In this document: in pieces, positions 1-64,000 of the stretch
Layout: each line of letters starts with the position of its first letter
How positions within the stretch are numbered: the first letter of the stretch is position 1
From: Chloroflexota bacterium
Lineage (GTDB): Bacteria > Chloroflexota > Dehalococcoidia > Lucifugimonadales > GCA-002723415
Assembly (NCBI GenBank): GCA_002721445.1
Contig: PBKN01000009.1
Coordinates: forward strand, 16,242-80,241
Direction: 5' to 3'
Length of the DNA stretch: 64,000 nucleotides
Translations under genes and position numbers: made by a program
Notes under the pieces: generated by a model
What the model was told of the DNA's origin: nothing
What the model saw: the letters and a program-made list of their open reading frames with translations, nothing else
The model's database searches: none

Positions 1-1
1 A

Positions 2-421
2 CCTATAATATTAGCTGCTGCTATGATAGTACCTAGATATATATCATCAAATAAAACATCTTATATATTAGTAGACAACTATATTATAGTAGATCAGGGT
101 GCTGGAAGAAGAATAGATATCCCAATAAGTGATATAGATTTTGTTACTTTAAAATATGGAATGTTTGGAAGAACATTAGGCTATGCAACTTTTCTTTTAA
201 ACTTAAAAGTATCTACTCAACAAGATATTGTAGATGAAATCAATTCTATCCTACCAATCCAATATGTTCCTCAAACTAAATTTAAAGATCTAGAGTTACA
301 TATTACTAAATTTTCAAAGAACTCTCCTTATATATTTAACCAAGCTGAAAGTAAGAAAACTAATAAAATTATTGATAGTAATAGTAATATTATAGAAGAT
401 GATATCCAAGAAGATAATTAA
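2..421 (+). CDS. membrane-anchored bacterial PH-domain (bPH_2/DUF304-like) protein, 5' partial
   Basis: The frame of ORF 23..421 stays open to the window edge (PIILAAA-MIVPR...). A hydrophobic segment is followed by YILVDNYIIVDQGAGRRIDIPISDIDFV...GRTLGYATF, typical of YdbS/YdbT-type PH domains. Confidence 0.4.
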   Translation, partial: PIILAAAMIVPRYISSNKTSYILVDNYIIVDQGAGRRIDIPISDIDFVTLKYGMFGRTLGYATFLLNLKVSTQQDIVDEINSILPIQYVPQTKFKDLELHITKFSKNSPYIFNQAESKKTNKIIDSNSNIIEDDIQEDN

Positions 422-422
422 T

Positions 423-740
423 ATGCCTAAAGTAAATATAATCCCAATAATACTAAAACCTGAACATAGGACTAAAGCAATTAATGAATTAATCGCTCAT
501 GCTAAAAAAACTAAATCTACAGAACCTGGTTGTTTACGTTTTGATATTATACAAGACTCATCAGATTTAAATAGAATATGGTTATATGAAGTTTATAAAG
601 ATGAAAAAGCAGTATTAAAACACAATAACACAGAATACATGGAACAACGTAATAATTCTGATATTTGGAATTGGAGAGAAACTACAAATAATAAACCTTG
701 CAAAGGTTATAATATATGGCCTAGTGATGAAGATTACTAA
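423..740 (+). CDS. antibiotic-biosynthesis-monooxygenase (ABM, ferredoxin-like fold) family protein
   Basis: Small protein of about 105 aa. LRFDIIQD...IWLYEVYKDEKAVLKHNNTEYM resembles the ABM/YgiN family. The internal ATG at 423 avoids a long overlap with the upstream gene. Confidence 0.55.
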   Translation: MPKVNIIPIILKPEHRTKAINELIAHAKKTKSTEPGCLRFDIIQDSSDLNRIWLYEVYKDEKAVLKHNNTEYMEQRNNSDIWNWRETTNNKPCKGYNIWPSDEDY

Positions 741-758
741 TCATTAAAGAGGATTCAT

Positions 759-1304
759 ATGAACGACATTCAAGAAACAGCTATATTAGCTGCAGGTTGT
801 TTTTGGTGTATAGAACCAATATTTCAACAAATAAATGGAGTTGATAAAGTAATATCTGGTTACACAGGTGGAGATATTAAAGATCCATCGTATGAATTAG
901 TGTGTTCAGGTACTAGTGGGCACACTGAAGCTATCAAAATATGGTTTGATAAAAACCAAGTAACTTACGAACAACTTTTACTTTTGTTTTTCTCTATACA
1001 TGATCCAACTACTCTAAATAGACAAGGACCTGATATTGGAACTCAATATAGATCAGGAATATTTTATAACTCCAATGAACAAAAATTAGAAGCAACAAAT
1101 ATGATAAATATATTAACTGAAAATAATATATGGAACAGTCCAATAGTAACTGAAATAACAGAATATAAAAATTTTTATCAAGCTGAAGAATATCATCAAA
1201 ATTTTTATATTAAAAATCCTGAATCTCAATATTGTAAATTAATGATAGAACCAAAAATTACAAAGATTAAACAAAAATTCCCTCAATTACTTAAAATCTT
1301 ATAA
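759..1304 (+). CDS. msrA: peptide-methionine (S)-S-oxide reductase
   Basis: GCFWC active-site motif, then YTGG...PSYE.VCSG.TGH.E and EYHQNF. SD AGAGGA lies upstream. Confidence 0.9.
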   Translation: MNDIQETAILAAGCFWCIEPIFQQINGVDKVISGYTGGDIKDPSYELVCSGTSGHTEAIKIWFDKNQVTYEQLLLLFFSIHDPTTLNRQGPDIGTQYRSGIFYNSNEQKLEATNMINILTENNIWNSPIVTEITEYKNFYQAEEYHQNFYIKNPESQYCKLMIEPKITKIKQKFPQLLKIL

Positions 1305-1322
1305 TTATATAGGAAGATTGAA

Positions 1323-2450
1323 ATGATTATAGGTATTCCTAAAGAATCAAAAAATAATGAAAATAGAGTATCACTTACTCCTGACAAAGTTGAAATATTA
1401 ACGAAGAATAATCATAAAGTATTAATTCAACAAAATGCTGGAATAAATTCTGGATTTACTGATAAGGAATACACTGATGCAGGTGCATCTATATCAACTA
1501 CTGCTGAAAAGGTTTTTCTTAAATCGAACTTGATTGTTAAAGTAAAAGAACCTCAAATTGATGAATATAAATATCTTAATAAAAATACAATTATTTTTTG
1601 TTATTTACATTTAGCTTCAAATCTAGAATTAACAACTCAATTAATTTCAAAAAATGTCACATCAATTGCATATGAAACCATTTCAAACCCTAATGGAAAA
1701 TTAAATTTACTGTATCCAATGAGTGAAATCGCAGGCAAAATGGCTGCTCATAATGCAGCCCAATTGTTAACTAACAAATATGGTGGACCTGGTAAATTAT
1801 TAGGTGGAGTTATTGGCACACTTAAAGCTAAAGTACTTATTATAGGTTGTGGAACTGTAGGAACAAATGCTGCATTATTAGCAAATAATATGGGTGCAGA
1901 TGTAACTGTAAGTGATATAAATTTAAATGCTTTAAATAAAATACAAGAACTATCAAATGGTCAAATAAAAACTATTTATTCTTCACCAGCAAATATAAAG
2001 GAAGTTATTATTTCATCTGATGTCGTTATTGGAGCTGTACTAATACCAGGCTACAAAGCACCAAAAGTAATAACACTAGATATGATTAAAAAAATGAAAA
2101 AAAACAGTGTAATAATTGACGTTGCAATTGACCAAGGTGGATGTGTTGAAGAAATTAAACCAACAACTCACGAAAATCCTACTTATTTATCTAATGGAAT
2201 AATACATTATGCAGTAACAAATATTCCTGGCATAGTAGGAAATACAGCAAGTATATCACTATCAAATAATACTTTCCCATATGTACGAGATATTGCTGAT
2301 TTAGGTTTAAAAAAATTATTAAGAAATAAAAGTTTCATTAACAGTAACGGTGTTAACACACATGATGGTTTTATTACGAATAAAGAAGTAGCTTTAAGCT
2401 TAAATAAAAAATATACACCTATTAATTATGTATTAGAAAATAATTTTTAA
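1323..2450 (+). CDS. ald: alanine dehydrogenase
   Basis: N-terminus MIIGIPKE.K..E.RV.LTP, Rossmann motif IIGCGTVGTNAA, VDVAIDQGG. Length 375 aa. Confidence 0.85.
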   Translation: MIIGIPKESKNNENRVSLTPDKVEILTKNNHKVLIQQNAGINSGFTDKEYTDAGASISTTAEKVFLKSNLIVKVKEPQIDEYKYLNKNTIIFCYLHLASNLELTTQLISKNVTSIAYETISNPNGKLNLLYPMSEIAGKMAAHNAAQLLTNKYGGPGKLLGGVIGTLKAKVLIIGCGTVGTNAALLANNMGADVTVSDINLNALNKIQELSNGQIKTIYSSPANIKEVIISSDVVIGAVLIPGYKAPKVITLDMIKKMKKNSVIIDVAIDQGGCVEEIKPTTHENPTYLSNGIIHYAVTNIPGIVGNTASISLSNNTFPYVRDIADLGLKKLLRNKSFINSNGVNTHDGFITNKEVALSLNKKYTPINYVLENNF

Positions 2451-2461
2451 TTTAAGCTTCA

Positions 2462-3817
2462 TTAATTCTTAATTAACTTAATTACCATATACCCAAACAG
2501 TGCTGAAAAAATAGATGCAATAAAAATTGCAATTTTAGATGTAGCTATAAATGTTTGCGAATCGAAGGCAAGTCCATTAACAAATATTGACATTGTAAAG
2601 CCTACACCTCCTAAAAAGCCCACACCTAATATATGGGTCCATTTAAGATCGCTTGGTATACTTGCTATCCCAATTTTACATGCAAAAAAACTGAATAAAA
2701 ATATACCAATAGGTTTTCCTACAAATAACCCTAAAATAATCCCAATTGCTAATGAATTATTAAAAATATTATTAATGCTAGAATCTATTATTACTCCAGA
2801 ATTTGAAATTGCAAATAATGGTAATACGACAAAAGTAACAAAATGATGCAAGTTGTTTTCCATGCGCTGTAACGGTGATTCAACTTTTTTAGTATATTTA
2901 ACTAATTCTTCTAATGTAGAACTTTGTTTTTCAGTAGTCAAACCAAGATCTCCTCTGGATTGATGAAAATTATTTTCATTTTTAAAATTTTTTAACAATT
3001 CAGTACCTTTGTCAAAAAATTGTTTTGGGTTGATTTTCACTTTAAGAGGAATAACCATAGCTAATGTAATACCAGCTATAGTTGCATGTATACCAGATTT
3101 CAAGAAAAATACCCACATTAAACAACCAACAATTGTATATATTAAAGGATTTCTTAATCCTAAATAATTAGCAATAATTACACCTGAAACTAATAAAAAT
3201 GAAATAAATAAATTAGTTAACATTAAGTCATTGGAATAAAAAATTGCTATTATAAGTACTGCGCCTATATCATCAGCTATAGCTAATGCAGTAAGAAAAA
3301 TTTTCAAACTTATCGGAACTCTTTTACCAAGTAGGGATAAAACCCCCAAAGCAAAAGCAATATCTGTCGCAACAGGAATTCCCCAACCAACAAAAGTATC
3401 AGAATTTAAATTTAAAGAAATAAAAATCCCTGCAGGTACAATCATTCCTCCTGCAGCAGCCATTACTGGAAAGGCGGCTTTTTTAATGCTCGACAACTCA
3501 CCTAAAACAACAGATCTTTTAATTTCTAAACCTACAAGGAAAAAAAATATTGCCATTAATGCATCATTTATCCAAAAATGGAAAGTATCGCTAATAGAAT
3601 AATTTCCAATACCAATAGTGAGTTTTGTGTGCCAAAAGTCATCATAAGAATCATAACTAATAAAATTCGCCCATAAAATTGCTATTAATGCAGATAAAAA
3701 TAAAATTATCCCGCCAGCAGCTTTTTCAGAAGCAAATCTTTGAAATGGATTAACAATTCTGTCTATAGGGGTAGGTTCATTTTTTAAAAAATGTTTAGTT
3801 GATTCAAAAATTTGCAT
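2462..3817 (-). CDS. nhaA: Na+/H+ antiporter NhaA
   Basis: Polytopic membrane protein with the NhaA signature LAIADDIGAVLIIAIFY and WINDALMAIFFFLVGLEIKR. Confidence 0.85.
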   Translation of the reverse strand: MQIFESTKHFLKNEPTPIDRIVNPFQRFASEKAAGGIILFLSALIAILWANFISYDSYDDFWHTKLTIGIGNYSISDTFHFWINDALMAIFFFLVGLEIKRSVVLGELSSIKKAAFPVMAAAGGMIVPAGIFISLNLNSDTFVGWGIPVATDIAFALGVLSLLGKRVPISLKIFLTALAIADDIGAVLIIAIFYSNDLMLTNLFISFLLVSGVIIANYLGLRNPLIYTIVGCLMWVFFLKSGIHATIAGITLAMVIPLKVKINPKQFFDKGTELLKNFKNENNFHQSRGDLGLTTEKQSSTLEELVKYTKKVESPLQRMENNLHHFVTFVVLPLFAISNSGVIIDSSINNIFNNSLAIGIILGLFVGKPIGIFLFSFFACKIGIASIPSDLKWTHILGVGFLGGVGFTMSIFVNGLAFDSQTFIATSKIAIFIASIFSALFGYMVIKLIKN

Positions 3818-3843
3818 TACATTTAATTTCTAAATAAATTTAC

Positions 3844-4611
3844 TTATTCATCATATATATTATTTAAAATACTTAAAGTTTCTCTTTTATCACAATCTAA
3901 ATTTGGAGGTGCTTTTTCAACTTTAAAACTATTTAAAATTTTATTAATTTTATTTAAATTAATCTCATTACCTTCTTCACTACTAAGACTCCCTGTAAAC
4001 ATAAATGGTAAAGATCCACACCAACCATTTTCTGAAGGATTAATTAAAATATACAATATTTGTAACAATGGAACTTCGGTATGATAAATTTCAATTCTAT
4101 ATCCATAAGTTCCATCTTCGAATTTAACTTCATTTTGTATAATATTTTGGTTAGCACTAGATTCAGATTCAAAAAGATATTCTCTTAATTTTTCAACTTC
4201 CTTATTTGCATATTCATTTACATCAATTAATTGAGGTTTATCTTCATATAATTCAGTAAATTCTAAAGTTACAAAAATATTATCCCCTGATGCTTCATCA
4301 ATTGCAAATAAGACAGGAGCAATACTACTTTCCATACTTAATGAATCTTTAAAAACTTCAAAGAGCTGAGCCATTGATGTAACTACTTTCCATGTATCAG
4401 GAAAATTAAGAGAAAAACTATTACTTTCATCTGTATAATTAATAAGTGTTAAATCTTCTTCAATGTCTAAGCGATCTAAATTATTATTAACTATTTCATC
4501 TGAAATATCATTATCTAAATCTTTAGATTTTGAATCTATTTCTTTAGAATCACAGGAGATAGAAAAAATAGTAACAATTAAAAATACTAAAATACTTAAT
4601 TTAAATTTCAT
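3844..4611 (-). CDS. hypothetical lipoprotein
   Basis: Signal peptide ending in the lipobox-like FSISC. Acidic soluble domain with no recognised motif. Confidence 0.5.
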   Translation of the reverse strand: MKFKLSILVFLIVTIFSISCDSKEIDSKSKDLDNDISDEIVNNNLDRLDIEEDLTLINYTDESNSFSLNFPDTWKVVTSMAQLFEVFKDSLSMESSIAPVLFAIDEASGDNIFVTLEFTELYEDKPQLIDVNEYANKEVEKLREYLFESESSANQNIIQNEVKFEDGTYGYRIEIYHTEVPLLQILYILINPSENGWCGSLPFMFTGSLSSEEGNEINLNKINKILNSFKVEKAPPNLDCDKRETLSILNNIYDE

Positions 4612-4703
4612 ATATTAATTATAGCATTATGAAAACTTGATATATATATTAATTGTTAAATTTATTTATACATAACACTATGTAGTATAATAATTTTTAT
4701 ACT

Positions 4704-5159
4704 ATGAAAAAAATACTAAACATAAAAACCACTTATATACTTATATTAAGTATTTTATCTATTTTAATTATTATAAATTGCGATATAAATTCTTCTGAAA
4801 CTCTTGAAGAGCGTGCAAATAAATTAGCTGAATTCGACTCAGAAGGTAAATGGAGTAAATCATATGACTTTTATTCGCCTGAATTCAAAAATATATGTAA
4901 CAGAAACGCTTTCTCTTTAATCATGGGTGAAACTGTATTATTTATGGAAGGTGAATTCTTATTCAACTGGAAATCGATTAGCTTTAGAGTTACTGATATT
5001 CAAAGTAATAAGAATGAAGGTTATGTTACTCAGGAAATGTTGTTAAATGGAGAACCTTTTGGTAATTTAGGTGCACAAAAAATTAAATGGATATACAAAG
5101 ATAACAATTGGTGGTTAGTACCTCAAAAGGAATTAACCACCGATTGTTCAATGAGATAA
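4704..5159 (+). CDS. hypothetical secreted protein or lipoprotein
   Basis: N-terminal signal peptide with IIINC. No recognised family. Confidence 0.5.
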   Translation: MKKILNIKTTYILILSILSILIIINCDINSSETLEERANKLAEFDSEGKWSKSYDFYSPEFKNICNRNAFSLIMGETVLFMEGEFLFNWKSISFRVTDIQSNKNEGYVTQEMLLNGEPFGNLGAQKIKWIYKDNNWWLVPQKELTTDCSMR

Positions 5160-5170
5160 ATTGTAAGTAA

Positions 5171-5806
5171 TCATAGATTTGGCTGAGGTGTAAACCTAAG
5201 GTAAGGCCTCACTTCAGTATATCCTTTAGGGTATTTAACAGGTATATCTTCTACAGCTACCGTAGGAGGGATAACGCAATCTTCTCCACTCTTCCAATCT
5301 ACAGGAGTTGAAACTTGAAAACTACTAGTCAATTGCAAAGAATCTAATACTCTTAAAACTTCAGTAAAATTCCTACCAGTTGATGGAGGGTATGTAAAAC
5401 TAAGTTTAATTTTTTTATCTGGACCAATAACAAACAAAGTTCTAACGGTAGTTTTATTATCAGCATTGGGATGAATCATATCATATAATTTAGCAATTTC
5501 ACCTTCAGGGTCAGCTATCAAAGGGAAACCTAAATTAGTTTTCTGTGTATCATTTATATCATCAATCCATTTTTTATGTGAATCAATAGGATCAACACTA
5601 ACTGCAATAATTTTCGTGTTTCTATTAGTAAATTCATGCTCTATAGAAGCAACACGTCCAAGTTCAGTAGTACAAACAGGAGTAAAATCTGCAGGATGCG
5701 ACATTAAAACAGCCCAACCATCTCCAATCCATTCATGAAAATTTATAGATCCATTTGTTGTATTTACTTGAAAATCAGGTGCCTCGTCGCCAAGTCGTAA
5801 AGACAT
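5171..5806 (-). CDS. 1-Cys peroxiredoxin (Prx6-type)
   Basis: PADFTPVCTTELG peroxidatic-Cys motif, 211 aa. Ends with a TGA stop at 5171..5173. Confidence 0.85.
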   Translation of the reverse strand: MSLRLGDEAPDFQVNTTNGSINFHEWIGDGWAVLMSHPADFTPVCTTELGRVASIEHEFTNRNTKIIAVSVDPIDSHKKWIDDINDTQKTNLGFPLIADPEGEIAKLYDMIHPNADNKTTVRTLFVIGPDKKIKLSFTYPPSTGRNFTEVLRVLDSLQLTSSFQVSTPVDWKSGEDCVIPPTVAVEDIPVKYPKGYTEVRPYLRFTPQPNL

Positions 5807-5924
5807 AATAACCTCTCTTAATATTATTAAATAAATTTAGTAAATAAAAATATTTATAACTACAGATGAAATAGGTCGTCTTTATATCTTGTTTTCATTA
5901 ATTATTAAACCTCTATGAAATATT

Positions 5925-6167
5925 TTATTCAACATCACTTTTCTTTGTCAATTCAACATCGCTTTTCTTTTTCAATATTGAAATAACTAGCCAAATAAAA
6001 TAAATAGCTATCAAAACACTAAAATAAACGGAAAATAAAACACTCATAATGTATATTTGTTTATCTTTAATAAATGTATCTTGATTAAGTAGATAATTTG
6101 AGAAATATAAACTTATTATCCATCCAATAAATGCAATTACTGCTAATCGTATTCGTGGTTTTCTCAT
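5925..6167 (-). CDS. small hypothetical membrane protein
   Basis: Two predicted TM helices. C-terminal duplicated KKSDVE(L) encoded by an imperfect 19-nt direct repeat. Confidence 0.35.
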   Translation of the reverse strand: MRKPRIRLAVIAFIGWIISLYFSNYLLNQDTFIKDKQIYIMSVLFSVYFSVLIAIYFIWLVISILKKKSDVELTKKSDVE

Positions 6168-6375
6168 AATAATCCTCTATTGTATATATTATAAATTAGT
6201 ATATAAAATTTTTTAATACTTAGTATAATATAACCAAATTTTTATTAATAAAGGAAATCAAATTAATCCTCAATTTGCAACTAAATCACAATTATTTAAA
6301 TTATTTGAATCAATTAGTAATAATTGTATTAAATCTTTATATATTTCACCAAAAGATTTAGAAACTAAAAACGAT

Positions 6376-6984
6376 GTGATTTCTAATTTATCTGAAAAAC
6401 AAATTAATTTTATAAATAAAATCGCCTATTCTGAAACAGGTTTATCTGTTTTTGAAACTACAGATAAGACATATACCATAATACCCCCATTTCCTATTTT
6501 GAATTCATCTTTTAACAATCATGATAAATTTAAAATTTTAAAAGATACATTAAACCAAAAATATATTATTGGAGTTGTTTTATTAAGACTCGGTAGGTAT
6601 GCAATATGTATATTAAAAGGCGAAGAACTATTACATACTAAAACTAAAGACAGATATGTGAAAAACAGACACAAAGCTGGAGGTTCGTCACAAAGAAGAT
6701 TTGAAAGAAGCAGAGAAAGATTAATTAGAGAATTATATGATAAAACATGTGAAATAACTAAGGATATTTTTGAACCTTATGAAAATAAAATTGATTACTT
6801 ATTATTTGGTGGAGAAAAACATACAATAAATGGTCTACATAAAAGGTGCACTTATATAGAAAAATTTAAAAAACAAACTTTAAAGAGATTATTGTCAATT
6901 CAACATGAACCTAACCAAAAAACTTTAGAAAATATTCATAAAGAGGTATGGAAAAGTAAATTATATGAAATTTCTAATATATAA
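6376..6984 (+). CDS. Vms1/ANKZF1-like release-factor-fold (VLRF1-like) protein, putative peptidyl-tRNA hydrolase
   Basis: YIIGVVLLRLGRYAICILKG...HTKTKDRYVKNRHKAGGSSQRRFERSRE parallels the Vms1/ANKZF1 pattern (H)RYTV(R/K)xKxGxxQ with the catalytic Gln loop. The Gln codon is at 6691..6693. The start is uncertain: GTG 6376 has no SD, and the frame is open from 6229 with no ATG/GTG/TTG. Confidence 0.55.
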   Translation: MISNLSEKQINFINKIAYSETGLSVFETTDKTYTIIPPFPILNSSFNNHDKFKILKDTLNQKYIIGVVLLRLGRYAICILKGEELLHTKTKDRYVKNRHKAGGSSQRRFERSRERLIRELYDKTCEITKDIFEPYENKIDYLLFGGEKHTINGLHKRCTYIEKFKKQTLKRLLSIQHEPNQKTLENIHKEVWKSKLYEISNI

Positions 6985-6985
6985 A

Positions 6986-7336
6986 TTAATCTACTGAAGT
7001 TTTTTCCATTTTACTTGTAGGGAATATTGCAATAACTCTTGCATTAGTATTTGAATTATTAATTAAAGCATGCCTAATACCCTTAGGAGCTAAAACAGTT
7101 TCACCTTCAGATACTTTTATCACTTCATCTCCTAAAATCGCATCTAATTCACCTTCGATTACAACCATAGCTTCCTCAGTTTTATGAATATGAGTTTCTA
7201 CAGAACCTCCAGGTGGAAGAGATAAGTCACCTACCCATAATGATTCACTTCCTTTTTGATAATCTAATATAGTCCATCTAACACCACCACCTAATAATTC
7301 AAATTTTTGTGCGTCTTTTTTATTTAATATTGGCAT
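6986..7336 (-). CDS. cupin domain protein
   Basis: 116 aa. G.V.THIH..EEAMVVIEGE...G..H.L.N matches the two-motif cupin pattern. Confidence 0.7.
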   Translation of the reverse strand: MPILNKKDAQKFELLGGGVRWTILDYQKGSESLWVGDLSLPPGGSVETHIHKTEEAMVVIEGELDAILGDEVIKVSEGETVLAPKGIRHALINNSNTNARVIAIFPTSKMEKTSVD

Positions 7337-7443
7337 TTAAACCTCACAATCTTAAGTAAATATACAAACTGAGCAAAATATATAATGATAAATATTGTTA
7401 ATTTAAGTATAATCTTTTTACTAATTGCATTAAAGGAGTATTT

Positions 7444-7803
7444 ATGGGATTGTCTGAAGCAGTTGAATCTGTCTTAATAAAAAACTATTCAAATTTTTCT
7501 GGTAGAGCAAGAAGGTCAGAATATTGGTATTGGATATTATTTTCAATGATAGTTGGACTTATATTATCATTTGCACCTATATTTATTGGACCAATTGGAA
7601 GCATAATACAAGCTATATGGGCGTTAGGCACAATAATTCCAGGTATAGCAATAGGAGTACGCAGACTACATGATATAGACAAATCTGGTTGGTGGCTGTT
7701 TTTATCCCTTGCAATTATTATAGGTTGGATAATATTACTAATTTGGTCTATAAAAGAAGGTACTGATGGTTCAAATAACTATGGAGACGATCCAAAAAAA
7801 TAG
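7444..7803 (+). CDS. DUF805 family inner-membrane protein
   Basis: GRARRSEYWYW followed by TM helices and RRLHDIDKSGWW. SD AAAGGAG lies upstream. Confidence 0.7.
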   Translation: MGLSEAVESVLIKNYSNFSGRARRSEYWYWILFSMIVGLILSFAPIFIGPIGSIIQAIWALGTIIPGIAIGVRRLHDIDKSGWWLFLSLAIIIGWIILLIWSIKEGTDGSNNYGDDPKK

Positions 7804-7813
7804 TTTGCTTATT

Positions 7814-7939
7814 TTATGGATCAGAGCAATCTCTAGTATATCCACAGCTTTGGCAAATTAATTTACATTTAATGTTTATTACTTTTCCAGAGCAAATCTC
7901 GCAAATGTAAATATTTGAATTATAATTGATATTATTCAT
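7814..7939 (-). CDS. 41-aa Cys-rich zinc-ribbon-like small protein (below the ORF-track cutoff)
   Basis: Hand translation: MNNINYNSNIYICEICSGKVINIKCKLICQSCGYTRDCSDP*. It has CxxC-12-CxxC plus 2 extra Cys. It starts 4 nt after the MFS stop on the same strand. This is the only stop-free stretch in an otherwise unexplained gap. Confidence 0.4.
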   Translation of the reverse strand: MNNINYNSNIYICEICSGKVINIKCKLICQSCGYTRDCSDP

Positions 7940-7943
7940 TGGT

Positions 7944-9170
7944 TTACTTAATTAATAAATAATGTTTTATTCTTTGTAGCAAAAATATACCCAAAAAAGA
8001 AACCACAAAAAGCATCGAAAAAGTCAGTTTCCAAAAATCTTCACTTATATCTAAAATAAATCCAAAAACTATAGGACCTAACATACCAAATAAATATCCT
8101 ATAAATGCTTGCATAGCCATTGCAGAACCTAATTTTTTACCGCTAAATTCTGTAATCATAGTAGAATATATTGCAGAATCAGATGATAAGAAAAAGTAAT
8201 ACAAAATAGCAAATAATATTATAAATGTAATATCAAAATTTGCAATCCATCCAACAATTAGTGAACATATTCCACTACAGAGGAAAAGAATCGAAGAAGT
8301 ATTTAACCTGCCAAATCTATCTGATATATAACCTCCAAATACTGGCCCCAGCATACTAAACCCTAATCCAATTCCAGCAATATTAGATGATATTACTACT
8401 GCATTATCAGTACTATACATTCTTGATACAAATATTGAAGTCAAAAAAACTATGAACCATGTTTTTACTGAATAAAGTTCAAAAGTATGAAATGAATAAG
8501 TTAAAATAACATTTCTTAATTTTGAAATTTTTAAAACATTAAAATCTAATAATGCATTATTAGATGAAGATGTATCATTATTAATTTTTATATTTGAAAG
8601 TAATATAAATGCTATTGGTAAACCTGTCGCTGATATAATTGAAACAATTAAATAAGCATTTCTCCATTCAAAATAGTTGAGTAAATTTCCAATTAAAAAT
8701 ATTGAAACGCTCATCGAAGCATAATTAGCTGATACAAATAGCCCAATTGCTGTTCCTCTAATATTTTCTTCGAATTGATCGGAGATAATTCTTATTCCAA
8801 TCATATATATGCCAAGTAACCCAGCACCAGAAAAAAGGAAAATCATCCATGCTAAAATTAAATTAGTAGCAAAAAGAGCAAATACTAAATGAGAAAAAAC
8901 AAACAAAGTACAAGATAGTAAAAATACTTTCCTAGTATCAAATTTATCAGCAAAGGGTAATATGATTAAAGAAGAAAAAGCATAACCTATTAAGTATGCT
9001 GAATATATAGAACCAGATTGAAAATTATTTATCCCCCATTCTTTTTTTATTAAAGGTAAAATAGGCACATAACTAGATAAAGGTGCTAAAATAATAATTT
9101 CAAATATAGAAAAAGCTATTAACCATTTAATTAGTTTTGTAGGTACATTCTTAAATTTAAATATAAACAT
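7944..9170 (-). CDS. MFS transporter
   Basis: About 12 TM helices in a 6+6 architecture with a central loop, 408 aa. Confidence 0.75.
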   Translation of the reverse strand: MFIFKFKNVPTKLIKWLIAFSIFEIIILAPLSSYVPILPLIKKEWGINNFQSGSIYSAYLIGYAFSSLIILPFADKFDTRKVFLLSCTLFVFSHLVFALFATNLILAWMIFLFSGAGLLGIYMIGIRIISDQFEENIRGTAIGLFVSANYASMSVSIFLIGNLLNYFEWRNAYLIVSIISATGLPIAFILLSNIKINNDTSSSNNALLDFNVLKISKLRNVILTYSFHTFELYSVKTWFIVFLTSIFVSRMYSTDNAVVISSNIAGIGLGFSMLGPVFGGYISDRFGRLNTSSILFLCSGICSLIVGWIANFDITFIILFAILYYFFLSSDSAIYSTMITEFSGKKLGSAMAMQAFIGYLFGMLGPIVFGFILDISEDFWKLTFSMLFVVSFLGIFLLQRIKHYLLIK

Positions 9171-9265
9171 AAATAAGTTTTTTAAAATTAATTTTATATA
9201 AACTATTTCATTTTACTTTAAAATTCAAAATCAATATGGCAAATATCCACCAGAAAGGTTTAAAT

Positions 9266-10108
9266 ATGTTAAAAAGAATTATAAATAATAGTTTCATTAT
9301 AATTATCTTACTAACCATAATGTCTTGTTCTATAAATGAATCATCCACAACTACATCAGAATCTAAAAACTCTCAAAATCAAGATAAAACTATTGAACCT
9401 CTAAATACAAAAAATATTGAAAATTCAAATAATATAATCAGTTCAAATAAAACTGGTATATGGGTCCATGGTGAATCTACTATTAATGTTGACCCAGATA
9501 TACTTAAGTTAAACATAGGAATAGAAACTGAAGATAAAACTACACAAATTGCATTAAATAAATCATCTATATATATGGACAAAATTATCCAATATTTCAA
9601 ATCAATAAATATAGATGATAATGATATTCAAACCACTAATTTTAGTATTTATCCAATTTACGAATATCCTGAAATAATAACTCCTGGCAAAAACACAAGA
9701 ACACAAACTCTTGTAGGTTACAGAGTAAACAATTCAATATCAGTAAAAATTCGTAATATAGAGTCAACAGGAACTGTTATAGATGAAGTAACAAACGTAG
9801 GTGAAAATTCAATTAGAATAAATAACATCTCATTTGACAGAGAAAATACCGATGAATTTATAAATGAACTCCGTAAACAAGCAGTTGAAAATGCGAGTTT
9901 TAAAGCAAAACAATATGCATCATTTGCACAAGTAGAGTTAGGAAAATTAGTATTTTTATCTGAACCATCAATATCTACCACTATTTCTAATACTGAGATG
10001 TATGGAATGAGATCAATGGCTTCTCCTTCTTTAATGTCTACACCAATAAAAGAAGGAGAATTAGAATTTAACTTAACAATAGAAGCTGGATATCAAATTA
10101 TAGATTAA
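9266..10108 (+). CDS. SIMPL/DUF541 family periplasmic lipoprotein
   Basis: The signal MLKRIINNSFIIIILLTIMSCS starts at ATG 9266, with GAAAGG 7 nt upstream. GYRVNNSISVKIRNIE..G.VID and the C-terminal GELEF pattern match SIMPL. Confidence 0.7.
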   Translation: MLKRIINNSFIIIILLTIMSCSINESSTTTSESKNSQNQDKTIEPLNTKNIENSNNIISSNKTGIWVHGESTINVDPDILKLNIGIETEDKTTQIALNKSSIYMDKIIQYFKSINIDDNDIQTTNFSIYPIYEYPEIITPGKNTRTQTLVGYRVNNSISVKIRNIESTGTVIDEVTNVGENSIRINNISFDRENTDEFINELRKQAVENASFKAKQYASFAQVELGKLVFLSEPSISTTISNTEMYGMRSMASPSLMSTPIKEGELEFNLTIEAGYQIID

Positions 10109-10110
10109 TA

Positions 10111-11010
10111 TTAGACTCTAGCCTTAATATTTGATAATTGTTCGTGAGCTTTTACTAATGCTTGAGTACCTTCATCACCTAAACCTTGAGATATTAAACC
10201 TACAAAAAACTGATTCACCAATGATGTGCCTGGAACAGAAACACCCATTTCTTGAGCTGCTTCAATTACTAGTCTCAAATCTTTTTGTTGCAATTTAACC
10301 ATAAATCCGGGTTCAAAATCTCCTTGAATTAATTTTGGACCTAAAGTATTTAATTGCCAAGATGCAGCTGCTCCACCACCTACAGCAGCTATAGTCTTTT
10401 CTAAATCAGCACCAGATTTAGAAGCAAAAACTAATGCTTCAGCTACTGCATTCATTGTACCTGCTACTAAAATTTGATTTACTAATTTAGTAGTCTGACC
10501 CATACCAGAAGGGCCAGTATGCACAATGTTTTTACCCATACCTTCAAATAGAGAAATTGATTTATCAAAAGCTTTTTTATCCCCACCAACCATAATTGAT
10601 AAGGTACCTTCAACTGCACCCCAAGAACCACCGCTTACTGGTGCATCTAGTAAAAAGGACTTTTTCTTTTCTAATTTTGAATTAATATCTCGAGTAACAT
10701 TTGGCGATATAGTGCTCATATCAATTACAATACTATCATTCTGAATACCTTGATATACTCCATCTTGACCTAATATTACTTCTTCTACGTCAGGAGAATC
10801 AGTAAGCATAGTAATAATATACTTGGAATTATTTGCAACTTCTGAAGGAGTATTTGCAACTATTGCGCCTAGTTGTTTTAATGAAGCAGTTTTTGATTTT
10901 GTTCGATTATATACAATTAAATCAAAACCTGCTTTTATAAGGTTTTTAGCCATTGGTTCTCCCATAATGCCTAAACCAATAAACCCAATTTTTTCATTTT
11001 TTATATTCAT
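10111..11010 (-). CDS. NAD(P)-dependent 3-hydroxyisobutyrate/2-hydroxy-3-oxopropionate reductase family dehydrogenase
   Basis: IGFIGLGIMGEPMAKNL Rossmann motif, DAPVSGG, GxGQxxKLxNQ. Confidence 0.8.
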   Translation of the reverse strand: MNIKNEKIGFIGLGIMGEPMAKNLIKAGFDLIVYNRTKSKTASLKQLGAIVANTPSEVANNSKYIITMLTDSPDVEEVILGQDGVYQGIQNDSIVIDMSTISPNVTRDINSKLEKKKSFLLDAPVSGGSWGAVEGTLSIMVGGDKKAFDKSISLFEGMGKNIVHTGPSGMGQTTKLVNQILVAGTMNAVAEALVFASKSGADLEKTIAAVGGGAAASWQLNTLGPKLIQGDFEPGFMVKLQQKDLRLVIEAAQEMGVSVPGTSLVNQFFVGLISQGLGDEGTQALVKAHEQLSNIKARV

Positions 11011-11075
11011 TTATTTTCTTTCCTTAATTTAAATTTATTTTTATATAACATGTTAAAACATCTCAATTATAATAA

Positions 11076-11867
11076 TTAATACCACAGAACACCAGTAAAA
11101 TTAGTATCTAAAACTATATCCATCCCTAATGCACAACCGAGCAAAATACTTAAGAAACCTGCTATAAAAATAATTGAATTACCTAATTTTTCAGATTTAT
11201 ATGAAAATGCAAATGGTAATGCCAATACCAAAGTCATTAATGCCATTGAAACCATTGTTCCTATTGAAAAACAAAGTAAAAATATTACACCAGTAAAAAA
11301 TGAATCAGATGTAGGTAATATAGCTAGTAATACAGCTGCACTACCCGCTAAACCATGTACTAAACCTATTAAATAAGATTTAAAACGAAAAAAAGGAATC
11401 AGTTCAGGAAGAAATCCGTGTTTAGTTTCTTCATGTGGGTTAACTTCAGATTTAATTTCCTCGCTTGTATGACTATGTGATCCATGCATATGCTTGTGAG
11501 CTTCATCATCATGTTCATGTGAATGAATATGAAATTCTCCTTTATATATTTTCCAAAAGACTTGCAATCCCAATAAAATCAGCATAATAGCTACACCAAA
11601 TTCAAAATATGTTGCAACAGATTCGTACAAATCCATTGCTGCCTGTTTTAAAAAAAGTATAATTAAGCCTAGTATTATTAATGGAGTAGAGTGACCTAGG
11701 CCCCAAGACAAGCCAACCCATAGACCTTTAAAAACACTTTTATAATCTCTTGCTAAAGTTGAAACTGCTACAACATGGTCTCCATCAGTAGAATGTTTTA
11801 AACCAATTATCAACCCAATGCTAATTGCCGAAATAATGCCTGAAAAACGAATTAATTCATGTTCCAA
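11076..11867 (-). CDS. nickel/cobalt transporter (NiCoT/RcnA-like) with His-rich loop
   Basis: HX4DH-type signature GLKHSTDGDHVVAV. Central loop HIHSHEHDDEAHKHMHGSHSH. Six or more TM helices. Confidence 0.65.
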   Translation of the reverse strand: MEHELIRFSGIISAISIGLIIGLKHSTDGDHVVAVSTLARDYKSVFKGLWVGLSWGLGHSTPLIILGLIILFLKQAAMDLYESVATYFEFGVAIMLILLGLQVFWKIYKGEFHIHSHEHDDEAHKHMHGSHSHTSEEIKSEVNPHEETKHGFLPELIPFFRFKSYLIGLVHGLAGSAAVLLAILPTSDSFFTGVIFLLCFSIGTMVSMALMTLVLALPFAFSYKSEKLGNSIIFIAGFLSILLGCALGMDIVLDTNFTGVLWY

Positions 11868-11955
11868 TTTGTTAACTCTTTCATGATGATTTTATTAAAA
11901 AATTAAGTATAAATTTATTATACATTAGGAAATATAAGAAATAAAAGTTAGTATA

Positions 11956-13371
11956 TTAGGCACGTATAGGTTTTCCACAATTTGATGAATAATCGATGTT
12001 TTCATTTTCGATAACAAAAATTCCATTTACAATCAAATGTACTATTCCTTCAGAAATCGCACTAGGATTTGAATATGTAGATTTATTAATTATACTATCA
12101 GGATTAAATACTACTAAATCAGCATCAGCCCCTAATTTAATACGGCCTTTATTTTTCATATTTGGAACTAAGTTTTCTAATCTTTTAGCAGGCATAAAAC
12201 TCATTTTTCTAATTGCATCAATTAAAGTAATTAATTTTCTCTCTCGAACATATTTACCTAGAATCATAGAATAAGACCCCGTAGTCCTAGGATGACCTTT
12301 ACCTTTTTTGATATATCCATCAGTAGCAATCATAGTTATATCACTTTTAACAGCTATATCAACAACATCATTTGACATAGAATGTAATATAACCATGCCT
12401 CCTTTTGATCTATATTTATCAAATGAAATTTTATTTAATCTTTCGCCAGTTTCTGGCCATTCTAAATCTTTGTAATCCATACCAGTTTTTTCCTGCCAAC
12501 CTTCATCAAATAAAGGAGCTTCAATTCCAGTCATTCCGGCAGCATAAGGATAGCATTCTGTAGTAATGTCTAAACCTTTACTAGAAGCATCTTTAATCAT
12601 TGATAACAATTTAGGGACCATTACATTGCCACTACTATTAATATGCACTAAATGTAATGATGCGCCAGTAATACTAGAAGCGGCAATTAATTCTGAAAGC
12701 CCTTGAATTGCATCGTTCCCAGGTGAAGCTCCCCACCCTCTCATATGTACATGGCAAACTGCATTGTATAAAGCAGCTATACGAAAAACTTCAATTATTT
12801 CCCACCAAGAAGCACCTGGAGTGTAAGCAATTCCTAAACCAACGCATACTGCTCCTTCTTTTAATCCTTTTGATATCATAGATTTTATGTTAATAATTTC
12901 TTCACTAGATGCTTCTTTATGAGCACCATCTCCTACTGGAAGTCTTACTATATCACCTTTAAATTTTTCCTCTTTTAGACTTATACAAGCTGCATCTTTC
13001 ATAACCATCATTCTTATAGGGATATGCCCAATACTAACTCCATAATTAATTGGAGACATATCTTCTCTTGCTTTATACCAATTAACTACATCATCAGTTC
13101 CAAGTTCCAATTCTAATGCAGAAGTAACTCCGTCAGATGCTTGTAAAAAATAATTTTCTCTATCTTGACCATGTGAATGTAAATCAATAAAACCTGGAGA
13201 TATGACTAAGCCTGAAATATTTAATTCTTTATCTCCTTTTATAGAATCTTTACCTAAATATTTAATTACTCCATTATCTATTCCCAAATTCCCTATAAAA
13301 TCCGTCCCACTTTCGGGGTCTATTATGCGCCCATTTAATAAAACAATTTGATATCTTTGAAGCATTTTCAA
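11956..13371 (-). CDS. amidohydrolase, N-acyl-D-amino-acid (D-Glu/D-Asp-type) deacylase-like
   Basis: N-terminal beta-sandwich, then PGFIDLHSHG metal-binding HxH. C-terminal GADADLVVF typical of the D-aminoacylase subfamily. Confidence 0.65.
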   Translation of the reverse strand: MKMLQRYQIVLLNGRIIDPESGTDFIGNLGIDNGVIKYLGKDSIKGDKELNISGLVISPGFIDLHSHGQDRENYFLQASDGVTSALELELGTDDVVNWYKAREDMSPINYGVSIGHIPIRMMVMKDAACISLKEEKFKGDIVRLPVGDGAHKEASSEEIINIKSMISKGLKEGAVCVGLGIAYTPGASWWEIIEVFRIAALYNAVCHVHMRGWGASPGNDAIQGLSELIAASSITGASLHLVHINSSGNVMVPKLLSMIKDASSKGLDITTECYPYAAGMTGIEAPLFDEGWQEKTGMDYKDLEWPETGERLNKISFDKYRSKGGMVILHSMSNDVVDIAVKSDITMIATDGYIKKGKGHPRTTGSYSMILGKYVRERKLITLIDAIRKMSFMPAKRLENLVPNMKNKGRIKLGADADLVVFNPDSIINKSTYSNPSAISEGIVHLIVNGIFVIENENIDYSSNCGKPIRA

Positions 13372-13459
13372 AACTCCTTCAAATATAATATTTAAAAATT
13401 ATTAGATTTAAATTAAAATTTAATATTATGTATTATTAAACATTTTAGAAGAAAAATAT

Positions 13460-14185
13460 ATGCCAAATATAAATATTCATAAAATAAAAGCTTTAACGTT
13501 CGATATTTTTGGAACTGTTACTGACTGGAGAACTTCTATTTATTTAGAAGGATTAAATCTATCGAAACATATAAATATCCCAAATATTAACTGGTTAGAT
13601 TTTGCTGATTCATGGAGAAGTCAATACACGCCATATATGAATAAAGTAAGATTAGGTGAATTACCTTGGACAACTGTAGATGACTTACATAAAATGATAT
13701 TGGAAAAATTATTAAATAATTATGAAATAAATAATTTAAATGAAGAAGAAAAAGACAATTTCAATAAATCCTGGCACAGACTAAAATTATGGCCTGATGT
13801 TATAGATGGATTAAACAGAATCAAGTCAAAATTTAAAATTGCTACATTATCTAATGGAAATATTGATTTACTAACAAACTTGTCAGAAAATGCCGGAATT
13901 AAATGGGACTATATTTTATCAGCTGAAAATTCTAAACATTATAAACCTGATCCAGAAATATATCTTAAAGCTTTGGATATATTGTCTCTAAAGCCTGAAA
14001 ATGTCATGATGATTGCTGCTCATGCATTTGACTTACGGGCAGCAAAAGATGTAGGTATGCAAACTGCATACGTATTAAGAAATCTCGAATTTGGAGAAAA
14101 TATAAAAATAGAAGAAATAAATAATAGTGAATTCGACATAATTGCTAATGACTTCCAAGATTTAGCTTATCAATTAAATACTTAA
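13460..14185 (+). CDS. HAD-superfamily hydrolase, haloacid dehalogenase type II-like
   Basis: LTFDIFGTVTDW (DxxGT nucleophile motif), SNGN, KPDPEIY, AAHAFDLRAAK. Confidence 0.7.
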   Translation: MPNINIHKIKALTFDIFGTVTDWRTSIYLEGLNLSKHINIPNINWLDFADSWRSQYTPYMNKVRLGELPWTTVDDLHKMILEKLLNNYEINNLNEEEKDNFNKSWHRLKLWPDVIDGLNRIKSKFKIATLSNGNIDLLTNLSENAGIKWDYILSAENSKHYKPDPEIYLKALDILSLKPENVMMIAAHAFDLRAAKDVGMQTAYVLRNLEFGENIKIEEINNSEFDIIANDFQDLAYQLNT

Positions 14186-14189
14186 TTAA

Positions 14190-15494
14190 TTACTTCCTTC
14201 TTTTCCTTATTCTTTTTCTAGTTTTTTTGGCTATGCCAATAGATGCAAATTTTTCTTTTGAATCTGAAGAATAATTATGGTTAGATGTTTTATTATGATT
14301 AGTGTTTTTATTAATATTTTTCAAGGTTTTAGATTTATTATTCGAGGAATTAGAATTAACTTCAACTAAATTATAATCAAAATCTGAAAACTCAAATCTA
14401 TCAATAGGTTTACCTAAAACTGATTCTATTTTTCGAACTAATAATTTATCCTCGGGAACAATAAGAGTAAAAGCCTTGCCATCTTTTTGAGCTCTACCTG
14501 TCCTACCAATTCTATGTACATATGTATCAACTGTATTAGGTATGTCAAAGTTAATCACATGTGAAACTGAAGATATATCTAAACCACGTGAAGCAACATC
14601 TGTAGCAACTAATATATCAAACTTACCTTCACGAAATCCTTCTATAGCTCTATGACGCTTATTTTGAGACATGTTACCCTGTAAAGATACTACTTTATAT
14701 TTAGATTTAGAAATTTTTTGAGTTAATTTTTCTGCTTTAAATTTAGTACGTGTAAAAATTATAACTTGCCCAGTCGCAGTATATTTAAGAATATGCATCA
14801 ACAATTTAGTTTTAAGCCTACTACTAATTGGATAAAGAACATGGGAAACTGTTTCAATAGGAGATTTTATATCAATTTCTATTGTCACATTATTATTAAG
14901 GATATTGTCTGATAAAGTTCTGATTTCATCTGGCATAGTTGCAGCAAAAAATAATGTTTGTCTGTTTTTTGGTAAAAATGAAATTATACGTCTGATATCA
15001 GGCAGAAATCCCATATCGCACATTGTATCTGACTCGTCCAAAACTAACATTTCTAATTTATTCAGATCAAGATTATTATCTCTAATATGATCAAGGAGAC
15101 GACCTGGACAAGCGACAACAATCTCAGATTTACCACGTAAAGATTTAGTTTGAGGAATCTTACTCACTCCACCATAAATTGCAACAGTCCTGATTTTAGT
15201 ATTTGAGGTGAATTTAATAACAGTCTGTGAAATTTGCTCAGCAAGTTCTCTAGTAGGTACTAAAATAAGTGCTCTAATAACTCCCGGATTAAATTTCTCC
15301 TCTGTAATTCTTTGAATAATAGGTAATATAAAAGCTAAGCTTTTCCCAGTACCAGTTTGTGCTAAACCTAAAACATCTCTACCTTGCAAAGCTATAGGAA
15401 TAGCTTTTTCTTGAATAGGTGTTGCGTATTTATGGCCTACATCATTTATAATAGAAAGAAGATTATTATTAAGTTTCAGTTGTTCAAATTTCAG
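14190..15494 (-). CDS. DEAD-box-family RNA helicase (motif II is DESD) with probable CTG start
   Basis: Q-motif F-x..-ATPIQEKAIP lies upstream of the track's TTG start. Also AQTGTGKS, VLDESDTM, FFAAT, HRIGRTGRA, and an N/K/S/R-rich tail. CTG at 15494 is preceded by AGGAG (15501..15505) at 6-nt spacing. An in-frame TAG lies 3 codons upstream. Confidence 0.85.
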   Translation of the reverse strand: MKFEQLKLNNNLLSIINDVGHKYATPIQEKAIPIALQGRDVLGLAQTGTGKSLAFILPIIQRITEEKFNPGVIRALILVPTRELAEQISQTVIKFTSNTKIRTVAIYGGVSKIPQTKSLRGKSEIVVACPGRLLDHIRDNNLDLNKLEMLVLDESDTMCDMGFLPDIRRIISFLPKNRQTLFFAATMPDEIRTLSDNILNNNVTIEIDIKSPIETVSHVLYPISSRLKTKLLMHILKYTATGQVIIFTRTKFKAEKLTQKISKSKYKVVSLQGNMSQNKRHRAIEGFREGKFDILVATDVASRGLDISSVSHVINFDIPNTVDTYVHRIGRTGRAQKDGKAFTLIVPEDKLLVRKIESVLGKPIDRFEFSDFDYNLVEVNSNSSNNKSKTLKNINKNTNHNKTSNHNYSSDSKEKFASIGIAKKTRKRIRKRRK

Positions 15495-15696
15495 AGAGTG
15501 CTCCTAATCCCAATATATGACTCTCTTAGAACCATGACAAATAGATAATTGATAATGCCTAGAAATAAAAAAGTATTAACTATAAAGCTATTATATCAAT
15601 AAATATATAGCGCAATCAAACTAGATTAATAATATTTGAATTATAGTAACCTAAAACCTAATTCTTAATATATCTAAAATTTATTGGAGAAAAAGA

Positions 15697-16479
15697 ATGG
15701 ACAAGTTAAAAGATAAAGTTGCAATAATTACTGGTGGCAATAGTGGAATTGGTGAATCAACTGCTCACTTATTTGCTAATGAGGGAGCTAAAGTAGTAAT
15801 TCTAGCTAGAAGAGAAAAAGAAGGATTTCAAGTTCAAAAATCTATACAACAAAACGGTGGAACATGCTTATTTATAAAATGTGATGTAACTAATCTAAAT
15901 GAAATTAATAAAGCAATTAAAACTATTATCAGTAATTTTAAAAAAATTGATATACTTTTTAATAATGCAGGTATGGCCTCATCAAATAATTTTCCAGATG
16001 AAAATAATGATGATTGGAATTCAGTAATCGAAGTAAACCTGTCAGGTACTTTCTATATGTGTAAAGCTGTCTGGCAACACTTAATAAAATCTAATGAAGG
16101 AATAATAGTAAATATGTCTTCATTATCAGCTCAAAGAGGATTTAGTAATAATATTTACAATATAAGCGGAGCTCCTTCAGCATCTTATTATGCTTCAAAA
16201 GCTGGAATAGATGCATTGACTAGATATTTAGCCAGTATAGGGGGAAAACATAATATTAGAGTCAACTGTGTTAGACCAGGTCAAATAATTACTGAACAAG
16301 CTAAAGGAGAAGATGGTAATCACAAATTTAAACCAACTTTTGATTTACTTCAAATATTACAAAATGCAGGTAAACCTGAAGATGTAGCAAATACTGTTTT
16401 ATTTTTAGCAAGTAAGGATTCAAAATTTATAACTGGTGAAATTATCAATATAGATGGTGGAATGCCAGCTAAGTTATAA
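15697..16479 (+). CDS. short-chain dehydrogenase/reductase (SDR)
   Basis: TGGNSGIG, NNAG, catalytic S...YYASK. Confidence 0.85.
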   Translation: MDKLKDKVAIITGGNSGIGESTAHLFANEGAKVVILARREKEGFQVQKSIQQNGGTCLFIKCDVTNLNEINKAIKTIISNFKKIDILFNNAGMASSNNFPDENNDDWNSVIEVNLSGTFYMCKAVWQHLIKSNEGIIVNMSSLSAQRGFSNNIYNISGAPSASYYASKAGIDALTRYLASIGGKHNIRVNCVRPGQIITEQAKGEDGNHKFKPTFDLLQILQNAGKPEDVANTVLFLASKDSKFITGEIINIDGGMPAKL

Positions 16480-16506
16480 ATTTTTGAAATTATATATACG
16501 ATATTT

Positions 16507-17937
16507 ATGAATCAGAATATAAATATACATTGGTTCAGGCAAGATTTGAGGTTAAACGATAACCCTTCACTATTTAATGCTGCCAAAAATAGCAATCTAT
16601 TACCAATATATATATATGATAATAAAAATCAAGAAAAATTTCATATAGGGAATGCTAGTAAAGTATGGTTATATTATTCATTAAAGTCTCTTAATAATTC
16701 ATTAGCTGGAAAATTACATGTATATATAGGAGACCCAAAAAAAATTTTATTTGAACTTATAAAAACAAATGAAGTTAAAAATGTTTATTGGAATGAATGC
16801 TATGAGTTATGGAGAATAAATAGTGATAATCAAATAAAAAATATCTTACATAAACAAGGAGTAACCGTAAAAACTTATAATGGTTCATTATTATGGGACC
16901 CAAAAAAGATAATGAAAAATAACCAAACTCCTTATAAAATATTCACTCATTATTATCGCAAAGCTAATCAAATTTCACATAACCCTAGAAACCTTTTTCC
17001 TATTCCTAATAAATTAGATATAGTTAACTTGAAAATACACAAAAATAATATTGAAGATTTAGGTCTCTTACCTAAATCTAAATGGTACAAATCTGTAATA
17101 TCCAATTGGAACATAGGTGAAAAAGAAGCTCAAAATAAATTAACCAATTTTACATATAAGAAGATGAATAAATATAAAATGTTTAGAAATTATCCATCAA
17201 GACAATATACTTCTTTACTTTCCCCTCACCTACATTTTGGAGAAATATCACCAAATCAAATATGGCATTCTATTAAAAAGTTAGATATTGATGAAAACAT
17301 TAGTCAATTTTTTAGTCAGTTAGGATGGAGGGAATTTTCATATTATTTACTTTTTCATAACCCATATATGCCAGAAAAAAATATACAAACAAAATTCAAT
17401 TCTTTCCCTTGGAATAAAAATGATAAATTTTTTAATAAATGGAAAAAGGGAATTACAGGTATCCCAATAATTGATGCTGCTATGAGAGAATTATGGAAAA
17501 CAGGATACATGCATAATAGAATGCGAATGATTACAGCTTCTTTTTTAGTAAAAAACCTACTTATTCATTGGAAGCATGGAGAATTATGGTTTTGGGATTG
17601 CTTATTAGATGCTGATTTAGCCAATAATAGTTCGGGTTGGCAATGGGTTGCAGGTTCTGGAGCAGATGCCTCTCCATATTTTCGCATATTTAATCCAATC
17701 ACTCAAAGTCAAAAATTTGATCCCCAAGGAATATATATAAGAAAGTATATACCTGAATTAAAAAAGTTAGATACTAAATATTTATTTAAACCTTGGGAAG
17801 CTCCAATTACTGAATTAAAAAAAGCTAATATAATTTTAGGCACTACATATCCAAAACCAATTATTGACTTAAAATATTCCTATCAAAGAGCAATGAATTC
17901 ATTTAAATCTTTAAAATATAATTCATTAAAAATTTAA
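16507..17937 (+). CDS. phr: deoxyribodipyrimidine photolyase (class I CPD type)
   Basis: WFRQDLRLNDN, WREFSYYLL, TGIPIIDAAMREL..TGYMHNRMRM, DADLANNSSGWQW. Confidence 0.85.
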   Translation: MNQNINIHWFRQDLRLNDNPSLFNAAKNSNLLPIYIYDNKNQEKFHIGNASKVWLYYSLKSLNNSLAGKLHVYIGDPKKILFELIKTNEVKNVYWNECYELWRINSDNQIKNILHKQGVTVKTYNGSLLWDPKKIMKNNQTPYKIFTHYYRKANQISHNPRNLFPIPNKLDIVNLKIHKNNIEDLGLLPKSKWYKSVISNWNIGEKEAQNKLTNFTYKKMNKYKMFRNYPSRQYTSLLSPHLHFGEISPNQIWHSIKKLDIDENISQFFSQLGWREFSYYLLFHNPYMPEKNIQTKFNSFPWNKNDKFFNKWKKGITGIPIIDAAMRELWKTGYMHNRMRMITASFLVKNLLIHWKHGELWFWDCLLDADLANNSSGWQWVAGSGADASPYFRIFNPITQSQKFDPQGIYIRKYIPELKKLDTKYLFKPWEAPITELKKANIILGTTYPKPIIDLKYSYQRAMNSFKSLKYNSLKI

Positions 17938-18029
17938 TATTAAGGTACACCAAAATATTCTGTTCTTGATCAGTTTTTCTATAATTTTACATATAAATTT
18001 CACATATAATTATAAAGTATGTTATTATG

Positions 18030-18052
18030 TTGCTACTATAAAATAGTAGCAA
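18030..18052. promoter_or_regulatory. perfect 10-bp inverted repeat (TTGCTACTAT-AAA-ATAGTAGCAA): operator or terminator candidate
   Basis: Read directly from the sequence. It lies between the phr stop (17937) and the SBP start (18134), at the left edge of the GC-rich segment. Confidence 0.4.
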
Positions 18053-18133
18053 ATATTTTGTCTCGAAATTAGTTACTTATTGCATACGCTTAATATTAAG
18101 TTATGGCAATATAAAAAACGATGGAGGTTAACT

Positions 18134-19279
18134 ATGAATAGTTATAGCGTTAAATCGATTTACAGTATATTAGTTTTGGTTTTTATTTTAATGGGGGTTA
18201 TTGCTTGTAGTAGCGAACCTACAACGGTAAAAATAGGACTTTTAAGTCCCCAAACTGGCCCAATAGCACAATATGCCCCAGGCTTTGAAGATGCCGGAGC
18301 AATAGCTATATCGGAGCTCAATAAGACTCATGAAGGAGACTACGTTTTTGAATTAATTGTTGCAGACTCGGGTTGTGATGGCACACAAGCTGGAACTGCT
18401 GCCCAAACTCTTATTGACAGCGGTGTTTCTGCAATAGTTGGAGCTGCCTGTTCGGGTGCGACTCTAGGTGCAATTGCAGTTGCTGCTCCAGCAGGAGTCC
18501 CAATGGTATCATACGCCAGTACTTCTCCTGGACTTAGTGGTGCAGACGATAATGGATACCTTTTCCGTGTTGTTCCAAGTGATGCTCAACAAGCAGTTGC
18601 TTTAGCAGCAGTGACAGCTGCTGAAGGTGCAAGTAACCCAGCAGTTCTTTATATGACAAATGATTACGGTGCAGGACTCGGTGATAATTTTGCATCCAGC
18701 TGGTCTGGTAGCGTATGCACACAAGCTGGATACGACCCAACTGAAGGTTCTTATGATGCCTCATCTTTAGCTCAATCTGTTATCGATGGTGGATGTGATT
18801 CAGTTCTACTTATGTCATATGCTACAGATGGTGCTTCAATCATAGAAGCTTTGTCAACACAAGGCTTCACCGGTAAAATGATTGGTGCTGATGGTGTTGC
18901 AGATGCTAAATTCACTGATGCATTTACTGACGTAACAGCAGTAAATGGTTTGATAGCAACCAGACCTCGTCCCGGTGAAGATACTAATGCAAAAACAGCC
19001 TTTGAGAGTGCTTATGCTGCTGCCGGTGGTGCTGATGGAGCAATATATACCGGAGAAACTTATGATGCAATCAAAATTATAGCTGCATCTATTATTTCCG
19101 ACCCTGAAAACATACTGACATCATTGAAAAAGACTGGCACAAATTACGTTGGAGCCAGCGGTACACATACCTTTGATGCAAATGGTGATGTTGCTGGTAC
19201 AGGGTATGAAGTATGTCAGTTTGACGGTACAGCCTTCTCTTGTCCTAGAACCTGGACTTCAAGTGATGGAATAAAATAA
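18134..19279 (+). CDS. ABC transporter substrate-binding lipoprotein, branched-chain amino acid (LivK/Peripla_BP_6) type
   Basis: GGAGG SD before ATG 18134. Lipobox LMGVIAC. IGLLSPQTGP..A and the GA.CSGAT pattern match type-I PBPs. Confidence 0.8.
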   Translation: MNSYSVKSIYSILVLVFILMGVIACSSEPTTVKIGLLSPQTGPIAQYAPGFEDAGAIAISELNKTHEGDYVFELIVADSGCDGTQAGTAAQTLIDSGVSAIVGAACSGATLGAIAVAAPAGVPMVSYASTSPGLSGADDNGYLFRVVPSDAQQAVALAAVTAAEGASNPAVLYMTNDYGAGLGDNFASSWSGSVCTQAGYDPTEGSYDASSLAQSVIDGGCDSVLLMSYATDGASIIEALSTQGFTGKMIGADGVADAKFTDAFTDVTAVNGLIATRPRPGEDTNAKTAFESAYAAAGGADGAIYTGETYDAIKIIAASIISDPENILTSLKKTGTNYVGASGTHTFDANGDVAGTGYEVCQFDGTAFSCPRTWTSSDGIK

Positions 19280-19314
19280 TTAAACAACTTTCAAAATAAA
19301 TCATTTTGCCATTG

Positions 19315-19357
19315 GAATTGGCCTGCATCTACTCACGTATCGACTGTAGGCCAATTC
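19315..19357 (+). promoter_or_regulatory. intercistronic stem-loop (13-bp stem with one G-U, 17-nt loop)
   Basis: GAATTGGCCTGCA (19315..19327) pairs with TGTAGGCCAATTC (19345..19357). It lies between the SBP and permease genes and has no convincing U-tract. Confidence 0.5.
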
Positions 19358-19418
19358 ATTTAACCAGCAATACAAATATTTAGCCCAAAGAGCGGAGGTC
19401 TAAATTGAAAAGACGAGA

Positions 19419-22337
19419 TTGTCTTTGAACGCAATATGGCAACGTTGGATGCTTAAACCTTCATGGCTGCTCCAAGTAGTATTTTCGGTTTTTCTATTTT
19501 TTGATGCCTATTTTGGGTTAATCCATAACAAAGGAATAATTACCTCATTAGGTTTATTAACAGGCGAAATAAAGTGGCTAACATTATTCGTCGAAATGAT
19601 GGCAGGCATCCTTCTCCTAGTCAGAATAATACTTAACCAGATAGATATTAGGTGGAAAAGTACAGTAATCATATTTACACCTATTATAGTGACTTTGGTT
19701 GGGTTTGTTGTTCTTGATTTCTTACTAACTGGATTGGGTAGATCAGCCACATTGAATTTCAACTTATCTTCGCTAGGATCAAGTGGTCTCTACTGGTCTG
19801 CAGTTTATATCAGCATAGCAATAGGCTTGACAATCACTTATAAGGTTCAACGTTTCGCTAATTTCGCACAGGCAGAAATGATGCTCTTTGGAGCTTACGT
19901 GGCTTTAACTTTAATGTGGTCCGATAGGTTTTTCCCGATTTCAAATGCACCTAAGGACGGATCTCTCAATTGGGAGTTGATAATTTGGTCTGGAATCAGC
20001 GCATTTATTATAACTGGTATTATTGGTTTAATTATAGATAAAGTAGTTTATAAGCGATTTAGAAACAAAATGGCTACTCCACAAGTAATGATGATCGCTT
20101 CTCTCGGAGTATCAATGGTACTTCGTGCCATACTTTATATGCGTTTTAGTGCGAGTACTCACCGTTTCATACCAGATCGAGATTGGAGGCTTAGCACAGC
20201 TACGTTTGAAATTCCTACTAAGCAATTACAACTCCACCTAGGAGATCGTATTAATGCTCCTTTAGTAGATATCGTTGGAAACGTTAATTCATATGGATTC
20301 GCCTACTCGAAGGTAGCCCTTGTAGTAGGTATATTCGGTGCAATCATTCTCTTGTTATTTATCTTACATCGCACTAGCCTTGGAAGACAAATGCGTGCAG
20401 TGGCTGACAACTCGGATCTCGCTGCATCCAGCGGAATTCACGTCGAACGTGTGCACGGGAGCACCGCCTTCCTTTCATCTGGAATTTCTGGTCTTGGCGG
20501 TGCATTACTAGCAGCGATATTACCAATCAACCCTGAACTAGGCCTGACATTGCTATTACCTGCGTTTGCAATCATCGTTCTGGGTACTATTGGTTCCATC
20601 CCGGGTGTAATCATTGGATCATTAATAATCGGATTATTGAGAGCTACCTCAGAGCCTGTGTTAATTGGTGCTGGAAACGCATTAGATCGTCCAACTGCTA
20701 CTGGTTTTGCAGAAGTTATGCCTTTCATCTTCCTTATCGGATTACTTCTATTAGCACCTCGGGGTATAGGCTCAGCGATTCAAGATTGGAATATTAAACG
20801 GATTCGAAAGAAGCGTCTGTCACAACAAAATAAAAAATCTCCTAATCCTCAATTGAATAAGGTCTTTATTCTACTAAACCCTCTATCAGATACCTTATCT
20901 CAAGCTATAATTTATATTTACCAAGTCAAACAAGTGATTAATATACTAATGGAATTAATAAAAAAGACTATAAAAACTTATAGTGGATTACTGAAAAAAT
21001 GTACACTTAAACTATTAGCAAAGATAAAATTCACTGGACCTAGCAGAACAGATATTCTATCAGGATTACGTATCAAGCCGAGTAATTGGGTACGGATTAA
21101 AAGGGAAACAGAACGTGGTTCATGGATAACATTCGCTATTCTTTTTCTATTGCTAGCCTGTATTGTTTGGATACTCCCAAGTGTTACCACTCTTACAAAG
21201 GTGTTACAAGTCGCTCGTATCATTACGCTTGTAAGTATTTTTAGCTTGGCTTGTTTCTCTCTCAATTTGCATACAGGTTTGACTGGTATGACTAATTTTG
21301 GAGTTATTTTCTTTGTTGGCATTGGAGCAGTGGTTGTGGGTTTACTTTCAGCTCCAGTTGCAACAAATGGCTATGGGTGGAATCCATTTATGGCTACAAT
21401 CGTTGCCGTCATAATATCAGCTACAATTGGATGGTTACTTGCATATCCTACTGCTAGACTCAGGATGGATTACTTTGCCATAGTCACAATTGCTCTTGGC
21501 GAAGTACTAAGAATTTCTCTTCAAGCAGAACCTTTACTTCGTGCTGGTACTACTACATCAGCTATGGGTATTTCACAATTTTCTCGTCCACTCGAAAGTT
21601 GGTGGGAAAATGGACCATCTGAAATGGTGGGGAATTTACTTGGGCTAAATATCTCAGCACCATATGTAGTATTCCTGTCTATCATATCAGCATTATCAGT
21701 AATTGTCGTCTGGTTCATACTTAACACTGTCCTTCTATCTCCCTGGGGAAGGATTCTCCGTTCGATAAGGGATGATGAAATAGTAAGCCAGCATCACGGA
21801 CACAACATTCTTATTCACAAGGCAGCTAGCCTCGCCTTGGGTGCTGCTATAGCCGCCCTGGCTGGCGCGCTTTGGGCTTGGTTAAATACTAATGTATGGC
21901 CAGATTTCATGAATCCAGTTCGTACTACATTTCTAATATGGGCAGCTTTTATAGTTGGAGGTCGTGGTAATAACAGAGGAATGATTATTGGAGCATTTCT
22001 GATAGTTATAGTCGAATTTATATTCAACGTAATGGTTGTATCTAGAGGTAGTGCCAGCTTACCATTTCATAATATGACTTCATATCTAGATAATGTGTTT
22101 TCTTGGTTAATATTAAATGTTGGAGGAATTATATGGTCAGATCGATCAATTACTGAGATTTTCCCTAAAGGGGATATTATCTTATCTTTACCTCATCTAA
22201 AATTGGCACTAATTGGAGTTGTAATTGTAGGCACATTACTTACATCTTCTAAAGGTTTATTACCTGAAGTTCCTAGCCGACCAAAAAGACCTTCCAATTC
22301 ACACTCAAATTTGGATAAAGAAGGGAGTTCAAAATAA
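19419..22337 (+). CDS. fused LivH-LivM type ABC permease (972 aa)
   Basis: The N-terminal half has LivH-like helices (…GLTITYKV..FANFAQAEMM…) and the C-terminal half is LivM-like (…HTGLTGMTNFG…). They are joined by a K-rich linker of about 110 aa. The TTG start is uncertain. Confidence 0.75.
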   Translation: MSLNAIWQRWMLKPSWLLQVVFSVFLFFDAYFGLIHNKGIITSLGLLTGEIKWLTLFVEMMAGILLLVRIILNQIDIRWKSTVIIFTPIIVTLVGFVVLDFLLTGLGRSATLNFNLSSLGSSGLYWSAVYISIAIGLTITYKVQRFANFAQAEMMLFGAYVALTLMWSDRFFPISNAPKDGSLNWELIIWSGISAFIITGIIGLIIDKVVYKRFRNKMATPQVMMIASLGVSMVLRAILYMRFSASTHRFIPDRDWRLSTATFEIPTKQLQLHLGDRINAPLVDIVGNVNSYGFAYSKVALVVGIFGAIILLLFILHRTSLGRQMRAVADNSDLAASSGIHVERVHGSTAFLSSGISGLGGALLAAILPINPELGLTLLLPAFAIIVLGTIGSIPGVIIGSLIIGLLRATSEPVLIGAGNALDRPTATGFAEVMPFIFLIGLLLLAPRGIGSAIQDWNIKRIRKKRLSQQNKKSPNPQLNKVFILLNPLSDTLSQAIIYIYQVKQVINILMELIKKTIKTYSGLLKKCTLKLLAKIKFTGPSRTDILSGLRIKPSNWVRIKRETERGSWITFAILFLLLACIVWILPSVTTLTKVLQVARIITLVSIFSLACFSLNLHTGLTGMTNFGVIFFVGIGAVVVGLLSAPVATNGYGWNPFMATIVAVIISATIGWLLAYPTARLRMDYFAIVTIALGEVLRISLQAEPLLRAGTTTSAMGISQFSRPLESWWENGPSEMVGNLLGLNISAPYVVFLSIISALSVIVVWFILNTVLLSPWGRILRSIRDDEIVSQHHGHNILIHKAASLALGAAIAALAGALWAWLNTNVWPDFMNPVRTTFLIWAAFIVGGRGNNRGMIIGAFLIVIVEFIFNVMVVSRGSASLPFHNMTSYLDNVFSWLILNVGGIIWSDRSITEIFPKGDIILSLPHLKLALIGVVIVGTLLTSSKGLLPEVPSRPKRPSNSHSNLDKEGSSK

Positions 22338-22339
22338 TT

Positions 22340-23122
22340 ATGATAGTACCTGCACTTCAGATATCAAACCTTTCAAAGGATTTTGGTGGTCTAAGAGCAG
22401 TAGACCAAGTTTCGTTTCATGTTGAAAAAGGAGAACTTGTTGGATTGATTGGACCTAACGGATGCGGAAAAACCACTACATTTAATTGTATTTCCGGAAT
22501 GTTGGAGATGAGTTCTGGCAAAGTAGAAGTACTTGGCCAAGATGCAACGGGCATGCGACCGGACCAGATTCAAAGTCTAGGCTTAACAAGAACATTTCAA
22601 CACACATGGTTATGGCGAGATATGACTGTGATCGAGAACCTTCTTGTTCCTCCACGCAAGCAATTCGCACCCAATACTTTACTTTCTTTGCTGCGTCCTA
22701 ATTCACGAAAAGATGAAAAACAGCGTTTAATAGATGCTTACGCTGTTCTGGATTTACTTGAGATATCTCATATAGCACACAATCTTGCAAGTGAATTATC
22801 AGGTGGACAAAGTAAACTCGTCGACATTGGCCGTGCTCTTATGAGCTCACCCCAGTTTTTGTTACTTGACGAACCGGTTGCTGGAGTTGCCGGTCCTCTT
22901 GCAGAGAGAATTTTCCATAACCTTCTATCCTTAACTTCTGACAAAAATATAGGAATGTTGGTTATCGAACACAACATGGACTTTATACTTCGAAGTGATG
23001 TTGACAGAATTATTGTCATGGATTCAGGTCAAATCTTAATGGAAGGTACACCGGAAGAAATCAAAAATAGCCAAGATGTTGTTGAAGCATATCTCGGTAA
23101 TCCAGGAGAAACTCAAAAATGA
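22340..23122 (+). CDS. ABC transporter ATP-binding protein, LivG-like
   Basis: GPNGCGKTT Walker A, LSGGQSK, LLLDEP. The TGA stop overlaps the next start (ATGA). Confidence 0.85.
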   Translation: MIVPALQISNLSKDFGGLRAVDQVSFHVEKGELVGLIGPNGCGKTTTFNCISGMLEMSSGKVEVLGQDATGMRPDQIQSLGLTRTFQHTWLWRDMTVIENLLVPPRKQFAPNTLLSLLRPNSRKDEKQRLIDAYAVLDLLEISHIAHNLASELSGGQSKLVDIGRALMSSPQFLLLDEPVAGVAGPLAERIFHNLLSLTSDKNIGMLVIEHNMDFILRSDVDRIIVMDSGQILMEGTPEEIKNSQDVVEAYLGNPGETQK

Positions 23123-23832
23123 ATAAAATCCTAGAAGTTAAAGCCCTAGAAGGAGGTTACACAAATGTGCAAATCTTAAATGGAATTGATTTATATGTTA
23201 ACAAAGGAGAATTCGTCACTATAATAGGGCCAAATGGATGCGGTAAATCTACATTCTTAAAGGTACTTTTTGGGCTAGCCACACACCACAAGGGTACGGT
23301 TTTGTACAATAATTCAGATGTGTCTGGATGGAGAACTGATCGGCTGGTAGATCAAGGGATCTCATACGTTCCCCAGGTTGATAATGTGTTTCCTTCTTTG
23401 TCAGTTCGAGAGAATTTGCAAATGGGAGGAATTAGACTGAACTCCAAGAAACTTAAGAATTCTATAGAACGAGCTTGCAACATGTTTCCAGATTTGCAGG
23501 AACGAATGAATGATCTTGCAGCCTCTCTATCCGGAGGTGAGAGACAGATGTTGGCAATATCAAGAGCTCTTATATCAGAACCTTCCTTCCTGCTTTTAGA
23601 CGAACCAACTGCAGCGCTATCGCCCAAATACCAACAGGAAATTATCGCAAATATCGATGAACTGCGAATGGAAGGAATTTCAGTACTTCTAGTAGAACAA
23701 AATGCAAGACTATCTCTTGAAAGATCGAATCGCGGATATATATTTTCTTCAGGAAAAGTAATCCATACAAGCAGTGCTAAAAATATTCTCAATGATCCAA
23801 ATATCGGAGACTATTTTCTAGGATTGAAGTAG
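23119..23832 (+). CDS. ABC transporter ATP-binding protein, LivF-like
   Basis: GPNGCGKST, LSGGERQML, LLLDEPT, LVEQN. Confidence 0.85.
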   Translation: MNKILEVKALEGGYTNVQILNGIDLYVNKGEFVTIIGPNGCGKSTFLKVLFGLATHHKGTVLYNNSDVSGWRTDRLVDQGISYVPQVDNVFPSLSVRENLQMGGIRLNSKKLKNSIERACNMFPDLQERMNDLAASLSGGERQMLAISRALISEPSFLLLDEPTAALSPKYQQEIIANIDELRMEGISVLLVEQNARLSLERSNRGYIFSSGKVIHTSSAKNILNDPNIGDYFLGLK

Positions 23833-23963
23833 AAGTAATGTAATTTCTTTTTGAAGAAGTACTTTGAATATGATCCAGACACATAGGTATTAAACGTACT
23901 TTTTAATCACTTTTTCATAGTCAATATTAAAAAAATTATTTAATAAATATTATCACTATAAAT

Positions 23964-24617
23964 TCACAACAACACAAAACCAACCCAATCGTGCATCATT
24001 TTAATGAATAAGTAAACAGCTACAAAAATAAGAAAAATCCCACTAACTCTACTGGCAACTTTTACTTTATTTTGGAAAATCTTAACAATATTAGATCCAG
24101 TTAGTACTAAAGCTACTAATATGTACCAACAAGCATCAATTACGGCAGCAGTAACACCCATTAAGGTCGTTTCTGTCCAACTCGAATCTGGCTGGACTAA
24201 ATGACTAAATATTGCTAGAAAGAATAAAGCAATTTTCGGGTTAAGAATAGATATTAAAAATCCTTCACTCGCTCCTCTCAGCAGAGTTCTAGAGCTAGTC
24301 GACTTTATATCATTTTCTTGAATTGAAACTTCGTTGTAATTAAATATTGTACGAAAACCTATATATGCAATAAGGCATGCTCCAACAATTTGCATAGTTA
24401 CTAATATACCTGATGCATTAACTAATAATCCTGTTATGCCTACAGCAGTCAAAAATGCCCAAATACCTATACCTATACCATGTGCAAGACTTGTAATAAT
24501 ACCGTAAGTTCTTCCTCCAGCAAAAGTATTTGTAACTACTAAAGCCAGGCTAGGCCCTGGGGATATTGCACCTAAAAAACAAATAGCAACAAGTTGAAGC
24601 CAAATCTCAATGTTCAT
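23964..24617 (-). CDS. LysE/RhtB family amino-acid exporter
   Basis: 217 aa, six TM helices. N-terminal ..GAISPGPS.. motif typical of LysE/RhtB. Confidence 0.75.
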   Translation of the reverse strand: MNIEIWLQLVAICFLGAISPGPSLALVVTNTFAGGRTYGIITSLAHGIGIGIWAFLTAVGITGLLVNASGILVTMQIVGACLIAYIGFRTIFNYNEVSIQENDIKSTSSRTLLRGASEGFLISILNPKIALFFLAIFSHLVQPDSSWTETTLMGVTAAVIDACWYILVALVLTGSNIVKIFQNKVKVASRVSGIFLIFVAVYLFIKMMHDWVGFVLL

Positions 24618-24790
24618 AAATTATAGTCCTATAATTTTTTGATATTATACAATCTCATTTGTTTTGAAACTAGAGTAAGTTCTAAACCAAATGTGTTACA
24701 CTTTTGAAAAGTCTGGTAGATTAAATTAATAACAACAAATATTGATAGACTAAATACAATAACTAACCCGATATTATAAGGAGTATTGAA

Positions 24791-25681
24791 TTGGATAATT
24801 TACGTGGAATATTTCCAGCCACTGTTAGCACTTTTGATATGGATGGTAGATTCGACGCAGTATCAATGCGTCAAATAGTTAGACACCAAATAGACGCTGG
24901 AGTCCATGGACTATATGTCTGTGGAGGTACTGGTGAAGGACTATTGATGAATTCTAAAGAACGACAAGATTTACTAGAAACTGTATTAGATGAAACACGT
25001 GGTGATGTAACTGTAATAGCACATGTGGGTGCATTTCAAATACCTGAAACGATTACATTGGCTAAGCATGCAAGCGAAATTGGAGTTGATGCAATTTCTG
25101 CTTTACCTCCATCTTATTTTTACAAACCCGATGAAATATCCCAAGTAAATTATTACAAATCTATAGCACAAGTTTCTGAAGTTCCCTTGTTAATCTACAA
25201 TATACCTCAAAGAACTGGTATTGCAATGACCGAATCACTTTATGAAGAACTTATACAAACCGATAATATTATCGGTATGAAAGATTCGAGTGGAGATATT
25301 TATACACTAGGTCACTTGGCTAGTAAATGGAAAGAATCCGTGATTTTTGAAGGAGAAGATTCCCTTTTATTGCCCAGCCTACTTGCAGGAGCAATTGGAG
25401 GTATAGGAGCGAGCTACAACATTATGCCCGAACTTTTCGTACAACTGTGGGAAGCTTACCAAGGAAACAATATTGATAAAGCAGCTAAGCTTCAAGCTAG
25501 AATAAATGAAATCATACGAGCACTTTTGAATTCGCCGGATCTTATTGGTGGTATAAAAGAGATATTAGCTTGGATGAACCTAGAATGTGGTCCTCCACTA
25601 GCCCCCAATCGAAAATTGAATTCTGATGAATCCGCAAAACTTCGTCAAACTTTTGACAACATAGGCTTTTTCGAAAAATAA
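24791..25681 (+). CDS. DapA/N-acetylneuraminate-lyase family class I aldolase
   Basis: GGTGEG, IYNIP, Schiff-base Lys context IIGMKDSSGD. TTG start has AAGGAG 7 nt upstream. Confidence 0.75.
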   Translation: MDNLRGIFPATVSTFDMDGRFDAVSMRQIVRHQIDAGVHGLYVCGGTGEGLLMNSKERQDLLETVLDETRGDVTVIAHVGAFQIPETITLAKHASEIGVDAISALPPSYFYKPDEISQVNYYKSIAQVSEVPLLIYNIPQRTGIAMTESLYEELIQTDNIIGMKDSSGDIYTLGHLASKWKESVIFEGEDSLLLPSLLAGAIGGIGASYNIMPELFVQLWEAYQGNNIDKAAKLQARINEIIRALLNSPDLIGGIKEILAWMNLECGPPLAPNRKLNSDESAKLRQTFDNIGFFEK

Positions 25682-25765
25682 ATTAGAAACTCATTCATTT
25701 AACCATATAAGGTTATGATTAAAAAGGATCTGCTAACTAAATACCTGTTGTTAAATAAATGTTAG

Positions 25766-25841
25766 TGGTGACCCGCCTCGGACTTGAACCGAGAACCTAT
25801 TGATTAAGAGTCAATTGCTCTGCCAATTGAGCTAGCGGGCC
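25766..25841 (-). tRNA. tRNA-Lys (anticodon CTT), CCA encoded
   Basis: Hand-folded cloverleaf. Acceptor GGCCCGC/GCGGGTC (one G-U). D stem GCTC/GAGC. Anticodon stem ATTGA/TCAAT with loop CTCTTAA. T stem CTCGG/CCGAG with loop TTCAAGT. 3' ACCA. Confidence 0.9.
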
Positions 25842-26051
25842 AAATAAAAATATAACCTTACAGTTATTAATTATATATTTATTATTAATAAATTTAAATC
25901 ACAATCTTGCAGCTTTTTTCGTTGACGATTATAAATCCCTATGCTACCATCAAAATTAATGATATTTAAATTAAATATATATGATTTTTTCAATATTTTA
26001 TCATTAATTTTAAGAGTTATAATCAAATAAAACTAACTTGAATATAATAAT

Positions 26052-26990
26052 TTGACTAATTCAACCCACACTAATGATAATAATAAAAATAACCTTTTAA
26101 AGTTTATTTCGTTCACTACTGTTTTATCTGCATTAATTCAAATTACATTAGGTGGAATAGTTAGAGTTACTGAGTCTGGTTTAGGTTGCCCAGATTGGCC
26201 ACTTTGTTTTGATCAAATAGTACCTTCCTTTACAGATACAGAAACTGCAACAGCTACTGAAACAGTGATAGAATATTCACATAGAGTAAGTGGTGCAATA
26301 TTAATTTTATTAGTTTTATCTACTACAATTATTTCATGGAAAAAAATAAATAAATTTAACACAACTAAAATTTTTGCAATTTTTACTTTAATACTAGTAC
26401 TTATTACTGGTGCATTCGGTGGAGTAACTGTAATTACAGAACTACCTTGGTGGAGCGTATTGATACATTTATCTCTTGCAGAATTCACTCTGGCTTCATC
26501 GTTAGTAGTATGGATTTCTACTTGGGATTCTTTAAAAAGTATAAATTATACTCCTGACATGAATTTTGAAAAACTTACAATACTTTCATTATTTGGTTTA
26601 TTAATATTAATAATGTCAGGATCCTTTATGGTAGGACTTGGATATGGTTCATCTTGTTCATCATGGCCATTTTGCGGAAATGAATTAATCCCAACACAAA
26701 AACCTTATTTAATTAATATGCTTCATAGATTAATATCATTATTTATTGGTATTCTAATAATATATACCGTTATTAAGGGCTTAAAAATTTATAAACACAA
26801 TATCTTATCAAAATTAAATATGGCACTAATTCACTCATTTATAATTCAAATACTATTCGGAGCACTAATTGTATGGCTTGATTTTCATCCACATATAAAA
26901 TTAACTCATTATATTTTTGCTACAATTGTCTGGGCTTTATTAGTAATGATAATAACTATTACAAATATAAAAAAACATCAACTAAAATAA
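26052..26990 (+). CDS. ctaA: heme A synthase (COX15/CtaA)
   Basis: GLGCPDWPLC and a second Cys pair SSCSSWPFCG. Eight TM helices with conserved His. TTG start. Confidence 0.8.
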   Translation: MTNSTHTNDNNKNNLLKFISFTTVLSALIQITLGGIVRVTESGLGCPDWPLCFDQIVPSFTDTETATATETVIEYSHRVSGAILILLVLSTTIISWKKINKFNTTKIFAIFTLILVLITGAFGGVTVITELPWWSVLIHLSLAEFTLASSLVVWISTWDSLKSINYTPDMNFEKLTILSLFGLLILIMSGSFMVGLGYGSSCSSWPFCGNELIPTQKPYLINMLHRLISLFIGILIIYTVIKGLKIYKHNILSKLNMALIHSFIIQILFGALIVWLDFHPHIKLTHYIFATIVWALLVMIITITNIKKHQLK

Positions 26991-26994
26991 TCTA

Positions 26995-27870
26995 ATGCTA
27001 CTAATTAAAACTATTGCCCTATTTCAAAATTATATTAAATTAACAAAACCTAGAATAATTCCTCTTCTACTAATTACAGCAATAGGAGGCATGTTACTTG
27101 GCGCGAAAGAAATACCTAATATTACAACTATATTGACTGTTTTAATAGGAGGATCATTAGCATCCGGTGGAGCGAGTTCTATAAATCAATACCTTGAACA
27201 TGATATTGATACTAAAATGAGTCGAACTAATGACAGGCCAATAGCTACAGGCACAATCAAGCCAATTAATGCTCTAATTTTTGGAATAGTATTAAATATA
27301 ATATCTTTATTTGTATTTATAATATATACAAACCTATTAAGCGGCTTTCTTGCAATAGGTGCTACTATTTTTTATGTTGTTATTTACACAATTATTTTAA
27401 AAAGGTCAACACATCAAAATATTGTTATAGGCGGGGCTGCAGGAGCTATACCTCCAATAATTGGATGGACTGCAGTTACAGGTTCCATAGGAATTCCAGC
27501 CTTAATATTATTTGCAATTATATTTATATGGACTCCCCCACATTTTTGGGCCTTATCATTGATATTAAAAGATGACTATGCTGCAGCTAAAATACCTATG
27601 CTTCCTGTAGTTCATGGAATTGAAAAAACAAAAAAAGAAATTTTTAAATATAGTATTCTCGTTTTTATTACAACTTTAACTTTAATTTTTGCAGAAAATA
27701 TAGGTATGATTTATATGATTCCTACTTTTGTATTAGGATTGTTTTTTATATATCTATCCTGGGACTTATTAAAAAGTGAAGAAATTAAAAAAGCAAAAAG
27801 CTTGTTTTATTATTCAATGTTATATTTATCAATCATTTTTATTGCTATCATGATTGATTCCTTAATTTAA
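26995..27870 (+). CDS. ctaB: protoheme IX farnesyltransferase (heme O synthase)
   Basis: UbiA-family motif NQYLEHDIDTKMSRTNDRP. Polytopic. Confidence 0.85.
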   Translation: MLLIKTIALFQNYIKLTKPRIIPLLLITAIGGMLLGAKEIPNITTILTVLIGGSLASGGASSINQYLEHDIDTKMSRTNDRPIATGTIKPINALIFGIVLNIISLFVFIIYTNLLSGFLAIGATIFYVVIYTIILKRSTHQNIVIGGAAGAIPPIIGWTAVTGSIGIPALILFAIIFIWTPPHFWALSLILKDDYAAAKIPMLPVVHGIEKTKKEIFKYSILVFITTLTLIFAENIGMIYMIPTFVLGLFFIYLSWDLLKSEEIKKAKSLFYYSMLYLSIIFIAIMIDSLI

Positions 27871-27944
27871 TTATCTTAATTTTTAAAAGAATATATAAAA
27901 TTTACACTTGAACAAATACATATATATTTGATATATTTTAATAT

Positions 27945-29027
27945 ATGTTCAGTTTATACAAAAAAATATTATTTATTACTAAGTCAGCAAAAAATATATT
28001 TTTGGCACTGCCATTATTATTATTACTTTTAACATTAGGTTGTTCTTCAAAAGATCCTCAATCAACATTCGATACTCTTGGTCCTGTATCTGAATTACAA
28101 TTGGAATTATTTTATATATTGTTTTGGGTTGGTTTAGTAGTCTTTATCTTAGTTGCAGTTGCAGTTTTTTACATAATATTAAAATATCGTGCTAAACCTG
28201 ATGATTCAATACCAGAACAAATACATGGAAATACTAAATTAGAAATTATTTGGACTGTCATACCAATATTACTAATAATTGGTATTGCAATACCTTCAGT
28301 ACAAGCAATCTTTGCTAGTTCAAAGCCAGATTCCAAATATACTAATAATAACTTAACAATAGATGCTGTAGGGAAACAATGGTGGTTTGAATTTGAATAC
28401 CCTGAATATGGATTAATTACGGCCAATGAAGTTCATATACCTGTAGGTGAAGCTGTAACTATTAAACTTCACTCACAAGATGTACTGCATAGTTTCTGGG
28501 TGCCTAAATTAGCTGGAAAAGTTGATATGGTGCCTAATAACGACAATCACCTTTGGCTACAAGCTGACGAACCTGGAATATACTATGGACATTGTGCAGA
28601 GTTTTGCGGACAAGCACATGCCTTAATGAGATTTAAACTAATTGCTGAAACTAGAGAGGAATTTGAAGCTTGGATTAGTCATCAAAAAACAAATGCGTGG
28701 ACTTCTAGTGATCCTTTAGCTCAAGAAGGTATGGAAATATTTATGTCCAGAGATGCAGGCTGCTATGCTTGTCATACAATTCAAGGCACTGATAAAGCAA
28801 AAGGCAACCAAGGGCCTAATCTAACACATTTTGCTAGTAGAACTCATTTTGCTGCTGGTATTTTAGAAAACAATCAAGAAAATCTAAGAAAATGGCTAAA
28901 AGAACCTGATAAAGTTAAACCTGGAAACTTAATGGCTAAAAATGCTGCAGTATATAACGGAACATCAGATTCATTAACTGAACAAGAAATTTCCGCACTT
29001 GTAGCATTTTTAAGAAGCTTACAATAA
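27945..29027 (+). CDS. ctaC: cytochrome c oxidase subunit II with C-terminal cytochrome c domain (caa3 type)
   Basis: Lipoprotein signal LLLLTLGCSS, CuA site HCAEFCGQAHALM, CYACH heme-c motif. Confidence 0.85.
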   Translation: MFSLYKKILFITKSAKNIFLALPLLLLLLTLGCSSKDPQSTFDTLGPVSELQLELFYILFWVGLVVFILVAVAVFYIILKYRAKPDDSIPEQIHGNTKLEIIWTVIPILLIIGIAIPSVQAIFASSKPDSKYTNNNLTIDAVGKQWWFEFEYPEYGLITANEVHIPVGEAVTIKLHSQDVLHSFWVPKLAGKVDMVPNNDNHLWLQADEPGIYYGHCAEFCGQAHALMRFKLIAETREEFEAWISHQKTNAWTSSDPLAQEGMEIFMSRDAGCYACHTIQGTDKAKGNQGPNLTHFASRTHFAAGILENNQENLRKWLKEPDKVKPGNLMAKNAAVYNGTSDSLTEQEISALVAFLRSLQ

Positions 29028-29046
29028 AAAGCTAACAGGAGTACAT

Positions 29047-30855
29047 ATGACATCTTTCCCGTTACAAATATCTAGACCGATTCACCCAACTGGAATTTGG
29101 AATTGGATTACAACAATTGATCATAAAAAAATTGGAATTTTATATGGCGTATCAGCATTTATACTATTTATAATTGGTGGTATAGAAGCTATGCTTATGC
29201 GTGCACAATTAGCGTCATCAAACTTAAAAATAATTGATCCAGAGCTATACAACCAATTATTTACTATGCATGGTACTACAATGATATTTTTGGCTATTAT
29301 GCCTATGGGAGCAGCCTTTTTCAACTATCTCATACCACTTCAAATTGGAGCAAGAGATGTTGCTTTTCCCAGATTAAATGCATTTAGTTATTGGACTTTT
29401 TTAGCAGGAGCGATAATATTAAATGCTAGTTGGTTTTTAGGAGGCGCCCCAAATGCTGGATGGTTTGGATATGCACCAATTACTGGTAAAGCCTATAATG
29501 TGGGACATGGGATTGATTTCTGGATCATAAGTTTACAAGTGCTTGGAATAGCTTCATTAGCTGCAGCATTTAATTTTATTGTCACAATAATAAATATGCG
29601 TGCTCCAGGTATGACTTTTTCTAGATTACCAGTTTTCACATGGATGTCCTTTATTACAGCTATATTGCTCGTATTAGCTTTTCCTGTAATTACTGTAGCT
29701 TTAATAGAATTACAATTTGATAGGTTTTATGGTACAAATTTCTTTATAACTTCTGCTGGTGGAAATCCTATTTTATGGCAACATTTATTTTGGGTATTTG
29801 GGCATCCAGAAGTCTATATTTTGATTTTACCTGCAATGGGAATAGTATCAGAAATATTACCAACTTTTTCTAAAAAACCTTTATTTGGTTATCCAGTTGT
29901 TATTCTTTCTGGAATAATTATAGGTTTTATGGGATGGATGGTTTGGAGCCACCATATGTTTACAGTAGGTCTAGGCCCAGTCGCAAACTCAGTTTTTGCT
30001 CTAACCACAATGGCAATAGCAATACCTACTGGTGTGAAAATATTTAATTGGTTAGGAACTTTGTGGAAAGGTTCATTAACGCTTAATACTCCTATGCTTT
30101 ATGCTATTGGATTTATATTAACATTTACAATTGGTGGCATTAGTGGAGTTATGCATTCACAAGCAGCATCAGACGCACAGCAACAAGATACATACTTTAT
30201 TGTTGCTCATATTCACTATGTACTTTTCGGAGGTAGCCTAATTGCAATATTAGGTGGCATATATTATTGGTTTCCAAAATTTACAGGGAGAATGTATGAC
30301 GAAAAAATGGGTAAACTAGGATTCTATGCCTTCTTCATTGCAATGCAGATTACTTTCTTCCCAATGCATTTTACTGGATTAAACGGTATGCCGAGAAGAA
30401 TATATACTTATGGAAGTGAATATGGATGGGATTTCTGGAATTTGATTTCAACTATAGGTGTACTTTTACTTGCCATTTCTATGGTGATATTTATTTATAA
30501 TATTGTGTCCAGTTGGATTGGTGGCGAAAAAGCTTCAGGTGACCCTTGGGATGCAAGAACATTGGAATGGTCAATTTCATCACCACCTCCTGAATATAAT
30601 TTTGCAGTGATTCCAACTATTGAATATAGAGATGATTGGTGGGAGAAAAAGATGCTTGGAAAAACCTCAGAAGAAATTACATCTGACGATGTTCATTTAC
30701 CACAACCATCTTACTGGCCTTTTATCGCATCATTAGGTTTATTAATTGCTGGATTTGGAATAATCCTAAGCATTCCTGTGGCAATATTAGGTGCCTCAAT
30801 TACTATGATTGGTGTTTATGCTTGGTCTTTTGAACCAGTTAATGACCCTCATTAA
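29047..30855 (+). CDS. ctaD: cytochrome c oxidase subunit I
   Basis: LFWVFGHPEVYILILPAMG, HHMFTVG, 602 aa. Confidence 0.9.
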   Translation: MTSFPLQISRPIHPTGIWNWITTIDHKKIGILYGVSAFILFIIGGIEAMLMRAQLASSNLKIIDPELYNQLFTMHGTTMIFLAIMPMGAAFFNYLIPLQIGARDVAFPRLNAFSYWTFLAGAIILNASWFLGGAPNAGWFGYAPITGKAYNVGHGIDFWIISLQVLGIASLAAAFNFIVTIINMRAPGMTFSRLPVFTWMSFITAILLVLAFPVITVALIELQFDRFYGTNFFITSAGGNPILWQHLFWVFGHPEVYILILPAMGIVSEILPTFSKKPLFGYPVVILSGIIIGFMGWMVWSHHMFTVGLGPVANSVFALTTMAIAIPTGVKIFNWLGTLWKGSLTLNTPMLYAIGFILTFTIGGISGVMHSQAASDAQQQDTYFIVAHIHYVLFGGSLIAILGGIYYWFPKFTGRMYDEKMGKLGFYAFFIAMQITFFPMHFTGLNGMPRRIYTYGSEYGWDFWNLISTIGVLLLAISMVIFIYNIVSSWIGGEKASGDPWDARTLEWSISSPPPEYNFAVIPTIEYRDDWWEKKMLGKTSEEITSDDVHLPQPSYWPFIASLGLLIAGFGIILSIPVAILGASITMIGVYAWSFEPVNDPH

Positions 30856-30885
30856 TATATTTAAAATAAGATAGGAAATAAAATT

Positions 30886-31626
30886 TTGTCTGAACCGAAT
30901 AACCATTCAACACATGAAGATACGACAACAGGATTAAATCATAGAAAACTTTTAATGTGGGCCTTTTTAGGTTCTGACTGTATGTTTTTTGCTTCTTTAA
31001 TAGCAACATATTTAGTTTACAAAGGGAAAAGTGTAACTGGTCCTGATCCAATAGACCTTTTCTCAATTCCAGTAACATCCGTAAGTACTTTTGTGTTATT
31101 AATGAGTAGTATGAGCATGGTTTTAGCTTATGCCGCACTTACTAAAGGAAGCTTAAAAGGATTTAGAGTCTGGATGTTATCTACAGCAATTATGGGTATG
31201 ACTTTTTTAGGATTTCAAGTCTTTGAATTTAGAGACTTCACAGTTAACGAAGTAAAAATAAGTTGTGAGGAAAATAGTCCAAAATATATAGAGCTTGAAA
31301 GCAAATTATCCAGTAAACAAAAATCTGATTATAAAAAACAATGTGCTGATGGTATAGAAGAAGCACACGTAGAATTTGGTATGACTCCAAGAACAAATTT
31401 ATTTGGTACTACATTCTTTGTACTTACAGGGTTCCATGGAGCTCATGTGACCCTTGGAGTTATATGGTTATTATCACTATTCTTTTACTCATTTAAACGT
31501 GGTGCTGTTTCAGCAGAAAGACATCTAGATGTAGATTTAGCAGCTTTATATTGGCACTTCGTTGATATTGTATGGATAGTAATATTTACTGTAGTATATT
31601 TATTTGGAGTTTATGAAGGTTTTTAA
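30886..31626 (+). CDS. ctaE: cytochrome c oxidase subunit III
   Basis: FFVLTGFHGAHVTLG, YWHFVDIVWI. Has an extra loop of about 35 aa (about 31246..31380). TTG start. Confidence 0.8.
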   Translation: MSEPNNHSTHEDTTTGLNHRKLLMWAFLGSDCMFFASLIATYLVYKGKSVTGPDPIDLFSIPVTSVSTFVLLMSSMSMVLAYAALTKGSLKGFRVWMLSTAIMGMTFLGFQVFEFRDFTVNEVKISCEENSPKYIELESKLSSKQKSDYKKQCADGIEEAHVEFGMTPRTNLFGTTFFVLTGFHGAHVTLGVIWLLSLFFYSFKRGAVSAERHLDVDLAALYWHFVDIVWIVIFTVVYLFGVYEGF

Positions 31627-31637
31627 GGTGTTTTTAT

Positions 31638-31928
31638 ATGATTAATGAAGAAACTTCCAACCACCCTACCCCTAAAACATATGTTTTAACTGCATTAATA
31701 CTTTCTGTTCTTACTGCAATTGAAGTAGGTATTTTCTATATAACTTCATTAGGTTACTGGATGATTCCAATATTAGCTATATTATCTATTGGAAAATTTG
31801 CTTTAGTTGTTATGGTTTATATGCACCTCAAATATGAAACAAAGCTATTTACTATATTATTTCTATCAGGATTATTACTAGCAACAGCTGTAGTATTTGC
31901 ATTAATGATTTTATTCAGATCATTTTAA
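31638..31928 (+). CDS. ctaF: cytochrome c oxidase subunit IV (prokaryotic CtaF-type)
   Basis: 96 aa, three TM helices. The position after ctaE matches the Bacillus cta operon. Confidence 0.6.
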   Translation: MINEETSNHPTPKTYVLTALILSVLTAIEVGIFYITSLGYWMIPILAILSIGKFALVVMVYMHLKYETKLFTILFLSGLLLATAVVFALMILFRSF

Positions 31929-31968
31929 TCACTAAAAGTTAAACTAATCTATTCTGGAATAATTAGCT

Positions 31969-32760
31969 GTGAATTTATTTACATCCTCAATATTAACTAA
32001 TTGGCACCCACATCCTGAAGTTTTGATTTCTCTCACATTCATTGAATTATTTTATTTATTTCTTGTATATTATATTCCCAAAAATAATAAAGATATTACA
32101 CATAATTCATACGATACAACAATCTTTACCGCAGGCATTCTTATTTTACTAATAGCTTTAATATCTCCTATACATGAAATTAGCGACGGCTTTTTATTTA
32201 GTGCACATATGGTACAACACCTATTATTAACTTTAATTGCACCCCCTTTGTTAGTTATGAGTACCCCAGATTGGATGATTAGTCCAATATTTAAAATAAC
32301 ACCTATAAAAAATTTTCTAAAATTAATTACAAAGCCAATTATAGCTTTAAGTATTTTTACATTAATGTTTTCTATTTGGCATCTACCAAATTTGTACCAT
32401 ACTTCTGTAACCAATCATTACATACATATCAGTGAACATCTAATGTTCATGAGTACAGCAATTATTATGTGGATACCTATTTTCAGTAGAATTAATGAAT
32501 TACCAAAATTGTCATATTTACTTCAATTACCTTATATTTTTATATTATCAATAGGTCAAATATTAGTATTTGCTCCAATAACTTTCTCTAGTGAGCCTAT
32601 ATATCAATGGTATATTAATGCTCCTAGAATTTGGAATATTACACCTTTAACTGACCAACAACTTGGTGGTATCATAATGAAAGTAGGAAGTGGAGCAATA
32701 TTTTTGACTTTGATGATTATAGCATTTTTTAATTGGTATAAAGAAGAAAACCAAGTTTAA
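31969..32760 (+). CDS. ctaG: cytochrome c oxidase assembly factor CtaG (membrane caa3_CtaG type)
   Basis: Seven TM helices, HMVQHLLL motif. The position after ctaF fits. GTG start. Confidence 0.6.
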   Translation: MNLFTSSILTNWHPHPEVLISLTFIELFYLFLVYYIPKNNKDITHNSYDTTIFTAGILILLIALISPIHEISDGFLFSAHMVQHLLLTLIAPPLLVMSTPDWMISPIFKITPIKNFLKLITKPIIALSIFTLMFSIWHLPNLYHTSVTNHYIHISEHLMFMSTAIIMWIPIFSRINELPKLSYLLQLPYIFILSIGQILVFAPITFSSEPIYQWYINAPRIWNITPLTDQQLGGIIMKVGSGAIFLTLMIIAFFNWYKEENQV

Positions 32761-32786
32761 CAACTAAAATAAATAGGAGAAGACTA

Positions 32787-32996
32787 TTGAGTAAATCACT
32801 TTTAATGGCTATTCTTTTTCCATTATTATCAATAATTATTATTACAGCTTTTGCAGGGGGACTTGGTGTCACTTTTATGTTACTCGAACATTATATGCAT
32901 AGTGAAACAGGCATACTAATATTAGGCTCGTCTCTAGTAGTAGGGGTCCCAACTATTGCAGCTTTAATACAAAAGAAAATTGAAAAATCAGAATAA
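32787..32996 (+). CDS. small two-TM membrane protein in the cta cluster
   Basis: TTG start with AGGAG 7 nt upstream. 69 aa, two hydrophobic helices. Confidence 0.4.
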   Translation: MSKSLLMAILFPLLSIIIITAFAGGLGVTFMLLEHYMHSETGILILGSSLVVGVPTIAALIQKKIEKSE

Positions 32997-33016
32997 TATA
33001 TAATAAATTCGTTTCA

Positions 33017-33613
33017 ATTAATACTATAAAATTACTATATTTAACAATTTTTTTTTCTATAGTAACAGTTTCTATATCATGTAAAGCTATCAATAATGAA
33101 TTCTATGGAACAGAATTTAAAGATGCTCAAAAAGCATTCCCATTTAATTTAACTGATCAATATAATAACAAATTTAGTTTAAATAATACTAATGATATAA
33201 AAATAATTACTTTTTTATATTCAAACTGTACAGATATATGTCCAACTACTACACTCAAACTTAGAGAAATATATAATAATTTACATGAGTTTAAAAACAA
33301 GTTTAAAATTATAGTAATATCTGTAGATCCTGAAAATGATACACCAGAATCTACATTAAAATATTCACAAGCATATAAAATGTCAGACAAATGGGTTTTT
33401 TTAACTGGTCATCAAAGTCAATTATCGGAAATATGGGAAAAATATTATATATCTACGTGGATAACAACAAATAATAATCAGAACACATTCGATATAAATC
33501 ACGCAGCACCAATATATATTATTGATCAAAATCAAAATATAAAACTTTTACACACAGAACCTATAGTCGCTAAAGAAATTGTTCATGATATTAAATTATT
33601 AATTAATAAATAA
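33017..33613 (+). CDS. SCO1/SenC copper chaperone (thioredoxin fold) with non-canonical start
   Basis: Hand translation of the frame containing ORF 33380..33613 is open from 32984. It gives ...NTIKLLYLTIFFSIVTVSISC... (a lipoprotein-type signal) and FLYSNCTDICPTT (the CxxxCP motif). There is no ATG/GTG/TTG before 33380. Candidate starts are ATT 33017 or ATA 33026. Confidence 0.65.
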   Translation: MNTIKLLYLTIFFSIVTVSISCKAINNEFYGTEFKDAQKAFPFNLTDQYNNKFSLNNTNDIKIITFLYSNCTDICPTTTLKLREIYNNLHEFKNKFKIIVISVDPENDTPESTLKYSQAYKMSDKWVFLTGHQSQLSEIWEKYYISTWITTNNNQNTFDINHAAPIYIIDQNQNIKLLHTEPIVAKEIVHDIKLLINK

Positions 33614-33685
33614 ATACTACAAAACAATTTATCTATGCCTCTTCAAATATAAAGTAGAATCCAGAATTTAGTAGATTACAATTAA

Positions 33686-34045
33686 TTAAACTTTTAAAGC
33701 ATTTTTTGCTTGATCAATAAACACATTAAAGGTTTCGGGATCAGAAACAGCCAAAGTTGCTAACATTTTTCTATTTACGTCTACATTTGCAATTTTAAGA
33801 CCATGAATTAATTGGTTATAAGAAATACCATTAGCACGTGCAGCAGCATTGATTTTAATATTCCATAACCGTCTTAAATCATTTTTTTTCTTTCTTCTAT
33901 GAGCATAAGAATAGCTCAAAGCATGAAGTAAAGACTCTTTGGCACTTTTATATAATCTATGACGTACGCCTTGATGGCCTTTAGTCATTTTCAAAACTTT
34001 TTTATGTCTAGCTTTTCTAGTTGAACCTGCAGAAACTCTTGTCAA
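33686..34045 (-). CDS. rplT: 50S ribosomal protein L20
   Basis: Sequence typical of L20. TTG start with GGAGG 8 nt upstream. Confidence 0.9.
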   Translation of the reverse strand: MTRVSAGSTRKARHKKVLKMTKGHQGVRHRLYKSAKESLLHALSYSYAHRRKKKNDLRRLWNIKINAAARANGISYNQLIHGLKIANVDVNRKMLATLAVSDPETFNVFIDQAKNALKV

Positions 34046-34096
34046 TTGTATATCCTCCGAAATAATAAATTAAAATCAAATAAAAAAAGTATAAAA

Positions 34097-34300
34097 TTAA
34101 GATAATCCGTTAGGAAGCAATCTACTTATACGATCTTGATCAGCTGCATGTACAGGAAGTTTAGATGAAAATTGACGTTTAACTTTATTAGATTTTTTAC
34201 GTCTAAGGTGACTTCTATGACCTTTCATTCTTAATAATTTACCTGTACCAGAAATCTTAAATCTAGCAGCTGCTCCTTTATGTGTTTTAAGCTTTGGCAC
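34097..34300 (-). CDS. rpmI: 50S ribosomal protein L35
   Basis: MPKLKTHKGAAARFK... Overlaps the infC 3' end by 14 nt. Confidence 0.9.
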   Translation of the reverse strand: MPKLKTHKGAAARFKISGTGKLLRMKGHRSHLRRKKSNKVKRQFSSKLPVHAADQDRISRLLPNGLS

Positions 34301-34853
34301 TATTTAATTCCTTTGTTTTTTCAGATTTATCATTATTAGAAATTGGAGCTAGAATCATATAAATATTTCTTCCTTCAAATAAAGGAGGCTTATCCAATAA
34401 ACAATCATCAATTAAATCTTCAGCAACAGATCTTAATAATTTCATTCCTATATCAGGATGGGCCATTTCTCTTCCTCGAAATATAACACTAACTTTTACT
34501 TTATTACCTTGAGATAAAATTCTTTTTATCATTCTTATTTTTGCTGATCTATCATGTTCTCCAATTCTTGTTTTAAATCGGATTTCTTTAACTTCATTAG
34601 TTAAATTAGATTTACGAGATTTTCGAGCTTCTCTTTCTTTCCTTGTAGCTTTATATCTAAATTTACCATAATCTAATAATCTACATACAGGAGGTTTTGA
34701 CCCCGGTGCTACTTCAACTAAATCAAGATTTTTTGCATCAGCAAGGTCCAAAGCCCTTCTAAGAGTCATCACACCTAACTGTTCGCCTTTATCATCTATA
34801 ACTCTAACTTCAGGCACTTTTATATTTTCATTTGCTCTATAATCTCTAGCGAT
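34287..34853 (-). CDS. infC: translation initiation factor IF-3 (non-canonical ATC or ATA start)
   Basis: The conserved N-terminus (INIARDYRANENIKVPEVRVIDDKGEQLGV) extends upstream of the track's GTG. An in-frame TGA lies at 34863..34865. GAGG (34861..34864) is 7 nt before ATC 34853. ATA at 34859 is an alternative start. Confidence 0.85.
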   Translation of the reverse strand: MARDYRANENIKVPEVRVIDDKGEQLGVMTLRRALDLADAKNLDLVEVAPGSKPPVCRLLDYGKFRYKATRKEREARKSRKSNLTNEVKEIRFKTRIGEHDRSAKIRMIKRILSQGNKVKVSVIFRGREMAHPDIGMKLLRSVAEDLIDDCLLDKPPLFEGRNIYMILAPISNNDKSEKTKELNSAKA

Positions 34854-34947
34854 ATTTATACCTCACTGAAAATTCTAATACTTAAAATCGACTATAACAT
34901 ATGAATATTATACATATCAATAATATCACATAATAATATTATACTAT

Positions 34948-36705
34948 TTATTTTAATAAATCTCTATCTAAATGCAATTTATTTAATAAATCATCAAAAG
35001 GCATAACTCCTAAATCTTCTCCACTACGATGTCTAATAGAAATGTTATTAGATTCTACTTCTTTATCACCAATAATTAACATATAAGGTATTTTAGACAT
35101 TTGTGCCGATCTTATTTTTGCATTCATACGTTCTTTTTTAGTATTCACATCCACTCTAAATTCCGATGCACCTAATTTACTAGCCAGATTATTTGCATAA
35201 TCTATATGCCTATCAGCTATAGGAATAATCGAAACTTGAATTGGTGATAACCACAGAGGAAAGGCTCCTCCATAATGTTCAGTTAATACCCCTATAAACC
35301 TCTCTAAAGAACCTAATAAAGCTCTATGAATCATGTATGGCTGATGTGCATTACCATCCTCACCTATATAATTTAACCCAAAACGCTCTGGTAAATTAAA
35401 ATCAAATTGAACAGTTGTACATTGCCATAATCTACCAATAGCATCCTCTATGTTTATATCAATTTTAGGGCCATAAAATGCTCCTCCACCTTCATCAATT
35501 TGATAAGTTAACCCTCTTGAAATTAGTGTATTTTTTAATGATTCAATAGCTAAATCCCATCTAGCTATTTCTCCAACTGATTTTTCTGGCTTTGTTGAAA
35601 GCATAATTTCAAAATTTTCAAATCCAAAAGTTTTCATAAGATGAAATGTTAAATCTAATACTTTATTAATTTCATCTTCAATTTGATCAGGTCGGCAAAA
35701 GATATGAGCATCATCTTGTGTCATTCCTCGTACTCTAAGGAGTCCATGTAAAACACCTGCACGTTCATTACGATAAACAGAACCCAATTCACCAATTCTA
35801 ATAGGTAAATCACGATAACTTCTAATATCATTACGATAATACATAATATGAAAAGGGCAATTCATAGGTTTCAAATAATATTCTTGCCCATCCAAATCCA
35901 TTACTGGATACATGTTTTCTTTATAAAAATCTAAATGTCCACTTGTTTCCCATAAAGTAGATTTACCAATATGAGGTGTGTAAATTAAATCATAATTGTA
36001 TCTAATATGTTCCTTTTTCCAAAAATCTTCTATAGTAGAGCGAAGTTTAGACCCTTTTGGGTGCCAAATAATTAAACCTGGACCCAGCTCGTCTTGGTAA
36101 GAAAACAAATCTAATTGTTTAGCTAAATTTCTATGATCTCTTCTATTTGCTTCTTCAATTTTTTTTAAATGCTCATCTAATGCTTCATTAGATTCAAATG
36201 CTGTTCCATATATTCTCTGAAGCATAGGTTGATCTTCTTTACCTCTCCAATAAGCTCCAGCTACACTAAGCAATTTAAATGCAGGAATCATACCAGTGGA
36301 TTCTACATGTGGGCCACCACAAAGATCCTCAAAATCACCATGTTTATAAGTTGAAATAGGAACATCTTCAGCAATATCCTTAATAACATCTAATTTAAAA
36401 GGTTCATCTTTATGCATATCCAAAATTTCAGACCTTGAATATTCTGTATATTCAAATTTCAAATCTTGCTTCATTACTTTTATCATTTCAGTCTCAATTT
36501 TTTCCAAACTCTCGTCTGTAATTGGAGTTTCAACTTGAAAATCATAATAAAAACCATCTTTAGTTGGTGGACCAATTGCTAATTTAGTTTTAGGATAAAT
36601 TTTAGTAACAACATCAGCCATTATATGAGCTGTTGAATGTCTTATTTTCTCCCTATGTTTTTCTATAGAACTTTCATCTACAAATTCCATAGACTTTTCC
36701 TCCAA
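34948..36705 (-). CDS. thrS: threonine--tRNA ligase lacking the N-terminal TGS domain
   Basis: The editing-domain HxxxH (RHSTAHIMA) already appears at residues about 22-30. Class II motifs YRNERAG and G.LERF are present. GGAGG lies 8 nt before ATG 36705. Confidence 0.9.
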   Translation of the reverse strand: MEEKSMEFVDESSIEKHREKIRHSTAHIMADVVTKIYPKTKLAIGPPTKDGFYYDFQVETPITDESLEKIETEMIKVMKQDLKFEYTEYSRSEILDMHKDEPFKLDVIKDIAEDVPISTYKHGDFEDLCGGPHVESTGMIPAFKLLSVAGAYWRGKEDQPMLQRIYGTAFESNEALDEHLKKIEEANRRDHRNLAKQLDLFSYQDELGPGLIIWHPKGSKLRSTIEDFWKKEHIRYNYDLIYTPHIGKSTLWETSGHLDFYKENMYPVMDLDGQEYYLKPMNCPFHIMYYRNDIRSYRDLPIRIGELGSVYRNERAGVLHGLLRVRGMTQDDAHIFCRPDQIEDEINKVLDLTFHLMKTFGFENFEIMLSTKPEKSVGEIARWDLAIESLKNTLISRGLTYQIDEGGGAFYGPKIDINIEDAIGRLWQCTTVQFDFNLPERFGLNYIGEDGNAHQPYMIHRALLGSLERFIGVLTEHYGGAFPLWLSPIQVSIIPIADRHIDYANNLASKLGASEFRVDVNTKKERMNAKIRSAQMSKIPYMLIIGDKEVESNNISIRHRSGEDLGVMPFDDLLNKLHLDRDLLK

Positions 36706-36736
36706 AATTTAATTCATTAATTTATATAATTATATA

Positions 36737-37876
36737 TTATTCATCTTTTATAGATCCATCAGAATTCAACCTAGTTTCTACTTTTCTAATATTTGGCGGG
36801 TATTTTTCAGCTGCATCTTCATATAATTCCACACCTATTCCTGGAGAATCAGGAATAATAATAAATCCATCTTCTACTAATAAACTAGATTTTACAATTT
36901 CAGATTTTGGAGGTATATTCTCTCCATTGGGTAATTCTTGAATAGCAAAATTCGGAATACACGCAGCAAGTTGAATACAAGCAGCTGTACTAACTGGACT
37001 TAGTGGATTATGGGGAACTACATTCACATAATTAGCTTCAGCTAGTGCAGCAATTTTCTTACTATGAGAAATACCTCCAGCTAAACAAACATCCGGCCTT
37101 ACATATTGGACTGCTCCTCTTTTAAGCAACATATCAAATTCATGTATTGAATGGAATCTTTCACCCGTAGCTATAGGAATAGATATACGTTCTGCAACAA
37201 GGCCCATAGCATCAAAATTATCTGGTAAAATTGGATCCTCATAAAAAAGAGGGTGAAATTGCTCAATACCTCTAGCTAAAACAACTGCTTCAGCAGGATT
37301 TAACTTTCTGTGTATTTCTATACATAAGTCAACACTATTTCCAACCGCTTCTCTATAAGATCTAACAGTATCTATTGCATCATTAATCATATCAGCATGG
37401 GTTTTAAAATAAGGAATTTCACGAGATTCATCTAAAAATGGAGTTAAATGACCAACTGCTGTAAAACCTTGAGCTTTAGCATCAATAATACCATCAATTA
37501 ACTTTTGTTTTGTATTACCAAAAACATGATAATATACTCTAGCTTTATCACGTGTTTTTCCTCCTAACAACTGATACGAAGGTACTCCAAAATATTTTCC
37601 AGCTATGTCCCAAAGAGCTATATCTAAAGCACTTATAGCACCCATTATAGCAGCACCTCTAAAATGGCTAAATCTATACATATACTGCCAATGATGTTCA
37701 ATATTTAATGGATTTTTACCTAATAAATATCTAGAGAATTGATCAATAGCTGACTTAGAAGCTTCTAAAAATCCCCAAGCACCTGATTCTCCTAAACCAG
37801 TTAATCCTTCATCAGTATAAATTTTTACAAATAAATATCTATCTATTAATAATGGTTCTATTTTAGTTATTTTCAT
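36737..37876 (-). CDS. enolase-superfamily (mandelate racemase/muconate lactonizing) enzyme, acid-sugar dehydratase-like
   Basis: MKITKIE..L...YLFVKIYTDEGLTGLGE N-terminal capping domain. Barrel-domain acidic ligands (…EIHRKL…, …EDP…). Confidence 0.75.
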   Translation of the reverse strand: MKITKIEPLLIDRYLFVKIYTDEGLTGLGESGAWGFLEASKSAIDQFSRYLLGKNPLNIEHHWQYMYRFSHFRGAAIMGAISALDIALWDIAGKYFGVPSYQLLGGKTRDKARVYYHVFGNTKQKLIDGIIDAKAQGFTAVGHLTPFLDESREIPYFKTHADMINDAIDTVRSYREAVGNSVDLCIEIHRKLNPAEAVVLARGIEQFHPLFYEDPILPDNFDAMGLVAERISIPIATGERFHSIHEFDMLLKRGAVQYVRPDVCLAGGISHSKKIAALAEANYVNVVPHNPLSPVSTAACIQLAACIPNFAIQELPNGENIPPKSEIVKSSLLVEDGFIIIPDSPGIGVELYEDAAEKYPPNIRKVETRLNSDGSIKDE

Positions 37877-37885
37877 GTGAGACTC

Positions 37886-38626
37886 CTAAATATATAATAT
37901 ATCTATTAACATAATTAATGATGAAATTAATATAAACATGTAAATAAATCTTTCAAATATAATATTATTTAACCGTAAATTAATTTTATTACCAACTTTA
38001 AATCCAATAAATATAGTAGGAAAAACTGAAACAAGCAATACAAACAATTCAAAAGAAATTAAACTTGCAAAAACATACCCAATTAATGCAAACAACTGGA
38101 CTGACAACCCAAATATCGCTAAATATTTACGAAGAATATTCTTTTTTAGACCTGTTTTATTTAAAACTATTACTAATAAAGGAGTCCCGAGTCCTAAAGT
38201 CGTTATCAATATAGTAGTAATAAATGATGCGGGATAACGAAAATATTTACTTGCAGGTTGTCCATTTCCAATTTGTATAAAACCAATAATAGATATGACA
38301 ATAATAGCTAATAAAACGCTTACCTTCAAAGGTTCAACATCTATAGATGCAATTAATAATACTCCAAAAGGCACGCCTAATATTCCAAATATTAAAACTG
38401 GGGTTATTTCTTTTCTTTCAATTACTTCTTTAGTATTACGAATAATTAATAAAGCTAAATATATAGTAGTAAAGTTAATCAAAATAACTACAGTCTTAGT
38501 TTCAAAAATATTAATTAAAATAGGTATACTAATTAAACCAAGACCAAATCCACTAATTGTATATATAATTGAAGCAAAAAATAATGCTAAATGAGCAAGT
38601 AATATATCAATTAAACTTATATCCAA
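37886..38626 (-). CDS. TauE/SafE (DUF81) family anion permease
   Basis: 246 aa, about 8 TM helices, internally duplicated Gly-rich helices. Confidence 0.6.
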   Translation of the reverse strand: MDISLIDILLAHLALFFASIIYTISGFGLGLISIPILINIFETKTVVILINFTTIYLALLIIRNTKEVIERKEITPVLIFGILGVPFGVLLIASIDVEPLKVSVLLAIIVISIIGFIQIGNGQPASKYFRYPASFITTILITTLGLGTPLLVIVLNKTGLKKNILRKYLAIFGLSVQLFALIGYVFASLISFELFVLLVSVFPTIFIGFKVGNKINLRLNNIIFERFIYMFILISSLIMLIDILYI

Positions 38627-38695
38627 AATACTACCTATTGATGCTACAAATCTATATACAAATATTCAAAAAATGATTTTATTTATCCAATTGTT

Positions 38696-40267
38696 TTAAG
38701 GTATAGCTCTTCCAGCCAAAACACCGGTACATTTTTCATTATCTACAGCTATTTGACCATTAACTAAAACAAAAGGGATGCCTGAAGGAAATTGCTTTGG
38801 ATCATCATAAGTTGAATTATCAATCAAATTTTCTGAATGAAATATAGTTATATCCGCAAAATAACCCTTTTTAATAAGCCCTCTATCTTTTAAACCAAAT
38901 CTAACAGCTGGATTTTGCGTAACTCTTTGAATGAGAGTCTCTAGTTTAACTCCTCCAAATCTACGTCTAAATCTCCCCAGAAATCTAGGAAATGTTCCAT
39001 AAGCTCTAGGATGTGGCATACTCCCTAGAGGAATAGCATCACTACCAATCATATAATCTGGTCTCGATAACAATTTCAAAGCATCTTGACTCAATTGATT
39101 CCAAACTTGAACATTATGAGGAGGAGCACCTAGATAACCTATTTGCATATCACATTCATCAAGTAATTCTACCAATGTTTCTCCTAAAGAAAGTTTCCTG
39201 ATTTGGGCAATATCTGAAATTGTCATACCTTCATAAGATGTATTTTTTGGAACATAAGTTAACACTGCATCAGATAAAGGCTTATCATTTAAATATTCAA
39301 TAATTCTATTCCTACTATTTACTTCAGTCAACAGATTTTTCATTTCATCTATACCACCAATATGATATTGACTAGGAAGAAAACTCATAGGAAAAGTACT
39401 ACCAGTGGGATAAGGGTATAATTCTAAAGTAATATCAACTCCCTCTTTTTTTGCTTTTTCTATTGGTTCTAGAATTTCATCTGTTTTACCTGGGTTATTA
39501 GGAGCAGTCCTGAAATGTGAAAAATGTACCGGTACACCTGATTTTCTTCCAATTTCTAAAGCTTCAGCTACATTACCTCCACCATAAGCTCTGTCTATAT
39601 TCACATCTCTTAAATGAGTAATATATACTCCTCCATAATCTTTAACAACTTTACATAATTCTATTAATTCTTCCGTATCACTCCATGCTTGAGGATGATA
39701 TGATAATCCAGTAGCAAGACCAATTGCACCTTGACTCATACCTTCAGCAATTAAATCCTTAGCAGTTTTCAGATATTTTCCAGTCATTGGTTTATCATTA
39801 AAGCCTAAGACTTCTAAACGTAAAGCTCCATGTGCAATTGGATATGCTGTATTAATAGAAACTTTCTTATCATAATGTGAACGAAATTTTTCAACACTAC
39901 TCATATCCAAGTCTTCAGGAGGTTCACCTAATATTCCTGAAAGATATTTTCTATATATCTTATAATTTTCTTTAGATAAAGGAGCATAAGATAAACCATC
40001 TTGTCCTAATATTTCTGTAGTAATTCCTTGCCTTATGCCATTAGCATGTTGGGGGTCTATTAACAGAACTCCATCAGAATGAGCATGAGTGTCAATAAAT
40101 CCAGGAGATACAATATACCCAGTTGCATCTATTTTTTTCTTACTTATAGAATCAGATAAATCCCCAATTACTTTTATTCTATCCGAGACAATTCCTATGT
40201 CTGAAATAAATCCTGAAGAATCACTACCATCTATAATTGTTCCATTAGATATTATTACATCAAACAT
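38696..40267 (-). CDS. N-acyl-D-amino-acid deacylase (D-aminoacylase) family amidohydrolase
   Basis: FDVIISNGTIIDG..., PGFIDTHAHSD, C-terminal G.FADITIF and GVLAGRAI. Confidence 0.75.
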   Translation of the reverse strand: MFDVIISNGTIIDGSDSSGFISDIGIVSDRIKVIGDLSDSISKKKIDATGYIVSPGFIDTHAHSDGVLLIDPQHANGIRQGITTEILGQDGLSYAPLSKENYKIYRKYLSGILGEPPEDLDMSSVEKFRSHYDKKVSINTAYPIAHGALRLEVLGFNDKPMTGKYLKTAKDLIAEGMSQGAIGLATGLSYHPQAWSDTEELIELCKVVKDYGGVYITHLRDVNIDRAYGGGNVAEALEIGRKSGVPVHFSHFRTAPNNPGKTDEILEPIEKAKKEGVDITLELYPYPTGSTFPMSFLPSQYHIGGIDEMKNLLTEVNSRNRIIEYLNDKPLSDAVLTYVPKNTSYEGMTISDIAQIRKLSLGETLVELLDECDMQIGYLGAPPHNVQVWNQLSQDALKLLSRPDYMIGSDAIPLGSMPHPRAYGTFPRFLGRFRRRFGGVKLETLIQRVTQNPAVRFGLKDRGLIKKGYFADITIFHSENLIDNSTYDDPKQFPSGIPFVLVNGQIAVDNEKCTGVLAGRAIP

Positions 40268-40408
40268 AATTACTCCAAATGAATATTAAAATATTTACAC
40301 CATTCTAAACTAAATTAATAATAAATATCTATATAAAATAAAGATAAAAAGTGTAATATAATACTAATTCAAAACATATATATTTAAATATGAAATTGGA
40401 GATTAATA

Positions 40409-40783
40409 ATGCCAATAATAGACCACAACAAAATTACTGAAAGTCCCTGGAGACCAAATTATAGGAAATGGAATATAACTCAATCAAATGACGGCACTAC
40501 TAGCAGCGATTTATCTTATAGCGAAGTAGGAGTCGGAACAGGCGCACCTCTTCATAAACATGAAAGTGATGAACTAATAGTAGTATTAGAAGGTGAAATT
40601 GAAGCAAAGTTAGGTGATAAAACTCAGTTAGTTAACAAAGACCATACACTTGTAATCCCACCAAATACTCCTCATGGATTTAAAAATGTTGGGAAAAACA
40701 AAGCTAAAATATTAACTTTTTTCCCGATTCAAAATCCTTTTGACCACACTGATTATTTAGAAGGTTCAAAACCTAATTCATAG
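40409..40783 (+). CDS. cupin domain protein
   Basis: PLHKHESDELIVVLEGE...PPNTPHGFKN. GGAG SD. Confidence 0.7.
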   Translation: MPIIDHNKITESPWRPNYRKWNITQSNDGTTSSDLSYSEVGVGTGAPLHKHESDELIVVLEGEIEAKLGDKTQLVNKDHTLVIPPNTPHGFKNVGKNKAKILTFFPIQNPFDHTDYLEGSKPNS

Positions 40784-43627
40784 TTATGGTTTAACTTTAA
40801 ACATTTTATCTGGGATTGGAGAAAGTAAGTTAACAGGTATTGGTTCAAAAATACTATTATTTTTCGACCATAATATCTTCATCATAGAAGAATTCAAATT
40901 GAATAAATTTTTAAATTCAATTTGAATTCTATTTTCACCCTTGTTTAAATATACAGGTTCATACTCTACACTTGAATATGAAGAAGCTTTTTCTTGTAAA
41001 GTATTAAAATTTAGATTAATAATCACTTCACTTTGAGAATCAATTTTAAAAATATAATTGTCATCAGTTGGAATATTTATATATGCTTCAAATAAAGAAG
41101 TATTAGGTTCTTCTAATTTACTTTCATACCAAAATGGCTCAGAAGAATTTATTATATACGAATTATAATCATCATTATTTATTACTACATTAGGTTCAAT
41201 TGAAAAGAAAGATGCTAAAAATCCATACGGTTGAATAGGTTCTTTATATAAATTATTATTACCTATCAATTCAAAACCTTTCCCAGGAGGCTTCCAATAT
41301 AGAGCAGTAAAATAATTATAATCTATATTATCCCCTTCAATCAAAATCTTATGTATTCCAACTGCTGGATATAGATCTATGGATTTTTTATTTTTACTTA
41401 AAATTGGTCTGCCATCAAAGTACATTTGAACATCATCTTTTGATTCCAAATAAAATTTATATAAACCAGGTTCTTTTATATAAATAGCACCTTCCCAAAC
41501 ATAACTTTCAGGAACTTTACTTGAATATTTTTCAATATTCCAATTCTGTTGGCTAAATAAAAGTGTTTCATATACTTCTTCTTTATTAGAATAAATATAT
41601 TTAGCATTTAATCCATTTGACAAAGTTAAATCATCTTTATTTAATACTGCAAGATAGTAGAGCAAAATTTCTTCGTTAGGTGAAGTAATTATTGAATACT
41701 GACCATTAGGATAATATAGTTTTAATAAATCATACATACCTTTATCTCTTGGTTCTAAATATATTGCTACACCTTGCTCAATAAGATTTGGTGAAATAGG
41801 CAATTCTTCTGGAAGAATCACTAGGAAATCATCATTATCTGTAAGAACATTTAAGGTTAAAGATCCATAAAAATGCCTAGATCCTCTAATATCAAAACCA
41901 TCCTGTCGTTTATTTATAATATCTTGAGCAATTAATGTATGATCAGTAGAAAATGCAGAATAAACTTTATCATCTGTAGAGTATGTGTAAAAATAAAAAT
42001 ATATATTCAAAAATATAATGAGAATAACAATAAACCCAAAAAGATAATTTATTTTACTTCTTATAAATTTCCATGGAACTATACTGCTAAATATCCAAAA
42101 AGTATTTATTCCTAATGTAATAATAATGATTACAGGAGGAATAACTCCTATAGTTTTCATAGAATCTGGCGTATTCCATGAAATACTCAATATCCCCGGT
42201 AACAACATAAAAAATAACCAAATAAGCAAAAATCTAAAACGTAAATCTTTATAATTAGCTAAGCAAACTGATAAACCCATTATTAAAAACACACCTGAAA
42301 TAAAATCTAACATTGGGAAACCTACTACATTATGCCTAGGATTAGAATCACCTAAGTAATTAAACATTGCTAAATATTCAGAAAAATTCCTGATAATTTG
42401 ATATATAAATTCATCTATATCAAAATTATTAAATATATAATCATTTGTAGGGTTAATTAAAACACCTTGTCCATTCATAAACATAGATAGGATTGATGGG
42501 GCAGAAATTATTAAAACCCCCAAAACAATAAACATTATTTTTTGTAAATATTTATACCAATTAAAATCTAAGAATTGACGAGAATAAGTAAATAAATATA
42601 AAAAAATAACAATCGAGAAAATACAAAAAGAAAAATTAAACCAAACCCCTAAACCTAATACTCCTCCTAAACCCGCATAATCTAATGGCTTATTATTTTT
42701 TAAAGTTCTAAATAACATCCAAGAAGCTAAAAGCAGTAATAAGGGTAAAACAATTATAGGTAAACTCATTCTACTCCATATTAATTCCCATCTCATTGTC
42801 GCAATCAATAAGCTTGAAATTAATGCAATCCGATTACCAAAAATAAGCCTTACAAATAAGAACATAAAAATTATTGATAATAATGATATAAAAATACTCT
42901 GTATCCTCCCTACAGACACAGAAACCCCAAATAGTTCTATTAAAAATGTTGTAGGAAGTAAATATAAATTAGAAATATTAATAGATTGTGAATATTCAGA
43001 TATTTGATTTAAATTATCTATTAAAGATTTTGCTTCCCAAATTATAACTGCTTCTTCATACCATAAACCTTTAGGTAGTTTATTAATATTATATATTCTT
43101 AGAATAAAAGCTAAAATTAAAATAAAAAATAATAAAACCCATATAAAAGAAATATTAATATTTTTAATATTAAGGTTCTCATAATTTACTATTAATTTTA
43201 ATTTTTCAATAACAAATAATGAATAAAAACTAATTATTGAAAATATAAAAAATAATAAAGCAAAAGCATTATAATCATTATTTCTAAATAACAAACATGC
43301 AATAATACACATTGTAAAACTAAAAATTAAAAAAATTATTCTCATATTATTCCATTTGAAAATAAATTCAGAATTTTTATACGACGTAGAAAAATTTTTT
43401 TGAAAAATAAAATTTTTAGCACTTCTTACTGCAAAGAACATTGCTACAAAAGAAATACATAACGGAGTTATAGACCATATATATTTTTCATTAGTAATTA
43501 AAATTTGAAAAATTACTGCTAATATAAATGAAAAAAATACTAAAATAAACCGCATAGAGTTAGACGATTTAGAACTCATTTGGAATTTTAAATTATAATT
43601 TTTATACATAAAGTAATATCTGAACAA
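40784..43627 (-). CDS. GT-C fold (PMT_2/ArnT-like) membrane glycosyltransferase fused to C-terminal PA14-like domains
   Basis: About 560 aa of polytopic membrane domain with a first-loop acidic motif (KGLWYEEA). It is followed by GLNAKYIYS...YVWEGAIYIKEPGLYKFYLESKDDVQMYFDGRPIL (PA14 pattern) and a second similar module. The start is uncertain (TTG 43627, ATG 43609 or ATG 43579). Confidence 0.6.
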   Translation of the reverse strand: MFRYYFMYKNYNLKFQMSSKSSNSMRFILVFFSFILAVIFQILITNEKYIWSITPLCISFVAMFFAVRSAKNFIFQKNFSTSYKNSEFIFKWNNMRIIFLIFSFTMCIIACLLFRNNDYNAFALLFFIFSIISFYSLFVIEKLKLIVNYENLNIKNINISFIWVLLFFILILAFILRIYNINKLPKGLWYEEAVIIWEAKSLIDNLNQISEYSQSINISNLYLLPTTFLIELFGVSVSVGRIQSIFISLLSIIFMFLFVRLIFGNRIALISSLLIATMRWELIWSRMSLPIIVLPLLLLLASWMLFRTLKNNKPLDYAGLGGVLGLGVWFNFSFCIFSIVIFLYLFTYSRQFLDFNWYKYLQKIMFIVLGVLIISAPSILSMFMNGQGVLINPTNDYIFNNFDIDEFIYQIIRNFSEYLAMFNYLGDSNPRHNVVGFPMLDFISGVFLIMGLSVCLANYKDLRFRFLLIWLFFMLLPGILSISWNTPDSMKTIGVIPPVIIIITLGINTFWIFSSIVPWKFIRSKINYLFGFIVILIIFLNIYFYFYTYSTDDKVYSAFSTDHTLIAQDIINKRQDGFDIRGSRHFYGSLTLNVLTDNDDFLVILPEELPISPNLIEQGVAIYLEPRDKGMYDLLKLYYPNGQYSIITSPNEEILLYYLAVLNKDDLTLSNGLNAKYIYSNKEEVYETLLFSQQNWNIEKYSSKVPESYVWEGAIYIKEPGLYKFYLESKDDVQMYFDGRPILSKNKKSIDLYPAVGIHKILIEGDNIDYNYFTALYWKPPGKGFELIGNNNLYKEPIQPYGFLASFFSIEPNVVINNDDYNSYIINSSEPFWYESKLEEPNTSLFEAYINIPTDDNYIFKIDSQSEVIINLNFNTLQEKASSYSSVEYEPVYLNKGENRIQIEFKNLFNLNSSMMKILWSKNNSIFEPIPVNLLSPIPDKMFKVKP

Positions 43628-43630
43628 CTG

Positions 43631-46066
43631 TTATTCTGAATGTACAATTCCTTGTTCGAAAAGTAAATCAATCTGCTTACTACTATAATTTAAATTAGCT
43701 AATATTTCCCTAGTATGCTCCCCTAACTTAGGAGTTGTTTTGAATTTATTATAATGAGTGTTTTCAAATCTAATTAAATTTCTTAAATATTTCATATCAC
43801 CATAATCTTTATGATAAGATTCACCAACAATATCATCTGAAACAACTTCAGAATCATCAAAAAAATATTTATTGTAATTTAAAGATAATTTAATAATATT
43901 AATACCAAATTCCCTTAAATTCTTAACACAAAAGGATGAATTGTTACTTTCAAAAAATTCTTCAAATTTTAATTTTAAATTATTTGAACCATATTGAATA
44001 TTTTCAAATTTATCATTATCATCTAAATTTTCCATAGAAATATTCAAATATTTTAAAAAAGAATCAAATTGATCATTTGAATTAATTATCAAATATATCC
44101 AGCCGTCTTTTGTTTTATATATTCTATGAATTAAAGACATTCCATATTGATCAGGATCTGAATATTTACGTATTTTTTTCCCTTTATATTTTAGGAATTC
44201 TTCACTACTTAATAATATACCTGCATCTAATAAAGAAGCTTTAGCCGTTTGGATTATACCTTTGGTTTCACGAACATATAAAGCCATAACTGCACCTAAA
44301 ACACCTAAGGCGCCACCTGTATAATCAGTAGGTGCTTGTTCCCCTAAAAAAACTGGCCCATTATCTGCTCCACCTTGAGCGTGTTGCAAGCCCATCCATG
44401 CTTGAGACAAAGGATCTAATCCTGCTCTATGTGCATATGGTCCTTCCCATCCAAACGCAGTTACATGAGTTTCAATAATCTTAGGATTAACTGATCTAAT
44501 TATTTCAGTTGACAGTCCCATTCTATCAGTCGCACCTGGTCTTAAATTTGCAACTAAAATATCAGAGTTTGATGCTAAATCTAATGCTATTTTTTTACCT
44601 AATTCAGTTTTAGTATTAAATGATATTGAACGTTTTTGAGCATTTAAATATAAAAACATCAATGTACCAGCTGGCCTTGATATATCTCCATGTAAAGGTT
44701 CCATTTTAATTACATCAGCACCTAAATCGCCTAAAATCCTACCCAATGATGGCCCAGCAATAACATTTGTTGATTCAATAACTTTAATACCATTCAAAGG
44801 TGGTTCCATTATATTTTCAACTATTTTCTTATTTTCAATATCAGTTAAGTCAAAATCACCATTAAGATTAAATTCATTAATTATTTTATCTGTATCTTCT
44901 CCAGAAATGTGGCGAGGAGACCTAATATGTCCAGGAGTTTCAGAAAATTTAATAGGTAGACCCATTTGGGAAACGGTGCTCAATATAGGGTCGTCAACAT
45001 CAACAATCATTTGATTATATATAGCTTGGGGGTTATTCATTGATTCCTGTACTGTGCAAACTTTAGCATAAGGTACATCAATACTTTCAAATATTTCAGC
45101 CCATTCAGAATAATTTTTGGTCTTAATTACTCCAGCTACTATATCCCATAACTCTTCACGGTCTTTTTCAGTTTCAGGATCTCTTCCTTCTCCAAACCTA
45201 GGCTGATATATAACTTCAATTAAATCCATAACAGCTGCTGCGCGATCTATAAATTCTCCATGCACACATGCTAATTGAATCCAATTTCCATCAGCACACT
45301 CCATTACGCTATAGAAAGGACCTGCACCAAATGGAGGAGGTTTAGGATAAGCAAAATCCCCATTATCATCTGTTTCAGTTGATGATTTCCCACTTACATG
45401 AGAAGAAATTTTTTTAGGACTATCATCTTTATCAACACCAAACCTATAACCGTCACTTTTAATTTTGGGCTGATACATCAAAGCTCCTGACATTAAAGAA
45501 GTTTCTACTTTCCTACCATTTCCTGTTTTTGCCATAGAAAACAGTGAACTTACTATACCTATAGCTGATAGTATACCTGTAGAAACGTTAACTAATGGGT
45601 GAATTAGATGAGCTGGCCCATTTCTAAATGTAGGAATCCTATCAAGCACACCTAATCTAGCTAGTATTAAATCGACTAAAGGTTTTTCATTTTTAAGTAA
45701 AGAATTTTTGCCATAGGTAGTTATAGAAGCATGAATAAGTTTAGAATTTATAGAATATAAAGTATTTTTGTTTATAATTTTTTGTTTATTTGAAGATAAA
45801 GCGAAATCATCTATTAAAACATCGCAAAGTGAAATTAATTCATAAAGCCTTTTTCTATCTTTTAAGATATTTTGATAATCTAAAAAAATACTTTCTTTAC
45901 CTCTATCCCATACAGAAAAACCTGGAGATTTACGGCTATCAATTGACTTAACATCCTCTACTCTTATAACTCTTGCTCCATTATCACACAGCAACATAGT
46001 TGCATATGCACCAGCCAGTCCATCAGTCAAATCTAAAACTAAAAGGTTATCTAAAGAACTAGCCAA
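43631..46066 (-). CDS. tandem (duplicated) family III CoA-transferase (CaiB/BaiF-type), 811 aa
   Basis: There are two copies of the N-terminal Rossmann signature. The first is LLVLDLTDGLAGAYATMLLCDNGARVIRVE (aa about 9-38). The second is IKVIESTNVIAGPSLGRILGDLGADVIKME (aa about 435-465). Only the second half shows the G.D...QA..G catalytic-Asp motif (GLDPLSQAWMG). TTG start with AGGAG upstream. Confidence 0.7.
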   Translation of the reverse strand: MASSLDNLLVLDLTDGLAGAYATMLLCDNGARVIRVEDVKSIDSRKSPGFSVWDRGKESIFLDYQNILKDRKRLYELISLCDVLIDDFALSSNKQKIINKNTLYSINSKLIHASITTYGKNSLLKNEKPLVDLILARLGVLDRIPTFRNGPAHLIHPLVNVSTGILSAIGIVSSLFSMAKTGNGRKVETSLMSGALMYQPKIKSDGYRFGVDKDDSPKKISSHVSGKSSTETDDNGDFAYPKPPPFGAGPFYSVMECADGNWIQLACVHGEFIDRAAAVMDLIEVIYQPRFGEGRDPETEKDREELWDIVAGVIKTKNYSEWAEIFESIDVPYAKVCTVQESMNNPQAIYNQMIVDVDDPILSTVSQMGLPIKFSETPGHIRSPRHISGEDTDKIINEFNLNGDFDLTDIENKKIVENIMEPPLNGIKVIESTNVIAGPSLGRILGDLGADVIKMEPLHGDISRPAGTLMFLYLNAQKRSISFNTKTELGKKIALDLASNSDILVANLRPGATDRMGLSTEIIRSVNPKIIETHVTAFGWEGPYAHRAGLDPLSQAWMGLQHAQGGADNGPVFLGEQAPTDYTGGALGVLGAVMALYVRETKGIIQTAKASLLDAGILLSSEEFLKYKGKKIRKYSDPDQYGMSLIHRIYKTKDGWIYLIINSNDQFDSFLKYLNISMENLDDNDKFENIQYGSNNLKLKFEEFFESNNSSFCVKNLREFGINIIKLSLNYNKYFFDDSEVVSDDIVGESYHKDYGDMKYLRNLIRFENTHYNKFKTTPKLGEHTREILANLNYSSKQIDLLFEQGIVHSE

Positions 46067-46113
46067 TTAATAGATTCTCCTATATTTAGAATTAAATTAA
46101 AGTAATTATAATA

Positions 46114-46374
46114 TTATAATTTAGCTTTAACTATTGCTTTCAATTCTTTCATTCGAGTCAAAGTTGGAGTTTCACCATTTTCATCTTTTTTGTCATAAAT
46201 CTCTTCATTATCTAATATCACTTTTAAAACTCCTGAATCACCTGGGGTTAAAGTTATAGCAATATTTCCAGCTCCAACACTATAGAATTCAGCAACCATC
46301 CAGGCTGCTACAGCATGGTAACCTCAAGGAACGCAGTATTTTATCTCCATATTTATCTTTGATTTAAATGACAT
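46114..46374 (-). CDS. Rdx/SelW-like selenoprotein (TGA at 46324..46326 read as Sec)
   Basis: Hand translation: MSFKSKINMEIKYCVP-TGA-GYHAVAAWMVAEFYSVG...GVLKVILDNEEIYDKK..G..P. This matches the CxxU motif plus the Rdx fold pattern. AAGGA lies 6 nt before ATG 46374. ATG 46350 is an alternative start. Confidence 0.7.
46290..46310 (-). promoter_or_regulatory. candidate bacterial SECIS hairpin for the SelW-like gene
   Basis: mRNA U-AGCAGCC-[UGGAU]-GGUUGCU-G. The stem is 8 bp (two G-U) and starts 14 nt after UGA. The G-containing apical loop starts 22 nt after UGA. Confidence 0.5.
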
Positions 46375-46533
46375 AATAAATCCTTAAAATTTAGTATTTT
46401 ATGATTGCAGAATGTAACATGTACAAAACTAAAGTGTCAAGAATTTTATACAAAAAAATAATGCTATATATTTAATATATACTTTTAGTATAATAGTACT
46501 TATTAACAAAACATAATTAATTCAAATTAACAA

Positions 46534-47829
46534 ATGGCAACAATAAAAAATATAATCGCAAGAGAAATATTAGATTCGAGAAGTTACCCGACTGTAGAAG
46601 TTGAGCTAATTTTATCTAATGGAATAAAATCATTAGCATCTGTTCCTTCTGGAGCAAGTACCGGTTCAAATGAAGCAAAAGAAATTAGAGACAATGACGA
46701 AAGTAGATACCACGGCTATGGAGTCAGAACCGCAATTAATAACATTCAAAAATATATCTGCCCTGAACTCATTGGAAAAAACATTTTTAATCAAAAAGAA
46801 ATAGATCTCACAATGATTAATATTGATGGAACCAAGCAAAAATCAAAATTAGGTGCTAATGCAATTCTTGGTGTGTCTATAGCCGTTCTAAAAGCTGCTG
46901 CTTTGACATCAAATAAACCTATATATTTATATATAAATGATTTAAATGAAAATCAAAATTTATCTTTGCCAGTACCTATGCTAAATGTTATTAATGGTGG
47001 CAAACATGCTGAAAATTCAAACGATTTTCAAGAATTTATGATTATACCAGTAGGTTTTGAAAAATTTAAAGATGCTTTAAGAGCTGGAGCTGAGGTTTAC
47101 CAAGAAATAAAATTAATTTTACGTAAAAGTAAAAAAATATCATCTATTGGAGATGAAGGAGGCTACGCCCCGTCTTTAAAATCAAATGAAGAAGCTATTG
47201 AATTATTAGTTGATGCAATATCAAAATCAGGTTATATACCAGGTAAACATATTTTTATTGGTTTAGATATAGCTTCAACTGAGTTGTATAAAGATAATAA
47301 ATATAACTTAATTTCAGAAAACACCTCACTTATATCAAACGATTTGATAAAAATGTATAGTGATTTAGTTAGCAAATATCCAATTATTAGCATTGAAGAT
47401 GGAATAATGGAAAATGATTGGAAAAGTTGGCAAATGCTTACATCCGAAATCGGTAACCATGTACAAATAGTTGGAGATGATTTGTATGTTACTAATCCAG
47501 AAAGAATAAAAAAAGGAATAGAATTAAAAGCAAGTAATGCAGTATTAATCAAACTAAACCAAATAGGAACAGTTACAGAAACTATAGAAGCCATAAAAGA
47601 AACTCAGAAAGTTAATTGGGGAACAATTATCAGCCATAGATCTGGTGAAACCGAAGACACTGTAATATCAGATATAGCTGTTGGAATGAATTCTGGACAA
47701 ATAAAATGTGGAGCACCTGCAAGAGGTGAAAGAACTGCTAAATACAATAGGTTAATAAGAATTGAAGAAGAATTGGGAGACAAAAGTAGATTTTTAGGCA
47801 AAAATATTTTTTATAATTTCAACAATTAA
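46534..47829 (+). CDS. eno: enolase
   Basis: AREILDSR..PTVEVE, SHRSGETEDT, 431 aa. Confidence 0.92.
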   Translation: MATIKNIIAREILDSRSYPTVEVELILSNGIKSLASVPSGASTGSNEAKEIRDNDESRYHGYGVRTAINNIQKYICPELIGKNIFNQKEIDLTMINIDGTKQKSKLGANAILGVSIAVLKAAALTSNKPIYLYINDLNENQNLSLPVPMLNVINGGKHAENSNDFQEFMIIPVGFEKFKDALRAGAEVYQEIKLILRKSKKISSIGDEGGYAPSLKSNEEAIELLVDAISKSGYIPGKHIFIGLDIASTELYKDNKYNLISENTSLISNDLIKMYSDLVSKYPIISIEDGIMENDWKSWQMLTSEIGNHVQIVGDDLYVTNPERIKKGIELKASNAVLIKLNQIGTVTETIEAIKETQKVNWGTIISHRSGETEDTVISDIAVGMNSGQIKCGAPARGERTAKYNRLIRIEEELGDKSRFLGKNIFYNFNN

Positions 47830-47876
47830 ATTATAATTATCAAAAATTTAAATTAATAAATCATTTGGAGAGTGAA

Positions 47877-48890
47877 ATGGCAATAACAAAAGTAGGGATT
47901 AATGGATTTGGTAGAATAGGAAGACAAGTTCTAAGGGCAATTATGGAACGACAATCTAGTCAATTAGAAGTAGTAGCTATTAACGATTTAGCTGACACAC
48001 AAACGAATGCTCATATGTTTAAATATGATACAAATTACGGAGTATATCCAGGTGAAGTTAAACCTCAAGATGATAGTATAACTATTGATAATAAAAAAAT
48101 TCAAGTTCTTTCAAGTAGAAACCCTGAAGAATTAAATTGGGGTGAATTTGGAATAGATATTGTAATAGAATCAACAGGGTTTTTTACTGATGGAAATAAA
48201 GCAGCTGGCCATTTAAAGTCCGGACCTAAAAAAGTAATTATTTCAGCTCCTTCAACAAATGAAGATATTACATTGGTACTAGGAGTAAACGAAGACAAAT
48301 ATGATAAAAACAATCATAATATTATTTCAAATGCATCATGTACTACAAACTGTATAGCTACAATGGCAAAAGTAATTAATGATAATTTTATCATTAAAAA
48401 TGGATTGATGAGTACAATTCATTCATATACAAATGATCAAAAAATATTAGACCAAGTTCATTCTGATCTTAGACGTGCTAGAGCTGCTGCTGAAAATATT
48501 ATTCCAACAACAACTGGTGCTGCAAAAGCTGTAGCTTTAGTATTGCCTGAATTAAAAGGTAAAATCCATGGAATGGCTTTCAGAGTACCTACTTCTACAG
48601 TCTCAGTTACAGATTTTGTTGTAAATATAAAAAAAGAAACTACCGTAGAGGAAATTAATAAAGCCTATAAAGAAGCTCAATACACTAAATTAAAAGGGAT
48701 TTTATCTATTACTGATGAACCTTTAGTAAGTAGTGACTTTAAAAAAGACCCTCATAGTTGTGTTATTGATGGTTTGTCTACAATGGTGTTAGATAATAAT
48801 ATGATTAAAGTAGTAGGTTGGTATGATAATGAATGGGGCTATAGTTGTCGTACAGCCGATTTAGCAGCATATATTTCTAAATCTATATAA
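47877..48890 (+). CDS. gap: glyceraldehyde-3-phosphate dehydrogenase (type I)
   Basis: INGFGRIGR, SNASCTTNC, WYDNEWGYS. ATG 47877 is preceded by GGAGAG. Confidence 0.9.
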   Translation: MAITKVGINGFGRIGRQVLRAIMERQSSQLEVVAINDLADTQTNAHMFKYDTNYGVYPGEVKPQDDSITIDNKKIQVLSSRNPEELNWGEFGIDIVIESTGFFTDGNKAAGHLKSGPKKVIISAPSTNEDITLVLGVNEDKYDKNNHNIISNASCTTNCIATMAKVINDNFIIKNGLMSTIHSYTNDQKILDQVHSDLRRARAAAENIIPTTTGAAKAVALVLPELKGKIHGMAFRVPTSTVSVTDFVVNIKKETTVEEINKAYKEAQYTKLKGILSITDEPLVSSDFKKDPHSCVIDGLSTMVLDNNMIKVVGWYDNEWGYSCRTADLAAYISKSI

Positions 48891-48987
48891 TAAATTATAA
48901 TTTATATTTGCTTACCATTAATCAAAATAGTATAATTCGAGTTAAATGGTTCATTAATTATCTGATGAAGTTATTGGAGGTCTATTC

Positions 48988-49887
48988 ATGGTAGTAGAAA
49001 CAAAAACTGGAACTGGAACATGGGGCGTCAAAACCGGCCTTGCTCAAATGCTTAAAGGTGGAGTTATAATGGATGTTGTAACACCAGAACAAGCAAAAAT
49101 TGCTGAAGATGCAGGAGCATGTGCAGTAATGGCTTTAGAACGAGTCCCATCAGATATTAGAAAACAAGGTGGAGTTGCGAGAATGTCTGATCCAAGTATG
49201 ATTGAAGGCATTAAAAAAGCCGTAACTATACCTGTAATGGCTAAATCTAGAATAGGCCATTTTGTAGAAGCGCAAATATTAGAAGCTTTAGGTGTTGATT
49301 ATATAGATGAATCTGAAGTTTTAACTCCAGCAGATGAAAATAATCATGTATGGAAACATGATTTTAAAGTACCTTTTGTATGTGGATGTAGAAACTTAGG
49401 AGAAGCTTTAAGACGTATTGGTGAAGGTGCAGCCATGATCAGAACTAAAGGTGAAGCTGGTACAGGAAATGTAGTTGAAGCCGTAAGACATGCCCGATCA
49501 GTTTTAGGAGAAATAAAAAGGATCCAAGGTATGAATCTTGAAGAATTAATGGCTACAGCAAGAGATTTACAAGCTCCTTTTGATATAATTAAAGATATTC
49601 ATGATACTGGGAAATTACCAGTAGTTAACTTTGCAGCTGGAGGAATTGCTTCACCAGCAGATGCAGCTTTAATGATGCAAATCGGAGTCGAAGGTGTATT
49701 TGTAGGTTCTGGAATTTTTAAATCTGAAAACCCTCAAATTATGGCCCAAGCAATTGTCAAAGCAACAACTCATTTTAATGATCCTGATATATTAGCTGAT
49801 GTTTCTAGAGGACTAGGTGCATCTATGCCTGGATTAGATGTCAGAACAATGCCGGAAGAAGAACAATTAGCACAACGAGGTTGGTAG
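48988..49887 (+). CDS. pdxS: pyridoxal 5'-phosphate synthase lyase subunit
   Basis: [36 protein letters not shown]. Confidence 0.92.
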
Positions 49888-49888
49888 A

Positions 49889-50461
49889 TTGACTCGAATA
49901 GGAGTATTGGCTCTTCAGGGCGATTTTTTTGAACATATTAAAATTCTTAGAAGCTTGGATGTAGATGCGCTCGAAATTCGATTACCGGCACAGCTAGATT
50001 CAATTGATGGTTTAATAATTCCAGGTGGTGAAAGTACTACTATAGTTCAGCTTATTGATATTTATAAATTCAGAGAAAAACTTATAAAAACAATTACTGA
50101 AGGATTACCAACCTGGGGAACTTGCGCAGGATTGATTGTTCTTGCAAAAAAATTAATGGACCATAGGCCCGATCCTCTTAAATTAATGGATATAACTGTA
50201 CAACGTAATGCATTTGGAAGACAAGTAGATAGTTTTGAATCGAATATAGATATTACAGGCGTTGAAGGACCTCCTTTTAATTGTATATTTATAAGAGCAC
50301 CTATTGTCACGCAAGTAGGAAAGAATACTGAGATTTTAGCAAAAGTTAACAATAATCGAGCAGTAGCCGTTAAAGAAAAAAATATATTAGGAACTTCTTT
50401 TCATCCAGAACTAACTAAAGATACAAGAGTACATGAATTATTTCTCAATATGACTCAATAA
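49889..50461 (+). CDS. pdxT: pyridoxal 5'-phosphate synthase glutaminase subunit
   Basis: IGVLALQGDF.EH, PGGESTT, WGTCAG, SFHPE. TTG start 1 nt after the pdxS stop. Confidence 0.9.
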   Translation: MTRIGVLALQGDFFEHIKILRSLDVDALEIRLPAQLDSIDGLIIPGGESTTIVQLIDIYKFREKLIKTITEGLPTWGTCAGLIVLAKKLMDHRPDPLKLMDITVQRNAFGRQVDSFESNIDITGVEGPPFNCIFIRAPIVTQVGKNTEILAKVNNNRAVAVKEKNILGTSFHPELTKDTRVHELFLNMTQ

Positions 50462-50490
50462 ATTACAGCTATATTTCAAAAATATAGGAG

Positions 50491-52044
50491 TTGAAATATC
50501 TATTGGAAAATCAATTAGAAAATAAAAAAGATTTACAAACTTTATTAAATTTACTTCCTAAAAATATATCTGAAAATATTTATAAAAATAAAGATTTAGA
50601 AGATTTATTAGAAGTAGTAATTGATATTGGTAGATACCCTGAAGCAAGATTTAGAACTGGCACTATAAATATTATCAATAATATTATAACTATAGATGAT
50701 ATAAACCATATATCTAATCAACTTGGCAAATTCAGTGATGATAATCGAGCAGGAATTGAAAAGACACTTCATAGAATATCAGCAATAAAAAACCGTAACG
50801 ATAAAATTATTGGCTTAACACTTAGAGTTGGAAGAGCAATTTATGGAACAATAAAAATTATTGAAGATCTAATACATAGTGGTAAAAGTATATTACTTAT
50901 TGGCAAACCTGGTGTAGGTAAAACTACTATGCTTAGAGAAATAGCAAGAGTTCTAGCAGATGAAGGCAAAAAAAGGGTTATAATCGTAGACACATCAAAT
51001 GAAATTGGAGGTGATGGAGATATCCCTCATAATGGAATAGGAAAATCTAGAAGAATGCAAGTATCAAGTCCATCATTACAACATTCAATTATGATTGAAG
51101 CTGTTGAAAACCACATGCCTGAAATAATTATTGTAGATGAAATTGGAAATGAATTAGATGCAATCGCAGCAAGAACAATAGCAGAAAGAGGAGTTCAGTT
51201 AATTGCTACTGCTCATGGTAATACATTGGAAAACTTAATGGCAAATCCAACTTTGACCGATCTAGTTGGAGGTCTGCAAGCAGTAACTCTTGGAGATGAG
51301 GAAGCAAAAAAAAGAAATTCACAAAAAACTATACTAGAGAGAAAATCGCCACCAACATTTGACATATTAATTGAAATTCACGGATGGACTGAAGTTGCTA
51401 TTTATGAAGATGTTAGTAAAATGGTTGACCAAACTTTACGTGGGAAAAAATTCAAACCAGAAGTAAGAAAAATCGATGAAAATGGAAATATAAATTCTAT
51501 AATATCTAATAACAACTTTATTGAAAAAGAAATTAATAGTAAAACAAACACAAATTATTTAAACAATGATACTGAAATAAAACCTGCATTAAAAATATTA
51601 CCTTATGGAATAAATAAAGGTAAGTTACAACAAGTTATAACTGATACTAAAGAAGATGTTGAAATAACAACTAATAATGATGAATATGACATACTTGTAA
51701 CAACCAAAAATTATTACCGCCGTAAAACAAAAACTTTATTAGCTGCTGAAAAAATTGGGAAGCCAATATATGTATTAAGAAGAAATTCTTATAATCAAAT
51801 ACAAACTTTATTTAATTCCTTATTTAAAAACAAACTAAAAAGTGATGAAAATATAAAAATCGGAATAGAAGAAGCTGAAATAGCTATCAACAAAATAGGT
51901 GATGGCCAAAATCAAATTAATTTAAATCCTCAAAGTGCATATATTAGATATCTACAACATGAAATAGCTGAAAAAAATGGATTAGACTCTTTTAGTACAG
52001 GGAAACCAACTAAAGGTAGATATGTAACAATTTATAAAGAATAA
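50491..52044 (+). CDS. AAA+ ATPase with C-terminal R3H nucleic-acid-binding domain (Ycf45/SpoIIIAA-like)
   Basis: GKPGVGKTT Walker A, IIVDEIG Walker B, TAHG. The C-terminal R..H....GL.S.S.G pattern is present (IRYLQHEIAEKNGLDSFSTG). The start is uncertain (TTG). Confidence 0.6.
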   Translation: MKYLLENQLENKKDLQTLLNLLPKNISENIYKNKDLEDLLEVVIDIGRYPEARFRTGTINIINNIITIDDINHISNQLGKFSDDNRAGIEKTLHRISAIKNRNDKIIGLTLRVGRAIYGTIKIIEDLIHSGKSILLIGKPGVGKTTMLREIARVLADEGKKRVIIVDTSNEIGGDGDIPHNGIGKSRRMQVSSPSLQHSIMIEAVENHMPEIIIVDEIGNELDAIAARTIAERGVQLIATAHGNTLENLMANPTLTDLVGGLQAVTLGDEEAKKRNSQKTILERKSPPTFDILIEIHGWTEVAIYEDVSKMVDQTLRGKKFKPEVRKIDENGNINSIISNNNFIEKEINSKTNTNYLNNDTEIKPALKILPYGINKGKLQQVITDTKEDVEITTNNDEYDILVTTKNYYRRKTKTLLAAEKIGKPIYVLRRNSYNQIQTLFNSLFKNKLKSDENIKIGIEEAEIAINKIGDGQNQINLNPQSAYIRYLQHEIAEKNGLDSFSTGKPTKGRYVTIYKE

Positions 52045-52075
52045 AAAATACAATTTTATTTGATAAGGAATAGAT

Positions 52076-52759
52076 GTGTCATACTTTATATCATTCGAAG
52101 GTGGAGAAGGTACAGGTAAGTCTACTCAAATAAAAATTTTAAAAGGAAAAATAGACTCATCGAATTATAAATGTTTAGTAATTCAAGAACCCGGTACTAC
52201 TCAATTAGGTAATAAATTACGTAATTTATTAAAAAAAGAAACTCCTAAAGAAGAATCAATAACTTATATGTCTGAATTATTGCTTTTCTCAGCCGCAAGG
52301 TCAGAATTAGTAACAAAAATAATAAAACCTAACTTAAAAAAAAATAATTTAATTATAATTGCTGATAGATATGTAGATTCAACTACAGCATATCAAGGGT
52401 TTGGTAGAAATTTAGATTTATCTGAAATTAAATTAATCAATAATATTGCCACACAAATGATATATCCAGATATAACATTCTTACTTGATTCAAACCCTAA
52501 AATTATGTCTCATAGAATAATGACAAAAGACAACCAAAGTAAAAATGTTACTCCAGAAAATATACGCAAAGACATAAAAGGTTCTAGAAAATTTGAAGAA
52601 GAACCTTTAGATTTTCACAATAGAGTGAGAAATGGATATTTAGAAATACTTAAGTCTTATCCTGGTAGGATAATTAAAATAGATGCTAATCAAGATAAAA
52701 ATATAATATCAAACTTAATTTGGCAAAATTTACAAAATAAAATTCCTAACCTCAAATAG
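52076..52759 (+). CDS. tmk: thymidylate kinase
   Basis: FISFEGGEGTGKSTQ P-loop, DRY..S..AYQG. GTG start. Confidence 0.85.
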   Translation: MSYFISFEGGEGTGKSTQIKILKGKIDSSNYKCLVIQEPGTTQLGNKLRNLLKKETPKEESITYMSELLLFSAARSELVTKIIKPNLKKNNLIIIADRYVDSTTAYQGFGRNLDLSEIKLINNIATQMIYPDITFLLDSNPKIMSHRIMTKDNQSKNVTPENIRKDIKGSRKFEEEPLDFHNRVRNGYLEILKSYPGRIIKIDANQDKNIISNLIWQNLQNKIPNLK

Positions 52760-52784
52760 TCCAAATTTAATTAACAAAGTCTTA

Positions 52785-53507
52785 TCAAGTAATTGGTTTA
52801 TCTTGTATAACCTTTAAAGGCGTTTCGACTACCATTTTATTAACTTTTTCCAAACCTATAATTTGTGATGCAAAATTTATACCATCATTCATTCTAGGAG
52901 AACGTTCACCTGAATCAGAATGTGTATCAGAAGAAATTATATTTACTAGGTCTTTATTCAACATATAAATTGATAATTCTTTAGCAATATCTCCAAAAAC
53001 CCCCAACAAACTTCCAGCAGTGATTTGAGTTAATAAACCTATTTTAATTAATTCATCCAAAGTTTTGATGTCTTTTTGAAACATTTCTATTCTTTCAGGA
53101 TGAGCTAATATAGGTTTCAATCCTAAATCAATCAACTTATACACTACTGGAAAAATATAATTAGGAGATCCAAAAAAAGGCATTTCAAGAAGCATATATC
53201 TAGTTCTATTAATTGTAATAGCAAATCCATTTATATAATCATCTACTAAATCTAAGCTCATATGATTTTCCATACCTAATAATAATTTAATTTCAATATT
53301 ATTTTTAAGAAATAAATTATTCAATTTTTTTGTTAAAAATAATATTTTGTTTAAAGAATGAAATTCTTTTACATCTTTTCTGTGAGGAGTTGCAACAAGT
53401 ACATGAGTGCCGCTTTCATATGCGATTTTACCCATTTGAAAAGATTCATCAATAGTTTCTGGACCATCATCTATTCCAGGTAAAATATGTACATGTAAAT
53501 CATACAT
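52785..53507 (-). CDS. PHP-domain protein-tyrosine phosphatase (CpsB/YwqE family)
   Basis: MYDLHVHILPGIDDGP, ATPH, AHPER, SDTHS. TGA stop. Confidence 0.75.
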   Translation of the reverse strand: MYDLHVHILPGIDDGPETIDESFQMGKIAYESGTHVLVATPHRKDVKEFHSLNKILFLTKKLNNLFLKNNIEIKLLLGMENHMSLDLVDDYINGFAITINRTRYMLLEMPFFGSPNYIFPVVYKLIDLGLKPILAHPERIEMFQKDIKTLDELIKIGLLTQITAGSLLGVFGDIAKELSIYMLNKDLVNIISSDTHSDSGERSPRMNDGINFASQIIGLEKVNKMVVETPLKVIQDKPIT

Positions 53508-53561
53508 TAATATATAAGATCTCTTTCAATCATTTTATAATACATTAATTATTAATAATGT

Positions 53562-53594
53562 TAATATCTAAGCTATATATATACTTAGATATTA
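53562..53594. promoter_or_regulatory. 11-bp inverted repeat (TAATATCTAAG...CTTAGATATTA) in a divergent promoter region
   Basis: Read directly: 53562..53572 pairs with 53584..53594 around a (TA)n core. It lies between the divergent cpsB-like and double-GNAT genes. Confidence 0.35.
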
Positions 53595-53630
53595 TGTATA
53601 CTCTTTTCATAATATATCTGGGAGAAAATT

Positions 53631-54542
53631 TTGACAATATCTTTAAACTTCAATTTATTTTCATGGGAAAATATCGATGATTATACTAACTTATCCAATA
53701 AAATAGATATAGAAAAGCATACTGGGTACAACCATAACTCTGACAATATTAAAGAAAAATTATCCTACCCTTCACTTAATCCTCAAAAAAATTTATTTAT
53801 TGTTTCAGATAGTAATTTTCAAAAAATTGGATACTTATTATTAATTGAAGAAAAAATAATTGACAGAGCTATAGTAGAAATTAAAATTTTAAAAAATTAC
53901 CAAAATGACTATGTTCAATCTGAATTTATAAAGAAATCAATAGAATTAACTAAATTATTATCAATAAAATACTTAAATATACAAATTCATGAATCTGACA
54001 ACTTAATGCAAATTTCTTTAAAGAATTATAAATTTAAAAAAATCAAAACATACTTCAATATGCAATTAATAAGCTTATCAAATATAAACTCAAAACTTCC
54101 AAATGGATTATATTTTTCAGAATTCAGATTAAATAAAGATGAAAAAGTACTTACTAATTTACAAAACACAATATTTAAAAATAGTTGGGGGTTTTGCCCA
54201 AATACGATAGAGGAAATATATTATAAAGTACGAATGCAAAACTCAAATCCAAATGGAATAATTCTAATAAAAAATAATTATGAACACATAGGTTATGTTT
54301 GGACAACAAAAGAAAACAAATTTGGTAAAATCTCAATGACAGGCATAATTCCAAAATTCAGATCCCTTGGAATAGGTAATAAATTAATCAGCAAAGGCAT
54401 AGAATATTTATTTAATAATAAATATTCTATAGTTAATCTAGAAGTAGATTCAGAAAATTTAAACGCAGTTCAATTATATAAGAAAATTGGATTTAATAAA
54501 TTGTCTGAAATATGGTGGTATGAAAAAAAATTAATAAGTTAA
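53631..54542 (+). CDS. tandem GNAT-domain acetyltransferase (MshD-like architecture)
   Basis: 303 aa. The C-terminal GNAT has RSLGIGNKLI and YKKIGF, and the N-terminal half is a degenerate GNAT. TTG start. Confidence 0.45.
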   Translation: MTISLNFNLFSWENIDDYTNLSNKIDIEKHTGYNHNSDNIKEKLSYPSLNPQKNLFIVSDSNFQKIGYLLLIEEKIIDRAIVEIKILKNYQNDYVQSEFIKKSIELTKLLSIKYLNIQIHESDNLMQISLKNYKFKKIKTYFNMQLISLSNINSKLPNGLYFSEFRLNKDEKVLTNLQNTIFKNSWGFCPNTIEEIYYKVRMQNSNPNGIILIKNNYEHIGYVWTTKENKFGKISMTGIIPKFRSLGIGNKLISKGIEYLFNNKYSIVNLEVDSENLNAVQLYKKIGFNKLSEIWWYEKKLIS

Positions 54543-55204
54543 TTTTTATCAATTTTAGATTTTAAATTATCTGGTATGACTATACCTCCTGAAAAAACTA
54601 ATTTCATAGCTTCCTCAACGTTTAAATCTGTTTCAAGTACATCTTTCTGAGGCACAAATGCTAAGTTTCCAGAAGTAGGATTAGGTACAGTTGGAACATA
54701 CACAACCAAAATTTCTTTATTTTTTTGATTGTCAAAAAATTGACCTGTTACAAAACCAATTGCCATATAGCCTTCTCTTGGCCATTCAATAAAAACAACT
54801 CTATTAAATCTATTTGTCACAGGGGCAGATAATGTTTCAGTTATTTGACGCATTAACCCATAAATTGTACCTACTAGAGGGATCCACATCAAAGTTGTTC
54901 TTTCTATTGCAGATATTCTGCGACCTAAACGACCTCCAACTATTAAACCAATTAGATAAAAAATAACGATAGAAATAATAACCCCTATCCCAGGAAAATC
55001 TAATCTTGTACCATTTATAAAAGGACTAAAAAATCCTCTATCACCTCTAAAAATGTCATCTACCGTATAAAATAAAAATAACAAAATTAAAATAGTTACT
55101 AACAAAGGAATCAAAATAATAAAACCAGCTAAAATTCTACTAAAAATATGAGACTCAAATTTACTAATAAAACTATTTTTTTTACCATTTTCTATTTCAT
55201 TCAT
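54539..55204 (-). CDS. DUF502 family membrane protein
   Basis: Two N-terminal TM helices. IPLVGTIY, then the conserved V.FI.WPR.G....GFVTG and VP..PNPTSG motifs. Confidence 0.6.
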   Translation of the reverse strand: MNEIENGKKNSFISKFESHIFSRILAGFIILIPLLVTILILLFLFYTVDDIFRGDRGFFSPFINGTRLDFPGIGVIISIVIFYLIGLIVGGRLGRRISAIERTTLMWIPLVGTIYGLMRQITETLSAPVTNRFNRVVFIEWPREGYMAIGFVTGQFFDNQKNKEILVVYVPTVPNPTSGNLAFVPQKDVLETDLNVEEAMKLVFSGGIVIPDNLKSKIDKN

Positions 55205-55211
55205 ATCAATT

Positions 55212-56408
55212 TCATTTCCTTGAAATTTCTTTATATAAATTAAACATACTTCTTCCGGATTTTGACCATTGATAATATTCAGCTTTTTTTCTACATTCTA
55301 TTGATGATTTCTTGATATTAATGTTTTTGAAAAAATATTCAATATAGGTTTTGAAACCTTTTGGACTTATATCATTAACTAAATAACCATTGACACCGTT
55401 ATCAATTAGGTTCGATAAACCACCAACATTAGATACAATCGCAGGAGTTCCACAGGACAATGATTCTAAAACTGACAATCCAAAACTTTCATAATATGAT
55501 GTCAAAAGAAATAAATCAGCTGCATTATAATAAATTGGTAAATTTGACTGGTCAACTATTCCTACAAAATCAACAATATGTGATTTGTTTTTATCAGCAG
55601 TATAATTCTGTAAATTAATTAAATCTTGGCTTTTATTTAGCTCACCTCCAACAATTATTAATTTAATGTTATAACTATCATTCAAATTAAAAACAGAATC
55701 TAACAAAGTATATAAACCTTTAATAGGGTCAATTCGTCCTACATAAAGAATAACATTATTATCATATAAGCCTAATGATTTCTTTGATTCAATTTTGTTC
55801 ATAGGCCTAAATAGTTCTAAATTGACACCTGGAGGAATAACTTTAATCTTTTCATCTAATATACCGTATAGTTTTCTAATATCCTCTAATTCAGATTTAG
55901 TTGAAACAATTATAGAATCAACTTTACTCATAGAATCTTTTTCAACTTCATATCTTTTATCATGTTCTACTATACTTGAAGAAGCTTTTAATTTAATTGC
56001 AGATAAAGTATGAAAAGTTATTACATTAGGTGTTTCCCATTTATCACTTAGAATATTAGCAACTGGGCCAGATAACCAATAATGACTATGGATTATATTA
56101 TATTTAATTTGTTCAAGTGAATTGAATTTGATGATATTATTTGTAAATTCATCGATAAAGTTATATAAATCATTATTATCATCCATTACAGGACCAGCAT
56201 CCAAATGAATAATTCTGATTTTTTCACTTATTTTAACTATAACAGGATCATTTAAATCATGTTTTCGAGTGAAAATATCTATATCATTATCTATATCTGC
56301 CAAAGCTGCCGCTAAGTTCATGATATAAACATTCATGCCTCCAACTTTATCTTCCCCAAGTTTACCCAAAGGACAAACATGCATGCTAACAAAAGCAATT
56401 TTTGCCAT
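55212..56408 (-). CDS. GT4 family glycosyltransferase, MshA-like N-terminus
   Basis: IAFVSMHVCPLGKLGEDKVGGMNVYIMNLA resembles the MshA HTSPL..PG..D.GGMNVYV motif. The C-terminal E..G....E motif is present (YESFGLSVLESLSCGTP). ATG 56408 has GGAG 5 nt upstream. Confidence 0.7.
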   Translation of the reverse strand: MAKIAFVSMHVCPLGKLGEDKVGGMNVYIMNLAAALADIDNDIDIFTRKHDLNDPVIVKISEKIRIIHLDAGPVMDDNNDLYNFIDEFTNNIIKFNSLEQIKYNIIHSHYWLSGPVANILSDKWETPNVITFHTLSAIKLKASSSIVEHDKRYEVEKDSMSKVDSIIVSTKSELEDIRKLYGILDEKIKVIPPGVNLELFRPMNKIESKKSLGLYDNNVILYVGRIDPIKGLYTLLDSVFNLNDSYNIKLIIVGGELNKSQDLINLQNYTADKNKSHIVDFVGIVDQSNLPIYYNAADLFLLTSYYESFGLSVLESLSCGTPAIVSNVGGLSNLIDNGVNGYLVNDISPKGFKTYIEYFFKNINIKKSSIECRKKAEYYQWSKSGRSMFNLYKEISRK

Positions 56409-56434
56409 ATAAACTCCAACAATTTTCAACTAAT

Positions 56435-57406
56435 TTAGCGGGTAACTGAAATTTGATAAATTTTTTCATCTTCACCTCCTAAAGAATATTTATACCTTTC
56501 AGCACCTCTTAAAAAGTTAAATTTATCATATTTCAATTCAATAGAGTCTTTAATACAAAGAGCTTTATTAAGCAACCCAACGCTTAAATTTGAATAATTA
56601 GGATCATAACCACTGTTATACAACCAATAAACATTATTATAATCAAAACATATACATGCAGCTACTTTTATACTCTCTATCTCCATGAAATAAAGTTTTA
56701 ATCTATTTTGAAGAAATAATTCTTTACATATATTAGTAAAAAATAATTGACGTTCTTTAGTCAGAAATTCGGATTTGTCATGGCTACTAAGTTTCAACAG
56801 CCGAAAAAATTCTTCTAAATCAGAATCAAATTTCAATTTATCATTAGAAAAGTATTGTTTTAAACTGCTTGTTTCATTAAGTCGTCGAAATTTTCTTTTA
56901 AGCTCATGCCTTCTCTTTTTATTTAAACTTCCTAAGTATTCTTCCCAATTGTTATGTAAATTCAACACTGGAACAGAATCTTCTTCTAATATATCAATTT
57001 TCATAGTATGATCATTTAAATTTTTTAAAAAATTTAAAAATTTAGAATCGCTTGGTAAAGATTTAAATATAGATTGGTTCCAATCAAGGTTTTTAATATA
57101 TTCCCATAAATTTTCATATGCAATATCTGCGTAATTAACTATAAAAACATCATGGTAATCAAATAAATCAGTATCACCTATAAATTTTAAACATTTATCT
57201 TTAATCATTAATGGAGCTACACCAATTAACTTATCCCCATTGTTAACTGATAAAAGTTTTAATTCAGATTGGTATGAAAAAGAATTCCACCATAATTTAT
57301 GCCATATTGGAGTAAAAAAAATATTTTTATTTTCATATCTATTTAATAACAAATCCCATTCATTAAAAAAATCATTAAAATTTTCTTCAAATATTTTTAT
57401 ATTCAT
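56435..57406 (-). CDS. GNAT-fold acyltransferase (CelD/BioF2-like, FemAB-related)
   Basis: 323 aa. The C-terminal pattern LYNSGYDP....SVG..L........FNFLRG...YKY..G is typical of the Acetyltransf_6 family. Confidence 0.5.
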   Translation of the reverse strand: MNIKIFEENFNDFFNEWDLLLNRYENKNIFFTPIWHKLWWNSFSYQSELKLLSVNNGDKLIGVAPLMIKDKCLKFIGDTDLFDYHDVFIVNYADIAYENLWEYIKNLDWNQSIFKSLPSDSKFLNFLKNLNDHTMKIDILEEDSVPVLNLHNNWEEYLGSLNKKRRHELKRKFRRLNETSSLKQYFSNDKLKFDSDLEEFFRLLKLSSHDKSEFLTKERQLFFTNICKELFLQNRLKLYFMEIESIKVAACICFDYNNVYWLYNSGYDPNYSNLSVGLLNKALCIKDSIELKYDKFNFLRGAERYKYSLGGEDEKIYQISVTR

Positions 57407-57407
57407 T

Positions 57408-57965
57408 TCAGCTCGATATTAAAGAGAAAAATTCATCTCTAAATTTAGAATCGCTTTTCATTAACCCTGATGCTTTGGAAGTTACTATTTTACTACCTGG
57501 TTTTTTAATACCTCTTAAAGACATACATAAATGTTCAGCTTCTATTATTATGGCAACACCTTTCGGATTAATAGTATTATTCAATGTTTCAACAAATTCG
57601 TTGGTTAATCTTTCTTGTATTTGAGGTCTTCTTGCTAATATATCTAATGATCTAGATAATTTGCTAGCTCCTACAACTCTACCATTTGGAATATAACTTA
57701 TATGAGCTATTCCATAGAAAGGTATAAAATGATGTTCGCATATAGAAAAAAATTGCAAATCTTTTATTAATACAATGTCGTCATAGGATTCTTCAAAATT
57801 AGTTAATAAAACTTCAGCAGGATCTTCATTTAAACCAGAAAAAAATTCTTCATACATTTTTGAAACACGTTTGGGTGTATCTATTAATCCTTCACGACTA
57901 GAATCATCACCAATTGCATGAATAATATTTTTTACAGCTTTTTCAATTTCTTTTTTATTAATCAA
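57408..57965 (-). CDS. folE: GTP cyclohydrolase I
   Basis: DTPKRV.KMY.E.F.G, SICEHHFIPF, RPQIQERLT. Confidence 0.88.
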   Translation of the reverse strand: MINKKEIEKAVKNIIHAIGDDSSREGLIDTPKRVSKMYEEFFSGLNEDPAEVLLTNFEESYDDIVLIKDLQFFSICEHHFIPFYGIAHISYIPNGRVVGASKLSRSLDILARRPQIQERLTNEFVETLNNTINPKGVAIIIEAEHLCMSLRGIKKPGSKIVTSKASGLMKSDSKFRDEFFSLISS

Positions 57966-58070
57966 TGACTACCTATGTTCTAATATCTAGTAATACAAAT
58001 AATGATATTTTTATTATATAATAATTAAGCAAAGATTTGATATATATACAGTCCTGTTTTGGAGTAGTAA

Positions 58071-59318
58071 ATGAATAACTTAGAGAAAACTGACCCTCAT
58101 ATAAATATAGCAATCAAAAAAGAAATACAACGCCAAGAACAAAACATAAATCTAATCGCATCTGAAAATTTCGTTAGTAAAGCTGTAAGAGAAGCTCAAA
58201 GTTCAGTTATGACAAACAAATATGCAGAAGGCTATCCCGGGAAAAGGTATTATGGAGGATGTGAATTCGTAGATGAAGTAGAAACTTTAGCAATTAATCG
58301 ATTAAAAGACTTGTTTAATGCTGAACATGCAAACGTTCAACCACATAGTGGAGCACAAGCAAATATGGCTGCTTATTTTGCAGTTTTAAAACCTGGAGAT
58401 ACTGTACTTGGAATGGATTTAGCTCACGGCGGTCATTTAACTCATGGAAGTAAAGTTAACTTTTCATCCAAACTATATAATTTTATCTCATACAAAGTGA
58501 AACAAGATACGGAATTAATTGATTATGAGGAAGTTCTTAAATTATCTTTAGAACATAAACCAAAATTAATTGTAGCTGGCGCAACAGCTTATACAAGAAC
58601 AATAGATTTCGCCAAATTCAAAGAAATAGCAGACGAAATAAATGCTAAATTAATGGTAGACATGTCTCATATTTCAGGATTAATTGCAGCAAACCAACAC
58701 CCATCACCTGTAGAATATGCAGATATAGTAACTTCAACAACTCATAAAACTCTTAGAGGTCCAAGAGGAGGAATTATTCTATCAAAAGAAAATTTGAAAA
58801 AAAACATTGACAGAGCTGTGTTTCCTAACTCTCAAGGTGGACCAATGATGCATACAATAGCTGCTAAAGCTGTAGCATTTCAAGAAGCTAAATCTATAGA
58901 ATTTATTGAATATCAGAAATCAATTAAAAGTAATGCATCTAAACTTGCATCTGGACTAGATAAATCTGATTTAAGACTAGTATCAGGAGGAACAGATAAT
59001 CATATGATATTAATTGATTTAAGTCCTTTAAATATTACCGGAAAAGATGCAGAAGATATATTAAGTGAAGTAAATATTGTAGTTAATAGAAATGCAATAC
59101 CTTTTGATTCTAACCCTCCAAGTATAGCAAGTGGATTAAGACTTGGGACACCTTCAATTACAACACGAGGATTTGATGAGAGAGGAATAGATAAACTGTC
59201 TCATTTAATTATCGAAGTTCTTACAAATTATCAAGATGTAAATTTGAAAAATAAAATAAAAAATGATGTATTAGAACTAACTAAAAGTTTCTCCTTAATT
59301 AACACTGATTTTCTTTAA
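58071..59318 (+). CDS. glyA: serine hydroxymethyltransferase
   Basis: [36 protein letters not shown]. Confidence 0.92.
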
Positions 59319-59379
59319 TTAATAAAACTAATATAATTTTAATAATTAAAATAAATAAATTCTCTAAAAGATAAAATAT

Positions 59380-60096
59380 TTATTGACTATTAAAATTAGT
59401 TAAAGCTTTATTAGCCGCATCAAATTCTGCTAAAGATATTTTATTAGCTTTACCTATTCCATAAGATTTAAGATTCTGTTTCTTAAAGCCTATTTTAACC
59501 TCTACAATAAATATTTTATCTTTGCCTTTATCAATAACCTCTAACAAATCATATATTGGAGATAAATAACCTTTTTGTTGAACTAATTCTTGTAAGGTTG
59601 ATTTTGAATCTTTAAATTCAGATAATTTAAGAACATTTTTAATTTCATTACTAAAAGTTTTAATTAAAAAATCATACGTAAAATTAAAACCTTGATCAAG
59701 ATATATTGCGCCTACAATTGCTTCAAACGCATCTGATAAATTAGAATCTTTTTCTCTTCCTAAGGATTTTTCTTCACCTATCCCAATATATAAGAAAAAA
59801 CCTAACTTGAAAGACTTAGCGAGTTTTGCTAATGTCGATTTTCTTGCTAAGGCTGATCTAAATAATGTAAGATCCCCTTGATCATAAATAAAAAAGTTTT
59901 TGTATCCATAGTCAGCTAAGACCAATCCTATTAATGCATCTCCTAGAAATTCTAATCTTTCGTTAGAATCGCTATGAATTAAAGGATTTTCATTAATATA
60001 TGAAGAATGAACAAGAGCTAAATCTAATAGATCTTCGTTCATAAAATTTACACCCAAATTATTTTGTAAAATTTTCAGATTTTCTTTTTTTGACAT
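59380..60096 (-). CDS. rnc: ribonuclease III
   Basis: NERLEFLGDA signature and a C-terminal dsRBD. Confidence 0.88.
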   Translation of the reverse strand: MSKKENLKILQNNLGVNFMNEDLLDLALVHSSYINENPLIHSDSNERLEFLGDALIGLVLADYGYKNFFIYDQGDLTLFRSALARKSTLAKLAKSFKLGFFLYIGIGEEKSLGREKDSNLSDAFEAIVGAIYLDQGFNFTYDFLIKTFSNEIKNVLKLSEFKDSKSTLQELVQQKGYLSPIYDLLEVIDKGKDKIFIVEVKIGFKKQNLKSYGIGKANKISLAEFDAANKALTNFNSQ

Positions 60097-60102
60097 AAGT
60101 AT

Positions 60103-60732
60103 TTACTTTTTAATACCTTTAGGCCAGGGTGGTTGTGGACGTTTTAATTCTCCAATAAATGGCATATCTCTGAAAATCTTAACTATATATTCAAAAAAAA
60201 TAATATAATCATCTTTATCCTTGGGGATAAATGTTTTAATAAACACTGCCTGCTCGTTATCAAAAACCAAAGTGGGAGTCCCAAATACACCATACTTTTG
60301 GACACCTTCCTGATGATCTTTTTTAACATTAATTATTAATTGAGGGTTATTAAAATCATCAATAAATTTATTTCTATCTAATCCAACATCAACTGCTAAA
60401 TCAAGAAATTTATTAAAATCATTTAATGGAAACCTAGGTGACATGTTATTTCTAGCATGAAGTACTGCGTAATGAAATCGTTCAAATAAATTTTGACCTT
60501 GTAATTTTGCTGATTCAGCACATACTGCAGATAATAAAGATCTAGTTTTTGATAAATCTTTACTTTCGATTTCAAAGATCGAAGAATCTTCCATTTTAGC
60601 TTCTTCAAGCTGAAAATGACGCCATTCAAATATCAATTGATCATTCTTTATATTTTTTACTTCTTGCAACCAAACTGTTGCGTTATATACGAAAGGTCAA
60701 GAATAATCATAATATATTATAAACTTGTCCAT
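60103..60732 (-). CDS. DsbA/kappa-GST-like thioredoxin-fold selenoprotein (TGA at 60697..60699 read as Sec)
   Basis: Hand translation upstream of the track's TTG start: MDKFIIYYDYS-TGA-PFVYNATVW-LQEVKN.... The TGA occupies the catalytic C/S-P position of the (F/Y)xD(x)xx[C/S]P(F/W/Y) motif. The C-terminal GVFGTPTLVF is the cis-Pro loop. GAAGG lies 7 nt before ATG 60732. Confidence 0.6.
60666..60681 (-). promoter_or_regulatory. candidate SECIS hairpin for the DsbA-like gene
   Basis: mRNA GCAAC-[AGUUUG]-GUUGC. The 5-bp stem starts 16 nt after UGA and the loop starts 21 nt after UGA. The stem is short, so this needs folding and covariation support. Confidence 0.35.
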
Positions 60733-60916
60733 AAAATTACCTTCAATTTAATTAAGTTAATAATTATTTAATAAAATTATACAATATAAAAGTTAAAGTA
60801 AATATTAGACTTTTCTTATATTTATAAAAAAATAGACCTAATTCTACTTTTAATTACTAAATTTCACATGCTAGCATAATACAAATAATATTATTTAAAT
60901 TTAAAGTCCAATTATT

Positions 60917-61477
60917 ATGCAACTTAAAATAACTGGTGGCACATATAAAGGAAAGAGATTAAAAACAAATAAAAATGCACAATTAAGACCAACAACAGAA
61001 AAAACAAGATTAGCAATTTTTTCAATACTAGGTAAAGATTTTTTTAAAGAAATTAAGGTATTAGAATTATATGCTGGGACTGGTATTTTTGGAATTGAAT
61101 CCTTAAGCAGAGGTGCAAGCTGGGTAGACATGGTAGAAATCAATCCTAAAACATTTAAAGAAATCAAAAACAATCTATCAGATTTGATGTTAGAAAATAA
61201 ATCAAATGTAAAGCTAGGAGATTCAATCAAATCGTTAAAATATTTTGATAATAAATACAAATTAATTTTTGCTGACCCACCTTATAATTCATTTGAACCA
61301 AAAGAATTAATTGAAAACATAAATAATCAAAATATTTTAGATACAAATGGATTATTAATAATAGAACATAAAAATCAATTAAAAATTGAAACTAAATACA
61401 ATCAGATGAAATGTATATCAAAAAGAAAATATGGAGATTCTGCTATTTCTATATTTAAAAAGGAGAATAATGGCTAA
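60917..61477 (+). CDS. rsmD: 16S rRNA (guanine966-N2)-methyltransferase
   Basis: G.....L.....LRPT..K.R.AIF, LELYAGTG, FADPPY. Confidence 0.8.
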   Translation: MQLKITGGTYKGKRLKTNKNAQLRPTTEKTRLAIFSILGKDFFKEIKVLELYAGTGIFGIESLSRGASWVDMVEINPKTFKEIKNNLSDLMLENKSNVKLGDSIKSLKYFDNKYKLIFADPPYNSFEPKELIENINNQNILDTNGLLIIEHKNQLKIETKYNQMKCISKRKYGDSAISIFKKENNG

Positions 61478-61949
61478 AGCTATATATCCTGGAAGTTTCG
61501 ATCCTGTACATAATGGACATTTAGATATTGCTATAAGAGCTTCAAAGTTATTTGAAAAATTAACAGTTGCCGTCTATGATAAGCCTTTGAAAAATCTAAT
61601 GTTTAATACAGATCAAAGAATAGATATGTTCGCCAAATCTGTATTAAATTATAAAAATATTGAAGTAGTACCTTTTACAGAACTAGCACCTGATTTTGCT
61701 CGGAAAAAAAAAGCTGAATTTATAATTAGAGGATTAAGAGCCGGTTTTGACTTTGAACAAGAATTTGAAATGGCTTTAATGTGGCGTAATTTGGCTCCAG
61801 ACATAGATGTAGTCTGCATGATGAGTTCTTTATCCTACCAATTTTTATTTTCAAGTAGAATAAAAGAAGTAGCCAAACTTGGAGGAAAAATTGATAATTT
61901 GGTACCTGAATTAGTTTTAAAAAATATAAATAAAAAAATAAACAATTGA
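61470..61949 (+). CDS. coaD: phosphopantetheine adenylyltransferase
   Basis: AIYPGSFDPVHNGHLDI. AGGAG before ATG 61470. Overlaps the rsmD end by 8 nt. Confidence 0.9.
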   Translation: MAKAIYPGSFDPVHNGHLDIAIRASKLFEKLTVAVYDKPLKNLMFNTDQRIDMFAKSVLNYKNIEVVPFTELAPDFARKKKAEFIIRGLRAGFDFEQEFEMALMWRNLAPDIDVVCMMSSLSYQFLFSSRIKEVAKLGGKIDNLVPELVLKNINKKINN

Positions 61950-61970
61950 AATAATTAATCGGAGGTAAAA

Positions 61971-62564
61971 ATGAATATTCCACAAATTAGCGTAGAACTA
62001 GAAGGTTTAATTGAAAATGGCATGAGAGTCCCTGGATTCAGAAAAAAAGTTCTTATAGATATTGAAAAACTAACTATGCTTGCAGAAGCTGTACAAGCAG
62101 CAGTACCAGCTAATATTCAAGAAGCTGAAGAAGTACTAAGACAGAAAGATAGTATTATAAATCAAGCGTATTTAGAAGCTCAAAGAATAAAGACATCTGC
62201 TGAACAAGAATCAAGAGACATAATAAAAGAATCAAAAACAGAGCATGAACAAAGGGTTCAAGAAACTCAAGTATTAAAGACTGCAAAAGTAGAATCTGAA
62301 CAAATAATAAATGATTCAGTTGCTGAGAGTAATAAAATGAAGCAAGATGCACAAAAGAAATTGTATGATATGCAATTAGATGCAGAATCAATAGCTAATA
62401 GCACAAGAGACGGTGCAGATGCATATGCTAGAGAAGTATTATGTAATTTAGAAGAACAACTTGCAGAATCACTAGGTAGAATTAGAAGAGGAATTGATGC
62501 TCTTCATTCAAGAAATGATAAAAGAACAGTTTCTGAAGAAGAAGAAGAAGTAATAACTGCTTAA
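61971..62564 (+). CDS. hypothetical coiled-coil protein (ATP-synthase-b/V-ATPase-G/H-like heptads)
   Basis: 197 aa, E/Q/K/A-rich helical repeat, acidic tail EEEEEV. GGAGG SD. Confidence 0.5.
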   Translation: MNIPQISVELEGLIENGMRVPGFRKKVLIDIEKLTMLAEAVQAAVPANIQEAEEVLRQKDSIINQAYLEAQRIKTSAEQESRDIIKESKTEHEQRVQETQVLKTAKVESEQIINDSVAESNKMKQDAQKKLYDMQLDAESIANSTRDGADAYAREVLCNLEEQLAESLGRIRRGIDALHSRNDKRTVSEEEEEVITA

Positions 62565-63418
62565 CGTTTAATAGTTCTATTAATTAATTCATGAAGATTA
62601 ATTAAGGCAAATGAATTGTCTTGAAGGTTAAATCCGTCAACTTTATTTATGTTTTTAGCAGAAAACCCATCTACTGCACCTAAATCTACTAAGGTGTTAA
62701 TTAATTTTATTTCTTCCTCAATAGAAATAAGTAGGTTTTCACCTACTATATTTGATAAAGCGGCAACAAGTCCATAACCGCCCCAATTCGATACGCTAGC
62801 AATGATTGAAAATGTAGTTTTAGTTATAGATGGATATCTAACTAATGATGAAGTTTCAACTATTTTTTCAATAAAATCACCCATTCCAATTTCATTCCCT
62901 CCATCACCTATTCCTACTGAGTTTATTTTATTTGAAAATAAATAATCAATTTTTGCATTATAATTTGAAAAATCAACTCCATGCATATTTCTATACGAAA
63001 AAGTTTCATCGAATCCACATCTTTCTATAGAAATAATAAGCTGAGGTTTATATTTGTTAATAATGTTCATTGCAAAATTCTTACTAGATAAATCTTCTTC
63101 AATAGGAAACTCAACTATAAGCGCATTATTTTTTTTCATAGCAGACAAATATTTAACAGTATATTTATCTGATACATATATTACTGTATAGCCTAATTGA
63201 TCTAATGCATTACCAATAGCTATTGCACCAGGTGGGCCATCAGTTTCGCTAGCCCTTGCTTTTGCAATATAAAATCCAGTAGTAATCATTACTACCCCTT
63301 TATTTTTTAAAACAAATTTAGCAGCTTGTTTACAATAATCTTTTGATAAGTTATCTCTTAAATTAGATATACCTCTTCCATCTTTTGATAATATTATATC
63401 TTCAATAGTATTCAACAT
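62561..63418 (-). CDS. DUF4392 (D-glutamate cyclase C-terminal-domain-like) protein
   Basis: SETDGPPGAIAIGNAL and IGDGGNEIGMG motifs. Its stop codon overlaps the stop of the convergent gene (TTAA). Confidence 0.6.
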   Translation of the reverse strand: MLNTIEDIILSKDGRGISNLRDNLSKDYCKQAAKFVLKNKGVVMITTGFYIAKARASETDGPPGAIAIGNALDQLGYTVIYVSDKYTVKYLSAMKKNNALIVEFPIEEDLSSKNFAMNIINKYKPQLIISIERCGFDETFSYRNMHGVDFSNYNAKIDYLFSNKINSVGIGDGGNEIGMGDFIEKIVETSSLVRYPSITKTTFSIIASVSNWGGYGLVAALSNIVGENLLISIEEEIKLINTLVDLGAVDGFSAKNINKVDGFNLQDNSFALINLHELINRTIKR

Positions 63419-63419
63419 A

Positions 63420-64000
63420 TTAAATTACCGCAACTTCATGATTTTTAATATCAGTAACAAACATATGCCCTGGGGAATGGGTAATCATCAGTGAAGGTTT
63501 TGATTTCATAGCAACTGCTTGTGGGGTAACTCCACAAGCCCAAAATACAGGAACTTCACCTTCTTTAATTATATTAACATCACCAAAATCTGGATTACTA
63601 ATGTCATTTATACCAATCAATTCTGGATCCCCAATATGAATTGGAGCTCCATGAACATTTGGGAACCTAGATGTAACTTGGATTGTTTTAACTAATTTAT
63701 CTCTAGGTATTGATCGCATAGATACAACCGTAGGTCCAGAAAAAATACCAGCAGGAGTAGTTTCAATATTAGTGATAAACATAGAAACATTTTTATTATT
63801 TTCAAAATGAGATAAATTAATTCCTGATTCGATTAATGCTTCTTCAAATGAAAAACTACATCCAAATAAAAAAGTCACTAAGTCATCTCTCCATATATCA
63901 GAAATATTTTCTACTTCTTTTGACAAAATGCCATTTTTATAAATTCTATATTGAGGAACATCAAATCTTATATCAGCATTCGGTGCTGATTTAATTGGTT
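63420..64000 (-). CDS. DUF1445/UPF0317 putative hydro-lyase (D-glutamate cyclase-like), 5' partial
   Basis: The frame stays open upstream of the track's TTG to the window edge (…DVPQYRIYKNGILSKEVENISDIWRDDLVTFLFGCSFSFEEAL…). Also FPNVHGAPIHIGDP and WACGVTPQ. Confidence 0.65.
   Translation of the reverse strand, partial: PIKSAPNADIRFDVPQYRIYKNGILSKEVENISDIWRDDLVTFLFGCSFSFEEALIESGINLSHFENNKNVSMFITNIETTPAGIFSGPTVVSMRSIPRDKLVKTIQVTSRFPNVHGAPIHIGDPELIGINDISNPDFGDVNIIKEGEVPVFWACGVTPQAVAMKSKPSLMITHSPGHMFVTDIKNHEVAVI

Follow-up and report, generated by a model that had tools for sequence, protein, structure and literature searches.

Genomic and pathogenicity islands and integrative elements inserted at tRNA genes, considered here as a class and not through a specific example, are typically recognized by an atypical composition, a tRNA 3' end nearby, an integrase, an att direct repeat, and a patchy, strain-specific distribution among relatives, and where integration at a tRNA is serial the newest element ends up next to the tRNA. 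The SAR11 hypervariable regions and Prochlorococcus islands are flexible genomic regions of streamlined marine bacteria in which a fixed slot between backbone genes holds alternative cargo in each lineage, with transport and niche-adaptation functions and without recognizable mobility genes. The locus described here shares its atypical composition, the proximity of a tRNA 3' end, and its patchiness with the former and its slot organization, type of cargo, and lack of recognizable mobility genes with the latter, and its transporter has the five functional parts of the E. coli LivJ/LivK-LivHMGF system (HAAT, TC 3.A.1.4) and of the related UrtABCDE urea importer.

The window, a stretch of 64,000 nucleotides from contig PBKN01000009.1, belongs to a genome-streamlined SAR202 bacterium (Chloroflexota) of the sunlit ocean with about 29% G+C. 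SAR202 genomes with 29 to 33% G+C are on record, as a recent study of gsSAR202 (ISME J 2025, PMC11994032) describes such values for subgroups Ib, Ic, and VI, together with small genomes, a euphotic habitat, and an enrichment of photolyase, which the window likewise encodes. The window fits this group in its composition and in its origin from Tara surface-ocean samples, as well as in its ThrRS, for which an NCBI MAG labeled "SAR202 cluster bacterium" encodes a 100% identical protein; the gene order from ctaA to ThrRS also occurs in the SAR202 contigs L103 and L104. The searched passages of that study mention neither genomic islands nor the operon treated here nor compositional heterogeneity. 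Below, W stands for the window and L-numbers for the contigs of relatives used for comparison, and the host clade as sampled consists of four lineages (W, L102, L110, and L099/L109).

Features of the variable slot and its surroundings (positions in the window)
Feature	Position	Strand	Basis or remark
SDR-family oxidoreductase, backbone anchor on the left of the slot	15697..16479	+	Pfam adh_short_C2, E 3.7e-63
Deoxyribodipyrimidine photolyase (phr)	16507..17937	+	Pfam DNA_photolyase and FAD_binding_7
SBP upstream region (promoter/5' UTR)	17938..18133		Includes terminator-like hairpin 18030-18052
Lipoprotein SBP of a HAAT-type (LivJ/K-like) ABC importer	18134..19279	+	Pfam Peripla_BP_6, E 1.8e-37
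Fused LivH-LivM permease, 972 aa	19419..22337	+	Two BPD_transp_2 stretches (Pfam)
LivG-type ABC ATPase	22340..23122	+	Pfam ABC_tran and BCA_ABC_TP_C; NCBIfam LivG 217.8 bits, below the cut-off of 362
LivF-type ABC ATPase	23119..23832	+	Pfam ABC_tran; NCBIfam LivF 193.8 bits, below the cut-off of 441
LysE/RhtB-family exporter, divergent	23964..24617	-	Pfam LysE, E 1.9e-25
Conserved intergenic block 5' of the aldolase, right edge of the slot	24618..24790		About 150 nt kept in W, L102, L099, L110
Class I aldolase, N-acetylneuraminate-lyase/DHDPS family	24791..25681	+	Pfam DHDPS, E 2.6e-69
tRNA-Lys, anticodon CTT (CUU in the gene name)	25766..25841	-	ARAGORN; Rfam tRNA 68.1 bits
Heme A synthase CtaA	26052..26990	+	Pfam COX15-CtaA

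The original prediction saw in positions 18060 to 25841 a candidate acquired island of about 7.6 kb, marked by a jump in G+C to 53 to 55%. The four 60-nt hand counts behind it (13/60 and 17/60 in the flanks, 32/60 and 33/60 inside) are exact, but the inner values are unrepresentative: the segment has 38.4% G+C against 28.6% in the remaining window, a contrast of about 10 points and not about 28, with 1-kb windows of up to 33 to 41%, a richest 200-nt window of 50.5%, and 34.7 to 43.4% in each of the six genes. The step exceeds chance in GC3 and tetranucleotide analyses, and the change in codon choice is real, as GC3 is 0.22 to 0.31 in all six genes against a mean of 0.150 (sd 0.028) in 49 other ORFs (z = 2.4 to 5.7). 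Tetranucleotide z-score correlation with the remaining window is 0.30 to 0.40 at 18 to 24 kb, compared with 0.61 ± 0.08 (minimum 0.46) elsewhere. The antisense ORFs that had been remarked upon (shadow ORFs included) are 2 to 5 times denser in the segment, but only two reach 100 aa, and they are a by-product of its higher G+C.

About half of the G+C excess is due to amino acid composition and the remainder is a genuine codon shift, so that amino acids acting with an unchanged GC3 do not account for it. PdxS has 38% G+C yet a GC3 of 0.15, which argues that amino acid composition alone does not raise GC3 here. The Ala/Gly-rich SBP has 43.4% G+C where 40.1% would be expected under host codon usage (GC3 0.22), and its GC2 is about 0.52 in all homologues regardless of genome G+C. 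In LivHM, GC3 is 0.295 against an expected 0.166, the linker (aa 481 to 540) having a GC1+2 of 0.28 and a GC3 of 0.20; LivG reaches 0.29 (z = 5.0), LivF 0.31 (z = 5.7), LysE 0.22, and the aldolase 0.23. Both C- and G-ending codons are enriched in every codon class of LivHM, LivG, and LivF, which is not the case in six presumed highly expressed housekeeping genes (cox1, enolase, GAPDH, PdxS, IF3, and SHMT), while the excess in SBP and aldolase is limited to C-ending codons and could reflect translational selection instead of a compositional legacy.

Pfam and NCBIfam searches bear out the predicted gene content of a LivK/HM/G/F-type importer, a LysE exporter, and a DapA/NAL-family aldolase. The SBP, whose signal peptide ends in the lipobox V-I-A-C, most likely starts at the ATG at 18134 behind a GGAGG rather than at the TTG at 18080, as is also called in L081, and among solved structures it comes closest to Leu/Ile/Val-binding proteins (best E 5e-23). 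Gene order and Pfam families (Peripla_BP_6, two BPD_transp_2, a LivG type with BCA_ABC_TP_C tail, and a LivF type) are like those of the E. coli Liv system and UrtABCDE. The window's system departs from that of E. coli in its lipid-anchored binding protein, in a single permease polypeptide that joins LivH to LivM, bears additional N-terminal sequence, and contains a Lys-rich linker of low conservation, and in a LysE-family exporter conserved alongside the operon. The fusion is present in all relatives (916 to 995 aa) and matches NCBIfam UrtB/LivH and LivM/UrtC models below their cut-offs; as the window proteins score far below the cut-offs of all Liv/Urt equivalog models, the likeness is at the family level and establishes neither orthology with Liv/Urt nor the substrate. 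In W, L102, L110, L090, and L093, though not in L097, the operon is followed by LysE, and thus the exporter travels with the transporter. The aldolase likewise scores below the cut-offs of all NanA and DapA models; the solved structures most similar to it are NAL (E 2e-50).

Comparison with relatives locates the variability of this region. In W, L102, and L110, the operon and LysE lie between the SDR and the aldolase in exactly the same position and orientation (L102 is a partial contig that starts inside LivHM), and in L099 and L109 a rhodanese-TusA-Sulf_transp-Mo-oxidoreductase cassette takes their place, the operon being absent from L099 at this SDR-aldolase locus. The SDR (GC3 0.126) is 80 to 82% identical and syntenic in L099 and L110. 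On the other side, the order aldolase-tRNA-Lys-ctaA is intact throughout the four host-clade lineages, the operon-less one among them, so the variable slot extends from the SDR to the aldolase and does not involve the tRNA; the operon-less lineage keeps the aldolase, its upstream block, and the tRNA, which puts the boundary of the empty site 5' of the aldolase and about 1.1 kb away from the tRNA. ctaA opens a conserved ctaA-ctaB-cox2-cox1-cox3...ThrRS backbone found in the host clade and the distant SAR202 contigs L103 and L104. For the block upstream of the aldolase, an Rfam search gave no match and an RNA structure test no supported structure.

The segment is also not the single unit that had been proposed. 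The phr gene, just outside it, has a native composition (GC3 0.18), has no counterpart between the SDR and the gene that follows it in L110 or L099, and has a closest match among GTDB species genomes of only 57% identity; it is a separate, lineage-specific insert in the slot that holds the operon. The aldolase has its own history: it adjoins tRNA-Lys in L099, L102, and L110 as in the window, but copies 84 to 89% identical on contigs of 38 to 43% G+C have other neighbors and no tRNA, and that of W is 89% identical to L107 (a 43% G+C contig) against 79% to in-clade L110. Its place beside the tRNA is fixed clade-wide, but the gene itself has been exchanged between lineages.

Operon and core genes have incongruent phylogenies. 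Homologues of ctaA are 99, 86, 82, 79, and 77% identical and then at most 44%, and those of ThrRS 100, 87, 85, and 85% (84% as the in-clade value), beyond which none exceeds 71%; host-clade core proteins overall reach at most 44 to 75% identity to anything outside the clade, with cox1 69 to 74% identical to L103 and L104. SBP homologues, in contrast, form more than 100 clusters in an unbroken series from 99 to 75% identity, and operon proteins share 76 to 87% identity with their counterparts on SAR202 contigs of 38.5, 43, and 50% G+C, where the surrounding genes are unrelated. The ctaB+cox2+cox1 tree has a long stem under the host clade, whereas in the SBP+LivHM tree its stem is short and the clade branches from within higher-GC lineages, and in the star-like LivG+LivF tree it has almost no stem. 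From composition and the ctaA/ThrRS identity gaps we infer that the lineages of L090, L185, and L186 lie outside the host clade. By codon usage, oligonucleotide signature, and phylogeny, the operon and LysE look foreign, and in this respect the idea of an acquired transport island stands, although not as a tRNA insertion, not as one 7.6-kb unit, and not as a young gain.

Site-specific integration of a 7.6-kb island at the 3' end of tRNA-Lys, with later loss of integrase and att repeat, would explain why a block of atypical composition lies near a tRNA 3' end and is missing from one related lineage. We nevertheless regard it as very improbable, since the slot boundary is remote from the tRNA and the tRNA-proximal gene is the clade-wide one, whereas serial integration would put the newest element there. 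The tRNA, which has the same sequence and location in L099, L102, and L110, has its 3' end 84 nt from the aldolase stop (25681) rather than about 65 nt, and in other lineages neither operon nor aldolase consistently adjoins tRNA-Lys. As originally reported, mobility genes are lacking: no integrase, transposase, or tyrosine or serine recombinase domain turned up in the 52 ORFs scanned, out of the window's 55 with at least 150 aa, and a search that allowed up to 3 mismatches gave no further copy of the tRNA 3' 25-mer and hence no att repeat. A chimera of a higher-GC fragment and a low-GC contig, as the abrupt change at gene boundaries might suggest, is refuted and can be dismissed almost entirely, because independent assemblies of several Tara samples, made with different pipelines (Logan, ENA, JGI, and NCBI), contain the SDR-phr-SBP and aldolase-tRNA-ctaA junctions, the proteins there being 100% identical, and junctions are found in the diverged L102 and L110 as well.

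Two further explanations carry more weight, both of them unlikely in our estimate. Operon and aldolase might be ancestral in SAR202, their G+C kept up by conserved Ala/Gly-rich proteins and the codon preference of highly expressed transport genes, with loss of the operon in the L099 lineage. The amino acid-driven part of the excess, the constant GC2 of the SBP, and the C-ending bias of SBP and aldolase, toward which genes presumed to be highly expressed also lean weakly, fit this, as does a GC3 excess that has outlived synonymous-site saturation, with GC3 profiles of W and L110 that co-vary along LivHM. However, permease and ATPases exceed the SBP in GC3 although the highest expression would be expected of the SBP, G-ending codons are enriched too, the operon trees lack the long stem, the operon has unrelated neighborhoods in other lineages, and LivF is about equally far from in-clade L110 (81.9%) and from L090 (82.3%), quite unlike ThrRS. 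Slightly more plausible is recurrent gene flow, in which the W/L102 lineage would owe its copy to a more recent replacement or independent acquisition, with a higher-GC SAR202 donor of the L185/L186 type as the source, and the copy would be compositionally foreign for that reason. Operon GC3 is 0.29 to 0.31 in W and L102 but 0.19 to 0.24 in L110; the 170 nt 5' of the SBP start (17964-18133) match L185/L186 better (z of about 11 versus shuffles) than L110 (z 4.5); in SBP+LivHM, W is 83.4% identical to L185 and 84.5% to L110; pS between W and L110 is 0.64 to 0.67 in LivG/LivF, above any backbone gene (0.33 to 0.58), though confounded by the composition difference; and the aldolase behaves alike. 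Against it, W and L110 group with 100% bootstrap for SBP+LivHM, a monophyly that convergent AT-driven amino acid change could have inflated, slot and orientation are identical in W, L102, and L110, and sampled donors come no closer than 87 to 89% (SBP), so that no recent transfer event is visible.

We therefore favor, as the probable course of events, an old horizontal gain of the transporter and LysE by ordinary gene transfer, followed by vertical inheritance with incomplete amelioration. The module would most likely have come from a higher-GC SAR202 lineage, a direction read from composition only; plausible donor types have the operon at a GC3 of about 0.35 to 0.55, and in L090, L093, and L097 operon GC3 equals flank GC3. 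It would have entered the slot between SDR and aldolase in the ancestor common to at least three of the sampled host-clade lineages and then partly drifted toward AT-rich host codon usage. The gain appears to be old because lineages that have the operon in common at this locus have synonymous sites near saturation (4-fold-site p of 0.28 to 0.57 between W and L110, 0.38 to 0.57 in transporter genes, where the ceiling of about 0.63 is a hand estimate from third-position base frequencies). By a rough calculation of the neutral expectation, the GC3 excess should have decayed almost fully since the W-L110 split, yet it is about twice the background in W and L102, and this persistence strains a simple incomplete amelioration.

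Aldolase and tRNA-Lys are fixed in the clade, the tRNA without a demonstrable part in the gain, and phr would have joined the slot later in the window's lineage, while the sulfur-metabolism cassette occupies it in what is probably the earliest branch of the sampled host clade (L099/L109). Three states of the slot have thus been sampled (transporter and LysE, the same plus photolyase, and the sulfur cassette), and unlike in SAR11 and Prochlorococcus they differ between lineages, with backbone proteins about 75 to 96% identical, and not between strains; exchange may have proceeded by homologous recombination in the flanks. At 18.1 to 24.6 kb, the lipid-anchored SBP, fused LivH-LivM, two ATPases, and divergent LysE make up a functional module, in which the importer, judged by family membership, should take up amino acids or similar small nitrogen compounds with high affinity and the LysE-family protein serves in efflux.

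The segment next to tRNA-Lys(CTT), with six genes for a substrate-binding protein (SBP), LivHM, LivG, LivF, LysE and an aldolase, most likely represents a transporter module that a streamlined SAR202 genome gained horizontally long ago and keeps in a variable slot; the feature is real but ordinary. Its composition is atypical for the host, as originally predicted: GC3 of the six genes is 0.22-0.31 versus 0.150 ± 0.028 for the 49 ORFs of 150 aa or more outside the segment (z = 2.4-5.7), and tetranucleotide usage, once corrected for lower-order composition, has a correlation to the rest of the window of 0.30-0.40 over 18-24 kb and of 0.61 ± 0.08 elsewhere. This composition step is not due to chance, but its size had been overstated. 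The four 60-nt hand counts of G+C behind the prediction were exact on recount, but the two lines inside the segment, from which 53-55% G+C had been read, are local maxima; the segment averages 38.4% and the other 56 kb of the window 28.6%, with 1-kb windows inside the segment at 33-41% and a top 200-nt window of 50.5%, so that the step is about 10 points rather than about 28.

Positions of the features discussed, on the window or on the contig named
Feature	Contig	Position	Strand
ORF of 151 aa	window	4704-5159	
acVLRF1-type ORF	window	6376-6984	
Photolyase	window	16507-17937	
Transporter segment	window	18060-25841	
SBP start considered and rejected (TTG)	window	18080	
SBP start (ATG)	window	18134	
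Fused LivHM permease	window	19419-22337	
Block upstream of aldolase	window	24640-24790	
tRNA-Lys(CTT)	window	25766-25841	minus
PdxS	window	48988-49887	
Fused LivHM permease	L110	4724-7621	
Sulfur cassette	L099	4112-8465	minus
Sulfur cassette	L109	5459-9767	minus
Photolyase, SDR and HAD homologues	L014	9563-19606	

To obtain the G+C expected from amino-acid sequence, each protein was re-encoded with the host's own codon usage (host mean, 29.2%), and comparison with the observed values indicates that roughly half of the excess stems from protein composition and half from codon choice. Codon usage deviates beyond the amino-acid expectation, and the shift is not one driven wholly by amino acids with GC3 unchanged. 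PdxS (SOR_SNZ), a second local G+C peak at 38%, has a GC1 of 0.57 and a GC3 of 0.15; that peak is wholly amino-acid driven and serves as an internal control, since GC3 in this genome is not raised where the first two codon positions are rich in G+C. In LivHM, LivG and LivF every codon class has an excess of C-ending and of G-ending codons, which fits a compositional legacy; in SBP and the aldolase the excess is limited to C-ending codons, which could reflect translational selection, and housekeeping genes presumed to be highly expressed show little enrichment of either kind. The many long antisense ORFs reported for the segment stood in part, as shadow ORFs are 2 to 5 times denser inside, which is expected from fewer stop codons, but only two reach 100 aa. 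Among the 49 ORFs outside the segment, the highest GC3 (0.23) belongs to a 151-aa ORF with an ordinary G+C of 28% and no Pfam match.

G+C of the segment genes and protein identity of the window copies to those of the in-clade contig L110 and the higher-GC contig L090
Gene	Observed G+C (%)	Expected G+C (%)	Identity to L110 (%)	Identity to L090 (%)
SBP	43.4	40.1	91	85
LivHM	38.9	32.6	82	76
LivG	40.5	34.1	87	83.5
LivF	38.8	31.3	82	82
LysE	34.7	32.1	66	59
Aldolase	37.7	33.6		

Proteins identical to those of the window occur in the same gene order on many Tara Oceans contigs, and the junctions are therefore not chimeric. ThrRS of the window matches, at 100% identity, a protein from an NCBI MAG that carries the label "SAR202 cluster bacterium," and the order ctaA-ctaB-cox2-cox1-cox3-cox4-ctaG-SCO1-L20-L35-IF3-ThrRS is common to the window and the distant SAR202 contig L103 and, up to SCO1, to L104. 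The host clade, comprising the window's lineage (W) and those of contigs L102, L110 and L099, is isolated, given the gaps in identity after 99, 86, 82, 79 and 77% for ctaA homologues (then ≤44%) and after 100, 87, 85 and 85% for ThrRS homologues (then ≤71%). An ORF with an Actinobacteria/Chloroflexi VLRF1-type release-factor domain (acVLRF1; E = 2.4e-22) is consistent with a Chloroflexi host. PMC11994032 gives genome-streamlined SAR202 a G+C of 29-33%, matching the window.

The proposal that tRNA-Lys was the point of integration did not hold. As the original prediction had itself observed, mobility genes and an attachment repeat are missing: of the 55 ORFs that reach 150 aa, Pfam was run on 52 and found no integrase, recombinase or transposase domain, and a search of the 64 kb with the 25-mer of the tRNA 3' end, allowing up to 3 mismatches, gave a single occurrence. 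No meaningful direct repeats of other kinds, and nothing above chance, were found across 15.6-26.1 kb, and the gene adjoining the tRNA is the aldolase, not a recombinase. Relatives for an empty-site comparison were obtained through ctaA homologues and a metagenome scan for the aldolase. The synteny is that of the window on L102 (a partial contig, LivHM-LivG-LivF-LysE-aldolase-tRNA-Lys-ctaA; cox1 96% identical) and, but for the photolyase, on the 146-kb L110 (HAD-helicase-SDR-SBP-LivHM-LivG-LivF-LysE-aldolase-tRNA-Lys-ctaA; cox1 96.5%, ctaA 77%). L099 and L109, two contigs of one lineage (254 and 164 kb; cox1 93%), lack the operon and LysE yet keep the aldolase, its conserved upstream block and tRNA-Lys, with a swapped segment between the SDR gene and the aldolase (rhodanese, TusA, an 84-aa ORF, Sulf_transp and a Mo-oxidoreductase, then aldolase-tRNA-Lys-ctaA). 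The operon is thus present or absent between kept flanks, and the constancy of aldolase and tRNA in the clade contradicts integration at the tRNA. The edges of the slot are the SDR stop codon and, upstream of the aldolase, a conserved block some 150 nt long. In an NJ tree of ctaB, cox2 and cox1, L099 branches first of the four lineages with 82% bootstrap support.

The cargo of this slot varies. The swapped sulfur cassette, with a YeeE/YedE-type Sulf_transp and a sulfite-oxidase-like molybdopterin oxidoreductase, has a near-native GC3 of 0.14-0.23, and tblastn found no remnants or homologues of it in the window. In the window the same slot also holds a photolyase, 27 nt past the SDR stop and with a native GC3 of 0.18; it is missing at the locus in L110, which has the operon in the same slot, and in L099 and L109. 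Its best match among GTDB species genomes is 57% identical, and a photolyase-based scan of genome contigs gave no closer relative and no synteny. Only one GTDB genome shows any trace of the window's left flank: contig L014 (Chloroflexi bacterium TMED70, 31.8% G+C) has a 55% identical photolyase and, about 8 kb off, SDR (55%) and HAD (42%) homologues with no Liv operon between. The photolyase may be a lineage-specific gain for sunlit water; photolyase is enriched in genome-streamlined SAR202 according to PMC11994032. Given three cargo states and no mobility genes, we infer that the slot may behave as a flexible region whose content is swapped through recombination in the conserved flanks.

That the operon was acquired, as originally predicted, is supported by its codon usage, by gene-tree incongruence and by its presence or absence between kept flanks. 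Unlike ctaA and ThrRS with their identity gaps, the SBP falls into more than 100 database clusters running continuously from 99 to 75% identity, several of them labelled SAR202, Chloroflexi or Dehalococcoidia. All five contigs of higher G+C that we compared carry the SBP, all but the short L186 carry the fused permease, both ATPases were seen in L090, L093 and L097, and only in L090 and L093 is the operon followed by LysE. Operon GC3 equals that of the flanks in L090 (contig G+C 38.5%), L093 (43%; SBP 82% identical to the window's) and L097 (48%; SBP 76%), where the surrounding genes bear no relation to those in the window; it is 0.46-0.56 in L185 (50%; SBP 87%, LivHM 82%), and the SBP of L186 (43%; SBP 89%) has a GC3 of 0.35. 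Backbone proteins are 77-96% identical within the host clade versus 38-74% to SAR202 contigs outside it, and the clade sits on a long stem in the tree of ctaB, cox2 and cox1. In the tree of SBP and LivHM the clade is 100% supported, shallow and on a short stem, nested among L090, L185 and L093, and in that of LivG and LivF it dissolves into a star. By these NJ trees, which have few taxa and are uncorrected for compositional bias, the operon genes are incongruent with the core genes. Taken with the composition, this favours a higher-GC SAR202 lineage as the source of a transfer into the clade; it would have happened close to where the W/L102/L110 radiation began, a timing that speaks against a recent acquisition. 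Between W and L102, dS of operon and backbone is comparable (0.30-0.46 versus 0.48-0.59; NG86, a relative indicator only because of the extreme base composition), which fits vertical descent after the transfer.

The persistence of foreign codon usage over this time is less easily accommodated. Fourfold sites are near saturation between W and L110 (p = 0.28-0.57, 0.38-0.57 in the transporter genes, with a ceiling of about 0.63 by hand estimate), and by a rough neutral calculation the GC3 excess should have decayed almost completely by that divergence. W and L102 nevertheless show an excess of about twice the background, and L110 a smaller one (0.19-0.24 versus 0.14-0.22). A later allelic replacement of the operon in the W/L102 lineage is possible, as the W copy is as close to higher-GC lineages as to L110: its 170 nt of noncoding sequence upstream of SBP are nearer to L185 and L186 than to L110, and the identity over SBP and LivHM is 83.4% to L185 and 84.5% to L110. 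To look for ongoing amelioration, synonymous changes along the branches to W and L102 were polarised by parsimony, but the backbone controls gave an AT-to-GC excess too, a spurious result of outgroups that are saturated and AT-rich, and the partial LivHM frames were misaligned. In the fused permease, GC3 in 60-codon bins rises and falls in step between the window and L110 despite near-saturated synonymous sites, perhaps because of constraint on such sites or of amino-acid context; the profile of the L185 homologue is flat. We regard it as unlikely that the foreign codon usage is actively maintained, whether by repeated allelic replacement from higher-GC SAR202 or by selection or biased gene conversion acting at synonymous positions, instead of being a fading relic. 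Were replacement the cause, it would mean gene flow between lineages 10-20 G+C points apart with core proteins at most 71% identical; selection or biased gene conversion would have to act on this one module within an extremely AT-biased streamlined genome. Either cause would make the transporter module a good shared across the SAR202 radiation, landing in one fixed slot of the clade.

The predicted gene list was borne out by Pfam and NCBIfam, with LivH and LivM both present but as one fused 972-aa ORF rather than two genes. Peripla_BP_6, two BPD_transp_2 permease domains and LivG- and LivF-type ATPases all score above gathering thresholds, and the order SBP-HM-G-F is kept in six lineages. Membership of the HAAT family of ABC importers (LivJ/K-HMGF type) is secure at the level of the domain set in one operon. 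In contrast to this shared domain set, no NCBIfam model for Liv or Urt proteins reached its cut-off (LivJ-like, 109 against 477; LivM, 125 against 366; LivH, 68 against 379; LivG, 218 against 362; LivF, 194 against 441), so that equivalog-level orthology with the Escherichia coli Liv proteins was not found. The nearest solved structures to the SBP are Leu/Ile/Val-binding proteins, distantly related (E = 5e-23 to 1e-17); branched-chain amino acids are only a candidate substrate. The SBP most likely starts at an ATG preceded by GGAGG, as called in public assemblies, and its lipoprotein signal peptide ends in V-I-A-C; an upstream TTG start was rejected, exact look-up giving no match. As judged from family membership, this would be a standard type I importer in which the lipid-anchored SBP captures the solute, the fused LivH-LivM protein forms the channel and LivG and LivF hydrolyse ATP. 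Lipid anchoring fits a Chloroflexi cell, which has no outer membrane. The divergent gene encodes a LysE/RhtB-family protein, with a full-length Pfam LysE domain (PF01810; 89.9 bits against a cut-off of 25.6, residues 16-206 of 217); all NCBIfam subfamily models score under their cut-offs. In five of six lineages it has been inherited along with the importer, and it would export an amino acid or related compound. A literature search for expression or metaproteomics of this SAR202 transporter returned nothing relevant.

The aldolase has its own exchange history, and the 7.6 kb are not a single unit. Copies 84-89% identical to the window's lie on contigs of 38-43% G+C (L105-L108) among other neighbours and with no tRNA, their GC3 (0.32-0.34) being below that of their own flanks, and the window's copy is 89% identical to that of L107 versus 79% to that of the in-clade L110. 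A functional partnership with the transporter was considered and rejected, as L099 and L105-L108 have the aldolase without the operon and L090, L093 and L097 the operon without the aldolase. Its assignment to the DHDPS family is secure by Pfam, and its nearest solved structures are N-acetylneuraminate lyases (E = 2e-50); scores for NanA and DapA equivalogs are all below cut-off (NF003164, 248.8 against 281; TIGR00683, 205.7 against 382; TIGR00674 [DapA], 177 against 206). The stop codon of the aldolase lies 84 nt from the tRNA 3' end, not about 65 nt. The upstream block, with its GTGT-T-ACAC palindrome, is kept in all four host-clade lineages despite near-saturated synonymous sites, and higher-GC aldolase lineages share only its last 45 nt or so (RBS and TTG start). 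Between 15.5 and 27 kb, Rfam matched nothing but the tRNA, and RNAalifold gave the block an unsupported fold of -6.5 kcal/mol with no covariation; the block therefore probably serves as a promoter or operator. Scans for consensus motifs of promoters and terminators performed no better than shuffles.

Our results caution that a G+C step close to a tRNA does not amount to a tRNA-integrated island, and single-line counts had inflated the contrast almost threefold. The biological interest is modest and no long-standing question is opened; the one mildly puzzling point is a twofold GC3 excess that outlasts synonymous saturation, a small puzzle about amelioration in AT-drifting streamlined genomes. 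One HAAT-type transporter and LysE module is common to SAR202 lineages of 29-50% G+C at 76-91% protein identity, and the genome-streamlined SAR202, abundant in the surface ocean, have at least one variable slot whose cargo, depending on the lineage, serves nutrient transport, UV repair or sulfur metabolism.

Follow-up and report, generated by a model that had tools for sequence, protein, structure and literature searches.

We sought to establish how a single in-frame TGA codon is read in a short gene of a Chloroflexota genome. The DNA analysed was one stretch of 64,000 nucleotides, referred to here as the window, and its ORF list contains, for the minus strand, a called ORF of 61 amino acids (46114..46299) whose frame runs on upstream through a TGA. 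If the TGA is a stop, then the called ORF is the whole gene; if it encodes selenocysteine (Sec), then the gene begins further upstream and the called ORF is only its 3' part. The preliminary description of this DNA had favored the second reading, a SelW/Rdx gene with Sec in a CxxU motif, and our analysis supported it through the conservation of the TGA, the Rdx profile score and the existence of homologues in Cys form. Very probably, standard bacterial Sec recoding yields from this gene (46374..46114, minus strand) a SelW-like thiol-selenol oxidoreductase of the Rdx family, 86 residues long, whose active site is Cys14-Val-Pro-Sec17. The in-frame TGA is almost certainly a selenocysteine codon, and gene callers have therefore cut the gene to 61 of its 86 residues.

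Results

One TGA interrupts the reading frame

Traced in the 5' direction along the minus strand, the 61-residue ORF met exactly one in-frame stop, the TGA at 46326..46324, before reaching an ATG at 46374..46372. The translation of this frame begins MSFKSKINMEIKYCVP-(TGA)-GYHAVAAWMVAEF..., and in full its 87 codons read MSFKSKINMEIKYCVP-(TGA)-GYHAVAAWMVAEFYSVGAGNIAITLTPGDSGVLKVILDNEEIYDKKDENGETPTLTRMKELKAIVKAKL-(stop). The full-length SelW-like gene accordingly spans 46114..46374 on the minus strand (86 codons plus TAA), as delimited by translation, Pfam, tblastn and a PDB profile search, and its predicted product, with U at the TGA, is the 86-residue protein MSFKSKINMEIKYCVPUGYHAVAAWMVAEFYSVGAGNIAITLTPGDSGVLKVILDNEEIYDKKDENGETPTLTRMKELKAIVKAKL. 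A Shine-Dalgarno-like AAGGA, read from the sequence at 46381..46385 (minus strand), lies 6 nt 5' of the ATG; in orthologues this position is taken by AGGG or AGGAG. This arrangement, one in-frame TGA and then an ATG preceded by AAGGA at 6 nt, had been described before and was found in place in every element.

The candidate CxxU redox motif occupies 46324..46335 (minus strand) and consists of Cys14 (TGC, 46335..46333), Val, Pro and the presumptive Sec17 (TGA, 46326..46324). The truncated form reported by gene callers (46114..46299, minus strand) starts at the Met of a conserved A-A-W-M peptide located downstream of this motif. A public orthologue, MBN19439.1, has been annotated in the same truncated form (61 aa) under the name 'hypothetical protein CL758_08210 [Chloroflexi bacterium]'.

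The extended product is a SelW-like Rdx protein

For profile scoring of the 86-aa product, Cys was put in place of the TGA. The product scored 50.6 bits on the Pfam Rdx model (PF10262, cut-off 22.6), as compared with 24.2 bits for the truncated 61-aa ORF, and its residues 9-83 aligned with profile positions 2-73 of 74. The cut-off of TIGR02174 (CXXU_selWTH) was narrowly passed, at 34.9 vs 34.2. Membership in the Campylobacter-type equivalog NF041051 (SelTWH_Campy) was rejected, the score being 36.3 against a cut-off of 88.

A profile of 24 family members, used as the query in a PDB search, matched six solved bacterial Rdx proteins (2OKA, 2FA8, 3DEX, 2OJL, 2OBK and 2P0G) with E values from 3.5e-13, for the best match 2OKA, to 3e-10, and it matched mouse SelW (2NPB) with E = 0.01. 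In the alignments with 2OKA and 2FA8, the segment I-T-Y-C-T-Q-C of the solved proteins was paired with I-K-Y-C-V-P-U. Since Y-C-T-Q-C of these two structures stands in line with Y-C-V-P-[TGA], the TGA occupies the column of the second CxxC cysteine. Y13, C14, V15 and P16 were invariant among the 24 family members. Homology to the six solved structures predicts a thioredoxin-like fold for the product, and the CxxU motif would follow directly after the first beta strand, as it does in the Rdx family. The proposed identity of the gene as Rdx/SelW-like, with the TGA at the second redox position, was thus borne out both by the rise in PF10262 score upon extension and by the alignment of CTQC with CVP-U.

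TGA is an ordinary stop in the window and marks redox positions in two families

TGA terminates 7 of the 58 ORFs in the window, and the products of these seven ORFs matched Pfam models to the end. The four examples from which the preliminary description had argued that TGA is a normal stop elsewhere, and recoding hence site-specific (5171, 23120, 23964 and 52785), were all among the seven, and the argument held. The window also contains 243 TGG codons. A reassigned code in which TGA specifies Trp or Gly was rejected because TGA ends these seven window ORFs.

It could still be supposed that the UGA of the SelW-like gene is read as a standard amino acid, either as Trp, by near-cognate decoding or under a reassigned code, or as Cys, by a SelB/tRNA(Sec)-like system working without selenium. 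We regard this as very unlikely. Gene callers did write W at the position in question under code 4, for the proteins P0001 and P0307-P0309, but the Pfam matches of the TGA-terminated window ORFs run to the end; since the code is not reassigned, each W at TGA in these gene calls is a short-contig artefact.

Further evidence bearing on a standard amino acid came from a second candidate selenoprotein gene located 14 kb from the SelW-like gene. This DsbA-like gene (60103..60732, minus strand; 209 codons; Pfam DSBA PF01323, 56.8 bits) has been called as a 188-aa truncated ORF, and it carries a TGA (60699..60697) at the first Cys of its CPxC motif (YYDYS-U-PFVY). A hairpin, GCAAC-AGUUUG-GUUGC, at 60681..60666 (minus strand) has a G in its loop and lies at a distance from the TGA like that of the SelW-like hairpin described below. 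Among homologues of the DsbA-like protein, those with 99%, 78% and 60% identity have TGA at this site, which gene callers rendered as W; others have Cys or are cut just after the site. A scan of metagenomes with a single-sequence query gave no match to the DsbA-like gene; with an alignment as the query, the metagenome loci in which the site could be located had TGA in 34 cases and TGC or TGT in 5. The SelW-like and DsbA-like genes occur together on a contig from a sister species (MDTE01099222.1; loci L001 and L170). DsbA-like proteins have already been described as a marine selenoprotein family (PMC1088965, PMC2398784).

The TGA codons in question in the window fall only at redox Cys positions, and they do so in two unrelated thioredoxin-fold families. 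This restriction is a signature of Sec and argues against a standard amino acid at the UGA, as does membership in an established selenoprotein family (PMC1088965, PMC2398784).

SelB occurs in the clade

We looked for the genes that Sec decoding would call for. No selA, selB, selD or tRNA-Sec was found in the window by ARAGORN, by Rfam, by Pfam on about 40 ORFs or by tblastn with E. coli SelA, SelB and SelD; ARAGORN and Rfam returned only tRNA-Lys from the window and its flanks, and the 10-kb flank on the low-coordinate side (L016-L018) contained no sel genes. Nor were selA, selD or tRNA-Sec present in 195 related loci (2.26 Mb), an absence that says little, since all of these loci had been picked for other genes. 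A 97-nt 'tRNA-Asp(atc)' called by ARAGORN in L065 was taken as a false positive and not as a tRNA-Sec.

SelB is widespread in Dehalococcoidia. Three loci from relatives of 40-43% GC (L053 2543..4402, L054 2864..4723 and L056 1983..3854) carry a full-length SelB gene at a distance of 6-8 kb on the upstream side of the SelW-like gene, and SelB homologues of the clade carry the SelB-specific winged-helix domains PF09106 and PF09107. In a word-indexed search for SelB, the best 120 of 8000 matches were all in genomes with a GC content of at least 38%. The abundant SelB group P0041 was rejected as the SelB of the window's lineage because it belongs to a 40%-GC lineage. A profile search of cluster representatives identified two SelB clusters with the amino-acid composition of low-GC genomes. 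Contigs of one of them (P0131; L109-L114) had 32% GC, and their tetranucleotide profile correlated with that of the window at 0.986, as compared with 0.952 for the other cluster and with a baseline of 0.989-0.996 for thirds of the window against the rest. One P0131 contig and L018, a contig with 99.7% identity to the window, belong to a single assembly, ERZ27257392. It is likely that the window's organism has SelB, a judgement made from composition and a shared sample rather than from a shared contig or bin.

Natural recoding of UGA to Cys by tRNA(Sec)-like tRNAs has been reported, and the lack of selA and selD among the 195 related loci would suit a standard amino acid at the UGA. We give only a very small chance to a selenium-independent system, kept for two redox proteins, that would place Cys or some other residue at these UGA codons by means of SelB and a tRNA(Sec)-like tRNA, and we saw no sign of one. 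Selenocysteine remains the preferred reading of this codon.

The TGA and the codons before it are conserved

A genome scan with one genome per species returned 80 loci as full-length tblastn matches, all of them in Dehalococcoidia/Chloroflexota/SAR202 MAGs with GC contents from 29 to 69%. When these genome loci were counted together with other loci, the codon in the Sec column was TGA in 83 of 85, TGC in one (L051) and CGA in one. The peptide 5' of the TGA (M-x-G-E-G-K-...-E-I-x-Y-C-V-P) was conserved in all loci, and no frameshifts or additional stops were seen in the orthologues. Orthologues neither begin 3' of the TGA nor carry frameshifts there, and two of the three findings that the preliminary description had named as refuting did not materialize. 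A pairing of Sec with Cys was present as well, in the TGC codon of L051 and in the Cys found in that column in the solved homologues.

We compared the window with L019, the representative of a sister species with 83.8% nucleotide identity to it. The 16 codons upstream of the TGA differed by 6 synonymous changes and 1 non-synonymous change, and the codons downstream by 16 synonymous and 8 non-synonymous changes. The fact that the upstream codon differences are mostly synonymous, like those downstream, indicates that the region before the TGA is translated and that the TGA is under selection.

Two types of match were obtained in protein searches. The first consisted of 61- to 68-aa proteins, all starting at the Met of A-A-W-M, and these are truncated gene calls. 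The second consisted of two 86-aa proteins, one with W and one with R at the Sec position. The DNA of the W form (L011) has TGA, and the call had been made under code 4 on a 523-bp contig. The R form is encoded with CGA and is represented by two contigs, each from a separate sample (L009 2089..2349 and L010 256..516). These CGA forms read CVPR, have 86% amino-acid identity to the window gene and retain an intact hairpin in which the G-U pair is now A-U. Sec is usually replaced by Cys, and replacement by Arg is unusual. The CGA forms could stem from a lineage that no longer decodes Sec, or the Arg variant could be functional. Perhaps they can do without the second redox position, which might point to a non-redox role of the subfamily.

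Two paralogous SelW-like subfamilies exist in Dehalococcoidia, one with ...CVPU-[GAQS]-[YH]-H... and the other with ...CVPU-QHHATATWMANEF..., and TGA is present in both (L057-L098 vs L019-L056). One MAG, UBA1123, carries both paralogue groups (L043, L055). The YCVP-U subfamily as a whole (YCVP-U-x-[YH]-[HILF]), of which these are the two paralogue groups, was found in this analysis only in Dehalococcoidia/SAR202 MAGs.

If the TGA were a real stop, then either a 61-aa product initiated at ATG 46299 would be functional, or the gene would be a decaying pseudogene. Gene callers and NCBI do annotate the 61-aa form, but a product of this length would be left without strand 1 and without the entire redox motif, and inspection of the sequence in front of ATG 46299 revealed nothing like a Shine-Dalgarno sequence. 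The 61-aa ORF alone scores just over the Rdx cut-off, yet the Cys form and the solved Cys-form structures cover the upstream part too. The extra stops or frameshifts expected of a pseudogene are absent, and the TGA together with the 16 codons upstream of it has been kept, with mostly synonymous change, in 83 of the 85 sequences, which come from very divergent genomes. Even though SelB, in relatives and on composition-matched contigs, was the only part of the Sec machinery to be seen, we hold a real stop to be highly improbable. That a TGC or TGT was misread or misassembled as TGA is a negligible possibility, for although single-base variants of the codon exist (TGC in L051; CGA in L009 and L010), TGA was found in independent NCBI, JGI, ENA and Tara assemblies and in a single-cell genome.

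A hairpin follows the UGA

A bacterial SECIS element is a hairpin located shortly 3' of the UGA with a G in a small apical loop. A SECIS-like hairpin lies inside the coding sequence at 46290..46310 (minus strand), that is 14-34 nt 3' of the UGA. Its stem, UAGCAGCC/GGUUGCUG, is 8 pairs long, two of them wobble pairs (one U-G, one G-U), and the first base of its loop, UGGAU, is the 22nd nt after the UGA. The energy of the hairpin was -11.7 kcal/mol. Folding of the 48 nt after the UGA gave z = -0.44, with 57 of 200 shuffles as stable or better, and folding of 71 nt gave z = -1.74. When compared with shuffled sequence, the hairpin thus displayed no excess stability in its folding energy, and what speaks for it is where it lies and that it is conserved.

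In the window subfamily, the four pairs adjacent to the loop were formed in 33 of 33 distinct sequences. Below them, most sequences had a mismatch and then 2-3 more pairs. Changes from G-C to A-U on both sides of the stem were observed among the 33 sequences, 4 of which have them at one pair and 1 at a second pair; most of these both-sided changes trace to one clade and may be a single event. The second subfamily, that with QHHATATWMANEF, has a hairpin CGCCA-CGUGGA-UGGCG in a slightly different register, with all positions paired in 19 distinct sequences and with C-G changed to U-A, at synonymous sites, in three sequences. The loops of the two subfamilies differ (UGGAU vs CGUGGA). A C-ending codon at the top of the stem was retained in four of four low-GC sequences; in the window this codon is GCC, a rare one, which accounts for 8.2% of Ala codons in the window's genome.

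The stem is made of the codons of the conserved peptide A-A-W-M-[AV], which is present also in Cys-form Rdx proteins, and conservation of the hairpin is partly explained by the protein sequence. The hairpin is also kept in the Cys (L051) and Arg (L009) forms, and it therefore does not discriminate Sec from non-Sec genes. The minimum-energy fold of some relatives is a different one. The hairpin has the geometry and position given for it in the preliminary description, and it is conserved, but with an unexceptional energy and an overlap with the A-A-W-M codons it is weaker evidence for a SECIS element than had been assumed there. We consider it compatible with a bacterial SECIS, and mildly supported as one, rather than an independent proof of Sec insertion.

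Gene neighbourhood and transcription

A consensus scan identified a promoter-like site at 46411..46440 (minus strand), some 37 nt ahead of the ATG of the full-length gene, with TTGACA, a spacing of 18 nt and TG-TACATT (10 of 12 matches, the second hexamer being preceded by TG). It is no more than a pattern match, of a sort common in AT-rich DNA (12 observed vs 5.0 expected). A double CoA-transferase family III gene (43631..46066, minus strand; 811 aa; assigned by Pfam) begins 47 nt past the stop of the SelW-like gene. No terminator-like site was found between the two genes, and their adjacency is kept in 10 loci with 38-89% identity, which together make co-transcription plausible.

The two genes are part of a longer conserved order. 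In the window (40784..46374, minus strand) the SelW-like gene is followed by the CoA-transferase III gene (~800 aa), a PMT_2/PA14 membrane glycosyltransferase gene (~940 aa) and a cupin gene, and the same order was seen in L019, L040, L046, L047, L049, L051, L052, L055 and L056. This SelW-to-cupin order persists down to 38-44% identity of the CoA-transferase. In other lineages the cupin gene directly adjoins the SelW-like gene. Relatives of 40-43% GC have a conserved block of thiolase, selB, ..., GBBH-like_N, ..., SelW-like and CoA-transferase genes; in the window's lineage the selB block is separated from the SelW-like gene, which now abuts an enolase gene.

Several features elsewhere in the window were also recorded. 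A caa3 oxidase operon is located at 26-33 kb, and the lineage is aerobic with 30% GC. GC content is 0.34-0.39 at 16-24 kb and about 0.28 in the rest of the window. The ORF at 19419..22337 (plus strand; 972 aa) contains two BPD_transp_2 stretches and lies ahead of livG and livF; it resembles a branched-chain amino-acid ABC permease in which LivH and LivM are fused. At 6376..6984 (plus strand), a 202-aa protein matches acVLRF1 (PF18859, Actinobacteria/Chloroflexi VLRF1 release factor; baeRF family 10, eRF1 domain 2) and is a homologue of release factors of the archaeo-eukaryotic type. Just outside the window, a gene of the phosphotriesterase family (PF02126; L017 4919..5974, compared in L016 and L018) was called as one 351-aa protein in two assemblies and as 59 + 260 aa in a third, a split that may reflect strain-level disruption or an assembly error.

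Discussion

We infer Sec insertion, the SECIS function of the hairpin and the presence of selA, selC and selD in this genome from the evidence assembled above, and the following sequence of events would account for expression of the gene. Transcription would probably start at the promoter-like site near 46440, and the transcript may extend into the CoA-transferase gene. Translation would be initiated at ATG 46374. When the ribosome arrives at UGA 46326, the hairpin with the loop UGGAU would act as a bacterial SECIS and recruit SelB-GTP with Sec-tRNA(Sec). The charged tRNA would then outcompete release factor 2, so that selenocysteine is inserted at UGA 46326 and elongation proceeds to TAA 46114. 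The predicted product would adopt the thioredoxin-like fold of Rdx proteins, its selenenylsulfide/selenol-thiol couple following closely on strand 1, and, judging from its family membership, it would serve a redox function. To our knowledge, no bacterial SelW-like protein has a known cellular substrate.

The chief value of the result is a correction of annotation for the SelW-like and DsbA-like genes. Public calls of the two genes are either cut after the TGA or give TGA as Trp on short contigs (P0001, P0307-P0309, MBN19439.1), and searches on public protein sets will misreport the active-site residue of both. The result also places part of an abundant and formerly unassigned pool of marine SelW-like sequences in Dehalococcoidia/SAR202-type Chloroflexota, and it indicates that a streamlined, low-GC member of this group retains at least two candidate selenoprotein genes. 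Knowledge of selenocysteine decoding and of SelW function is unchanged by it. A shallow search of the searchable literature found no discussion of SAR202/Dehalococcoidia selenoproteomes. We regard as modestly new the taxonomic placement, with a near-invariant YCVP-U subfamily found here only in Dehalococcoidia/SAR202 MAGs, and the persistence of the gene in a streamlined, aerobic lineage of 30% GC.

The closest known systems are the SelW-like genes of the Sargasso Sea and GOS datasets (Zhang and Gladyshev; PMC1088965, PMC2398784, PMC1794560). They belong to the same Pfam family, are likewise marine and have CxxU after strand 1, and they share with the window gene an in-frame UGA and a coding-region hairpin with a G in a small apical loop; in the marine genes, too, SECIS hairpins were predicted inside the coding regions (PMC1088965, PMC2398784). 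SelW-like proteins with CxxU constitute the most abundant marine selenoprotein family (PMC2398784; PMC1088965) and have been listed among the bacterial families in which Cys homologues are few or absent (PMC1794560). In both sets Sec forms are by far the commoner, with 427 against 56 Cys forms in GOS and 83 against 1 in the window family. Studies of the GOS type made no organism assignment, whereas the window gene is placed in a low-GC Chloroflexota/Dehalococcoidia lineage. The YCVP-U subfamily may already be among the GOS sequences.

The solved Cys-form Rdx proteins (2OKA, 2FA8 Atu0228, 3DEX SAV_2001, 2OJL, 2OBK and 2P0G) are homologous to the window protein over nearly its full length, with the Y-C-x-x-C and A-W-[ML] motifs in register. 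They have CTQC where the window protein has CVP-U, and the C-terminus of the window protein is shorter. Mammalian SelW (2NPB) and SelT/SelH/Rdx12 belong to the same Rdx superfamily and have CxxU in the equal structural position, but their similarity in sequence is distant. Eukaryotic SelW relies on a SECIS in the 3'-UTR with SBP2/eEFSec, whereas the window gene would use a putative hairpin in its coding region together with SelB. In this respect the proposed mechanism is like that of E. coli fdhF and fdnG, in which a hairpin directly 3' of the UGA lies within the ORF, at a similar distance to the apical loop, and is recognized by SelB. The hairpin of the window family has no sequence similarity to the fdhF SECIS and, at 4-8 bp, is shorter.

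Follow-up and report, generated by a model that had tools for sequence, protein, structure and literature searches.

This locus raises the question of whether a TGA triplet interrupting a reading frame of an AT-rich member of the Chloroflexota terminates translation or is decoded as selenocysteine (Sec). The window, i.e., the whole 64-kb stretch of DNA that was analyzed, carries on its minus strand an open reading frame to which mechanical ORF calling assigns TTG 60669 as the start and 60103 as the end, yielding a product of 188 aa. Upstream of this TTG, the frame stays open across a single TGA (60699-60697) as far as an ATG at 60732-60730. The complete coding sequence (60103..60732, minus strand) would thus comprise 209 codons, with UGA as codon 12, followed by the stop codon TAA (60105-60103). 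A Shine-Dalgarno-like GAAGG (60740..60744), presumably functional as such, lies 7 nt 5' of the ATG, and orthologues carry AGGGA or GGTG at its position. The read-through translation, MDKFIIYYDYS-U-PFVYNATVWLQEV..., has 209 residues, and the gene exhibits no frame disruption besides the TGA. In the original prediction, made from the sequence alone, this TGA was interpreted as a Sec codon; its coordinates for the ORF, the TGA, the ATG, the GAAGG and a hairpin downstream of the TGA all proved correct when the sequence was read again. The interpretation itself is supported by a match to the Pfam family DSBA (PF01323), by the presence of Cys in the corresponding column of homologues, and by the conservation of the TGA in the Dehalococcoidia/SAR202 and Thermomicrobiales. 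UGA codon 12 very probably encodes Sec, which would serve as the catalytic nucleophile of a 209-residue, cytoplasmic, single-domain DsbA-like protein of the thioredoxin fold.

The composition of the window, at 29.8% GC, is typical of recoded lineages, and Trp appears at the TGA position in the ENA calls for three orthologues. Both observations would suit a reassigned genetic code, in which TGA stands for Trp (code 4) or Gly (code 25) and the residue is not Sec. The 61 long ORFs of the window, however, end in TAA (48), TGA (7) and TAG (6), and Trp, which accounts for 1.3% of the codons in the window ORFs, is invariably encoded by TGG. When read-through of TGA was allowed in all six frames of the 64 kb, exactly two credible cases were found, the DsbA-like gene and a SelW-like gene, both of which place the TGA at a redox-motif position, in agreement with the two such genes originally proposed. 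The remaining TGA-interrupted frames were of low complexity or antisense to annotated ORFs. The use of TGA as the terminator of seven ORFs, the encoding of Trp by TGG and the restriction of TGA-interrupted frames to two exclude codes 4 and 25; the window uses the standard genetic code, with TGA normally acting as a stop. Moreover, the same TGA occurs in relatives of 60-73% GC, and the homologous column holds Cys rather than Trp or Gly. The three ENA entries with Trp are full length and derive from AT-rich contigs whose loci contain TGA; the proteins are not reproduced from their own loci under table 11, which identifies them as code-4 gene calls. A reassigned code is therefore of practically negligible probability.

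The second gene (46114..46374, minus strand) is predicted to encode a selenoprotein of the SelW/SelT/SelH (Rdx) family, with its TGA (46326-46324) in a C-V-P-U motif, 14.4 kb from the DsbA-like gene. Its product scores 25.3 bits against Pfam Rdx (cut-off 22.6) and 34.9 bits against TIGR02174 CXXU_selWTH (cut-off 34.2). The hairpin that follows its UGA folds at -18.1 kcal/mol, with a loop starting 22 nt downstream; the loop in the DsbA-like gene starts at the 21st nucleotide after UGA, and the likeness in geometry that had been pointed out between the two genes is thus borne out. The SelW-like gene provides independent, albeit indirect, support for a genome that would decode UGA as Sec.

Genes for the decoding machinery itself (selA, selB, selD and tRNA-Sec) were not found within the 64-kb window, in which the only tRNA is tRNA-Lys. 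Nine window ORFs of a size suitable for SelA, SelB or SelD turned out to be GAPDH, COX1, COX2, GNAT, amidohydrolase, photolyase, NhaA, enolase and ThrRS. Likewise, no tRNA-Sec was present near the DsbA-like gene in 60 related loci, and a Pfam SelA match beside one GC-rich locus (L089) represents a lyase of the DgaE family (selA_rel), not SelA. In cultured Chloroflexi, SelA, SelB and SelD have been recorded from, among others, Sphaerobacter, Thermomicrobium, Nitrolancetus and Dehalogenimonas (PMC5029168 supplement), and metagenome-assembled genomes of the Dehalococcoidia are among the most selenoprotein-rich of bacteria, with 46-49 selenoprotein genes (PMC13326102).

With Cys put in for the TGA, the 209-residue product matches PF01323 at 56.8 bits (cut-off 25.6, E 3.4e-15), residues 5-163 being aligned with model positions 3-177 of 191. 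Since the alignment begins at residue 5, the TGA falls within the domain, and the strand that precedes the TTG start belongs to it, as had been anticipated. None of the NCBIfam models recognizes this family. A weak Pfam match of the Rv2466c-like type was obtained, and the Pfam scores for the Rv2466c, FrnE, DsbM, kappa GST and HCCA-type subfamilies all fall below their cut-offs. The fold was examined in an AF2 model, not of the window protein but of a natural Cys homologue (P0005; 47% identity, pLDDT 90.8). The model shows the order E4-10, H15-31, E35-41, helices 44-150, E157-160, E165-168 and H175-189, that is, strand-helix-strand, a helical insert, and strand-strand-helix, which constitutes a thioredoxin fold with a helical insertion. 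Its Cys14 directly precedes H15, and T155-P156 of the sequence GVFGTPT directly precedes E157, which is strand 3.

The predicted Sec of the window protein would accordingly occupy the position of the catalytic nucleophile, at the N-terminus of helix 1, in the sequence D-Y-S-U-P-F-V-Y. The active site takes the form D-x-x-U-P-F-V-Y and has no Cys at +3 (U-P-F-V), and the motif U-P-[FYW]-[VA] is found in 62 of 62 species loci that carry the Sec form. The other Cys of the protein, residue 71, is not conserved. The protein opens directly with strand 1, which leaves no signal peptide. At the C-terminus, GELKRPQPPWPKG does not vary within the Dehalococcoidia group; the corresponding part of the P0005 model has low confidence. 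The protein can thus be viewed as a probable cytoplasmic, single-domain, DsbA-like enzyme of the thioredoxin fold with one selenol.

If the TGA were a genuine stop, the real gene would be the 188-aa ORF from TTG 60669, and the 11 upstream codons would represent either chance or a leader ORF. This agrees with mechanical ORF calling and, at first sight, with the public databases, where a search returned 62 homologues, most of which are about 190 aa long, compared with 209 in the window; those truncated homologues that were read begin with MHNAAVWL... or MWL..., their start coinciding with the GTG of a conserved Val or lying a few codons 5' of it. Such a product, however, would lack strand 1 and the catalytic residue of a domain whose Pfam alignment commences at residue 5. 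The supposed GTG and TTG starts are themselves the Val and Leu codons of a conserved peptide, NAAVWL, located inside the hairpin, and the mis-called TTG 60669 falls within the 3' arm of the hairpin. In three orthologues of 78, 65 and 60% identity (L002, L004 and L009, respectively), the position of the ATG, which is taken to be the true start codon (60730..60732), is kept together with the 11 upstream codons and the TGA, and synonymous changes occur on both sides of the latter (TCT/TCC/TCA before it and CCT/CCG/CCA after it). By this comparison, the 11 codons evolve as coding sequence; their conservation along with the ATG and the TGA, with synonymous changes on either side, is incompatible with a leader ORF that ends at a stop.

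The wider distribution of the triplet leads to the same view. Comparative scanning of the GTDB, with each species represented by one genome, yielded 80 loci, in which the codon aligned with the window TGA is TGA in 62 species and TGC or TGT in the other 18. The TGA forms belong to the Dehalococcoidia/SAR202, other Chloroflexota and the Thermomicrobiales, including the cultured Thermalbibacter longus, and their genomes span 29 to 73% GC; the best genome match in the scan is an AT-rich Chloroflexota MAG, SP196 (60% identity, 29% GC), from which it would seem that the window, too, probably comes from an AT-rich marine lineage of Chloroflexota. Dormiibacterota account for most of the Cys forms and Thermomicrobiales for some, and in all 18 species the sense Cys codon lies in a continuous ORF, which again speaks against a genuine stop. 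Full-length homologues (P0005, P0006 and P0058-61) have Cys in the aligned column, in the form CPY or CPF, as the original prediction had expected of this residue, and genuine full-length Cys homologues read ..DPACPYVYNAAVWL.. and ..YDYTCPYSYRALLWL... The TGA/TGY column has the appearance of a classic Sec/Cys pair. An in-frame TGA which is flanked by coding sequence on both sides, occurs in 62 of 80 relatives and has a Cys codon in its place in the remaining 18 is beyond chance, and the probability that it serves as a genuine stop is very slight indeed.

TGA and TGC differ by only one base, and genuine TGC alleles exist near some of the TGA forms: P0006/L094 (TGC) stands close to L025 (TGA), and P0005/L090 is a further case. 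The gene may thus be conceived of as a pseudogene, or the TGA as an assembly error that altered a TGC or TGT Cys codon. Against this, the TGA is identical in an independent assembly (L001, 99% protein identity), and it is repeated in several assemblies for each orthologue type (L002/L003, L004-L008 and L009/L091), the last of these including the only further AT-rich orthologue retrieved by two metagenome scans (L091, 99.8% identical to L009). Its conservation in 62 species and the otherwise undisturbed frame of the gene render a pseudogene or an error extremely improbable, and a Sec codon remains the preferred reading.

The putative bacterial SECIS element is an apical hairpin at 60666..60681 (minus strand), composed of a 5' arm GCAAC (60681-60677), a loop AGUUUG (60676-60671) and a 3' arm GUUGC (60670-60666), such that the loop starts at the 21st nucleotide after UGA, with 20 nt in between. 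The bSECIS model, as given in a 2026 review (PMC13188914), calls for a loop of 3-9 nt with a G at its first or second position, a stem of 4-16 bp and a distance of 16-37 nt from UGA to the loop. The window hairpin has a 6-nt loop, a 5-bp stem, a G as the second nucleotide of the loop, with U after it, and a spacing of 20 nt, all four of which agree with these rules. Like the consensus model of Zhang and Gladyshev, it is situated inside the coding region. Its energy is less impressive, amounting to -6.1 kcal/mol for a stretch of 45 nt, -7.0 for 63 nt and -7.9 for 73 nt, relative to a bSECIS rule of -7.5 or lower. The 45-nt stretch has a z of -0.49, with 56 of 200 shuffles folding at least as well. 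The window hairpin on its own is no better than chance, and its weight derives from homology to the hairpin of the family rather than from its own fold energy. An Rfam scan of 60500-60800, with E up to 10, gave two chance hits only and no SECIS family.

This homology was examined in an RNA alignment of 65 Sec forms, ungapped over 48 nt from UGA to +45 and comprising 63 distinct sequences. Nearly all of the 65 forms have a hairpin in the same columns, the commonest being GCAGCC-GUGU-GGCUGC/G, and many of them, from GC-rich relatives, add a lower stem, UGACCCU/AGGGUCA, which pairs UGA itself and is absent in the window. RNAalifold, applied to the whole 65-sequence alignment, returned 3 pairs only, and the named structure was tested instead: 73% of cells are paired in the two-stem structure, compared with 31-42% after a shift of the partners by 1-3 columns, and the four core pairs form in no fewer than 58 of the 63 distinct sequences. 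Relative to the consensus, the GCAAC/GUUGC of the window shows a double change from G-C to A-U at pair 22-31, in the same columns. The pair is a U.U mismatch in L002 and L004, the two nearest orthologue types, and the loop sequence AGUUUG recurs in L030 and L067. The element originally described as a 5-bp hairpin is thus a positional homologue of a family-wide, SECIS-like structure; its position and geometry hold upon comparison with the orthologues, whereas its own stability does not distinguish it.

Conservation of the encoded peptide NAAVWL leaves little room for true covariation, and codon choice was consequently used as the test. Among Sec-form genomes with a GC content of 55% or more, and with expectations taken from codon use in their own flanks, Ala6 is encoded by GCA in 36 of 44 cases (expected 5.0), Arg12 by AGR in 20 of 21 (expected 3.9), Asn5 by AAT in 30 of 37 (expected 9.6) and Leu10 by CTG in 41 of 44 (expected 14.7). 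These counts come from phylogenetically related sequences and are not independent events, although at 35-60% protein identity the synonymous sites should be randomized despite this kinship. The hairpin in the GC-rich relatives is held by rare synonymous codons. Fold energies of these GC-rich members range from -12 to -21 kcal/mol, and their z values reach -3.3. The Cys forms of the Dormiibacterota are devoid of the hairpin, and three Sec forms (L057, L058 and L084) have a different hairpin in the same place; both observations fit a constraint at the RNA level.

In the AT-rich clade, the energy around the -7.5 limit and the U.U mismatch in L002 and L004 indicate a minimal SECIS. The element may even have decayed in an AT-rich, streamlined genome, in which case passage of the UGA would be inefficient, would occur by near-cognate read-through (Trp or Cys), or would give way mostly to a truncated 11-mer. 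The 5-bp hairpin of -6.1 kcal/mol, which fares no better than its shuffles, the mismatch in the nearest orthologues, the missing lower stem and the want of visible Sec machinery within the 64-kb window are all compatible with decay. Conversely, the hairpin retains its position, its AGUUUG loop, which is shared with L030 and L067, and its compensated A-U pair. In four diverged AT-rich orthologue types the TGA persists and has not given way to TGY, and the window harbors a further selenoprotein gene whose hairpin is strong (-18.1 kcal/mol). On balance, a decayed SECIS is considered very unlikely, and decoding of the UGA as Sec is favored.

We infer from the above that Sec is actually inserted, and that its insertion depends on SelB and the SECIS. 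Translation would begin at ATG 60732 and reach the UGA at 60699-60697, where the stem-loop 16-31 nt downstream (60681-60666) would act as the bacterial SECIS and recruit SelB carrying Sec-tRNA(Sec), whereby Sec would be inserted instead of chain termination. In the folded protein, the active-site Sec would face the T-P loop of GVFGTPT, whose proline is assumed to be in the cis state. The lack of a second, resolving Cys suggests a single-selenolate chemistry, in which a substrate or a low-molecular-weight thiol may be bound transiently to the selenolate as a selenenyl-sulfide. Such chemistry would resemble that of a monothiol reductase, an isomerase or a thiol-transferase, as opposed to an intramolecular U-x-x-C couple.

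DsbA-like selenoproteins with a UxxC motif were described from the Sargasso Sea by Zhang, Fomenko and Gladyshev in 2005 (PMC1088965), and the 2026 review distinguishes form 1 (UxxC) from form 2 (DxxUP; Peng et al. 2016), the latter represented by MDP6049977.1 (PMC13188914). The published proteins and the window gene have in common the PF01323 domain, a Sec that replaces the N-terminal nucleophilic Cys, a marine metagenomic origin and a bacterial SECIS directly downstream of UGA. Membership in form 1 is ruled out by the U-P-F-V sequence, which lacks Cys at +3; D-Y-S-U-P fits the motif of form 2 within a PF01323 domain, the likeness being one of motif and domain. An experimental record of selenium incorporation for this DsbA-like family was not found in the literature.

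The best PDB match to the P0005 model is DR2335 of Deinococcus radiodurans (PDB 7DK9/7DKA), with a TM of 0.78 for 7DK9 and 28-30% identity. By sequence alignment, DR2335 and the window family share the F-D-F-x-C-P-Y start, the GVFGTPT loop and the R-R-P tail. DR2335 is a cytoplasmic protein that lacks a signal peptide and possesses a single conserved Cys (PMC8945050), and it does not point to a substrate. It differs from the window protein in having Cys rather than Sec and in lacking the invariant C-terminal GELKRPQPPWPKG. The mycothiol-dependent reductase Rv2466c, FrnE, DsbM, kappa GST and HCCA isomerase belong, like the window protein, to the cytoplasmic DsbA-like superfamily, and all combine the thioredoxin fold and a helical insert with an N-terminal nucleophile followed by Pro. 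They are more distant from the P0005 model than is DR2335 (TM 0.59-0.68, 15-22% identity), and Rv2466c, FrnE and DsbM, unlike the window protein, contain CxxC motifs. Kappa GST and HCCA isomerase, which use Ser and glutathione, occupy ranks 36-50 among the matches, with TM values of 0.59-0.62 and 15-18% identity. Of the label "DsbA/kappa-GST-like" in the original prediction, the first part is therefore upheld by PF01323 and by DR2335, and the second is only loosely apt, at a TM of about 0.6.

The RNase III gene rnc (59380..60096), identified from the Pfam annotation of orthologous loci, lies 6 nt downstream of the DsbA-like gene on the same strand. Of the 62 Sec-form loci, 50 have rnc immediately downstream on the same strand, an arrangement not seen in any of the 18 Cys-form loci. 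By its position, rnc appears to be a conserved operon partner of the DsbA-like selenoprotein gene, and a functional link between the product and the presumably co-transcribed RNase III gene may exist. The orthogroup is marked by its single-selenol U-P-x-x site, by its invariant GELKRPQPPWPKG tail and by its place upstream of RNase III in those 50 of 62 Sec-form species.

The window gene does not change selenoprotein biology as known: the DsbA-like type of selenoprotein has been on record since 2005 and the Dehalococcoidia are known to be selenoprotein-rich, which makes it a new member of a known selenoprotein type. A bolder proposal, tentative and on the whole doubtful, is that the orthogroup constitutes a distinct selenoenzyme, core to the marine Dehalococcoidia/SAR202 and apart from the catalogued UxxC or DxxUP DsbA-like forms. 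If this were true, a 5-bp hairpin of roughly -6 kcal/mol would be enough for SelB-dependent decoding in an AT-rich lineage, and the TGA and TGC alleles of L025 and L094, which have an intact SECIS in common, would represent a switch from Sec to Cys in progress. For annotation, the claim that standard ORF calling under-annotates such genes is well founded, inasmuch as lengths near 190 aa prevail among the 62 database homologues, the truncated ones that were read start at or close to the GTG/TTG inside the hairpin, and three contain a spurious Trp. In nearly all public entries found, the gene is truncated or given a false Trp, and the called start sits in the presumed SECIS hairpin; the family-wide signature of Sec/Cys and SECIS may be usable as an annotation model. 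For the organism, these predictions imply that a very AT-rich, streamlined marine lineage of Chloroflexota still invests in Sec decoding, which would bear on the demand for selenium in the ocean.

Within the window, the DsbA-like gene (60103-60732, minus strand), whose in-frame TGA (60699-60697) is most likely read as selenocysteine (Sec), is directly followed on the same strand by the RNase III gene rnc (59380-60096), only 6 nt separating the two. Across loci L009-L088, this adjacency on a common strand recurs in 50 of the 62 species loci coding for the Sec form, compared to none of the 18 which code for the Cys form, and the pairing is kept across genomes ranging from 28% to ~70% GC. On the other side lie rsmD (60917-61477) and coaD (61431-61949), a pair divergent from the DsbA-like gene and sharing 47 nt in the mechanical ORF calls. 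The same order, rsmD and coaD divergent from the DsbA-like gene, then rnc and, further along, glyA, is also found in the related loci L004 and L089. In the latter, from a GC-rich SAR202 genome, a gene with a Pfam SelA match (11588-12733) lies ~1 kb from the DsbA-like gene; it was rejected as a selenocysteine synthase, being a DgaE-family (selA_rel) PLP lyase.

An additional selenoprotein gene of the SelW/SelT/SelH (Rdx) family is present in the window (46114-46374, minus strand), its TGA (46326-46324) occupying the last position of a C-V-P-U motif. In profile searches its product scored above the cut-offs of both Pfam Rdx and TIGR02174, and a hairpin downstream of the UGA (-18.1 kcal/mol) presents a UGGAU loop beginning 22 nt past this codon.

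Database entries for the DsbA-like family are affected by the UGA. The ENA gene calls P0001-P0003 (loci L001-L003), from AT-rich contigs, are full-length but wrong, because UGA was translated as Trp, apparently through a code-4 model. Most other entries are ~190 aa long, and in the shortened ones whose sequences were read, the called start falls on, or slightly 5' of, the GTG/TTG within the SECIS hairpin. Three soil MAG contigs carrying Cys forms (L072, L076 and L088) are labelled Eisenbacteria, Nitrosotalea and Micrarchaeaceae; these forms are nearly identical to those on Dormiibacterota contigs, and this sequence likeness therefore suggests mis-binning.

The hairpin itself varies among the Sec forms. 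In L057, L058 and L084, the first 48 nt after the UGA encode AAVLL in place of AAVWL, and a different hairpin (CGCCGC...GCGGCG in L057 and L058, GCCGC...GCGGC in L084) stands at an unchanged distance from the UGA, with a loop of 12-13 nt, longer than the bSECIS model allows (3-9 nt). P0006 and P0005, both of them genuine alleles with TGC (Cys), retain the SECIS-like hairpin AATGCAGCCGTGTGGCTGGATAGGGT in full, within L094 501-620 and L090 7440-7559, respectively. The GTDB locus L025, where the codon is TGA, differs from P0006 by two residues in the first ~46 compared. Judged from these sequences, P0006 with L025, together with P0005, looks like a very recent switch between Sec and Cys, in which the SECIS is still undecayed.
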